64,000 nucleotides of DNA from Octopus vulgaris. Lineage: Eukaryota. The stretch lies in assembly GCA_951406725.2 (NCBI GenBank), contig OX597816.1, positions 18,228,001 to 18,292,000 on the forward strand, in the 5' to 3' direction. Below the pieces are notes generated by a model, which saw only the letters and a program-made list of their open reading frames with translations, was not told where the DNA came from and did no database searches. Made by a program: the position numbers and the translations under genes. Below are positions 1-64,000 of this stretch, piece after piece. Every line of letters begins with the position of its first letter. The first letter of the stretch is position 1.

Positions 1-675
1 ACAAGCATGTACGTAGTCATATCAGTACCGGTTGTCAAACGGTTGACATAAAGATATAAAGGTTGACATATAAGATATAAAGGTATCTTTATTCTTCTTA
101 CATCCCCATTTCTTTTCCCCTGCTGTCCTTTGCGTTAGCTAAACCTACCCCGCTGTCATTCTTGCTACTATAGAATTTTGTCTGCAACAGTTAGATGCGA
201 GCTTAACCGTGGTATGACCAGCATCTTTCCTCATGCTTCTTGGAACTTATACCCACATCTTTATGAGTAGATTTATCTTCTCTGGGATGTTAATAATCAT
301 TTTAAAAACTTTGTGTTGTTGGAAAACATATATAGTCTGCTTGGAATCTTACTTCAGATTCATGGAACTCACTCCTATAACTTCATAAGGATATTTACAC
401 TCTCTAAGATATTTGGAAAACCTATATGTGATTTAGCTGATGAATACTTGACATTACATTTGCTGTAATATTGCAGCTTGAAATAAAATGTTTTTAGTAT
501 GAAACAATTGTACCAATCTACCGATCCATTCTTGTTGCTTTTTTCTTGGTTATAATCGCCCCACATAAGTTTATGGTTAATACCATAAAGAATTCTGGTG
601 CATATAAGTTAAGTAGCATATTCGTTTGAATTCATTTGAATTCATTTGAATCTTAATTGTTTTGCTGAAATTATA

Positions 676-964
<289 letters not shown>

Positions 965-1793
965 TACTATATATACTAATCAATGCGCCTTCAAGCATAT
1001 GTGTGTGTGTGTGTGCTCATTTATGTAGAACAAGAAAATAATGTGATTATGCCAATATGGCGATGGGAATCAAGGAAACAGAATGATAGATTGATGAGAA
1101 AAGATGAGAGGGTGAGGGTATTCGAGAAGAGGAAGTTTATGGGAAAGAGGAAACGATTGTAGACGACTGCCAGTTGAATATTTATGGATAATTTATAGAA
1201 ACTAATTAATGTTCCTATTTATAATTGATGTAGATAGCGTAATGCGCGATTGGTTGCAATTTAGCCGAGGCACTATAAATGATTTTCTAGTGACAGCAGT
1301 ACGGCTGATATAAAGTTATTTTCCAATACATGAATAAATATATTTAGCGTGTGGCGTGTGTGTAAGCAGGTTTAATATGACTTGATGAAAACCAAAGAAT
1401 AAGCAAATAATGAAAAAAAAAACCCCAAAAAAAAAAAACCAAAAAAAAAAAAAAGCCGTACCACTATTAAATTATGCATTGGCTGCAATATGTAGAGATA
1501 GCGTTCTCTTTTGTAATGCAAAAACAGATCGACGCTTATTAAATAATTACTTTCGCATACGCCTACCTATAAATACAAAATACCTGGAAAATGCAATTCC
1601 ATTTTGTTGTAACAATCTATACAGATTTGCGTTCGTCATATGAACAGTGTTGCTGAGAGGTGTCGTGTTTTGTGCATTCCCTCTGCCCCATGATTTCCAT
1701 TCCCACCAGGGAAAAGAAGTGACAGTAATAAACTGACTTCGATTCATTTTACTGCTTTGTTTTTTTTTTTACATATGACTGCATAATACGTAC

Positions 1794-2029
1794 TTCTTCT
1801 TCTTGCGCCCTTTTAAGGCCTAGCCAGGCTCATGGACCCGGTTTCCCGATTTCCGTGGCGTATGTGTTCCCCAACTGGACGGGACGGCAGTCCATCGCGG
1901 CGTTACTTATTTTTGCTGGAGCAACGTGAAATGTAGTGTTTTACTCAAGAACACAACGCGTCGCCCGGTCCAGGAATCGAAACCACAATCTTACGATCAT
2001 GATGCTGGCACCCTAACCACTAAGCCACA
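1794..2029 (-). mobile_element. tRNA-derived SINE (CORE-type body, V-domain-like tail)
   Basis: Minus strand has A box TGGCTTAGTGG, B box GTTTCGATTCC, CORE-like GTTCTTGAGTAAAACAC, then GCGATGGACTGCCGTCCCGTCCAG and a (GAA)n tail. Confidence 0.8.
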
Positions 2030-2429
2030 TCAAAGTGACATTTCCATGTTACAAATAGTCTCATCCCAGGTAAACATTCCACCAGCTGGTTAACGGTGCG
2101 ACGCCACACCCTTTATATACAATACTGCTAGTTGCAGGAGCGAACACTACGAACCCTCCAGGAAGCACAAAACAAGATCGTCAGACTGACTCAGTTTCGG
2201 GTTGGTTGGCCTATCCTCAGACGGATGTCACAAGGCCGCGATTTATGTAAAATCACAAAAACACACACACTTACAGACACACTCACAAATACACACATGC
2301 TGGCAAACTTTGCGATACATACGTTATTGCAACTACGTATAGAATCACACTTACATATTCAATAATGTACATATATGCTTTCATAAATAGTCATAAAATA
2401 TAGATATATTTCATATATATATATATATA

Positions 2430-2467
<38 letters not shown>

Positions 2468-2502
2468 TACTCATTATATATATATATATATATATATACA
2501 CC

Positions 2503-2625
2503 GACGACGGAATTCGTCCGTCTACCAAATCCACTTACTAGGCTTTCATTGGCCCGAAGGTATACTAGAAAACACTTGCCGGAACCTTGTGGTTGGTAAG
2601 CAACCACACAGCTACTCCTGCGCCT
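2503..2625 (-). mobile_element. SINE family A, 5' half (degenerate)
   Basis: Matches the AGGCGCAGGAGTGGCTGTGTGG head and GGATTTGGTAGACGG of the fuller copies at 41561 and 51259. Confidence 0.8.
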
Positions 2626-2666
2626 ACGTATATGAATATGATATACATACTTATGTATAGATATAC

Positions 2667-3284
<618 letters not shown>

Positions 3285-3347
<63 letters not shown>

Positions 3348-3495
3348 ATATATATATATGTATGTATATATGTATATATATATGTATGTATATATATATG
3401 TATATATATGTATGTATATATGTATATATATGTATATATATATATATCAAAGTATGTATATGGTGTTTATATATAAATATATATATGAACACCAA

Positions 3496-3531
<36 letters not shown>

Positions 3532-3745
3532 ATATGTATATGTATATACATATATATACATATATATGTATATATGTATATATGTATATGTATATATATG
3601 TATATATATATATATATATATGTATATGGTGTTTATGTATATATATATGTATATATATAAGAATGTATATGGTCTTTATATATATATATGAACACCAAAT
3701 ACATACACATATATATATATATATATTTATATAATATATTACATA
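3285..3745. repeat. (TA)n/(TATG)n compound microsatellite
   Basis: TA-based low-complexity tract with recurring GTATATGGTGTTT and ATGAACACCAAATAC interruptions. Confidence 0.9.
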
Positions 3746-4319
3746 TGTGCAACCAACAATATATACACACAAACACTCACACATATACACACATCATTTG
3801 GAGTTTATGCGGGAATGTGTGATTATACGCCAAAATCCCATTAGTTAACCTGTAAGTAGCAAGTTTGTTTGGTAAATGGGAATCGAATATAGAATATATC
3901 ATAGAAATGATAGCGTTTTATGGAAACGGAAGCATACTGACTATCTCTATGTGTGTTATTCATATTTATCTGTCTAGATTTTCGCGGATGCAATTTATTA
4001 AAATTATGGTGGATAATAATAGTTTTGTGACATGCAATACATCTTAGATAGTCATATGTCTAGATTGCGACACTGACAAACTATATTTAGCACAGAACTT
4101 CCATTAGTAGCTGCATATAATGAAGGGTGAACAATGTTACGCAGTCTGCAGTTTCTGCTGTTTATAACGGAAAAAATATTGAAGTGGTATTGTTATGGCT
4201 TGGTGAGATTCTGCCAAACCCACCCCAAAACTAGCAGCAGCTATGAGACACCCAGAGTGGAAGGCTTACTCTAATGTTACAAATACACACACACACACAT
4301 ACATAAATACTAATAAATA

Positions 4320-4879
4320 CTAGCTGTTGGACCCGGTGTTGCTCGTGTTATTTTGTGTTGTATTTTGTGTTGCCCACCTCTGTATTGAAATCTTCTACGT
4401 TCCCCGTGTTAACTATTACCCATTATAGCTGGTTCGGCAGGCTGTTGCATGATTCATAAATGTGTGGCAGGCGGGGGAAAAATGGTCAGAGCAGGTTACG
4501 GAGTTTTGTGGACGGACAGGAGATTTTGCAACCGACGACGATGTGTTCAATGGTGCAGAGGTCACAAATGTAAATAAGTATTTCCTTAAAGACTATTCTG
4601 TTGATTTTATTGAAATTTTATACGTGTACAAATGCAAAGCGCTGCAGGAAAAATAACATCGTTATGGCAATTTCCATTCAAACGCCCGATTAAGCTCACG
4701 AAAATCGATGCCAACTGAGCATTATTGAGTTTTCGAAAATTTCAGGCCTTTTTTTTAAAATTCAGTGTATGTGATCTACCTCTGTGCCAAAAATCATTCA
4801 AATCCGTTGGATGGTGTAGGAGGAATTAGAGTAACCCTAAACCCCCAAACAGTCACTATAACACATTTATGTATATAGA
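4320..4879 (-). mobile_element. Non-autonomous Helitron
   Basis: Minus strand starts TC(TATATAC) and ends CTAG. It has a degenerate subterminal GC-rich hairpin (CCCGGTGTTGCTCGTG) and sits in an A|T site with no TSD. Confidence 0.7.
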
Positions 4880-5260
4880 TATGTACGTGTGAATATGGGT
4901 GGGGGGTCCCAGTTTATGTCCCAGTTTACTACTGAAAGAAAGAGTGCCCGGTACCAAAGTAGTGCTAAATGATATTTGTAATTTTGATCAAGGCAATCTC
5001 TTGCTATTTCGAGAAGGGAGATATATCTCCATAGAAACAATGTTTTCTTTCTTATATTGGACCTAGTAGTGAAAACTCATGGAGAGGCTTAATATTTCAA
5101 AAAAGATCGATAGAAATTGAATTTCTCTATACATACATACATACACATATATATATATAGGTGGATCATATGCTCTGAAGTTCAATTTTTCTCGATAGTC
5201 ATATTTACATACCCTCTTCTGTCCTCGTCGTTTGCATTTTCTAAGTTTGAACACTGAATT

Positions 5261-5298
<38 letters not shown>

Positions 5299-5431
5299 TT
5301 AATAAAAAGAATTACAACATTGTCTGATTTTCACGTTTTATTTACAATCTTATAATGATATATTATAAGATAATATATTATAATTGAATAAAATAAAATG
5401 AAATAGTAGAATGTTAAATATTCATTCTGAT

Positions 5432-5476
5432 TGAACTAGTACTTTCATGCATTGAATTCTGCAATCTTCGGGTTCA
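5432..5476 (-). ncRNA. Minimal type I hammerhead ribozyme (predicted, core variant CCGAAGA)
   Basis: Minus strand reads UGAAC-CCGAAGA-U-UGCA-GAAUUCAA-UGCA-U-GAAA-GUAC-UA-GUUCA. Stem I is a perfect 5 bp, stem III is the palindrome AGUACU, and the triplet is CUA. Confidence 0.7.
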
Positions 5477-5970
5477 TGTAGTAGTGTTGACAGTCATGCT
5501 TCACAATTTTTGACTGTAGCAAGATGAGTGATTCTGTGCTATAAATACAGCTGGGTAGGCTCCAGAGTGCTAGGTTTTGCAAACTGTATTCTGACCAATC
5601 AGTGTGTAGTATCACTCAATTACTTAAGCTGATTGGTTGGTTGAGCTGATTGGTTTAGGCATCACGCTTTGTTGGACAGGTCAAGAGTCCTGTATCTTGA
5701 CCCTGGCCGAAGCAGCAATTGTTGGGTTATTTTTAGAAATGTTGTAAATATCCTTTGTCAGAGATTTTTATATTTTTATATTTCAATTGTCATCATCATC
5801 ATTGTCAGCACCTTAATTATTGTTGCTAGTGGTGATGGTGGTGGCAATAGAACTTTTAACCCTAAATAAGATAATTTTCCTGCTATCTTCGTCTTGATCA
5901 CCTTTAGTATTGTTGTTGTTGTTAGTGGTCATGGTCGTAGCAGTGGAAGTAATACCTCTAAGTATTATTA

Positions 5971-6502
5971 TTATTGCTTATTTAGCTTGGGTTCGAATTT
6001 ATCAATAAAATTCTTTTCTCTGATTTTCCTCTCGATTTCACTTGGGCTGTGTAATTTGTAGAATGGAAATATTATATATATTTTCCGACCACATGTTGCT
6101 AGGTGGTTACTCAAAGGTATCTGACGGACCTCTGGGTCTCTAATCTGTTGCCGGTGTACACGTGAGCGTTCTAATAGTGCGTTTCCCGTCTGACCTACAT
6201 ATATTTCTTCACAATTTGGGCATTTGATGCAGTAAATTAAATTTCTGCTTTTGCAGTTCATATTCGCGTTTGTGAATATTTTCCCGGTTTTTGTGTTTAT
6301 ATATTGACCGGTATGTATGAATTGGCATGTGCCACATCGGCTATCATTGCATTTAGATACCGTGAATGTTTGGTCTTTGTTGCTGAGGTCAAATTTTGCC
6401 TTTGTTAGTAATGTTTTCAAGTTTTTAGGCTGTCTTTTACTAAGCACCATAGCTCGATCCTTGATTATGTCTTTTAATTCATTACTTTGGGCAATGATTG
6501 GT

Positions 6503-6505
<3 letters not shown>
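5971..6505 (-). CDS. GIY-YIG endonuclease C-terminal region of a Penelope-like element (5'-truncated)
   Basis: KRQPKNLKTLL, Cys linker CNDSRCGTC, NLIYCIKCPNCEEIYVGQTG, RSRVHR, REKNFIDKFEPKLN. The frame stays open up to the TA tract. Confidence 0.9.
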
Positions 6506-6549
<44 letters not shown>

Positions 6550-6599
6550 TGTGTGTGTTTAGGTATGTATTTATGTTGTCTCACATTCAGTTCTATATT

Positions 6600-6820
6600 T
6601 AAAAGATGAGGAATTATGTATTTTTTACATTATTTACAGTCATCTTGTTTGTTGTTAACACAATTTTGTTAACACAATCTTGGGGAAATTTCGAACCTCA
6701 GTTCTAAGGCATTTTTTGATGTTATTATTATTATTATTGTTGTTCAGGTCACTGCTTGGAACCGAACTCGGAATCTTGGGTTAGTAGCCCGCATTCTGAA
6801 CCACTACGCTATATGCCCGT
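6600..6820 (-). mobile_element. tRNA-headed SINE (family E) with internal (AAT)n
   Basis: Minus strand has TAGCGTAGTGG A box and GAGTTCGGTTCC B box in a tRNA-like head. The 3' boundary is uncertain. Confidence 0.6.
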
Positions 6821-6884
6821 GGGCAATTATGTAGTGAATTTTAGGGATTATAAATCTAATAATTTTCTATCCTTCCTTAATACC

Positions 6885-7102
6885 TATTTCTTTACTACCC
6901 ACAAGGGGTTAAACACAGAGAGGACAGACAAGGAGATTAAGTCGATTACATCAACCCCAGTGCGTAACTGGTACTTAATTTATCGACCCCGAGAGGATGA
7001 AAGGCAAAGTCGACCTCGGCGGAATTTGAATTTAGAACGTAACGGCAGACGAAATACGGCATTTCGTCTGGCGTGCTAACGTTTTTGCCAGCTCGCCGCC
7101 TT
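6885..7102 (-). mobile_element. SINE family C (young subfamily) with TSD
   Basis: AAGGCGGCGAGCTGGCA head to AAAGAAATA end. TSD CCTTCCTTAAT[A/C]CC at 6871-6884 and 7107-7120. Confidence 0.9.
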
Positions 7103-7139
7103 TATACCTTCCTTAATCCCAGTTCCCATATGCAGCTCA

Positions 7140-7510
7140 TATCTGCTCTCGGTCTGCTTAGGAGGTTGTTGTGTCCTAGCATATGTGCTGCTTCTTTTAG
7201 TTTTCGTATTTTCCAGTAGTGTTCTCAGTCTATTATTTTAACTTCATCCCACAGGGGGAGGTTGTCCTCATTTTCCATACATGATCAGCTATACCCGATT
7301 TATCAATATCTCCTGCTGTCACAGCTTTGCGATGTTCGTCTACCCTTATTTTAAGGGGGCATCCTGTTTCTACTTTGTATAACCTACCACAACTGCATGG
7401 GATGGAGTACATGCAGTCTTTGGTCATATTCTCTTCTATTGGTGGTTTTACTCGAAGGAGGTATTTGTGAAGTGTTGTATTACTCTTGAATCAAGAGTAA
7501 TACTACACTT
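7140..7510 (-). pseudogene. Penelope-like (Poseidon-type) GIY-YIG fragment
   Basis: KSNTTLHKYLLRVKPP...MYSIPCSCGRLYKVETGCPLKIRVDEHRK...KSGIADHVW, then a frameshift. A 20-bp fold-back lies at 7470-7510. Confidence 0.85.
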
Positions 7511-7678
7511 ATGAATGTATTCCACAGCAGAGGGATTTTCTAAGTTTATTACAGGACAGTCTTTTTTTGCGGATGGCATTGTAAATTGCTTTAGCGACAA
7601 TATTCTGCCGTATTGGGAGGTAGTACCGTGACGACATTTTAGGACAGCTGCTAATCACATGCGTAATATCTTCCACGG

Positions 7679-8060
7679 TGGAGGCGCAATGGCCCAGTGG
7701 TTAGGGCAGCGGACTCGCGGTCGTAGGATCGCGGTTTCGATACCCAGACCGGGCGTTGTGAGTGTTTATTGAGCGAAAACACCTAAAGCTCTACGAGGTT
7801 CCGGCAGGGATGGTGGTGATCCCTGCAGTACTCTTTCACCACAACTTTCTCTCACTCTTCCTGTTTCTGTTGTACCTGTATTTCAAAGGGCCGGCCTTGT
7901 CACTCTCTGTGTCGCGCTGAATATCCCCGAAAACTACGTTAAGGGTACACGTGTCTGTGGAGTGCTCAGCCACTTGCACGTTAATTTCACGAGCAGGCTG
8001 TTCCGTTGATCGGATCAACCGGAACCCTCGTCGTCGTAACCGACGGAGTGCTTCCAAAAA
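7679..8060 (+). mobile_element. tRNA-derived SINE family B, full length
   Basis: TGGCCCAGTGG A box and GTTTCGATACC B box; near-identical to 38899-39283. TSD ATCTTCCAC at 7668-7676 and 8061-8069. Confidence 0.92.
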
Positions 8061-8841
8061 ATCTTCCACAGAAATATGACATAGCCTACACCTACGACTG
8101 AATCTTGGGATTGCAAGAGCGTCACCGTCTCTCTTGTTCACCAGGTACTTTGTGACAATCTTTTGTTTCTGGATGGTATGTATGTAAGTATCTATGTATG
8201 TAAATATGTATGTATGTATATATGTATGCATGCATGCATATGAGTGTGTGTGTTTCTTTCAGTTTGTCTGTGTATAGATGCGTGTCTGTGTACTAAAATG
8301 TAGACAGGTTTAAGTAGAAATGGCCCTTTATAAATATCTGAGCATTAAGGACATTTATACACACATATTCACCTAAAGAATATATTTCTATGTTTAAACA
8401 TGTTTAAGAGTATTTTTTTCAATACAACTCTCGCAGACTACATCTATTTACATCTTTTCCTTATGTACAATTCTATATCATTATTGATTTAATTACGTAT
8501 CGATTTTCAGCATATTTCCATTATTGATTCACTTATCCATTTCTTCATCTATTTATCCAGTAATATATTTACATATTTCTTATAATAATATGTATAAACA
8601 TAATAGATTATGTACTAGTTAGTCGTGTTTACTAACACGAAACGACCTCATTTCATTGTGTTATCTACCTCTAACTCTTTCACGTTAGATAACGTCGAGA
8701 AAATTTTTATTATAATAGTGTGTATACATATGTTCTAGATATGTGGGTGTTCGCTTCATTTTGCATGACATGTTGAAGTTTAGAATAATCAACCTACCTC
8801 TATTTATTTGACGTCATAATCCTCGAAGAAATAATTTTGCC

Positions 8842-9268
8842 GGATCTTTTCGGTTTGAACGGCAGATTTTTAAAATAATTTCCACGTAACTAAACACTTT
8901 TAAACATCGCATACTGGTAGAATGTGTTTCTAAAACATTTTTTTCTGTTGGCTTTATTGAGAAAGTTCTATAGTTTGTAAGATATTTGTTGTTGTTTTTT
9001 TCTTCAATTTCTGTAATTTCAACCAATCAATGGCGTCTATTGAGGTGAAAACATTCTGTGCCGTATGAATATGTCCATCGTCTAAGAATCAGATTGGGTT
9101 TATTTACATTTGTGAAGAAAAAAAGATACCCTTCCCCTCACCCCTAACCCTAACCCTAACTAACCCTCAAACATAGAAATGCAATGGATCGATACTAGGG
9201 TCGTAATTATGGGTGACAATTTCATATGACACCGCTAGAAAAAACTGCCGTTCAAACCGAAAAGATCC
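8842..9268. mobile_element. MITE with GGATC termini and internal (CCCTAA)n
   Basis: Perfect 24-bp TIR GGATCTTTTCGGTTTGAACGGCAG / CTGCCGTTCAAACCGAAAAGATCC, with telomeric repeats at about 9142-9167. Confidence 0.88.
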
Positions 9269-9681
9269 ATTTTTTTTTTATTATAATAGTGTGTATACAT
9301 ATGTTCTAGATATGTGGGTGTTCGCTTCATTTTGCATGAAACGTTGTAGTTTTGAATAATCGACCTGCCTCTACTTATTTGACGTCATATTCCTCGAAGA
9401 AGCAGTTTTGCCTGTTTTGAACGAAATTTACTGATTCAGAATATTTAGCGTCAGGAGACCAATTGAATTAATGAAAGCTGAATTCTGTTGATGAAACATT
9501 AAATCTCTAATTTAAAACTATTCATTCTACAGTTATCTCTACTTTGTTTTCCACTCTTGCTTGGATACTTGTTATCCATGATGTTTTATTCAAGAATTTC
9601 TGTGCATACAATCATACGTATACATACATGTATGCACACATTTATACACACACGTACACACTGACACACACGCACATGCTC

Positions 9682-9745
9682 ATATATATATATATATATA
9701 TATACATATATATACATATACATATAGATATATACATATATATAT

Positions 9746-9843
<98 letters not shown>
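9682..9843. repeat. (TA)n microsatellite
   Basis: Dinucleotide run. Confidence 0.95.
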
Positions 9844-10378
9844 GCAACTGCATACAAAGAGACATATATCTCAGCCTACGTATATAGAGAGAAACATTAT
9901 TAACAAATTTTTTATTTTTATATATAGGATGCATGTTTTAAATGCATTTATAATATACTATGTATGTTTTGAATGATGCATGAGTGTGGTATGTAACGAA
10001 GACACACAAAAAAACAAGAAGAAACAAGAGACCCTTTCCACGATTTTTATGGAATTTTATATTCAAATATAGCTCTGCATAATAATTGCGAAAATATATA
10101 TTTTTTTTAGAAAAAATAGAAAAAGTATGAAGTTATCAACCTTTAAATATCTAATGTTTTGTAAATTTAAGCCGATGAGAAAGTTCTACTATTGGTATCT
10201 AGAAATAAAACGTTAATTTTTCTTATCATTAATTTTTCGGAAAAGAAAAGCATGAAGCTACCTCTATGTACAAAATGCCAAATGAATCAGGTTCAACGTC
10301 CAGTAAAACTGCTCATGTAATAATTAATTACTTTGAAGTCCCTAATCAAATAAATATAGAGTAATGTATTGCATCAGT

Positions 10379-10685
10379 GGTGGCACATGGCCTATTGGTT
10401 AGAGCAGCGGACTCGCGGTCGAGGTATCGCGGGTTCGAATCTCAGGCCGGGCGATGTGTGTGTTTATGAGCGAAACACCTAAGCTCTACGCGGCTCCGGC
10501 AGAATGTAATGGCGAACTTCTGCTGACTCTCTCGCCACAACTTTCTCTCACTCTTTCCTTCTGCATCTTGCAGCCCACCTGTGACGGACCGGCGTCCCGT
10601 CCAGGTGGGGAACCTATACGCCAAGGAAACCGGGGAACCAGCCCTTATGAGCCAGGCATGACTCGAGAAGGAACAAACAACAATT
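10379..10685 (+). mobile_element. SINE with family B head and V-domain-like tail
   Basis: Head GCAGCGGACTCGCGGTCG as at 7679. Tail GACGGACCGGCGTCCCGTCCAG...ATGAGCCAGGC as at 1794-2029, ending in (AAC)n. Confidence 0.85.
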
Positions 10686-10910
10686 TTTTTGACGAGACTT
10701 CTTGTCAAGTGAGCTACTTAGCTAAGAAAATGTGTTGATACGATGATCAGAGATTCTGGAATTGTCTCTAGATTCCATACCCTGCTAGAACACTTTGCCT
10801 TCGAAGCCTCCATCAAATCCTGCAATAATCTATAACTTAATGCGTACACATCGAGGAAACAATTTGAAGGAAAGAAGTTTCAAGGTTGTCTGTCGATCTG
10901 TCCAAAATAA

Positions 10911-11146
10911 CTTTTAGTCTTTTACGTGTTTCAGTCATTTGACTGTGACCATGCTGGAGCGCTGACTCTAGTCGAGCAAATCGACCCCAGTACTTATTAT
11001 TTGTAAGCCAAGTACTTATTCTATCGATCTCTTTTGTCGAACTGCTAAGTTACGGGGACGAAAACACACCAGCATCGGTTGTCAAGCGATGTTGGGGAGA
11101 CAAGCACATACACGCAAACATACACACACACACACGGACGCACGCA

Positions 11147-11192
<46 letters not shown>

Positions 11193-11376
11193 CATATATA
11201 TACACGTATATACGACGGGTTTCTGTGAGTTTCCGTCTACCAAACCCACTCATAAGGTTTTGGTCGGCCCGAGGCTATAGTAGAAGACATTTGCCCAAGT
11301 TGCCACGCAGTGGGAAAGAACCCAGAACCATGTGATTGGTAAGCAAGCTACTTACCACACAGCCACTCCTACACCT
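10911..11376 (-). mobile_element. SINE family A, full length with internal microsatellite
   Basis: Head, central (CA/TA)n and GCTCCAGCATGG..CAGTCAAATGACTGAAAC tail, shared with the other copies. Confidence 0.9.
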
Positions 11377-12964
11377 ACTACATTTAAGTCTTTATTGATC
11401 GATACTCGATTATTTTGAAAAAAGAAAGGACATTCACTAATCAAGTTTTAAACGCTTAGAAAAAGACAAAATGATTATGTCGGGAGACTTCACATGTCTG
11501 CTTAATCAGAATAACCTTTTAGCTTAAACTATAACCACAACAATTTGCCACAAACAAACTGTGTCGTAACTGTTTCATTAAATCAATAGATGTTAATTAT
11601 ACGTTTTGTCAAATATATCTACTTATTATGCGTATATAATTATGCCTGTTGGGTGTCTACATCGAATTAAATGATAAATGTATAGGTTTATTATATCTGA
11701 ACAGCTTTTAAAGTTTAAATTTAGTTTAACTTCAAATTATAAACCCAGGAAAGCTAACTACGTTTGCTCAGACATAAAAGAATATAAAAATCTGTGTTGA
11801 CGCCATGTACGCTATAGAATTTTGTAGGATGAGAAAATTATAGCATTAAATTTTATAGATTTGCACATGAATTTAACTCGCTTTGCTATTACATTTTATA
11901 CGTTTCAATTGTAACTGAATACATTTTGGAAAATGTCTCTGAATGCTCACAGAAGAGCAAAATTGGAGATACATAAAAATCTTTGACTGAGCTAAGAAAC
12001 GGCAACGAATCAATAAATAGGCTTGGAATCCTAAACATAAAGAATGCTCGCCTTATGGTTTTCTCTAATTTTATAACCTCTGTGAAATGCTGGATATTAG
12101 AAAATTAATTTATTGTCTGACACAAACTTAATCTGAATAGTACGATTACAATTGATCATGACCCCAATCTGAATGTTGCAATATTGTTTAAATCAATAAT
12201 AATTATCCTATACAGAAATATAGAAAATTCGAGAGGGAGAGAGAATGTAATAGAGAAAATAGACGAGAGATATTTGTAGAAAGAGATAAATGCATAACGA
12301 ATGAGTTAAACGGAGGAAAAGAGAGAAAACCTGTTACTGTGTATATATGGTATGTATATAACTGTTGCGTGTCTGTATGTGAACGTATGTGAATGTGTGT
12401 GATATAAAGGAGGAAAATTAGACGAATGATCAGCAGTTTCACAAATGAAATCGAAGAACAACTGTCAATAAACACGGAGGAATTTATGCATTTTTATTTT
12501 GAAAGAATTTATACAACCAAGTCAACATGAAATTTGAACAGGATTTCTGGCGTGCTTTGTGTAAGCGATGTAATTGCGGCAATTATATTAGAGCGCATCG
12601 CAAATAGATTTAATATCATGACTACATGGAGAACGAAAGTTTATATTGGACAGCGAAGATTATAATTAAATTTGCTGACATAAATTTCTGTTATGTTTAG
12701 AGTCTAAATTCGTGGAACCTTTGGCTGGCAATTATTATACAAAAGGAAAAAAACAAAACAAACAAAACAAATAAGGAATAAAAATGACAAAGAATTTGCA
12801 TGTAACTTCGACTAATTATCCATATAGAAACTTACGCACCGAAATGCATACATGTATTACGCATATCATATACGCTAAATGATATATATTTCCCTCTCTC
12901 GACCTCTGTCTCTCACTCTCTCTATCTCTGTGTCTATCTGTCTGTCTCTATCTCTCTTTCTATT

Positions 12965-13004
12965 TATGCATGCATGTATGTATATATCCTGGCAAACATG
13001 AAGG

Positions 13005-13079
<75 letters not shown>

Positions 13080-13152
13080 TATATGCATATGTATTTATAT
13101 ATATATATGCATATGTATATATATATGTATATGTATATATATACATATATAT
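12965..13152. repeat. (TA)n microsatellite
   Basis: Dinucleotide run. Confidence 0.9.
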
Positions 13153-14626
13153 GACGCGATACGATTATACTTCATATAAAGCTATTTATCAATGTGTCAT
13201 TTATGGAAACCGGATTAATGTTGTTGAAATAGTGGAATGCTCCGTCAGAATCTTCATTTAATATGCAGCTGCTACCAATTACATTCGAATCCTGAATTAA
13301 TTGAACAAGCTTTTAGTAAACTTCTTCAATCTCCGTACCAGTTTACTATTTGTTGCATTTCTCTTGTGAGAATTGAATCCTTAGATAATTTCTATCAATA
13401 TGACTGTATTGATGTTATTAAATGGAGCAATCATGACAGATTCGTCGGAAACTATAAAACTACTCACCCATCCATTTCTTCCCATAAATTCCCTTCTTTC
13501 TATTTCCCCTTCTTTTCCCTTCTTCTCCCTAAATCTTCACGTTTCTCTCTTCTTCTATCTAAAGCCACCCATTTATGTTTCTTCGTTCGTTTCTGCCTTT
13601 CCTTCTTACAGAATATCACCTCTCCCTTTCGTTCTGAATGCACCTTATTTCCAAATTTCCGAACATAAGCTACTTCGTCTCCTCTTCTCTCCTCTCCTTT
13701 CACTCAAATTAGCTTCTTCGTTTTCGTATGCAACTTCAGTAGATCATTGCTGTCTTTTGCATGATCGTATGTTTAATTGCAAATTTAGTTTGTCAAAGAA
13801 CCGCTTACAAACAAGGACAATAATTTGACATCAAAGAAAGATCATTTAAACCAACATGTATAGTAATGTATTAAGAAGCACTTAAAGCAATCATATTCCT
13901 AGATAAATTGAAATATCTAAGCAAGTGGAGGTAACTCTATCCGTCGCACGCTATAAACTTCCCTCTGTTATCGTTTAATGTCAGTAAATTTCAGTTTATT
14001 TAAAATTACCATATGTATTAGTTGTGGCCATAAAAATTGTAAATGAGCGACCATTTCTCTAAATGTACATGACATTTAAAACATGTTCACACTGGCAATG
14101 TACAATCAAAAGTGTATAAATTTATATACGGATTCAACATAATGGAGAGAAATTCTCGCGAACAAGACGACCCGTGTTCGAAAAACACTGCAAGCTAAGG
14201 GAAGAATATTTTACCATAACTTCGGGAAAATCCAAGCAGTGTCATTGTCATTTGACAAAAAACAATCGGTGTAGAAAAGTCGCATTGATTTTAATTTGGC
14301 ACAGAAGTTTATTTTAAGGTAGTTTTATTTGTTTAGACTGTAATTAAAGGAACAGGCAGTTCGAGTGCTCGAACTGTGAATGTGCATCGTCAAGTCGGCG
14401 GAGATGAAACGTAATACGTCTATCATGTGGCTTTCTATTACTCTACCCATGTTAAGTAAGATATACAGATTTCAATTCGGTACAAGTTCTGCTTCCGTTG
14501 CTAATAACCATTTAATTCTTACCCAACCTGTCGTGAGTTATGTGCGACATCAATGAGTGATTAACCACTGTTTTTCGATGTATCTGTTGAGTCGAAAATT
14601 TTCTAAGCATGCGTCTGAGAATGTAG

Positions 14627-14725
<99 letters not shown>

Positions 14726-16604
14726 AATATATGAGGGAGTGAAAGAGAGATAGTAACGGTCCATCACATTAATATTTACTCTGAAATCGGCATGAGGGTG
14801 CCACGCAGGTCATAGGATCTCTGATGCAACTTGTCCTGTTTGTCAGGTACGAAGGCAGTTTGTGAAAATGATCAATAGCCTTATATCGAGTTCGTTGATC
14901 TGACAAAGACAGGAAGCCAAAATGCTGGGAATACATGACATGCAAAATGTTGTTATCTCCTCTCACGATAGGATGAGGTTATCTTTTACTTTACTACGGA
15001 GAGCTAGAGGTTCATTCACCGTTACTAACATTACCAGGCAGCTTTGTACCCTGGGTACTGGTGCCTTGCACTGATATTTTTTGCCCTCGATAAAGCACAA
15101 GTACGCCTATGGAAACATTGAAATGGCGTTCAATTGAAATTTTGCAGTGATGGTTGTGTTTTTAATCAATGTGATTTGTCTCAATTACCGTCCATATTAA
15201 CACGCGACTTAATACACGGAGACAATATCCTTCTCTTTAATCTCCTGTGCCTTACTGGTGTAGATTAAATATAATTGATGTCATTTTTTTCTTTTTAACC
15301 GTTAGTTTTGTTCGTTTTGCTGGTGTAGTGTGATTCGACTTTGTCAAAGACTATTTCAAGCGAGGATAGACCGGAAACTCTTCTACTGATGTTATTTGTA
15401 ATATTTTTAGTGAAAGACGGTGAACGATTTCAGCCTCTCCTAATGTAGGTAATTATTTCGTTGGGTTTATGAAAGAGGCGGTATTTCACTCTCCTAAGAT
15501 TCTAGGTAATTGAATTTTTTGAAGTTGGGGTTAATTATGAATTTCACGTTTAACTATGTGAATGTCTTAATTAGCTTTTCTTCTCATATTTCCCATGTCG
15601 AATCTGTTTTTGTTTCATTCCGCCTTTTATTCTTCATCCTTGTATATATTAGTCACCTTTACTCTGTCGCTTAGGATTAAACATTAAATGTATGTGTGAT
15701 TGATTTGTAATCATAGCTCAACTACGCAACCTCAAAAGGTTATTCACCTTTCTATTTCAAGTTATGGAATTATCATGAAACAGCAAAAAAATTATTCCAT
15801 TCATGGTTATATTAATTTCGGAATCGGTGGTCCTAAAACAGGTGGTCTTTTACGATTGAAAGATAAAACACAAAATATCTAAACTGTTTGTCCTTAGATT
15901 TATCATTGATATTCTCAAATCATTCAATTGTGACACTACTTCTTATCCACTGAGTAAAGTTTGGGGTTGCTCAAATAACAGAATTTGACAGTATTGCCTA
16001 TCACGTTTTTAGTTAGACTGACAAACCTAGGGCTGGGATTACAGTCGCCATGGTTTGAACCATAGAACTCCATCATTGATATTTCGCTGCGTGGTTTGGG
16101 ATTTGTTTCATCATAAATGTCGTCAGGTTCCTTCTGGCTAGTTTTGTCTTGTAATTTAATAATGTTTTCTATTAACAATCTTTGTGCGTCATGAGCTTTG
16201 TGCAGCATACAGATTATGACATGAATATAAATTGAATATAAAATAATACTTCTTGAGAGAAACATATACATACCAACGAAGGAAAACAAGCTTAAGCGCG
16301 ATCTTAGAAAACCCCGTCCTTTTGGCGCTCGTTTAATGCGCACGCAACCTTTTGCATCCTACATAGTATAAAGTACCAACGGCTATGAATTCACTTTAAT
16401 GAAGCAATATTCCATCCACTTTGCAGTTGTACAAACTAATGATTATTAAGTAACACCATATAAACAATAAGCACTTTGGCAACAGAGCAGTCTACCCACA
16501 GCAAAATGCTGCCGCAGCATTCATAAATTTGAAGACGCAAAGGTATGGATCTTCATGCACGCATACGAGAGATTGTATTAAAAGAGCAATGAAATAGATT
16601 CGCT

Positions 16605-17046
<442 letters not shown>

Positions 17047-17471
17047 CTTGATAGAGAGAGAGATACACACAGAAAGACAGACAGTTTGACAAACACACAC
17101 GCATCTATCAGTGCGAAGCTAACACCTTTGGTTTTCACTGATACACTGGGTATAACCGAGAACTTGGGATGCTGATATCCCTTTAAACGGATTCATATCC
17201 TTGATTAAATTATATATATATGCTTGTGCACGCGCTCATATGTGTATGCATTACCATGCACTGCTTATTCATTCACACTCAACAACCAAGCACTTGCACA
17301 CAAACCAACGTGTTATGGGTATTTTCATTCAATTGCTACAATAAAATGACCCCCATAATATATCCCTCTCCACATATGCACAGTATTCGGTCAGTATACT
17401 TAGATACCCACATACGCATAGACTTATCAATGGGCATGCAAGTATGCATTTCATTACCAGCACTAAGATGA

Positions 17472-17693
17472 TACGAGGTGGGAGCTGAGATCTTGCTGGC
17501 TTCGGGTAAAAGAAAATGCAGGAGGATCTGTTAATTAGGATCTTATTCAACGTACTCCCTTCTCAGATTCCTTCAGTTATTGCAGCGGTTCTTCAATTTT
17601 TCTAGCGTTGTAAAAAAACTCGCAAGTTTTGGCCACCAACCTGGCCTTTCTTGATATACTAAAAGCCAAAAACTTTTCAGCACCCCTCGCATA
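17472..17693. mobile_element. Mariner-type MITE (degenerate)
   Basis: Imperfect TIRs TACGAGGTGGGAGCTGAGATCTTGCTGGCTT / AAGCCAAAAACTTTTCAGCACCCCTCGCATA with TA ends. Confidence 0.6.
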
Positions 17694-18310
17694 TAAGCAA
17701 TTATGAATTGCTTAATTATATAACTGCATATAAAGTTTGTTAATAAATCAAACATCTCAATGTTTGCAAATATATCTGCTTTCCTTCAAATGTCAAATTC
17801 ATATGTGTTCGTATTTTGTTTCGGTGTATAAATCTTTTTGTTTTACGTTTTGACGTGTACGAGAAAAATGCTGAGTTGAAAAAAAACTGCATTTTGAAAG
17901 AAAGCTAGATTCTAAACAAAAAATAATCCTTTATCACGAATATGCTCGTGAAATATCTCTATGTATCATATTCATTAAGTACTTGTATGGCTTTGTGTAT
18001 CACTATTTGGCTGGGAGCAATTTTCTAATATATTTGCATATACTGAAAAATTTAAACTGACATTTAAATAGTAATCTATTATGTTTATCTAAAAATATGC
18101 CAACACAATATTTACATTCGTAAACAGTATTTTAAGTAGGGATCATGTACTTCAATAAAATATATCATCATCATTCTGTGAATGATTAAGAACAAATCTT
18201 TCTACATGAAAATGTATTCCGTTTATTTTACTGTTTCTTGCAAATACGTAAGTTATTCTTTTTATAATAGCGGGGAAGCTGCACCTGATTTGGTTACTAA
18301 TTATATCAAA

Positions 18311-18704
18311 CTAGCAGTATCGCCCGGCGTTGCTCGGGTTTGTAAGGGAAATAACTATATAAGCATTTTTAGAAATGTAAAGTATAATCGCCATCTCAAT
18401 ATGGCTAACCACAAAGTGGGGTGTTACTGTAGCTTTTTACGTTCTGAGATTTAATAATAAACTTTTAGAGAGTTACTTCCCTTATATATATGCCAAAAAT
18501 GCATTAAAAATGGGAAAAATTGATGGTAATTTTTTTTTTAAATCGTAGACTCATCGTAGACGCGCGCCAATACCCAGAAGGGCTCGATATCAATCACGAC
18601 TATAAGATACCCGGTTTTGGTTAAACTGCACCGCAAAATGTGGGAGTAATTAGGAATCTAAATCGTAGGAGACAGACACACAACTTCAATTTTATATATA
18701 AAGA
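18311..18704 (-). mobile_element. Non-autonomous Helitron
   Basis: TC start, CCCGAGCAACGCCGGG hairpin, CTAG end and A|T site; same family as 43724-44121. Confidence 0.85.
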
Positions 18705-18832
18705 TAAGCTGACAGAAGCAACTGGGTGTAGTGTGTTATCGGGACAGTGTACGGGAGTGAAGTATGTTTGATACGATGTTTAAAATATAACCTGAAATGT
18801 GTTTTATTGCTAAAGTGATGTTTCATGGATTC

Positions 18833-19329
18833 ATGAGGGTAGTCGATCATGGCCTATGAGGGTAGTCGATCAGCGAAGGCCAGAGGTGTTCGACAATGAA
18901 TGTCCCCGACACATTCTGTGCTGCCGACGCATTGATCGGGTTCCTACAGCCGGTCTTCGTCATCGCCTGAATCTCCGGCCACTCCCTTCGGTGCTTCTAC
19001 AACGACGCTTAAGGTGGTTCGGTCATGCAGCCCGGCGTCCGGAGGGTAAGCTGATTCGCGATGTCCTCCACCCATCTCCGCTTCCCAACTGGCGTAAACG
19101 CATGGGCGGGCAGCTGAAGACCTGGGCAACGACGATAAAGGAGGACCTCTCCGATCTCCCAGGTCCGCAGCATGCGCAGATGGAACAACAAATGGCTCGC
19201 TATCTCCAGTGACCTCGCACGGGACAGTCGAACGTGGTCTGCCTTAGTTCGTGATGCAGTTAGGACCAGAGAAGAAGCCGGCTAAACCCGCCCTGGGTGA
19301 ACGCCGTCACAAATAAAAGTACAAGTAAG
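18833..19329 (+). mobile_element. RTE-clade LINE, 5'-truncated 3' end
   Basis: EVFDNEC.RHIL...LLQRRLRWFGHAARRPE...RKRMGGQLKTW..IKEDL is a typical RTE ORF C-terminus. The tail is (CAAGTA)-like. Confidence 0.9.
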
Positions 19330-19954
19330 ATATTTCAAGGATGGAATTAAGTATCAAAACCATTGGTTCTACAAGTGCAGGCTAAGAAGCTTGCCTTGCA
19401 ACGCTGTGATGTACTTTCTTTTTCGTGGGGGGGGGGGGCGTTAGATAAAATAAGTACCAACTCAGCAGTGGGGTAGATGCAATCGACTTACTCCTTCCAC
19501 TTTAATTACAGGCATTGTACCAAAATTTCAAGTCAATATGAATGCATATGCTGCACAAATATTGCATGATAAGTGAAGGAAATAATGATATAAAAAGGAG
19601 AGAATAAATGTTCCACCAATTACATAATGTAATGTAATTCTTCAAATAACTGTAATGGTCAGAAGTACTGTCATTTAGTCTTTCGGGAGAAGAACATTCT
19701 ACATAGAATATGACTAGAAGAAGCAGCGCAGAGGAGACTATGAACGTGATGGATCGTTAGATTTTTAGTGGAAGACAAGAGCATATTTATAGTAATACAA
19801 GAAGCGAAAATGGAGAAATGATGATACTGTACGTCAATTGTCTGTCTACTTTGAACAAGATATAAAGTAGAAGATTCAGAGAATGCATGAAATATTTCTC
19901 ATTCTTTACTTTTGTTGTTTTTATTTCCCTTTCAATACATGCTGGAATTATCAA

Positions 19955-19990
<36 letters not shown>

Positions 19991-20040
19991 GCATGTATGT
20001 ATAAATATGTATGTATATGTATGTATATATATATGTATGC

Positions 20041-20082
<42 letters not shown>

Positions 20083-20268
20083 GTATGTATATATGTATAT
20101 ATATATGTATGTATATATATGCATATGTATGTATATATATATCTGTACGTGTATATATATATATATATATATGTTTACACACACACACACACGCACACAT
20201 ACACACACGCGCGCGCGCACACACACACGCACACACACATACACACACACACATATATGCATATGGTA
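19955..20268. repeat. (TA)n/(CA)n compound microsatellite
   Basis: Dinucleotide runs. Confidence 0.9.
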
Positions 20269-20447
20269 TGTGATGAGAGTTTCTGGAAAGGTATCCCATT
20301 GAAACTCAATAGAAAGTGACATTAAAAAATAAAAAATGTTGATACTCACATACGATCGTTTCGGATAGCAATATGTAAATGACATTGTAAAATAATTAGA
20401 AATTAATTTAATTTAATTCATTTTATGACATATTACTGTTCTACTAA

Positions 20448-20531
<84 letters not shown>

Positions 20532-21261
20532 ATATTTGCATATATGTTTGTGTGTATCTCTGCACGTAAAATGAAAAGGCAATTCTCCGAGTCAAAAAAT
20601 AATCTAATTTCTAAGCAATAGTTTTCAACCAGTGGGATATATTGGCGGGAAGTCTAATTTATTGAGCGGCAAAGAGAATTCGATATCATTATGACTACCT
20701 CTTGGCATTCTGTCAGAATGGATTCACTTAAGCGGAAAAACGATTATTTAATAATTCAAGAGGGCTCTGAAACTGCATAGCAAAAAGGCATTTGGTGGGA
20801 AAAGAAAATTGTTATTATATGACCGTGTCATTAGCTGACGTTTCAGCCCTCTCGATAGTTTCCGCTCCGTCTATTGTTTGCAGGATAAAGAGACTGACAA
20901 AAGAACGGACCTGTCATATGTTTGCCAAATAAAATAAACAACCGTTTGTTGAAGTTGATGAATTTTTGAAGACTTTGGCCGGGTTACTAGAAACTACGTT
21001 ATTATTTACAAGTTTCCATTATTCGGCTTATTATATAGATTTATTTAATTTGTGCCTACACCGAATCAGGCAAGAAATTAACTCTTTTCAAATCAGTAGA
21101 TAGAGTTATTTAAGGTCGAAATAATAGGTTTAAAAGACAAGTTATGGAATTTTTGAAACCGATAATTACTTCATAAATATTTCAACTTCCTTCAACAACA
21201 TATATACATACACACACATACAATTACACATATGCATCTGTCTATCTGTGAGTTTGTCTGC

Positions 21262-21340
<79 letters not shown>

Positions 21341-21769
21341 CCTGCTTATCTACATATATACACATATATATCTGTACCCGTATATATATATATATATAAC
21401 ATATATACATACAATATTAAATATGTACAGATATACACAAGGGTACTACATGAGTACCTATATCGCTAATGATAGAAGTCAAAAAATACCTCTGTACCAC
21501 CGAATAGTCACAAATCTATTACAGACAAGATAGGAAGTAATATCAGTGAACAATAATAATGTCTTACCTCAAATGGGCCAGAACAAATAAATGGTGGTCA
21601 ACTTGGTACCGGTTTCGAAATTGAACACCAAATAGGTGTCTGACTCCGAGTTGCGGATGTCGGGGCGGAAACTAGGTGCCTTATAATGGCAAACGAATAA
21701 TTGTCAGAAATTCTATTTACATAATATCGAGGTCTCTTTCATTTTTTTGTTGTCTTACCATTACTATTA

Positions 21770-21840
<71 letters not shown>

Positions 21841-22499
21841 CGCACGCACACACACACATATCCTTGTCTCTTTTTTATTTGCATGTATACCTCCGATGAA
21901 GTATACAAACGAAAAGTTACTGGATAGAAAAGTAGAATGCATGTCTTTCCTCTTACATCATTCACTGAGTTCAGCCAGATGCTGAGCCCATGCTGGAACA
22001 CCGCCTTCCGGGTTTATTCTATGTACTGTTTTTGGTGAAGTTGGAACGCGGCGCTGTTCGTCTTTGTGCCTCCAGTCATCATGTAGCTTCATGTGGTGTC
22101 TCCGACAAAAAACAAACAAACGTTTCAGCCGTTGTTTGAAGATGCAAACCTTTACACATTTACACTTCCCTAATCTCTGAGATTCTTTGGCAGAATATGG
22201 CATAGGTGTGGACTCATGAAACCCAAACTGTTACAGACAGATGGAGAAGACAAAACCTTTCGCATTATGCAGTGAGGTCCATTTTGATGGTCGGTATAGC
22301 TTCAAATTCAAAGATGGAGCCTTCTATACGTATATCACTGTATATATTTCGCACCTCCGGTCTAGGGAGTAGAGCTTCAGTTTCTTTTGCCTCTCTCAAT
22401 TGGTTAGCTTTTTCAAAATTCACTCTTCTTTGTGTAGAGGGACTGGATTGCCTCACAGTTCGCCAACCGTTTAGCACTCTGTAATGTTGATACAAACAT

Positions 22500-22644
22500 A
22501 CCTGAATGGTACTAATTCCATCGCCCGCAAAAGGATGAAAGGCAAGGACAACCAGGGCAGAACTTGTGCTCAGAACGTAGACTGGTGAAATACCGCACAG
22601 CATTTTGACCGCTGTATTGATGATTCTGCCAGCTCACCGCCTTA
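22500..22644 (-). mobile_element. SINE family C, degenerate 5' part
   Basis: AAGGCGGTGAGCTGGCAGAATC head and GCCTTTCATCCTTT motif on the minus strand. Confidence 0.75.
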
Positions 22645-22651
22645 AGAAACC

Positions 22652-22734
22652 TAATAATAATAATAATAATAATAATAACAATAATAATAATGATAATAAT
22701 AATGATAATAATAATAATAATGATAATAATAATA

Positions 22735-22766
<32 letters not shown>

Positions 22767-22824
22767 AATGATAATAATGATGATGATGATGATGATAATA
22801 ATAATAATAATAATAATGATGATG

Positions 22825-22867
<43 letters not shown>

Positions 22868-22938
22868 TGATGATGATGATGATGATGATGATAATGATAA
22901 TAATGATGATGATGATGATAGTAATAATAATAATGATG

Positions 22939-22999
<61 letters not shown>

Positions 23000-23001
23000 T
23001 A
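22652..23001. repeat. (AAT)n/(GAT)n trinucleotide microsatellite
   Basis: Trinucleotide run that produces the poly-N/D/I/Y ORFs. Confidence 0.95.
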
Positions 23002-23471
23002 TTTAAACAAAAATTAAATGTATGTATTCGTGGTTGTATTTTAGAAGTTCGTTGTGTCAATAAATAGACATGCGTTGGTTGTAGCTTACTTTCTTTTCCT
23101 TCTATTTGAGAATCAAACAGTTTAAAATGCGAACTGCAACCAAAACTAATGCATTTTTTGTCTATTTCCTGACTCATTCTGCTCAAATAAAGCAGAATGT
23201 CATCGAACATTAGATATTAGACTTGTAAAGTTTACATTTGGCTTGTGTTTACGTAGCAAAATCTAAGAGAACCCCCCCACCAAAAAAAAAAGACACCTCC
23301 TAACTTAGATTCTCATCTGTCTTCGATATACGAAAGACATAATTACACGATACTACTTCCCATACAGAATCGAGACCACTCTGAACAAATCGAGATACTA
23401 ATCGGATGAAATGAAATCTTTTTAAACATCTTAAATTCATTGTGAAAGTATAATTACATCTAAAGACAAGA

Positions 23472-23750
23472 CGTAGGGCTCACTATCATGAGGTGGTGTG
23501 TTCGAACAGAGCTGTTTGTTGTGCTCTTGAGCAAGACACTTTATTTCACGTTGCTCCAGTTCACTCATCTGTAGAAATGAGTTGCAAAGTCATTGGTGCC
23601 AAGCTGTATTGGCCTTTGCTTTCTCTTTGATAACTTCGTGACATGGAGAGAGGAAATTGGTATGCATGGGCGACTGCTGGTCATTCATAAACAACCTTTC
23701 CCGGACTTGTGCCTCGGAAGGTGCAATCCCATGGTCATTCATGACCGAGA
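23472..23750 (+). mobile_element. SINE family D (CORE-type), 5'-degenerate
   Basis: CTTGAGCAAGACACTTTATTTCACGTTGCTCCAG core and GCAATCCCATGGTCATTCATGACCG tail; homologous to 39860-40190. Confidence 0.8.
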
Positions 23751-23751
23751 T

Positions 23752-24122
23752 GCTGGCCGAGATGCTTATTGGTATTTCGTCTGTCTTTACGTTCTGAGTT
23801 CAAATTCTACCGAGGTCAACTTTGCCTTTCATCCTTTCGGGGTCGATAAATTAAGTACCAGTTACGCACTGGGGTCGATGTAATCGACTTAATACCTATG
23901 TCTGTCCCTGTTTGTCCCCTCTGTGTTTAGCCCCTTGTGGGTAATAAAGAAATAGGTATTTCGTCTGTCTTTACGTTCTGAGTTCAAATTCCACCGAGGT
24001 CAACTTTGCTTTTCATACTTTCGTGGTCGATAAATTAAGTACCAGTTGCGTGCTGGGGTCGATATAATCGACTGGCCTCCTCCCCCAAAATTTCGGGTCC
24101 TGTGCCTAAAGTAGAAAAGAAT
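23752..24122 (+). mobile_element. SINE family C nested dimer (young tail inside older copy)
   Basis: The unit starting GGTATTTCG occurs at 23771 and 23955, each followed by a different tail. Confidence 0.85.
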
Positions 24123-24630
24123 AGTGGGTTGAATTATCAATGGATAACTCAATGGATAATATAGAATTATATTCAAACCAGCATAGTGTGATACAGAGCT
24201 GGAAAAAAATTAATAATAGATAAGGATGTTTAACGCTACTATGTTGCTATGCTTCTCTGTATGATACAGAATGAAAGTATTTTCCGAAATTTCACATACA
24301 AGAAATCTGTGAATATAACTGTTTGTGTCTGTGGTATGTCATATTACTGCAAACCGAAGTCGTAAATTGCTTTGCCATCTAGGTACAAAACGAGAATTAA
24401 GTATACACACCTATATACATACACACATGCACATGCACACGCATGCACACGTACAAAGATACAGCATCACTCAGGTATAGTTCCATGCGTAGGAACATGC
24501 ACATCAGCAAACATTTTGTAACTGTGACAACACATAACACACACACACATTCTCTTCCTATCTCTGTCACTTCCTGTGAGTATTCATATATATATACATA
24601 TGTACATGCATACGTATGTTATATAAATAA

Positions 24631-24672
<42 letters not shown>

Positions 24673-24690
24673 GGAGAGATAGATAGATAG

Positions 24691-24749
<59 letters not shown>

Positions 24750-24758
24750 CATATATAT

Positions 24759-24843
<85 letters not shown>
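24631..24843. repeat. (TA)n/(GA)n/(TACA)n compound microsatellite
   Basis: Low-complexity repeats. Confidence 0.9.
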
Positions 24844-24846
<3 letters not shown>

Positions 24847-26252
24847 GTGTGCAAGTTCGTAGATATACAAATTAATTCATGAAAATATAATACATGGGAA
24901 ATGAAAGATTTCGTAATAGTCCAAATTCCAGTTAACAAGCAGCTACCCCTACGTTTTCAAAGAATAGTCATATAAAACGATACATTCAGCTGAGCATAAC
25001 TCTGTGAGCATTAAATTTCGCTATAGTATTCAAAGCTTGCGTAGGACGAAATGATGCATAAAACATGTCTTCATAGCAATATCTACAAAATATTTCTCAA
25101 TAAGCAGGGTATTTTAGTCACGTCCATGAATATCGAGACTGGACACTGTGCGACATATAGCTGCCCTCAGCTGTATCAGTTTATGCGTAACTGTTAGCAG
25201 CTAAGTAAATTAGTGTATTTAATATACAAATACGTCGAGTATCTGAAATATTTGCTAGGCCGCAGCTTGTACTTTAAATTATATCTTACGCCAGCTGTGT
25301 CTATCCATTTAAACTCGAATTCAGTATAAATTTGGAAATGATATTTTATTTAATATGATATTTTTTTAAATTTCATTGCTTGTCTAAATAAATGCAAACT
25401 GTCTGCTATATACAGATTTAATGAAAACATATTACTAATGCTTCACTACACACATTTGCTGTTAAGCTTTTAGTACTATAGCTTTGCTGATGAATTATTA
25501 TATAACACATAAATAAACATCATGTAGCGAGCGTACGGCAGACATATTAATTTTATTTGGTTTGCAATGTATTCATTTAAATCTAAAGGGAGATATACAT
25601 GTTATATTTATATATGTATGATAATTGCATGCAGTAATTCCATTCGATCGTTATGTCAGTATGGTATAGTAATTAGTAAAAGATATGTTTTCCGTATATT
25701 TTTTGGTACTTTAGCTGTCCGTTGTTTGCCTGTCTATATTGACCCTCTTAATGATATTTGCTGTGATATCGTAGATAAAATTAGTTACAGAAATAAATAT
25801 TCGTAAATCTATTTCATTAATTATATATGAACGGCAAAAATACAAACCGATTGGAAACATATAACGCGAGTATTCTTGTTTCCCACGAGGAATTTTAAAA
25901 GTAATGGTTAATACGTTTTATATATCTATGATATGATATATGTCACAGACGGTATCTCTGCAGACCCCTCAGTTCGAATTAAGAAGTTTGCTAGCTTGAG
26001 TTTCCAAATTTTCATGTCTTGTGTTACACTATATATTATGAATATCTGTATTGTAGGTACAGGCAGCAGAAATGTCCGAAGTCTTCCTACTAAACTTTTA
26101 TTACAAGAAAGAATGTGAACGAAGGAAAGAGGTAAGTTTGGTAATCAACTTTAAATATGTGACTGATGCGAGATGGCATTGCACATTATATTAATATTTC
26201 ATTGTTCTATCCCCACGGTTACTATTACAGGAAAATTTTACATATGATGTAT

Positions 26253-26283
<31 letters not shown>

Positions 26284-26289
26284 AATAAT

Positions 26290-26773
26290 AGACGCATGAG
26301 TGGTATGGTGGTAAGAAGCTTGCTTCCCAACCACATGGTTCCGTGTTCAGTTCCACTGCATGGCACCTTGGGCAAGTGTCTTCTACTATAGCCTCGTGCC
26401 GACCAACACCTTGTGAGTGGATTTGGTAGAGACAGAAAGTGAAAGAGGCCCTTCATACATACATACATACATACATCCATACATACACACTCACACACAT
26501 ATATATTTATACATATTTATATATATATATATGTGTGTGTGTGTATGTGTGTGTGTGTGTGTGTATTTGTGTGTCTGTCTTTGTCCCCCAGCATCGCTTG
26601 ACATCCGATGCTGGTGTGTCTACATCGCCGTGAATTAGTGATTCAGCAAAATTGACCTATAGAATAAGTACTATACTTACAAAGAATAGGTCCTGGGGCC
26701 GATTTGTTTGACTAAAGGCGGTGCTCCAACATAGCCGTAGTCTAATGACTGAAACAAGTAAAAGTGTAAAAGA
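26290..26773 (+). mobile_element. SINE family A, full length
   Basis: Head, internal (TACA/TA/TG)n and conserved tail. Confidence 0.9.
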
Positions 26774-26793
26774 ATATATGTATACATATACAG

Positions 26794-26829
<36 letters not shown>

Positions 26830-27028
26830 GAATCACCTTCTTCATGAGATGTTACAATGTGAATCTAATCGTTGGCGGTTTAATGGAGAGGATCAGTCAA
26901 TCAAATCTTGTATAAGGTGTCTTTCTTATCTCCGAGTTCGAAAAGTTTCACTTTTTAATCAGTAAACTACTTTATCTTTTTCCTGCTCACTCATTAGTCC
27001 AAGGTATTTATACGAGACAGTTAGCAGG

Positions 27029-27067
<39 letters not shown>

Positions 27068-27099
27068 CATACAATCATACATACATACATAATGCATAC

Positions 27100-27140
<41 letters not shown>

Positions 27141-27208
27141 CATACATAATATACTTATTGTACGTGTGTGTTTGTGTGTGTACACATACATACATACATA
27201 CATACATA

Positions 27209-27260
<52 letters not shown>

Positions 27261-28215
27261 CATATGTATGTATACCATACTTTCACACATACATAAGCAC
27301 ATACACACACATGCACACACACGATATTGAAACACGTAGTAGATATTTACTGATTTACCAGACACTATTGCATTATTCGAGTGGAAAATCATGTGGTTTA
27401 GACCGAGAAGCTCTTTCTTATCAGCTTGGTATTAAAAAACAAACAAAAAAAAAGAGTCGAGGATCAATACAGAATAACCTCCACACAGGCTTTGATTAAA
27501 TGCGATCATAGACTCTATCTCGATCCACAAAGAAAACTGCGGTTTATGTCATTAATACCAAAAAATTCTTTCGGAAAAATGTACATAAAAACTGCTTGTT
27601 AAACAAATCATGTGATTGATAAAAACAGCTTACTGCTGGTGCTATTAGTTCATGTAATATGAAACAAGAAACGTATTTAACGATGTGTTACTATCTATTC
27701 AGATTAATGAGGTGTAAGAAACTAGTGACAACGAACAATGTAATTGCTGTTAGATGAGTGCAGTAATCTAACTATATCCAGCATCAATAGAATTAACCTT
27801 CGAGCGAATATATTACGTTTTAGTCTCATAAATCCACACATTTAACAAGAAATTATACAAAGGTTTGTAATTATTACTCAACGGGCTGTCGTTGTTCGCT
27901 AATATATAAGACATAAAATAATATCCACGAAACAAGCTTTATAAATATAATTTCCTTTACGTAATATTTGATACAATTAAAACAATTTAGACATAATGGG
28001 AAATATCTTGTTTCAAAGATAAGAATGGAGAAGATATAAGTGTGAGATACGCCCTACTGTAATTGATAACGAATGAAATATTTAAAAAAAAAGGAAGTGC
28101 ACAATGAATTAATTTATGGGCAACAAGAGATGCTAACAATGAGACCACGAAGTAGGAAATGAATATAATTAATTAGATTGTGCTGGTGCAACATTATGCA
28201 AATATTATGAAGTAT

Positions 28216-28378
28216 AAGCGCAGCTTGGCTGTGTGGTAAGAAGCTTGCTTCACAACCACATGATTCCAGGTTCAGTTTCACTGTGTGGCAATTTTGGCAA
28301 GTGTTTTCTACTATAGCCTCGGGTCGACCAAAGTCATGTGAGCGGATTTGGTAGAGATAAACTGAAGGAAGCAAGTCG

Positions 28379-28412
<34 letters not shown>

Positions 28413-28668
28413 TACATATATTATAAAATTTTAATTTAGGGTATCTAAGAGATACCACCACACTGGAATTAGCAGCCAAGACTTCACACAAAAACCACAT
28501 TAGATGTGGTTTTACCGTCAAGTTTTGGCTGCTATTTCCAGTGTGGTGGTATCTCTTTGATACCCTAAATTATAATTTTAATAATTATTATTTCCTTTGA
28601 AGGCTTTTATTCCAATGCTGGCCACTTGATAAGATCGATATTTAAATAACGATCTAATCCTTATATAA

Positions 28669-28731
<63 letters not shown>

Positions 28732-28958
28732 GATATTTGTGTGTGTGACTGCGCTTATTCCCTCTCCATCGCTTGACATCCCCGATGCTGATGTGTTTAC
28801 TCGCCCCCCCCCCATAACCTAGCGGTTCGGCAAAAGACACCAATAGAATAAATACTAGGCATACAAAGAGTAAGTCCTGGGGTCGATTTGTTCGGCTAAA
28901 GGCGGTGCTGCAGCATGGCCGCAGTCAAAATGATTGAAACAAGTAAATGAATAAATGA
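28216..28958 (+). mobile_element. SINE family A interrupted in its (TA)n by an inverted-repeat element
   Basis: 5' half at 28216-28380, 3' half at 28735-28958. Confidence 0.85.
28421..28676. mobile_element. Inverted-repeat insertion in (TA)n, probable Penelope-type remnant
   Basis: 60-bp arms at 28425-28484 and 28520-28579 (4 mismatches), a central AAAACCACAT/ATGTGGTTTT hairpin, and a ~95-bp unpaired extension. Confidence 0.6.
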
Positions 28959-29669
28959 AAATATCAAGAAACTTACTGAAACTCTGTTAATATCTGTATA
29001 TGTAATACCCGAATAAGTTACGGCTTTTTTTTTTCTCAGTGGAAGCTGAAATTGCAGAAATGATAAGGAAAAGATATCAAAGCACAATACAGTTCCCTTT
29101 AAAGTGTGGTGCTTTATTTGTTGTAGTCTGCTGTTAAGTTGTCGATTGACTTAAAATTGCCTTAGTAATAGTTAAGCACTTTGGTGTGAATATAAAACTA
29201 CTATTCAATGTATTTTGTGAGTTTTAGTGCTCTGATACACAATTTAAGGTCGCTGAAGACTGTTGAATCTTGCTATATAGTTAAAGTCTTAACCACTTCC
29301 CTGTTTAGTGAAACACACTCTTCAGTACATTAAAATATTGTGTTGTAGCTAATACAAATTAAACAAAGTGTTGTAGCTAATACAAATTAAAGAAGCAAAC
29401 TACAGTTACATATGACGATTACACAACAAACGATCAATAGATTGTAAGTGGTGTAACAATTTATAACTAATGAAACCTAATTGCTGCGAAAATGTGTAAT
29501 ACTTAACTGGCTGTGTAGGGAATATTCAAAATAACTATCTGCCTATAAAATATACGAGATAGTTTGAAGTGTGAAAGGTGAAGATATATTTTTCGTGGTA
29601 TGGAATTGTTCAATGTCCTGATTTTGCATTCCTGTTTGTTATGTATTGAATAGCAATAAGTCACGTTGT

Positions 29670-30412
29670 ATATAAAGTTAGATAAACTTAGATATGTTTC
29701 GACCAAAGATTGGTTCAGGCCATCTCTAACTTAATAGCACCACCTGATAGGATTATTCGAATCCTGTTTAAGTCAAGTTTTGTTCAAGTAGTGAGTTCTT
29801 GCTGGGTGAGTTGTATCCAGTTTTGTTCAAGTAGTGAGTTCTTGTTAGGTAAGTTGTATCCAATTATGGGTGACTTATCTGGTATTCTTTGAAGAAATCT
29901 ATCCAGACTCTGTTTAAAGTTGATGGGATCCTTTTCCTCTTTGATCTCACTCGGGACAATGTTAAATAGGGCAGGGCCTGCTGAGGAAAAGAAATTATGT
30001 TGCAGTGTACATGTATGTTGTGATCTTGAATTGGGCAGGGGACGTATAGCCCGTGGTCCAAGTCTTGGATGAACCTTGAAGCTAATGTTTAGGTCGTTTG
30101 GGCAACGTTGGCGGTATATTTTCCACATCGTACAAATGATGTACCGCTCACGGCGACGCTGGAGGGAGTAAAGTTTCAAGGCTTTAAGGCGATCCCAATA
30201 ATCGAGAGCAGCCATGCCTTCAATTCGTTTAGTGAGTGCCCTCTGGGGTGACACAATTCTGGAGATGTTTTGTCTTGTGTGAGGAGACCACAGTGGGCAG
30301 CAGTATTCAAGGTGTGGCCGTACAAAGGAGGAAAAAAGTGGTATGATGACACCTTGTTCTCTGGACCGGAAAGTTCTTAAGATCCAGGAACTCATCCTAC
30401 GAGCTATATCGA
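29670..30412 (-). mobile_element. CR1/L2-group LINE, 5'-truncated 3' end
   Basis: ORF with ILRTFRSR, VRPHLEYCCPLWSPH, YWDRLKALKLYSLQRRRER and FKQSLDRFLQRIPD, then a short 3' UTR with ATCTAA repeats. Confidence 0.9.
29784..30395 (-). CDS. LINE ORF2 reverse transcriptase thumb and C-terminal region (fragment)
   Basis: 203-aa open frame with the CR1-type RPHLEYC...WSP motif. Confidence 0.85.
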   Translation of the reverse strand: MSSWILRTFRSREQGVIIPLFSSFVRPHLEYCCPLWSPHTRQNISRIVSPQRALTKRIEGMAALDYWDRLKALKLYSLQRRRERYIICTMWKIYRQRCPNDLNISFKVHPRLGPRAIRPLPNSRSQHTCTLQHNFFSSAGPALFNIVPSEIKEEKDPINFKQSLDRFLQRIPDKSPIIGYNLPNKNSLLEQNWIQLTQQELTT

Positions 30413-30431
30413 CATTATTTCTTGACTAAAA

Positions 30432-30521
30432 TATTAGGTTGGTGCATAATTATTTAGGTTTTTCTTTTCAATAACTTATGTGTTGGAGTGTTCCCATTTA
30501 AGTATTCTTTTGAACCTAATA
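30432..30521. mobile_element. Possible MADE-like mariner miniature
   Basis: TATTAGGTTGGTGCA at the left end and a partial AACCTAATA at the right end. Confidence 0.4.
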
Positions 30522-31491
30522 TCTTCACATTATTATTTATAGTTTTATCTACTTCGCTTTTCACCGTCAAAAGTAATTTGTTTCAACAGTTAACGTGTCA
30601 AAATCTTTGTTGTCGTAAAGAAGGATATTCGTGTTCCCAAAACATGTATTGCTTCATGTTTGATCAAATAGAAGTAGTTAAAGAAACAGAGAAGTCGAAC
30701 TGTCAAGCATTGATGAGGAAATGTTTTAGCAACAGCTTAAAACTTCATGGATATCTTAACCTGGCTAGTAGTCAGCAATGTCATTGCTATTCAATAATAA
30801 ATTATTTCCCAAATCCCAAATCCCAAATTATTTTGACCATTATGCAACTAATTTTGGTTAAGTATGTTTATTTGCATTTATAAATAATTCAATATGTCCA
30901 GTTAAACTTGTAGAATTGTAGCTTACATATATGTCATTCTCATAAGAGGGATCAACATTGAATGTTATTGTCAATGGGTTTACCAATTATAACGTGGGAT
31001 CTGAACTAAATCCGCAATACCTTTAGGGAAAAACTTCCTATCTCGCGGCAAATGTATCGCATTCTTACTTTAGTTTATTTCATAACAGTGCCAATAATTC
31101 TTGTTATTAAATAAAGCCGTCACCTGTCAGTAATAGAATGCTGTAGGGTATGTATTTTATCATTTCGTAATCCCACCTTTCTCTCAGTTTGTAAGTGTGT
31201 AAATATTATTATATAGATTTCTGCTTTATATGAGTATAACATCGTTTATTTAATAGTCATATAGATTGAAAGAACATCTAATTCGTAACGATGAAATATC
31301 TTCAAATGCACACTCGAATATTAATACACATATATGTATATATCTACATATGTATGAGTTTGAAAATAGACGTGGAAATATACAGGCATATACAAATATA
31401 TATACAATAAGTGTGTGTGTGTTCCTGTACACATGCATATATACATACACACACACACATATATCTATATCTATCTATCTATCTATCGATT

Positions 31492-31531
<40 letters not shown>

Positions 31532-31606
31532 TATGTATATGTACATACATATATAAATGTGTGTGTATGTATGTATTTATGAATGTATATCTGTGTGTGC
31601 GTAAAC

Positions 31607-31637
<31 letters not shown>

Positions 31638-32115
31638 TTCACACACACACACATACGCTTACGTATGTTGAATGTGTGTGAAATTCTATCTGCATATGTG
31701 TGCACATACGAGTATCATTACGTATACACTTCTGTATATACGTGGATATTTATCGATTTCACCAATACTCATAATAATGTGGAAAAATAAGAATTATAAA
31801 TAAAACCACAAAATGTCACTAGAGAAATATTGATGTAAATGATTAAACAAAAAGATAAATTTCTGGGGAAAAAAAACAAAAAAAAAATATCGTTTTGGGA
31901 AAAAAATGACACAAACTTGGTTCATTTCACTATTAATTAGTTGCAATTATGCCAAATTTACTGGCAGATTCCAGTCGAATGAACATTTCAACAAAAACTT
32001 TGTCTTCATTTGAACTTGGTAATGTTTTTAATAACGTATAAAATACTCTGCCGTTTGCAGTCAGTGAAATATTTTCGTCTCTAGTCTGTTTCTCTGGCAT
32101 CTATTTTTCGCTTTT

Positions 32116-32516
32116 AAGGCGGCGAGCTGGCAGAATCGTTAGAACGTCGGCAAAATGCTTTGCAGTATTTCGCCCGTCACTATGTTCTGAGTTCAAATTG
32201 CGCCGAGGTCGACTTTGCCTTTCATCCTTTCAGGGTCGATAAAATAAGTACCAGTTACGCACTGGGGTCGATGTAATCGACTTAATACCTATGTCTGTCC
32301 TTGTTTGTCCCCTCTGTGTTTAGCACCTTGTGGGTAATAAAGAAATGGGTATTTCGCCCGTCACTATGTTCTGAGTTCAAATTGCGCCGAGGTCGACTTT
32401 GCCTTTCATTCTTTCAGGATCGATAAAATAAGTACTAGTTGAACACTGGGGGTCGATGTAATCGACTTATCCCTGCCCCCAAAATTACTGCCCTTGTGGC
32501 AAAATTTGAAACCATC
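32116..32516 (+). mobile_element. SINE family C nested dimer with TSD
   Basis: Outer TSD ATTTTTCGCTTTT at 32103-32115 and 32517-32529. The internal unit is repeated at about 32165 and 32349. Confidence 0.9.
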
Positions 32517-32604
32517 ATTTTTCGCTTTTGGTATTGCTATATTCTAGACTCCTGAATAACACCTAAAACAAACAGTGGAGATCGTGATGTTTGGTCTCTG
32601 TAAA

Positions 32605-33952
32605 AAGATGGCGAGCTGACAGCATCATTAACGCGTCCCGGGAAGGAAATGGTTAGCAGCATTTCTTGAGTTTCTTTGTGCTCTGAGATCAAATGTCATC
32701 GAGGTTAACTTTCCTCCCACCCTTCCTTCTTTCCTTCATTCCTTCTTTCCTTCGTTCTTTCCCTTCTTCCTTCCTTCTTTCTTTCGTTCTTTCCCTCCTT
32801 CCTCCTACCTACCTTCATTCCCACCTTCATCCTTCGTTCTTTCTTTCCTTTCTTCTTCCTTTCTTCCTTCCTTCCTTCCCTTCTTCCTTCCTACCTTCCT
32901 CCCTTTTTTCTTTCATTCCTTCTTTCATTCCTACCTTCCTTCCTTCCTTCCTTCCTTCTTTCATTCCTACATTCCTTCCTTCCTTCCTTCCTTTTTACCT
33001 TCCTTCCTTCCTTCCTTCCTTCCTTCCTTCCTTCCTTCCTCCCTTCCTTCCATCTTTTCTTCCTTCCTTCCATCTTTTCTTTCTTCCTTCCTTCCTTCCT
33101 TCCATCCATCCTTCCTTCCTTTCTTCCTTCCTTCATTCCTTCCTTCCCTTCTTCCTACCATCCTTCCTTCCTACCATCCTTCCTTCCTACCTTCCTCCCT
33201 TCTTTCATTCCTTCCTTCATTCCTTCCTTCCTTCCTTCCTTCCTTCCTTCCTTCCTTCTTTCCTTCCTTCCTTTCTTCCTTCCTACCTTCCCACCTTCCT
33301 TCCTTCCTTCCTACCTTCCTTCCTACCTTCCTTCCTATCTTCCCCCTTCCTTCTTTCATTCCTTCTTTCATTCATACCTTCCTTCTTTCCTTCCTTCCTA
33401 TCTTCCCCCTTCCTTCTTTCATTCCTTCTTTCATTCATACCTTCCTTCCTTCTTTCATTCCTACATTCCTTCCTTCTTTCCTTCCTTCCTTCCTTCCTTC
33501 TTTTCTTCCTTCCTTTCTTCCTTCCTTCCTTCCTTCCTACCTTCCCACCTTCCCACCTTCCTTCCTTTCTTCCTTCCTACCTTCCCACCTTCCTTCCTTC
33601 CTTCCTTCCTACCTTCCCACCTTCCTTCCTTCCTTCCTACCTTCCTTCCTACCTTCCCCCTTCCTTCTTTCATTCCTTCTTTCATTCATACCTTCCTTCC
33701 TTCCTTCCTTCCTATCTTCCCCCTTCCTTCTTTCATTCCTTCTTTCATTCATACCTTCCTTCCTTCTTTCATTCCTACATTCCTTCCTTCTTTCCTTCCT
33801 TCCTTCCTTCCTTCCTTCCTTCCTTCCTTCCTTCCTTCCTTCCTTTCTTCCTTCCTTCCATGATCGATAGAATAAACAACTGAGCTCTGGAGTCAACGTA
33901 ATCGACATCTACTCGCCTCAAAATTACTGGCCTTTTACGAGATTTAGCAACA
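32605..33952 (+). mobile_element. Old SINE family C copy split by a (TTCC)n expansion
   Basis: Head at 32605-32712 (GGCGAGCTGACAGCATC...GAGGTTAACTTT) and tail at 33862-33952 (GATCGATAGAATAA...GTAATCGAC...AAAATTACTGGCCTT). Confidence 0.7.
32710..33860. repeat. (TTCC)n polypyrimidine tract, about 1.15 kb
   Basis: Degenerate TTCC/TACC/TTCA tetranucleotide repeat. Confidence 0.95.
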
Positions 33953-34449
33953 AATTAGACTCAATATTTGTGGCTGTCCTATATAAAAATACTACATATT
34001 TCGTCCTTTTTCCTCGTCATTCCTCAATGATCAATGCACAGTCAATTTGAAACTAAGTTTATCCGTTATATTATATTGTATATTATGTGTATTTATTTCT
34101 CGATTTTTCTTGAAGTAGATTCGATGAATATACACATATGACGCTTACTAAACGCTTCATGCGTTCCTAAATAGTTGCGGAATTAAGGAGACAGAATCTT
34201 GTCAGTTTCGATTAAACTGTTTTGTGCTGTTTGCAGTCTGCAGTATACAAACAGAATATTAATCTATATTTTCCACACCTAGCTTATAGTAAAATTATCT
34301 ACACACCTTAAAGAAGGAAAGAGAAATCGGAGGGGGTATTTCATTATTAAAACATAGTCGGATTGCTTCGGGTTCTTTTATAGTGTATGCTTCAAACAAG
34401 TGTCTTCATATACCATTACGTGAATAATGTAATGGTATATTACATTAGT

Positions 34450-34819
34450 CCATCCCCTCCTCACCGTGGTGGGGGACGCTGGCAACGGGTAGTGTCAGAG
34501 CTATGCCGTCGGGAACTTCGGTTCCTGGTAGGGCCACCCAAGGTGGATTGGTCTGACACCGAGTGATATTAGGGCCATATTAGGGCCACAACCCGGCAGA
34601 CGGTGAAAATCCTCAGAGTGTCTGCTTCGGCAACCGGCTGCCCCTCGGTCGTTCTGTCCCTGCGTCTGCGGATAATTTGCCGCAAACAGGATGTCTCCTC
34701 ATGCGGGATTGTTGGGGATTGCTTGTGAAATCCACATATTCCCACGAAACTTCTTCCATGAGTAGAAGAAGCCGACTCAACCCGCCCAGTGTGAATGTCG
34801 CCACAAGTACAAGTAAGTA
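34450..34819 (+). mobile_element. Non-autonomous bipartite RTE derivative (5' UTR joined to 3' end)
   Basis: 5' motifs CCGTGGTGGGGG...GAGCTATGCC...TAGGGCCACCCAAG resemble RTE/BovB 5' UTRs. 34764-34817 matches the RTE 3' end at 19270-19329. Confidence 0.75.
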
Positions 34820-35417
34820 GTATTATATGAATAAAAATGATTTGTTTTATATAATCTTAAAAGTAACTTTATGAAATTCGTTTCTGTATTTTAATAAATC
34901 TACAATGTCCATAATGTTATAACGTACCACAATAAGATATAAAAGTATTAAATATATTATTATTACTACCTGCTGACATTTCTAATGATTTTAGAATTAG
35001 TTTTGAATTAGTGTATTGTTTCGTTTCCATATTATATCAAATATATTGGTTTCCTCATGCTTTTATTACTGTCATCATAGTTTTCATCATAACTGATTTT
35101 ATCAAATGTCAATTTTCGTGATACAATTAAGAACAAAACAGAAATTAATATTTTGTAATTATTATTAATTTAAGCTTGAATCAAGTAATATATTCCATAA
35201 TTACTATTGTAACAATCCTTTTAAATTTGTTCAAATATTTTCTTCAATTTTTCAAACTTCTTATCAGGCATTCTTGCAAATGTCATTCACCTTACACACA
35301 TAAGCTTTTAATTTGTATTTCTAATTCTTAATATATGGATATTCTTGCATTCTACCTTTTCATATACATATCCTCGTTTTACACGGGTATCTGGTTAAAC
35401 AAAATACTACGTGAGAT

Positions 35418-35936
35418 GGATCACTGATTAATGCAGAAAAGGTGTTCGTTATTTATGACATCGTTCGTGCGTTTGAACTGGTTTTAGCTTTAAGGTTTTA
35501 GGGTTAGGGTTAGGGCTTTAGGGTTAGGATTAGGGTTTAGGGTTACGGTTAGGGTTTTAGGGTTAGGGTGTTAGGGTTCTAGGAGTAGGATTAGGGTTTT
35601 AGGGATAGGGTTAGGGTTAAGGTTTTAGGGTTAGGGTTACGGTGTTAGGGTTAGGGTTGTCATAAATAACAGTGACGAAAGAAATATACACCGCCGGAAG
35701 TTCTTGTTGACAAACAACAGCAGTACTTTTATTCAGCTGAATGCACGTCATTGATAGGTTGAAATTACCGAAATAGGACAACTTTAACGTGAAATAACTT
35801 CGAAAATATAAATTTTTCTCAAAATGCTAAGAGTAAAAGATGTTTTATATGACACATTCTACTAGTGTCCGAAGTTTGAAAGTGTTCTGTTACAAAAAAT
35901 TAATATTAAAATCTATCGGTCAAAAGGTAGAGATCC
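35418..35936. mobile_element. GGATC-ended MITE with internal degenerate (TTAGGG)n
   Basis: Telomeric tract at 35480-35657. The right part is homologous, in reverse orientation, to 8842-9036. Confidence 0.75.
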
Positions 35937-35983
35937 TGAACTTGTTTTGAAACAATTGTTATAGAGTGATATTAACCTGGTTT

Positions 35984-36312
35984 GAGGGCACGTGGCTTGG
36001 TGATTAGGGCCTTCGGCTCATGATCGTAAGGTTGTAAGTTCGATTCCCGGCGACGTATTGTGTCTTTGAGCAAGCCACTTTATTTCACATTGCTCCAGTC
36101 CACTCAGCTGGCAAAAATGAGCAGTCCCTGTATTTCAAAAAGGGCTAACCTTGTCACATTCTGTGTCACGCTGAATCTCCTTGCGAACTACGTTAAGGGT
36201 ACACGTGTCTGTGGAATGTTCAGCCACTCGCACGTTAATTTCTCGAGCAAGCTGCTCCGTCTATCGTATCTGCTGGGACCCATGTCGTCGTAACCGACGG
36301 AATGCCCCTTCA
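35984..36312 (+). mobile_element. SINE with CORE-type head and family B tail
   Basis: TGGCTTGGTGA A box, GTTCGATTCC B box and TTGAGCAAGCCACTTTATTTCAC core, then AACTACGTTAAGGGTACACGTGTCTGTGG...GTAACCGACGG. Confidence 0.85.
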
Positions 36313-38898
36313 AAAACAACAAAAAATATTAACCTCGTAAGGAAGAAGGTCGCCCGATACAAGTGAGATCGACATGGCTTACGTTGCTTTTGAGTAATTG
36401 CAATGAGACGCTCTAGGAAAAATACAAACGGTGAGTAAAATTTAGAAGGCTAACGTTGTGGGATTAAAAGCCTGGTAGTTAATATTTATACAGTTTTTTA
36501 CGTGGTGGACATTATAAATTTTGGTAGCATCCATTCTGTAATTTTAGAATTAATTTGAATTTCATTCGCTAGTGTGTTCGTCTATATTTTAAGTTTGTAT
36601 TTTTTAAGCCTGTAGACTTCGTTCGCCGACTGGTTTCACAATAGTACCTGATCGATGTGTACCTATAATAAAGACGGCTCTACTCTAAGCAACGGTCTCC
36701 ACGTTTTGGATGCCCTCCTAATCCTATCAAACGATAATGTCGACGACATTTGGACACCCTATAAAAACTCTGATATAAAATACGAAATTCTAGACCTTGA
36801 TTTGTGAGCTACATTACTTTCCAGACAATTCTTTGGGCAATGATGTAGAAAATTGGCAGCCTAATATTTACAACAGAATCAGGAAATAAATAATCAGGAA
36901 ATATATATATAACTAAACATGACATGCAATTATTTTGCTTCACGAAATATCTATTATGAATATGCTGCAGATAACATGAAGTCGATGAATATCCCATGGT
37001 GTGAACTATTTTATACTTTGTTTTCCAACAAAGGAAAAGATAATGGAATCGAAATTAGCACCCTGCTGATGAAAATAACTATAATTACTTTAACACAAGT
37101 TATTCGCTTAGATAAGTATTTAACCATTGACCGATAATTACTGCGGGATATTTTTTTATTTAATTGTCTACTAGAATACGCATAATATTTTGTTTTTTCA
37201 TTGATGATATTACAGCAAATAAATAAATATTTTGTAATCAAGCATCAATTATTAATGAAGTAATTATATATCTCCGTCTGAAGATATAATAGTTGTAGTG
37301 GAGCACGACTATTGCAGTTCATTCAGATAAATAAATAAGTCTGGCGTAGAGAGAAAAGTAAACGGAAAATAAGTCAATATACGTAAAATTGCAAATCGAA
37401 TTATTTTCAATCAAAATCGAATACGTTATCTTGCTCTTTGGAACTTGATAAAATTAATCAAAACTGAAGAGTTGATAAAATTAATCACGGCTTTGTAGTC
37501 GATAAATATGCGTTGTAAACTATAGATCGGTTTCTAGAATTGGAAATATATTGCCGATAATATACGTAGATGTATATAAACACAAAATGAAAAGCCTCGC
37601 ATTATACGTATTCGTGGAAAACTTTGGCTAACTAGTATGTAACTACTTTTTGAAATAAAAATATTGAGTTTATTTCCTGTCGTTGTCGGGGTATTTGGTT
37701 AATTGCTATTTAATCAACTGTAGTATGACAGCCTACAAGCATTAATATTTCGTAAAAATATAAGTAATTCGGGAAAATTGTATGACTAAATGCTGAAAGA
37801 TTGCAGCAGACTATAAATAAATAGTTTGATTTTATAAATAGCGTTTTAAATTATCGAATAGAAAAAAATACAAGATTTTTTCGCAGACTATTTTTGGGGA
37901 AAGCTATTATTTTAAAATGAAATATCTTTATTCTTGTGTTGAAAGGTTCTTTAGAATTAACATCACGAAAATATATTCTTCAGAAAATTCGACATAAAAG
38001 CGGTGAGTTGCATAATATTGCAATGCGTCTCTAAAAACTGTAAATAGTTTTATATATCTCGTTTATTTGCTACGACAATCCATTTAATAGCAAATATGAT
38101 ATAGAACATCTGTTATAAGAAGCAACGAATTCTGAATAAAGATAGAGTCGTTATAAACATCTCTGCTCCAAAGTTCTTTTTGGAGACATACTTTAACCAC
38201 ACATCTAATGTCGATGTTGGATGGTAGAGCAAACTGAGTGAAAAGGGCTCTGATTTTCTATATTTCTTCCTTCTCCAAATAAGTATTTTAATGCGTGTAA
38301 ACCGTGATGAAATTATATTTGCCAGTCTTGAAAAATTGGTATTTTGGACTGTATATTTTGACTGGATATTCTTTCGATGTGTTTTGGCGCTGCCTGTATG
38401 GCGTCGCTGATTCGAAGTTGACGTAGTTCTTATTTGACATCATGCATTTAATATCCGCTCGTTTCCCCTGTCTTCTCTGTCTCTCTCTCTCTGCCCTCTG
38501 TCTCTCTCTTTTATGTGTGTGAGTATACTTCTTTATGCCTGTGAGTGGTTTCGCCAATTGTATCCAATCAATAAATTGTTGGGTCTCTCCTTTCGGTCTC
38601 TCTCAATCTGTATGTGTATATTTATGCACGCATCTGTGTGTTCACCTCTTGTGTCGAAACGTAGAGTCACTAAAATAGATTGGATGTACAGTCAGACCGA
38701 ACAGCTCTCTGGATGCAGATATCCGCCCCTAATCGTTACGTTCCGGGGTTCCAATGTCATAGTGCCGTTTTATTATTTCTTTATCACATTTTCTGTGTCT
38801 TTTTGGCAAACTGCTTTTCCGCTTTGCATTAAAAGGTGCGTGCACAGTATTATTCTGCTTCTTTTAAAAATCTTCACCATTCTTATCGTACAGGGAGA

Positions 38899-39283
38899 GG
38901 AGGCGCAATGGCCCAGTGGTTAGGGCAGCGGACTCGCGGTCGTAGGATCGCGGTTTCGATTCCCAGACCGGGCGTTGTGAGTGTTTATTGAGCGAAAACA
39001 CCTAAAGCTCTACGAGGCTCCGGCAGGGCATGGTGGTGATCCCCGCTGTACTCTTTCACCACAACTTTCTCTCACTCTTTCTTCCTGTTTCTGTTGTACC
39101 TGTATTTCAAAGGGCCGGTCTTGTCACTCTCTGTGTCACGCTGAATATCCCCGAGAACTACGTTAAGGGTACACGTGTCTGTGGAGTGCTCAGCCACTTA
39201 CACGTTAATTTCACGAGCAGGCTGTTCCGTTGGTCGGATCAACCGGAACCATCATCGTCGTAACCGACGGAGTGCTTCCATCC
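38899..39283 (+). mobile_element. tRNA-derived SINE family B, full length
   Basis: Near-identical to 7679-8060. TSD ATC[G/A]TACAGGGAGA at 38885-38898 and 39284-39297. Confidence 0.92.
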
Positions 39284-39859
39284 ATCATACAGGGAGATAA
39301 GCTAAATAATCTATTAGTGTTTCGAAGACAAATCTCTTTCAGCTATTGGGAAGTTACTGTTTCTATAAATTATTCTGAGACATTGTTTCATTCACTAAAA
39401 CTTTGGTAGTAATACCATTTAATCTATATCGTATTGATATGCGTTAATGACATAAAATTAACGAAGATGTAGAAGGAAAAGAAAATACAAATACAAACTC
39501 ATTTGTCTTGTTAAATACGCCCAACCGTTGATGTAGTGTAAAGAAGCCATCGTGACCTAAGAGTCGTACCATACTTATTTGAAAACTTGACCTCGGCCAA
39601 CCTACTCCAGATATGAACACATCTGAGTCTTCCAGAAATAGAGACAAAAACAAGGAATGAAAAAGAACAGTTTTTCACGTCCAGGGTTGTTATGTTACCT
39701 ATCGACTTCGAAGGGATGGAAGTTGAAGTTGACCTCGGTAGTATAAGAATATTGAACTCAGATAGCCTAAACGAATGACCGAAAACAATGCCGCAAAACA
39801 ATTTTCACGCACACACACACACCCATACACACGCACACACGCACACACACATATATATT

Positions 39860-40777
<918 letters not shown>

Positions 40778-41560
40778 CGTGTGTGAGCTTGTGGGTGTTG
40801 GTGTTTATGTGTGCATGTTTGCGCATGTTTTTCTGTACTGTTGCGCATTGCATGTTATATTGAAGATATGTATGGTTTACAATTAAGCATCTTCTGGAAC
40901 GTTTCCATATTACTTTAATATTCCGTTACGTTTAATGCAAAAAAATATAACGTTTCGAAGTTCAACAACATACTAATTTTATATACTGAATTCGATGACG
41001 ACAGTGGCGCTATATTTACTTTGCTCCTATAGTAGGCAGCAAGACATCGTGGGGATAATTTTGTAACTGTCAACTAATCATCTAATCGTCATTAAATTCG
41101 TAATTGTCCAACTGCAACTTCTGGTTTAAGCTCATGCCCCGTTTATGTATCAGTGGCTGATACATGCTTCTTATGTTGATTTCTGTTGTGGATTCAGCAA
41201 GTAATAAATCTATCAGAGCTAATATGCTGGAGCTTATATGCAAAAGTCTTTATATGATGAATAATTGTTTCTCAACTTAGCTGTTTCATGTTCTATATTG
41301 TATTGCCATGTGAGGACTGCTTGTTATAAATAAATAATCAACCTAGGAGAAGCTCTTCCACTGTCGTATTCAATGAAAGATTTTCTTGTTATAGTATTAT
41401 GTTAACAAATTCCATATGTATAGCCCATTAGTTATCTGAAGCAATTTTCTGGCTTGCTTTCTTGCAGTTTCCTGCTGATAAATCTTTAAATTTTCATGTT
41501 TTTATTTTTTTCTAGCGATTCATACTGGTTAGGAATGATACAAATATTCTATTTCATACT

Positions 41561-41726
41561 AGGCGCAGGAGTGGCTGTATGGTAAGTAGCTTGTCTACCA
41601 ACCACATGGTTCTGGGTTCAGTCCCACGGCGTGCCACCTTGGGAAAGTGTCTTCTACTATAGCCTCGGGCCGACCAAAGCCTTGCGATTGGATTTGGTAG
41701 ACAGAAACTGAAAGAAGCCCGTCGTA

Positions 41727-41777
<51 letters not shown>

Positions 41778-42044
41778 TTGTGTGTGTTTGTGTGTCTGTG
41801 CTTGTCCCCCCAACATCGCTTGACACCCGATGCTGGTGTGTTTATGTCGCCGTTTCTTGGCGGTTCGACAAAAGAGACCGATAGAATAAGTACTGGGCTT
41901 ACAAAACAATAAGTACTGCGCTTACAAAAGAATAAGTACTGGGCTAACAAAAGAATAAGTCCCGGGGTCGAGTTGCTCGATTAAAGGCGGTGCTCCAGCT
42001 TGGTCGCAGTCAAATGACTGAAACAAGTAAAAGAGTAAAAGAGT
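41561..42044 (+). mobile_element. SINE family A, full length, with internal 23-bp triplication
   Basis: Complete head and tail; AATAAGTACTGGGCTTACAAAAC-like unit three times at about 41885-41953. Confidence 0.92.
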
Positions 42045-42906
42045 ATATCATAACAAACTGAGCTATTGATTAGCTGGGCAGCAATAGACTCATTCCGTAC
42101 ATTATGAGTGTTATGACAAGTTTTAACTGTTGTATATATATATATATAACTTTCACATTGTCATTTTTCATTAAAATTCTCCTCTCTAAACATTGCTTCT
42201 TTTAGAGGATATTGTTTCCTCATTTTAAGTAACTTTCAAAATGTACTTCACTATACACATATTATGTGTAGCGACACTCGTTTTATCCTCTTCACATGCA
42301 GGTATTGTAGTCAATTTTAGTTTATACCAAGCTGTTGTATTCAGGTAGTCTCTTATATCTACGTTTGTATCTATGAATGCTGTGGCAGTCTGAGTTTATG
42401 TAGGAATAAGGAAATACATTGTCGGTGATTCAATGCTGAACGATAGGAATAGTTTTGCTTTCAATGCTTAATGCGTGGAGAAACCTACAAATGAGGCCAT
42501 GGGTAAAGTACTAGTGGTTATTATATGTTATTGGTTGCACAGATTGTTTTATGGAGTGCAGATATTAACCGCAATTTCATAGACTACCAGAAATATTTTT
42601 AAGAACATTTGGTTTGGTCTTCTTGCTCTCTCCAATGCTATTGCATGTAAATCTTTTATAAACTTATGCCTGAAGTTTCGACCGCAAGAACATTGATAAT
42701 GGGTCATTCTGTATCAATACTGCAAACGAGGTCAAATTTGTCAGGTTTTATGAAGCCTTTTTGCCAAACGAATTGTGAATACATGCAGAATGTGTTGCTT
42801 GATATGATTGTATGTCCTTGTTTAACAATTCAGTGCGTTTGTAATTCTGTTGTTTCCCATTTAACATAATCATTCTATATTTATCAAATGCGGCCATATA
42901 CGAATA

Positions 42907-43292
42907 TCTCTCTATATATAAACGGCACTTTGTCTGTGCGTTTTCTGTGTGTCTGTTTTCTCGTACCCTCACTCTGACCACGGCTTTCAACCGATTCTGA
43001 TGAAACTTGACACACACATAGCCCAATGTCATAATTCAAAACTAACGCAGCGAAAATTTTGAAAAGTTCCCCCAGTTCTGAAATAGATCGATAAATTCAA
43101 CATGGGGTCGACAATCAGAAACCCAAACCACAGACCGTCTAGGGGACGCAACTCCACCTTTTTTAACTCTCAAAAAAAAAATTTACCATAATTTTTTTTC
43201 CATTTTTTTGCTATTTTTTGGCTATAACTCTCTAAAAATGCTTTATAGTTATTTCCCTTACAAACCTGAGCAACGCCGGGCGATACTGCTAG
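42907..43292 (+). mobile_element. Non-autonomous Helitron
   Basis: A|TC start, CCTGAGCAACGCCGGG hairpin and CTAG|T end. Confidence 0.85.
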
Positions 43293-43428
43293 TTTGAAAT
43301 CTATCACTAAACCCCAGGATTATAATCCTTTAAATTAATGAATAACTGTTATGTCGCAATACTACACAGTGGCTGTGTGAGGTACGCAATCCTTGTCGCC
43401 ACTGTTATGTCACGCGTCCGGATGCCTT

Positions 43429-43531
43429 CTACTCAACTCTGCTCTCCTACTCTCTTTGCTACGACAACTCTGACTACTACTCAACTCTGCTCTCCTACTC
43501 TCTTTGCTCCGACATCTCTGACTACTACTCA
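43429..43531. repeat. 48-bp tandem duplication
   Basis: CTACTCAACTCTGCTCTCCTACTCTCTTTGCT.CGACA.CTCTGACTA present twice. Confidence 0.85.
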
Positions 43532-43723
43532 GTTTCTTTATTAGCCACAAGGGTCAAAATATACAGGGGGACAAACAAAGACAGACAGGACACCACTGAG
43601 GAGACAATACATAGAACGAATATGGTGAGATGATTATACAACAATGGGGTTATGAATGGCTGCATGCACCCCTCATCACATGCATTGCAATTATTCTTTT
43701 TAAACTGTCCGTTTTTATCATTT

Positions 43724-44121
43724 TTAGCAGTATCACCCGGCGTTGCTCGGGTTTGTAAGGGAAATAACTATATAAGAATTTTTAGAGAGTTATAGCCAAA
43801 GAGTAGCAAAAAATGCATTAAAAATGGAAAAAAAAATGATGGTAATTTTTTTTTTAAATCGTTGACTCATCGTAGACATTTTTAGAAAGTTACTTCCCTT
43901 ATATAATAGCGAAAGAAATGCATTAAAATGGAAAAAAATGATGGTAATTTTTTTTCAAATCGTAGACTCATCGTAGACGCGCGCTAATACCCAGAAGGGC
44001 TCGATATGAATCACGACTATAAGATACCCGGTTTTGGTTAAACTGCTCCGCAAAATGTGGGAGTAGTTAGGAATCTAAATCGTAGGAGACAGACACACAA
44101 CTTCACTTTTATATATAAAGA
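43724..44121 (-). mobile_element. Non-autonomous Helitron
   Basis: Same family as 18311-18704, with a mutated CTAG end and an internal duplication. Confidence 0.85.
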
Positions 44122-44679
44122 TTACATAACACTTAATTATCGTCTACCATTACAATTATTCGAACCGTTATATGTTCCCTAAAATTGTTCTTCTATTTTC
44201 CGATATTATTCAACATAACATAAATCAGTTACTCTTTCATTTTACTTTTCTTCTCTTTTTTCTTTTTTCTTTTTCTTTTAATTTTTCCTGTCGATTTGAC
44301 ATAATTATTTACTTTTTAGTAATATTTCATTAGTGGTTCAATTTCTACTAAATCCACTACTGGTGGCAATTCTTTGAATTCCACTCTTACTCCCAGTGGG
44401 TCAATATTATCTCAATACATTTCTTACAGTCTCTTATAACTTTCCTCTTCAATCACTATCGCCTTCATATCCTCTGCATATATGTATGCTAGTACCTTTA
44501 GTCTTACTATTTGTTTGGACGTGTGTATTTTCTTCTTTGCTTCTATATTCTTCGGGTGCTCAACTCTGCTCTCCTCGACGTCAAGACTTCTCCCTCTATG
44601 TCTACGTATTGGGCTAGTCTACTTCATCGCCCGGGGGCGTCCACACAACAGTAACCGAAAGGCAGAAGGTTACAGAACA

Positions 44680-44909
44680 AGCGGCGAGCTTGCAGAAACG
44701 TTAGCACGCCGGGCGAAGGCTTATCGGTATTTCGTCTGCTGCTACGTTCTGAGTTCAAATTCCGCCGAGGTCGACTTTGCCTTTCATCCTTTCGGGGTCG
44801 ATTAAATAAGTACCAGTTACACACTGGGGTCGATATAATCGACTTAATCCGTTTGTCTGCCCTTGTTTGTCCTCTCTGTGTTTAGCCCCCTGTGGGTAGT
44901 AAAGAAATA
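44680..44909 (+). mobile_element. SINE family C (young subfamily) with TSD
   Basis: TSD AGG[T/C]TACAGAACAAG at 44667-44681 and 44909-44923. Confidence 0.9.
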
Positions 44910-46369
44910 GGCTACAGAACAAGATTAATATGACTACTATACTAATACTCCGTTGGGTGTAAGAAGGTAAATCGTAACATTCTCATAATTCGAAATTTTA
45001 AATCTGCGATATGATAATTTCTAATCATTTGACTACAACAAATCATGTCACATCGCATTCCAGTACAGAGCATGAAACGAACTGCGATAGATAAACATCA
45101 GATCATAAAGACGTGTATAAAATTCCATGAACAATCTAGAATATTGGATATGAAAGGTTTATTAATAGGAAAAAGAAAGACAGAAACCAACACAGGAATA
45201 CAGCTTCCACTGGATATGTTATGATTAGACTTTCGAAATATAATATGATACAATGCTAGCTTTCGAAACGTCAAGATTCATTGCGTTCTTTTTAAGCATT
45301 AAGTTATTACATTATTTGTCATAACGCCTCCCTTCCGACTTGTCGTCTTTCCACATCCTTGCCTTCTTCCGATCTATATGTGTGTATGTTTGTGCTTTCT
45401 ACTCATTCTGTCTGAATCTTCCATGCGTTATCATGTACCTCCTTGCGTCAATATAATCTTTCATTTAATCAGGATACCCTTGGCTTGAAGAGTAGCCTGC
45501 GCTATATAATTTAAATTTTAAATTAAGGCGCTGAGACGGTAAGGACAAAGATCAACAGTAAAGGATAGGCGTCGGTTTATTTCCTTTTATTCGTAAGTAG
45601 AAGTTGTTATCGAAGAAGTGATTATTATCCAGTATAAATGAGAGAGGGAGGGTACACAGAGAACAGATCCATGACCCCTCCGTTAGAAACGTAACCTGTA
45701 GGGAACATTCTGAAAAATGTAGAAAATGAAGATTCAAAATAATCCCTTTATTCAAATTGTGTACAGAAAATGAGCGTTTTCGTAAGAACAAGGAAGAATA
45801 ATTTATTCGAAAATATCAGCCAAACCTGAACAAAAATATTACAATAACCACCAGAACTACCGTCTCGACAATACACAGAAAGGCACCAACCAAACACTGA
45901 TTGAATAAGGAAAAGTACATATGAAGTTAATTGAAGAGAACTATTTTGAGCTCAAGAGCTGTGACCACACAGTGGCACCACCATTTGATTTTGCGAGATA
46001 AAATGTGTTGCTTCGCTAATTCTTTTAGAAGATGACATTTGATGCATGACAAACTCTGACGCCTCTGCCTTCACTTGCACTTCCTGCTCTGAAGTTAAAT
46101 TCATCTGGGACCCTTCAAAGTAAGAGATCTGATCCTCTTTTTTAATGACACTTATATCCACAGGATACGAGTGTACACTCTTGTTTGTACTATCTTATAT
46201 ACGCATGTGCATATATGAGTGGAAGTATCTACGGGTGCGTGCATATGTGTGCGCAGATATGTATGTATATTTACATAAGAAAATAACGATGTCAGTTTGT
46301 GTGGATGTCCAACCTCTCACGTGTGTATGTATGAAGGTATATGCAGGTACACACATATCTGCGTATATA

Positions 46370-46383
46370 TGTGTGGGTATATG

Positions 46384-46466
<83 letters not shown>

Positions 46467-46682
46467 TTATATATATATGTATATATATATATGTGTGTAT
46501 GTGTGTGTATGCCCGTGAGTACGGATGTGTATGTATATATATATGTGCGTATATATATATACATAAATATATATATATGTATGTGTATAAATGTTCGTGT
46601 ATTTGTGTGTGGATATGTGTGTGTATGTGTATATGTGTATTTATATGTATATATGTGTATATTCGTGTATGTATATGTGTAT
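46370..46682. repeat. (TA)n/(TG)n compound microsatellite
   Basis: Low-complexity repeats. Confidence 0.9.
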
Positions 46683-47138
46683 TATATAATGAGTTAGACA
46701 AAGAACACGTTGCCTTCATTTCCACTTAGAAAGCTACTTCCTAACTTGCACTTAGAAGCTATATCCTTAACTTCTTGGAGATTTTAGGTAAAAATATACT
46801 AATGTGTCCATCTGTTTTAATTTAATTAAATTTTATGTCTTTGTGCAGCTGAGGATTGCTCTGCATTTAAACTGATGTAATGGTTGCATTGTTCAATTAA
46901 ATAGAGTTGCGTAAAACAATCGTACTGCATTACCTCTCGAAATATGCTCATTGCTTATTTTGATATATATATATACATATATACATGCGCACACACATAT
47001 ATACATATATATATATATAACGGGAAGCTTTATGAAAATAAACAAAAGACGAAGGCAGAAAGATACACAGAAAAGAAACACGGAGAGAAACGAGGAGAGA
47101 AAAATATGCGTGCAGAAGCTAGCGAATCAACATGGCGA

Positions 47139-47282
<144 letters not shown>

Positions 47283-48242
47283 CGAGAAAAACAGAGGAGG
47301 AGAGATAGTGGGAGAGAGGGAGAGAAAGCATGAGAGGTTACGAGTCGAAAATATAATAAAATGGAGACATGGACAAAAATCTTTATATCTCTAAAAATGT
47401 CTTCTAGTCTTAAAGTGACACGTTTATACACATTGTTCACATAAAAAGAGATAAACCAGCATGCTTAAATAGAAACTACCATGTATCGATAAAAAAAACT
47501 CTTATTCTATCACCTACCAACACTGTCACCGATGTTCATATTCCCATAGCAGTTCAAAGATTGCTCTTCAAGAATTTAATGTCTTTGCTTTATATTCCTT
47601 AGTAATGTACCAATGTATTTTGATTTTTTTTTAATATACTTGATATTTTTGTTGTTTTTTTTTGCAAATAATGTTTTGAAATAACTAAAACACTGTTGTG
47701 TCACTATTATTTAAACAAAGAACTGTGTGTGTTCATCATTTTATGTATATGCGTGTTTTGCTAAGAGTGGATAAGAGTGTCTTCTATATACAAATATACA
47801 TGTATGCATACACACACAACAAGCAGTCATATGTATATGTGTGTGTATGTAGAATCATATATGTGTACTTTCATATAGTTTTACTTGCATATCTATGCGG
47901 GTATATAGAATTTGTGTATAAATATTTAGTTTTTTTATACACAAACACACACACACATATATACATTTGTATATAACTATATATATTGAACATTATGAAT
48001 TTATATAAGGATATATATATATATACTCATATCAATATAAAATATATTGATATTACACACACGCAAAAATCATATATATATGTATATACATACATACATA
48101 CACATGTGTATAAACACGCACATATATAAATAAATAGCACGCATATATATATAAATAACACACACATGTATAAAGAAATAACACACACATAAAATGTAAG
48201 ACATATATATGTATATATATATATATGTGTGTGTGTATGTAT

Positions 48243-48292
<50 letters not shown>

Positions 48293-48846
48293 GGAAAGAA
48301 GCTGATAAATCGTTGCTTCACATCAAGCCACGAATATGATGCTAATGAAAATTCTGGACACATTGCTATCAGCAGCCAACAATAAAGAACATATGGACAT
48401 TAATGTCACTTAGTTGGATTAAACGGGTGGCAGCCGAAGAAAACAGCAAACTTGATATCTTGCCAAATTAATTCTGCATCCGTTACAACAAGGTTCCTCG
48501 AAATATTTACATACGCTAGAAAGGTTCTTTGACTTTCAGACTGACACATTTCCATGCGATGCTGCTTAATGGAGGAGTTATTCCTTGGCCGATTATTCTT
48601 TTGAAATATAATCGATAGTCGTTTTAGTATGTTTTCTTCGTATACACACAGACACACACACACACACACACACACATGTACGTACACACACACACATGCA
48701 CAGATGAATACGCATATGTGCACACACAGTTTCCATATCAGTACAACAGTGAAGCGAGATGTATCGATTTTACTGAATGAGGATATATGCAAATCAATAT
48801 TATCGATACGAATGTTTGGTTTTATATAATTTAGATTACCTCCATG

Positions 48847-48890
<44 letters not shown>

Positions 48891-48946
48891 TTATATATAT
48901 ATATATACATATATATATATGTACATATATAAACATATATATATAT

Positions 48947-48994
<48 letters not shown>

Positions 48995-49161
48995 CTAACG
49001 TATAAATACGCATGTATGTGTGGATGTGTGTATGTGCGTATATGTGTATGTCTGGGCATCAGCACATGTCTGTATTTCTATATATCTATCTATAAGTATT
49101 GAATATTTACAGGTATTTGTGTATGTGCATATATATCTATATACCGACACATTCATATATC

Positions 49162-49209
<48 letters not shown>

Positions 49210-49817
49210 GATGTGTGTGTGGATGTGGGTGTTTTTTATGTGTGTGTGTGTTTGTGTGTATGTATGTTGCTCGCCGTCTTGAATTCTGCAATGGAAGGCT
49301 GAGATATATCCCAAAGAAAACACAAACACGTCGTTACATAAACACGTACTTATCAATCTTTGTCTTTTGTTGTGTGTATCTCCACGCACACACAAACACA
49401 TCTGCATCTATGTGTGTCTCTTTGTGTGTGTTCTAATTTTTGTGCAAATGAGCAGTTTACGCCGTTGAACATTCTCTTCAGAAATTTTCGATTTGCGCAA
49501 CAAAGATTTATACAATTTCCATATGTATTTCACCCAGCAGCTTTCACTCTTACTATTAACAGTGCTTGGTAATGTCTCAGTACCCACCCTGTCTTATATA
49601 TGTAATCAGTATATCAGTCTAATAATACCCGCTGTAACCGTACAGTTATGAATCATTCGTTCATTTTAAATCTCTGGCTTTGGCGTATCTACCTCTCTAT
49701 TAACCATAAGGAAAATTATTTGCTCTTGTATGATGTTCACCTCTAAATTCAAGCCAGCTAGGACAACATAGATTTAGTTGTAGATCCAGAATCCCTTATC
49801 TTCTTGAGATATATCGT

Positions 49818-49985
49818 TGCTGTGTGGTAAGTAGCTTGCATACGAACTACATGGTTCCGGGTTCAGTCCCACGGCGGGGGACACCTTGGGCAGGTGTCTT
49901 GTACTATAACTTCGGACCGCCCAACGCCTTGTGAGTGGATTTGTTAGACGGAAACTGAAAGACGCCCTTCGTATATATGTATATG

Positions 49986-50070
<85 letters not shown>

Positions 50071-50089
50071 GCATATATATATATGTATG

Positions 50090-50120
<31 letters not shown>

Positions 50121-50244
50121 ATATATGATTGATTGATTGATTCTAGTTTCAGATTATGAGCTGTGGCCATGCTGGGGCACCGCCATTTGGTGTTGCTACT
50201 TGGTTTTACTTCACGAAAGCTTTTTAGCAACTGCCATTTGGTGC

Positions 50245-50304
<60 letters not shown>

Positions 50305-50524
50305 GTGTGTGTGTGTGTGTGTATATGTTTGTGTTTCTCCCTCTAACTTCGCTTGACAAGAGGTGCTGGTGTGTTTACGTCCCCGTAACTTAGCGGTTCG
50401 GCAAAAGAGACCAATAGTACTAGGCTTACAAAGAATAAGTCCTGGGGGCGATTTTCTCGACTAAAGGTGGTGCTCCAGCATGGTCACAGTCAAATGACTG
50501 AAACAAGTAAGAGAGTAAAAGAGT
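49818..50524 (+). mobile_element. SINE family A with an antisense insertion in its (TA)n
   Basis: 5' half at 49818-49972, 3' half at 50303-50524. Confidence 0.88.
50127..50245 (-). mobile_element. Short 3' end of a retroposon sharing the SINE A tail
   Basis: Minus strand reads GGCGGTGCCCCAGCATGGCCACAGCTCATAATCTGAAACTAG then (AATC)n. The upstream 60 bp is unlike SINE A. Confidence 0.65.
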
Positions 50525-50699
50525 ATCGTATTATTTTTGTCCTATCTAACGCAATATACACTTCATACTTCAGATACCACCGTCCATTAGATGGCTCCAG
50601 ACGTCTTTCTTGAATTATAATTCTCACAACATACAAGGCCGCTTTGTCTTGGGACAATATCGGAAGAACAGCGTACCATTTCCTTATTGTTCGGGTGCG

Positions 50700-51225
50700 A
50701 GACTACTTACTCCCAAAACAACCGAATTGAGCAGTCATTTCTGTTGTTCTAAAATAAGGATCTTGCCTTGAGATTGCTTATATTTCTGAATTAGGATTTC
50801 TTAATTCCCTTGCAGAAATAATTAGGATACATGCCCAGTATTGTTTCTCGTTCCATTGATAATTGTGCAATGCAGCTTTATTCATATCATTAAGATGACA
50901 GAGAACTAAATAATGTCATGGAAAATGAAATACTGCCACGATATGAACTAACGTCATATAACGTCGGTCTGTTGTAAGTTAGAAGCCTCCAGTTAATACT
51001 TTTCACGGATGAAAGGACATGACATTTGGATATCAAAGTGACTTTATCTGGGTGCATCCATTGAACACGTTTCTGTTCACAATAGATTTCTTCCGTAAAA
51101 TCTTGTGGATAAAGCTCATATGCATCGGATTCTCAGCCTCGTTGCTTCTATCAATACGTTGAATAACTTCTGGACTAGATATTCCATTCCATTTCATTAT
51201 GTGAAGGGTTTGGAGAACACTCAAA
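50700..51225 (-). pseudogene. Possible ancient LINE reverse transcriptase remnant
   Basis: Broken minus-strand frames give NGISSPEVI (cf. DGIPPEVL) and DVSSYRGSISFS (cf. DCxNYRGISLLS) in the expected order. Confidence 0.35.
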
Positions 51226-51258
51226 GGTGGTATCTCCTGCGGAGAAGAGAACGTCTCT

Positions 51259-51665
51259 CTCTTTACTCTTTTTTACTCTTTTACTTGTTTTAGTCATTTG
51301 ACTGCGGCCATGCTGGAGCACCACCTTTAGTCGAGAAAATCGACCCCGGGACTTATTCTTTGTAAGCCCAGTACTTATTCTATCGGTCTCTTTTGCCGAA
51401 CCGCTAAGTTACGGGGACGTAAACACACCAGCATCGGTTGTCAAGCGATGCTAGGGGGACAAACACAGACACACAAACACACAAAAACATATACATACAT
51501 ACGACAGGCTTCTTTCAGTTTCCGTCTACCAAATCCACTCACAGGGCATTGGTCGGCCCGGGGCTATAGCAGAAGACACTTGGCCAAGATGCCACACAGT
51601 GGGACTGAACCCGGAACCATGTGGTTGGTAGACAAGCTACTTACCACACAGCCACTCCTGCGTCT
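51259..51665 (-). mobile_element. SINE family A, full length, short microsatellite
   Basis: Complete head and (TAAAAGAG)n tail. Confidence 0.92.
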
Positions 51666-52075
51666 GTGATGGAATAACAAACAAGTTAACGTTGTATATG
51701 AAGATGAGTGTGCAAAAGAAAATCGTACTCTGGAGCACCCAATATTGATTGTATGTTGACCACTTAGAACACCATGACCAATCACTCCATGACCAATCAG
51801 CTCTCTGTGCTGTACGTATAAAACTTGAGAGACTGGGAAATCAGCAGACGAAAACTTCACTGACAGCAAGCGCAACTGCACAATTTTCGTCACATTTCCT
51901 TAAAATGACAGGGTGATATTCAAGGAAAATAAACAGACTTTAAACCCTCTGTATTTCGACTGATCATGTGTGAAGCAGGAGCAGCAGCAGGAGAAGTGGT
52001 AAGAATATGTTACAATGACAGTAGTAGTAGTAGTAGTAGTAGCATCAGCTACTACTAATGGTGATGGTGATGTTG

Positions 52076-52232
52076 CGTCCCCGTAACTTAGCGGTTCGGT
52101 GGAAGAGACCGATAGAATAAGAACCAGATGTAAAAAATAAGTCCAGGGATCAATTCATTTGACTAAAAATTGAAGGTGGTGCCCCAGCATGGCCGTAGTC
52201 TAACGACTGAAACAAATAAAAGAAAAAGAAAA
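52076..52232 (+). mobile_element. SINE family A, 3' part
   Basis: CGTCCCCGTAACTTAGCGGTTCGG through GACTGAAACAAATAAAAG. Confidence 0.85.
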
Positions 52233-53039
52233 AATATATATATGCGCACTGTATTTATATTTCAGCATATCTATACACATGTGTGTTTGCGTTTAGACAC
52301 CCATATACACATATACATGAATAAATATATACGTATATATTCTTAAATATATATATATATATAAATAACACACACACACACACACACACACATATATTTA
52401 TATCTTTCTGTATGTGTGTATGCATGTATATATGTATATATATATATGTATGCATGAAGTGGTAGAATTGTTGAAGGTAATTCTTTGATGTGTTCAACTG
52501 TTTCCTTTTTTTTTCACACTCTATTTCCAGTGGTGTCAACTTCAACTTTCATCCTTCTCAACGGAGAGAAAAATACTTTCGATTTTTCCGAGAGTGATTT
52601 ATTGAACTAAACAGATCCACTGCAATTCTTTGGCCCTCTGACAACGTAACGTACGCCTGCGTTTATTGAAGCGTGACATCAGCCAAGCGTGTATGGCATC
52701 AACATTTCCTATTTCCTCTATGATATTCGACGCACCCTTTAACATCTTAAATTTTGTATGGATGTTCTATGCAACGGGGACCAGAATTTTACAGGTTTGG
52801 AACTACTGTAGCCAACGGAGAAATAAAAGCCCCCTTCTCTTGTTTTGCTAAACACCGCTGCCAGTTTTCCCTCTGATCAGATTTCTGTTGGTTTAGAAGG
52901 AAAGGGATACATTTGATAGTATAGGATCAAAGAAACTCTGCTATAAAGATCAGGGCAGTGTCTCGGAATAAATTTTCTTATAGAAATGCCTTATCAGAAC
53001 AGGACTCAAACGAAATGACAGCACTGCCAATACAAGATG

Positions 53040-53473
53040 AAGGCGGTGAGCTGGCAGAAATGTTAGCAGACTGGGCGAAATGCTGAGCGATATTTCGTCT
53101 GCCGTTACGTTCTGAGTTCAAATTCCGCCGAGGTAGACTTTACCTTTCATCCTTTCGGGGTTGATAAATTAAGTACAAGTTACGCACTGGGGTCGATGTA
53201 ATCGACTTAATCCCTTTGTCTGTTCTTGTTTGTCCCCTCTATGTTTAGCCCCTTGTGGGCAATAAAGAAATACTAACTTTAGCACGCCGGGCACAATGCT
53301 TAGTGGTATTTCGCTTCTCTTTACATTCTGAGCTTAAATACCACCGAGGTCCACTTTAGCTTTCATAATTTCAGGGTCGATTAATTAAGTATCAGTTGCG
53401 TACTGGGGTCGGTGTAATGGACTGGCCTGCCTCCCCCAAATTTGCAGGCCTTGTACCTACAGTAGAAAAGAAT
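53040..53473 (+). mobile_element. SINE family C nested dimer
   Basis: Young copy at 53040-53272, followed by an older copy that resumes at TTAGCACGCCGGG. Confidence 0.88.
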
Positions 53474-54040
53474 AATACACAAGGTGGTATCAAAACGTTC
53501 CAGAACTATTTTTGTAGCGCGCCAATGAATGGCAGTACACGATTGTTTGCACAAGGCGAGGTGGCAATGACCATCTTGAGGCAGTGGAACTAGAGATATC
53601 GCTGCGTTTACTTGGCAAGCTGTGAAATTTGAGTCTTTGTAATAACGTGTATCCTGTTGTCTGTGATTTTGTCATGTACAGAGATTTTGAGCAAAATCCA
53701 AATTGAAATTTTGCGTTAATCTTGAGAAGTCTGCTACAGAGGCATGGAGCATGCTTCAGCAAGCTTACAGTGACAAGGCAATGGGTTGCACGCAATGTTT
53801 TGAGGGGCACGGGTGCTTCAATAGCAGAAGAAGGTCACTAGATGACGATGGGCGATTTGGAAAACCTGCCACGAGCGTCACCCTCGGAAATGTGGTATTG
53901 TGACTCAAGAGGCAGTGGACCTAATGATATCAAAGCCAAACCGTCAGGCCCGAGTTCTACAGCGATGTTTTGAAGCGTCCAAGGGAGGAGATTCGGCAAA
54001 AGTGACCGCATCTATGGATCCGGAAGAATTGGATATTTTA

Positions 54041-54336
54041 TTGACCTTTACGCACGTGTATTATCTAAGACCAAGTGTTTCATGATAGCATTACTTACAA
54101 ATAAAAGAATCATTACATCTCAACATAGTTTCCCAATGGATTGTTGCTATTAAATATCTAGATATGGCATTATAGTTATCTGTTCTTATCGGATACGAAA
54201 GCGAAATATGACATCTGTCTTTGGAATCGGAATTATAGGATCAAATGCGGGCGAGAATTCCAATTAAATGCATCGAAATGCAATGCATCCAATTAAATGC
54301 ACTTGGTCTTAGATAATACTCGTGCTTAAAAGTCAG
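54041..54336. mobile_element. MITE with ~36-bp TIRs
   Basis: TGACCTTTACGCACGTGTATTATCTAAGACCAAGTG / CACTTGGTCTTAGATAATACTCGTGCTTAAAAGTCA; a second copy lies at 59200-59434. Confidence 0.85.
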
Positions 54337-54741
54337 TTAAAAATCTTCAGGCTCCACGAATGCGGTGGCTTTTTCCGGATCTCCTCCCTCGAACACTTGA
54401 AAATTAATTTTTATTGACTTTATCTCCTCGAACACTTGAAAATTAATTTTTATTGACTTTTTACTCATGAATCTCTCGCCAAAAATAACATGGCATTGCT
54501 TCAGTCCCCGCCCTATTCCCCAGATTTAGCGCCTGCGGACTTCCAAAATGCAGATCAATATCACTGTTTTGTCACTGCTGTCCAGATCCAGAGCGAATCG
54601 CAGAAGGTCCTCCCCGCGCTTACGGAAAACGATTTCCAGGCCGGATTCCTAATGTGACAGGAACGCTGGGACCGGTGTATTGCTGAGCAAGGTGATTATT
54701 TCGAAGGAAATTAAACATTAGTCCGCGAACGTTTTAATACC

Positions 54742-54974
54742 TATTTCTTTACTACCCACAAGGGGCTAAACACAGAGCGGACAAACAGGGACATACATAG
54801 GTATTAAGTCGATTACATCGACCCCAGTGCGTAACTGGTACTTAATTTATCGATCCCGAAAGGATGAAAGGCAAAGTCGACCTCGGCGGAATTTGAACTC
54901 AGAACGTTACGGCAGACGAAATACGGCTATGCATTTCGCCCAGCGTGCTAACGTTTCTGCCAGCTCGCCGCCTT
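54742..54974 (-). mobile_element. SINE family C (young) inserted in the mariner right TIR
   Basis: TSD TTTAATACC at 54733-54741 and 54973-54981. Confidence 0.92.
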
Positions 54975-55769
54975 TAATACCACCGCGGAAATATTGAGCT
55001 TGGTTCGAAAGCATGGATTTCAATCAGCTTCATGGTCACTGATGAACTCTCATGGTAGACTGAATATTTTGCTTCGTTTGGTGATCGAAATTTTTGGCGT
55101 TGGAGGATCTCCCAACACACACATATGCGAGTGCACTCAGAAACATACACATCGAAATACAATAAGTGAAAGAGACAGACAGAATAATGTATTTATTTAA
55201 TATGATTGACATCAGCACTTTCCTTCTCCTCAAACATATCAACAGAAGTGTGTTCACAAACATTAAATGATCGATAGACAGTAAGAGAGAGAGAGGGGGG
55301 ATGGGGAAGAAGAGATAGAAAACGAAAGATGAATTAAAATGCTTCATGTCAAAGAAGTCTGGGTTGAATCAATGGCGCCAATTAGGCGGCACCTAAATGA
55401 TTATGCCAAAATATCTCCAGCCCTCGTCTAACTAAATATGTATTTCAAATTCTGCTAGCTTTAATATTGTAATAATCTGGATAGTGGTAATCAAAGGAAT
55501 CTGCCAAACCTAATTTACCAACTAAGAATTTGTAAATAATAAACACCTTTGCACTTTTACCTGATTCAATCATTGAACTGCAGACATGTTAGGGCACCGC
55601 CTGGAAAGAATGGCTCGGAAAAGATGACCCAAATACTTACAGTTTAAAAAGTCTGGCCTTTATTTTATCAGTCACTTTTGCCGAATCGCTGGTTTAACGG
55701 ATGTAAATAGTCAAACGGCAATTTTGAAGCGGTTACGGAGCCCACGCCATATATATATATTATATATAT

Positions 55770-56004
55770 TCTTTTATTCTTTTCTTCTTTTATTTGTTTC
55801 AGTCATTTGACTGCAGCAATATCAGAGCACCGCTTTAATCAAAGAAATCGCCCCCCCCCAGTACTTATTCTTTTAAGCCTAGTACTTAATCTATCGGTCT
55901 TCTTTGCCGAACCCTTAAGTGATGTAAAAACACCATCACTGCATCGGTTGTCAAGCAATGATGGGGAGGGGGGGCAAACACTGTCAAACAAATACATACA
56001 TGCA

Positions 56005-56068
<64 letters not shown>

Positions 56069-56204
56069 ATCCAAACAAGAAAGCACAAAAAAACACAACG
56101 CGAGGACGTGGAACAAATATAGTATTATTGGACGCTCAGGAAAGAAGGAAAGATCCAGAGAAGGGAAGACAGAGGAAAAAAATCGCCAACGGTACACACG
56201 CGGT

Positions 56205-56283
<79 letters not shown>

Positions 56284-56442
56284 GTCTTCTTTTACTTTCT
56301 GCCTGCCAAATCCACTCACAAGGCTTTGATCGGTCCAAGTCTATAGTAGAAGACATTTGCCGAAGGTGCCACGCAGTGAGACTGAACCCGGAACCATGTG
56401 GTTGGGAAGCGAACTTCATACTACACAACCACTCCTGCGCCT
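55770..56442 (-). mobile_element. SINE family A with ~145-bp insertion in its (TA)n
   Basis: Tail at 55770-55985 and head at 56280-56442, with a foreign segment at 56064-56207. Confidence 0.85.
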
Positions 56443-56786
56443 ATATATATGTGTGTGTGTGCGTGTGTGTTTGTGTCTGTGCGTGTGTGTGCGTGTGTAT
56501 AAGTGCATGTATGTATGTTCTCGTGAGTATAGGCGGATATTAATAAAAAAACTCAGTTTAAACGAATTTGCTTAACTATATCTAACAATCAGACATTAGC
56601 AAATGCAAATAGAATACAGATCCAAGTTAGTTCCTCATACATGACACGTAAATCCAACTATTTTTTAGATGAATTTAAATAAATTTAGAGTATTAGACAG
56701 ACAGACATATAGACAGACAGCTTGATAGATAGTGTTATATTTCTCTTGCTTATTTACAAAGAATAGAGTAATAATCCAGGTAGGTG

Positions 56787-57215
56787 CGTTGTCTGTGGTT
56801 CAAAATCATTCTTTCGTTTTCTCACAAAGAAGAAAACACAGTGGTACTCCAGACAAGCATGAAGTTTGTTTATTCCACCTATCAAACTCAAGACTGTAAT
56901 AACAACGTATACAAAAATGCAGCTCGCGAGTTCCAGAATTTTGAATTCTATTGGATAGTGATCTCCACAACAGCTTCCCACCGAAACTGATGCTACGCTA
57001 CAAGAATCAACAATAAAGTCTCTTTCTAGGCTTGGGTGTTCTTTTGGATCGTCGAGAGTTGTCAGGTTTATACTCTGGTACAAGCAGTTTCGTTTTGGAT
57101 AGGAGTGGCCTGGTCTGTCTCTGAGACTGTGGCACTTCTTCCAGGATTTCCATTGGATGGGATGTTGGAAGCTAGGAAATATTACCAGTCTTATCGTCAG
57201 GTTCGCAGTCCCCTG
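56787..57215 (-). mobile_element. Probable Gypsy LTR retrotransposon 3' remnant (pol C-terminus, PPT, 3' LTR)
   Basis: Minus frame ends ...PDNSRRSKRTPKPRKRLYC* at 57007. Purine-rich GGTGGGAAGC follows, then a 186-bp segment TGTTGT...ACAACG (56972-56787) containing AATAAA. Confidence 0.55.
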
Positions 57216-57228
57216 CAGAAATGTAGAA

Positions 57229-57254
57229 AGATAGATAGATAAATAGATAGATAG

Positions 57255-57328
<74 letters not shown>

Positions 57329-57342
57329 GTAGATAGACAGTC

Positions 57343-57408
<66 letters not shown>
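57229..57408. repeat. (AGAT)n/(TA)n/(GA)n compound microsatellite
   Basis: Tandem repeats. Confidence 0.92.
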
Positions 57409-57755
57409 GCCTCCAAATGGCAATCTCTGTGTATGTTCTTGTAAAACATTGAAAACTGCATTATTTACTTTGAGAGAAACTCTTATATTGATGCAGGCTG
57501 CCTGAAAGCAAATATTTATACAGTTGTCAGACGATAACTGTTTGCTACGGACGCTAAAACTGAGAGATCACAGGATTTTCACATACTAGGTGTCTCCTCT
57601 GTGACAGACATCCGGCAGCCGCTAATAGCCGAGTCCCACTTTACAGGTTCGGACGAGTTTAAAAGACATAAGGTTCGTAAAAATAAAGTTAATACAGGAG
57701 CAGTATTAACTTTATATCTTTATATCTTTATATCTAACTTAAATTGGTTAAATAC

Positions 57756-57925
57756 CACGTTATTTGCCGAGATGACTTTCCATAAGGATGCATGGTGCAT
57801 AAAAGCACACACATGTATATCGTTGGCGCCCGTAGCAGACGAGAATTTTCTGCCAACGATATAAATACGAGTACTTTTATATACCATGCGTCCGTATGGA
57901 AGTTCCTCTTAAGGTAATTAACGCG
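57756..57925. repeat. Degenerate ~72-bp inverted repeat with 24-bp spacer
   Basis: TTCCATAAGGATGCATGGTGCATAAAAG...TATATCGTTGGC / GCCAACGATATA...CTTTTATATACCATGCGTCCGTATGGAA. Confidence 0.75.
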
Positions 57926-59199
57926 CTGTTCATTGTTCTTACAAAACATCCCCGTTAGTTAGAGTGTAGAGATTGTATGGTGGTATTAATACTACTTCTG
58001 TCACTAATAACCACATGCTTTCATATTCTTTCCTTCTATCAAATTCATACAAATTACATTACTCGACTCGGGTTTTTTATTCCCACTAGAGCTAAACCCG
58101 AAACCTCACAGCCATGCTTGCGTCTCTCAACGTCTGAATACAACAATATTTTTCGTAAATTTCTAGAATGTGAATTATATATAAATCCACACTCTTTTGT
58201 CAATTGTTACCAACAATGTCTACGCGGTAGATACGAATATTTCATTACTTTACACCAGGGAACCTTTTAATACATGCCGCTCAGTACAATTATATCAGCT
58301 AGAATGCTGTGTATGTTGTTTTCTATCACAGCTGCTTATAAAGCAACGATAAATGACAGTATATATTTGGTCATATAGCGAATACCTAAAAGTACATAAT
58401 TCTAGAAATCATTTATTAATATATAATATATTTAGCTTTCACCTTATGATATAAGGTATAATTTTAACATCAATAATGTATCTCAGACAAAATTGCAATC
58501 TCCATAAATACCGTATACTTCTCGCTTTTATAACACTTTCCAATTCTGGCATATAATATACACACATTAAATATATCTGTATACGTAACATGTGTACGTG
58601 TGAGTGTGTGCATATCTGTGAGTTTGTAAGTGGCTGCAGAGAGACGGAGAGTGTGTTAAAATGCCGAAGTGTATATATAATGCAGTAAGAGTGAGAATAT
58701 ATTGAGGAAAGACAGGTGTAGATTGCATTGTTAGAATTTACTTCATATTACAAGCTAGTTTAAATTGATGGTTGAAGGGATTATTTTCTTCTGAATTTTG
58801 ATCCCCCATAGACTATACACATAGTGTGTGTGTGAGTGCTAGTTTATGTGAGTGTGTGTGTGTGTATATGTGCGTTTGTGCATCGAACATTTCTAAAATA
58901 GATTATATACTTTCTATAACCAATGGGCATATTTAATATCTATATATCGTTTTCCTAGATATAGAAGAATTAGATTTTCAATGATGCCCCCAAAGAAAGA
59001 AATGGCTTCTGGACAAAGCTCTGAAATTTAACATCAATACAATCAATAATACCACAGGCGTTTGTGCGGTGATATTTCCGTATTTTCAATAGTTTTCTTC
59101 CGGTGATACATATTGAACTTGTTATAAAGGATGAATCGATAAATAAGAAGAATTCCTTTTTAATTCTCTCACACAATACGTCGACAGATTAATTGCTTC

Positions 59200-59434
59200 G
59201 CATGCATTTAATTGGAATTCTCGCCCGCATTTCATTCTATAATTCCGATTCCAAAGACGGATGTCATATTTCGCTCTCGTATCCGATAAGAACAGATAAC
59301 TATAATGCCATATCTAGATATTTAATAGCAACAATCCATTGGGAAACTATGTTGAGATGTAATGATTCTTTTGTTTGTAAGTAATGCTATCATGAAGCAC
59401 TTGGTCTTAGATAATACACGTGCGTAAAGGTCAA
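59200..59434. mobile_element. Partial inverted copy of the MITE at 54041
   Basis: Highly similar reverse complement of 54041-54272, with only one TIR. Confidence 0.88.
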
Positions 59435-59492
59435 ATGCAACCCGGATTAAGTTATTGAATATAAATGTGTGTGTGTTTATACATACATATAT

Positions 59493-59548
<56 letters not shown>

Positions 59549-59942
59549 GATATATATCAATCTCTCTCTGGCACACACACATATACAAGTGCGTCTGTGT
59601 GTACATCCATACTTAGATTAATACTGATGATTCAAAATGATTCCTCGACATGAAATAATAAAAGACGAGAGCTATGGTGGGACAACAAGTCTGGTTTAAA
59701 TATAAATTCGTGCTTAAGTACATGATATGTTCAATAGATGTTTGGGTTTTAAAACGACAGTGAGTAAAGCTTTTAATTAAAACAGTGTTCGAGTGCTATA
59801 AATATCAGTCTGTGTTCAACTCGGTTTGTGTGTGTGTGATATAAAACTTGTTTATCTATATATAAGAATATATATACGTACGTACATATAGATAATCCTG
59901 TACGTATACACATAAATACATATATATACACACACAAAACAC

Positions 59943-59991
<49 letters not shown>

Positions 59992-60017
59992 TGTGTGTGT
60001 CTGTGTGTATATGTATG

Positions 60018-60057
<40 letters not shown>

Positions 60058-60058
<1 letters not shown>

Positions 60059-60337
60059 TTGTGAGTATTTATTGTATGAAACCACCTAATACTCCACGTC
60101 GTTTCGGCAGGGGGGGGCGAACCCTGCTGTTCTCTTTCCCCACCAGTTTCTCTCACTCTTTCTTCTTGTTTCTTTTGTACCTGTATCTCAAAGGGGCCAG
60201 TCTTGTCACACTCTGTGTCATGCTGAATTTCCACGAGAACAACGTTAAGGGTACACGTGTCTGTGGAGTGCTCAGCCACTTACACGCTAATTGCACGAGC
60301 AGGCTGTTCCGTTGATCAGATCAACTGGAACCCTCGC
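60058..60337 (+). mobile_element. SINE family B, head missing
   Basis: TTGTGAGTATTTATTG through CAACTGGAACCCTCG. Confidence 0.85.
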
Positions 60338-60598
60338 TAGGGAATGTGCAGGGATAAAGTAATAGAGAATGGTAGGAGGAAACAAATGAAATTTAGGGAT
60401 GGTGTTGAAAGGAATTTATAGTGAAGAAGTAATGTTCATTTCATAAAGGGATCGTATATTTGCCTTGGGTTCAGTCAGATTTCGTATTAAAGTGTATATA
60501 TTGCTGTTGACAACTAAGAAATTGGTTCCTAAAAGGAATTGACAGCTGAAAGACATTATCGAAATATATAGATTCGTAAAGGGGTCTCATGAGCAAAG

Positions 60599-60985
60599 TT
60601 TTACTCTTTTACTCTTTTACTTGTTTCAGTCATCTGACTGCGACCATGCTGGAGCACCGCCTTTAGTCGAGGAAATCGACCCCAGGAATTATTCTTTGTA
60701 AGCCTAGTACTTATTCTATCGGGCTCTTTTGCCGAACCGCTAAGTTACGGGGACGTAAATACACAAGCATCTGTTGTCAACACACAACACACACACACGT
60801 ATGTATAGATATACATATATACGACGGACTTCATTTAGTTTCCGTCTACCAAATCCACTCACAAGCCTTTGGTCGGCCCGAAGCTATAGTAGAAGACATT
60901 TGCCCAGTGGGCCACGCAGTGACACTGAACCCGGAACCATGTGGTTGGTAAGCAACCTACTTTCCACACAGCCACTCCTGAGCCT
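60599..60985 (-). mobile_element. SINE family A, full length
   Basis: Complete head and tail. Confidence 0.9.
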
Positions 60986-61402
60986 ATGTATATCAACTAA
61001 TCTAACGCCTCCATAATAATTCTAATAGAGAACCAAAACCAGAAATTTTCAAGGGGAAGCCGAGTTGCTTACATTTACTTTAGTAATTAACTGTTGCGTA
61101 TTTTATCGATACCGCATAGGGGAATGTGAATGCCGATTTCGGCTAACTTAAACTCAAAACACGAAGAAAGATGAAACACGGCTAAGCATTTTGTCTGTCG
61201 CGGTAACGATTCCACCGATCCAAGGCCTGACCATCACTATAATAATCTGTCTACTTCAAGCGCGATTACATGTACCCCAGTGTTCAACTGGTGTTTATTT
61301 TACTGGCGAATACTTCCGCTAAACAATTGCAGCTTCGAAGGTGTTTATAAGCCATTTAAGAAACACAAAAACCGTTAGATTCAATTCAACATTTAAATTT
61401 AA

Positions 61403-61453
61403 TTTGCTAAAATATTTTCGTCGCTTTAAGACAGCGACCTGTTCACTGACAAA
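61403..61453 (-). ncRNA. Hammerhead ribozyme with G3-C8 core variant (predicted), copy 1
   Basis: UUUGUCA-GUGAACA-G-GUCGCU-GUCUUAA-AGCGAC-GAAA-AUAU-UU-UAGCAAA. Confidence 0.6.
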
Positions 61454-61464
61454 ATTCCATGCTG

Positions 61465-61495
<31 letters not shown>

Positions 61496-61633
61496 CGGAG
61501 ATGTACTTGCATAGCGAGTGACTTGATCTGAGATCGTGTGCTGGAACGAAAACAATTGCAGCGTGGAAGGTGTTTATAAGCCATTTAAGAAACACACAAA
61601 AACCGTTAGATTCACTTCAACATTTAAATTTAA

Positions 61634-61684
61634 TTTGCCAAAATATTTTCATCGCTTTGGGACCGCGACCTGTTCACTGACAAA
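61634..61684 (-). ncRNA. Hammerhead ribozyme with G3-C8 core variant (predicted), copy 2
   Basis: UUUGUCA-GUGAACA-G-GUCGC-GGUCCCAAA-GCGAU-GAAA-AUAU-UU-UGGCAAA, with a 7-bp stem I and palindromic AAUAUU stem III. Confidence 0.62.
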
Positions 61685-62460
61685 ATTCCGTGTTTTTGTA
61701 TGTTTCTTAAATGGCTTATAAACACCTTCCACGCTGCGATTGTTTTCGTTCTAGCACACGATCTCAGTTCAGGTCACTTGCTATGCAAGTACATCCCCGT
61801 AAGATAACACAAAAGCAAGTGAAACACGGCATATAAACAAGGTTCATAGTGCATCGCTCAGCAGTGCGTTAAACGCACTCAAGAGAAACTGGATGACTGA
61901 GACAAAACTGCAATAACAATAATTTAGGAAGCTGACACTAAAGAACCGTAGAATTCAATGTCATAGTAATTCTAATATTAGAGAACGTTGCCAGAAATTT
62001 AATCGTACGTTGTTAAATTTTGCTTTCAAAGAAACACATGGGGTGAACATTATAGAGACGATACGGGATAGAGTGCCACATCGTAAATCATAGAAATTTG
62101 GAGTAAAATATATGGACATGAGCTCCTATACGGAAATCAATTGAGCAGAACAATATTTTCATAAAAATATATATCGAAGATATATATTCTCAAGAAATTA
62201 GATTAATTCAAACATCAAGTTTAAACATCCAAATAATGTTTGGCTATCAATTTGCGAAAAACTCTGCATCTTACTTTCCGTTTTGATTGAATCACGTCAA
62301 CTTTATAAATAAATCAAATAAACCCAAAACAGTGATTCAGAATTCGCTTTGAGACCATTGAACAATCAATAAATATATTTCAAATTTCGATTATATATTC
62401 TACTGGAAACGTTATTCAAGTGCAAACACCGCATTGTTGGTAGAAATCTGCCGTTTATAT

Positions 62461-62461
<1 letters not shown>

Positions 62462-62505
<44 letters not shown>

Positions 62506-62544
62506 TAATAATCAATAATAATAATAGTAATAATAATAATAGTA

Positions 62545-62581
<37 letters not shown>

Positions 62582-62658
62582 TAAGATAATAATAATAATA
62601 AAAATAACAATAATAATGATAATAATAATCCATAAAGATCTTAATAATAATAATAGTA

Positions 62659-62718
<60 letters not shown>

Positions 62719-62733
62719 GTGACGATGATGATC

Positions 62734-62775
<42 letters not shown>

Positions 62776-62785
62776 TAATAATAAC

Positions 62786-62834
<49 letters not shown>

Positions 62835-63023
62835 GTAATAATAATAATAGTAATAGTAATACTACTACTACTAATGATAATAATAGTAATCATAGTAATA
62901 ATAATAATAGTAATACTACTACTACTACTACTACTAATAATAATATTAATAATAGTAATACTAATAGTAATAATAATAATATTAATAATAATGATAATAA
63001 TAATAATTATAATAGTATTGATA

Positions 63024-63108
<85 letters not shown>

Positions 63109-63118
63109 TGATGATAAC
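62462..63118. repeat. (AAT)n microsatellite, about 650 bp
   Basis: Degenerate trinucleotide run. Confidence 0.95.
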
Positions 63119-63632
63119 TACTTGGCAAATGATATTTTGAATTAAACTCTAAAATATGAATTCCATGCAGCCTTAAACGTAACGCTACGATGTAAGGTTT
63201 TTCTTATCTTTTCATCAACATAACAACAGTTGGTGCCGTTATGGTTAAACATCTCTGGTGAGCCAAGGAACAGACTTTGTAAAGCAAAACAGAAAAGTTA
63301 TAGTAAATAAGCAACAAATGGCGTGCTCAACATAAATTATCTCAAGTGAAACAACTATTTTTTTTATATATATATACTTATTAAATCTTAAGTCTCGTAC
63401 TAAATAACTTAAATATTTATCTATGATCGCCTTTCATCTTCATCTTTTCATTTACCAGATGCTAGTAAACTCTGCAGTAAACCCCAAACTTTCGCACGCA
63501 CGCATATTCAAACACTTATAAATACACACACACACGCATAGAAGAACTCGCGATCATACGCATATACACACATTTATACACATAAATGCGAACAACTATC
63601 TGCCCGTCTTTCCCTTTCTGTATCCCTATCTT

Positions 63633-63633
<1 letters not shown>

Positions 63634-63706
<73 letters not shown>

Positions 63707-63800
63707 CATACATACATATACACATGTATTTATATATATGTATTATGTCTATTTGAATACATATATATATATGCGTGTATGCACACACATACACACACAC

Positions 63801-63834
<34 letters not shown>

Positions 63835-63855
63835 GTATGTATACATGTATATATT
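63634..63855. repeat. (TA)n/(TACA)n microsatellite
   Basis: Low-complexity repeats. Confidence 0.9.
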
Positions 63856-64000
63856 TAAACGCAGTTGCAGGTATAAGTGTGTGTCGATGTAAGAATATAT
63901 ATATATGTATATACACTTGTAAACATGTTATTTCTCGAAAAGTGGAAAAAAAATTATAATGAGAAAACATTTGAATAGTGAAAAATTTAATAATCCTCAG

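Follow-up and report, generated by a model that had tools for sequence, protein, structure and literature searches.

Truncated terminal repeats of a Penelope-like element in Octopus vulgaris carry a predicted minimal hammerhead ribozyme with a natural G3-C8 core pair

The locus described here raises the question of whether a hammerhead fold in which G3 and C8 stand in place of the usual C3 and G8 is a ribozyme at all and, if so, what kind of element carries it. Our analysis of the window, the whole stretch of 64,000 nucleotides of Octopus vulgaris DNA in which the fold lies, points to a truncated, partly inverted terminal-repeat (pLTR) insertion of a Penelope-like element (PLE), with a minimal type I hammerhead whose G3-C8 pair is shared across the lineage and was likely under selection for weak, assisted self-cleavage. 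We put the probability of this reading at about 0.6; its parts are held with different degrees of confidence, as set out below.

The two direct minus-strand copies of the fold that the earlier note reported are both present in the window, at a spacing of 231 nt (2 matches to a 20-mer, against 0.01 expected; Table 1). For copy A the description given there is exact (core GUGAACA, extra G, both stems, GAAA, AAUAUU, and U17), and stems I and II are present in the RNAfold minimum free energy (MFE) structure. The description does not hold for copy B, where stem I reads UAGCAAA instead of UGGCAAA, leaving a C·A mismatch adjoining the core; the MFE structure of this copy is a different fold. Copies A and B are probably inert, dead passengers of the insertion.

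Table 1. Features of the composite insertion, with positions in the window
Feature	Position	Strand	Details
Hammerhead fold, copy A	61634..61684	-	Based on sequence, fold, and family and sister-family comparison
Copy A, stem I	61684-61678 / 61640-61634	-	UUUGUCA/UGGCAAA
Copy A, core letters	G3 61677, C8 61672, A9 61671, extra G 61670	-	
Copy A, stem II	61669-61665 / 61655-61651	-	GUCGC/GCGAU, G10.1·U11.1 wobble
Copy A, GAAA	61650-61647	-	
Copy A, palindrome AAUAUU	61647-61642	-	
Copy A, predicted cut site	61641/61640	-	After U17
Hammerhead fold, copy B	61403..61453	-	Same G3-C8 core, stem II perfect
Copy B, stem I damage	61408	-	G>A
Copy B, predicted cut site	61410/61409	-	
Full pLTR-plus-tail unit, 202 nt	61491..61692	-	Ends at the family's distal fixed 3' end
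Second, shorter pLTR copy	61321..61464	-	Ends at the family's proximal fixed 3' end, near unit position 143
5'-inverted copy of the unit's 3' half (unit positions about 90-200)	61692..61806	+	Creates the fold-back
(TA)n microsatellite	61467..61493	.	Between the direct copies; usual flank of the G3-C8 family
First 31 codons of the PLE ORF	61491..61584	-	ATG at 61584, MAYKHLPRCN...VHLRN

A resemblance to a hammerhead could in principle have arisen by chance in the untranslated region of a repeat; the fold energy of copy A is ordinary (RNAfold z, -1.55), and an Rfam scan of the window returned no hammerhead. However, Rfam also returned no hammerhead for sister copies with a canonical core, so its blank on the window is uninformative, and canonical CUGANGA/GAAA cores stand at the homologous position in sister families. 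A relaxed descriptor that accepts any Watson-Crick 3-8 pair has copy A as its sole match within the 64-kb window and gave 1 match in 40 Markov resamples of the same length. Chance is thus hardly credible, and the fold in the window is very probably a hammerhead homolog: of the PLE-type minimal type I class, with a compensatory swap that a CUGANGA descriptor would miss, as had been anticipated.

The 202-nt unit differs from the family majority at 6 positions and the shorter copy at 10 over 146 nt. Inverted arms are present as earlier described, but measure 115 nt at 92% (61489-61603 / 61692-61806) rather than 111 bp. No TSD was found for the composite in the window. Elsewhere in the window, positions 5974-6366 on the minus strand hold part of a GIY-YIG endonuclease that belongs to another PLE family (25% identical to the endonuclease of the sister ORF described below; E, 8.5e-7). 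A SINE-like repeat that is common in the fetched loci occupies 60620-60990 and is one that we take to resemble octopus SINEs, and the left flank at 61034-61302 has a likeness to other dispersed repeats of the window (about 10 weak matches).

The insertion had been taken for a non-coding Penelope-dependent element. This is not supported: what makes up the unit is a pLTR together with the opening 31 ORF codons of a protein-coding PLE, shortened at the 5' end. Because long copies carry it on into the ORF, the copies in the window are pLTR remnants of a coding element, and RT and GIY-YIG are absent from them. The 31-codon start resembles, when compared by eye, the N-terminus of an intact sister ORF, and its frame runs on in frame in the longer copies L114 and L115. 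Remnants of RT, a CX3CX2C linker, and GIY-YIG lie between two unit copies in L105 and adjoin the unit in L103, L107, L110, and L113 (GIY-YIG in the last as PF01541; E, 3.7e-5); the RT/EN segments of these remnants are 42-69% identical to those of the intact sister ORF. Pfam recognised no RT family in the natural RT fragments, in which the RT motifs were identified by eye and by homology. In long copies such as L105, L103, and L113, RT is followed by a C-terminal GIY-YIG between pLTRs, and every long copy seen is broken. Long ORF-bearing copies, mostly G3·G8, form a cluster at about 0.6-7.4 Mb of contig C16 in genome G000 (L101, L102, and L105-L113). The translations also contain a CX2-5CxxC linker and two cysteines inside GIY-YIG, features that define the Neptune/Nematis type in the accessible text of PMC8557442. 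Judged by linker and cysteines, the source is an EN+ PLE of the Neptune/Nematis type.

The repeat unit, of about 200 nt, is present in high copy number (1,012 candidates), and its copies have the structure of PLE insertions. Their 3' ends are nearly uniform, with 75 of 80 pieces stopping at one of two fixed sites (41 and 34); an inverted piece occurs in 33 of 59 other loci; and TSDs of at least 10 nt were found at 12 of 30 loci compared with 4 of 870 controls. The tail, inversion, and (TA)n bias set out for PLEs in the available sections of PMC8557442 are matched by the unit copies, except that the G3-C8 family has a tail of about 60 nt and not 30-40; the two fixed ends also agree with the pair of internal RT start sites described for an anole PLE in the available text of PMC11167929. 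The copies would have arisen by target-primed reverse transcription begun at either of two fixed positions within the element, accompanied by 5' truncation and by inversion. Longer copies have a branch-point and acceptor-like sequence upstream of the hammerhead (168 exact matches), which may be an intron end; no splice donor for it was identified in L007, L022, L024, L062, or L105. In these five loci, about 1.7 kb of microsatellite-rich sequence extends from the ORF end to the acceptor-like site (in L105, 6700-8480), and many short copies start exactly at this site just upstream of the hammerhead. The common upstream flanks of L061 and L063 reached no coding parent.

The G3-C8 swap seen in the window is the norm for the whole family. 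Genome-wide, exact matches to the core 19-mer number 6,459 with G3-C8 and 223 with G3·G8, and the box consensus is GUGANCA, with G3 and C8 replacing the C3 and G8 of CUGANGA; stem I has 7 bp in the family as it has in copy A. Among 88 copies that were not chosen on the core, G3 is present in 85 and C8 in 62, while the 18 with G8 are mostly hand-picked loci of contig C16; U4 G5 A6, A9, G12 A13 A14 A15.1, and U16.1 H17 are kept in 94-100% of these copies, and C11.1 in 70. A genome search for a 34-nt C3-G8 version of the family's own stems gave 0 matches. A sister family retrieved by protein alone, with an RT 55% identical and intact 1,312-codon frames, has a C3-G8 motif (read by eye) at the homologous pLTR site and the same two 3' ends; a descriptor requiring A9 gave no match on the sister loci. 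One very young sister PLE family (L116-L145, e.g., L120 and L121; pLTR motif in L146-L175) has copies that are 99% alike, with 1,312-codon open frames, and a hammerhead with C3-G8, C9 rather than A9, and C or U at H17; older relatives carry A9. Canonical C3-G8 patterns gave 4,700 matches versus 5 in controls, and another gave 254 versus 0. A canonical-core family with the box CUGAAGA (L177-L205), in which stem I pairs poorly beside the core in most copies, is possibly a decaying ribozyme. When positions 3 and 8 were left free, 36 of 49 matches had a Watson-Crick pair there (20 G-C and 16 C-G); of the remaining 13, one was C·C and none G·G, the other 12 being mostly single transitions.

Searching for other G3-C8 loops yielded an older family with the core GUGACCA, six copies of which are 52-68% identical to a young copy. 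When a tree was built solely from the sequence that follows the core, G3-C8 copies of both ages fell into one clade (support, 0.996). Because this downstream-only tree joins all G3-C8 copies, the swap is, on the evidence of their sequences, a single old evolutionary event and not many. A pLTR-only tree of 107 young copies places the G8 copies nested among C8 copies, at a poor resolution that allows no dating.

Comparison of the older with the younger family shows which parts of the fold were kept as the rest diverged. N7 has changed and loop II has been replaced, the other core letters being kept; the stem III palindrome has gone from AAUU to AAUAUU, and stem I from 6 bp (GUGUCA/UGACAC) to 7 bp (UUUGUCA/UGACAAA), with a bulged form in between. 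Neither stem I nor the palindrome was part of the patterns that retrieved the old copies. An alignment of 24 rows picked by hand gives 96.7% pairing for stem II, including one covarying G-C/A-U pair, and 60.8% for stem I, the latter value partly due to misalignment of the older family; since the patterns fixed the core, the 3-8 column of this alignment is circular by ascertainment. Preferential conservation of the core among copies, which the earlier note had proposed as a check, is hardly visible: among young copies, the core is scarcely more conserved than the flank. This comparison is itself not discriminating because young copies decay neutrally, and it is the between-family comparison that discriminates.

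These patterns of conservation bear on a rival reading that accepts both the swap and the descent of the fold from a PLE hammerhead, yet takes catalysis to have been lost or to be dispensable, with the stems persisting through protein binding, splicing or promoter context, or slow decay. We regard this as unlikely, though it draws on several observations. The ORF-bearing G3·G8 copies of contig C16 have remnants that are 95-97% alike and 3' flanks that are mostly unrelated, so a G3·G8 source was inserted repeatedly without a 3-8 pair. In the youngest sister family, which is highly successful, C9 replaces A9 in 84 of 100 of the matches listed, and another family with a canonical core has a poorly paired stem I. 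As reported in the accessible portions of the respective papers, hammerhead (HHR) mutants were without effect on insertion in vitro (PMC11167929), and Naiads thrive without canonical HHRs (PMC8557442). RNA reads of a related organism (three raw runs and one contig run) likewise offer no cut-site ends: each raw run covered the unit with 1,311-1,840 reads, which came from both strands, and no pile-up of ends at the cut site was seen in three RNA-seq runs, whose libraries are unstranded and fragmented and weak for this purpose; the available text of the anole study (PMC11167929) likewise records no end pile-up. On the other side, two transversions on one branch that restore exactly the 3-8 pair are hard to explain without selection on active-site geometry. 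Apart from N7, which is free to vary, the rest of the core has been kept along with stem II and the palindrome across a flank divergence of 30-45%, and G3·G8 copies are a minority (223 of 6,682 matches).

We therefore favor the reading in which the 3-8 G-C pair is kept by selection for weak, dimer- or protein-assisted self-cleavage in source elements. Cleavage of the source RNA would fall 3' of U17 and would depend either on the palindrome-mediated pairing of two hammerheads or on chaperoning of the fold by the PLE protein. That source elements have retained cleavage activity seems to us rather probable from these comparisons. We are more hesitant, at slightly less than even odds, about a natural G3-C8 lineage that is catalytically active, in which a mismatch valley would have been crossed by two transversions and cleavage then selected through thousands of insertions.

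The presence of two direct copies 231 nt apart, each with a palindromic stem III, also suggests a different kind of element: a separate, non-autonomous, retrozyme-like one whose copies in the window would be cut as an in-cis dimer, releasing a 231-nt RNA or circle. Animal retrozymes derive from pLTRs, according to the available part of a recent preprint (bioRxiv 10.64898/2026.07.22.740005), and short non-coding source copies are conceivable because most copies are short. However, the unit runs into the PLE ORF in long copies, two direct hammerheads were found near each other at 0 of 59 other loci, and stem I of copy B is broken. When the transcript of the whole element is folded, the arms pair with each other into a long hairpin whose loop contains copy A, and a constrained dimer has an energy of -50.8 kcal/mol versus -55.3 for two monomers, which is 4.5 worse. 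Among the joints listed in RNA reads (15 of 23), all are strand switches and none is head-to-tail. Such an element is very improbable, and the in-cis pairing of the two window copies that had been envisaged is disfavoured by the stem I damage, the fold-back, the energy, and its absence from the 59 loci. By analogy with the accessible accounts in PMC4209133 and PMC6765202, pairing of both pLTRs within a complete element, or of separate RNAs, would be a more plausible route to a dimer.

The family of the favored reading can be placed among known systems. It is like published PLE minimal hammerheads in its pLTR position, the extra nucleotide between 9 and 10.1, G10.1-C11.1, the palindromic minimal helix III, and its many solitary truncated copies, and like Penelope of D. 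virilis in that a sequence resembling a splice acceptor immediately precedes helix I. It differs in the core (GUGANCA here, CUGANGA in the published hammerheads) and in the extra nucleotide, which is G rather than the consensus H; the only 3-8 covariation reported for the published PLE hammerheads is U3-A8. Natural U3-A8 hammerheads are documented in the accessible parts of Perreault et al. 2011 (PMC3088659) and, for the Schistosoma Cercyon PLE, of PMC4209133, and are likewise the outcome of a natural compensatory change at the 3-8 pair. U3-A8, however, takes two transitions, keeps the pyrimidine-purine order, and has a U·G wobble as a possible intermediate, whereas reaching G3-C8 requires two transversions by way of a mismatched intermediate and leaves the order reversed. 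As an engineered variant G3-C8 is known (accessible text of PMC11167929, PMC8495972, and PMC3884650), and in the anole PAc HHR the change C3G/G8C partly restores cleavage in vitro; cleavage by the anole PLE hammerhead needed PLE protein (both in the available portion of PMC11167929). The core change is identical to that of our family, and PAc also shares the two internal RT start sites and hence the same "tail" structure; here, unlike in the engineered variant, the swap occurs naturally and has become fixed across thousands of copies, and the family has the CX2-5CxxC linker of Neptune/Nematis, whereas PAc belongs to Penelope/Poseidon. The non-LTR retrozymes described in the available part of the preprint cited above are similar in that they, too, are short, carry type I hammerheads, and have a relationship to pLTRs, but no tandem arrays were seen in our family, whose copies bear inversions and TSDs and represent the ends of a coding element left after truncation. 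We found no natural G3-C8 hammerhead in the searchable literature, a scope that lies outside Lunse et al. 2017 (on PLE hammerhead variants) and Przybilski and Hammann 2007, nor in the searchable supplement of PMC4209133. Within that scope, natural G3-C8 is a new natural variant of the PLE hammerhead and a predicted ribozyme.

Hammerheads occur in nearly all PLEs, cleave slowly in vitro, and were not required for insertion in one assay. A fixed natural G3-C8 pair would confirm the 3-8 tertiary pair evolutionarily, beyond U3-A8, and it means that searches based on CUGANGA undercount such ribozymes. If the lineage is indeed active and the swap has arisen repeatedly across genomes, a whole class of GUGANCA hammerheads would be invisible to current descriptors and to Rfam. 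At homologous sites the genome holds a natural allelic series, from C3-G8 and C3-G8 with A9C through old and young G3-C8 to G3·G8, with which selection on catalysis in these elements becomes directly testable.
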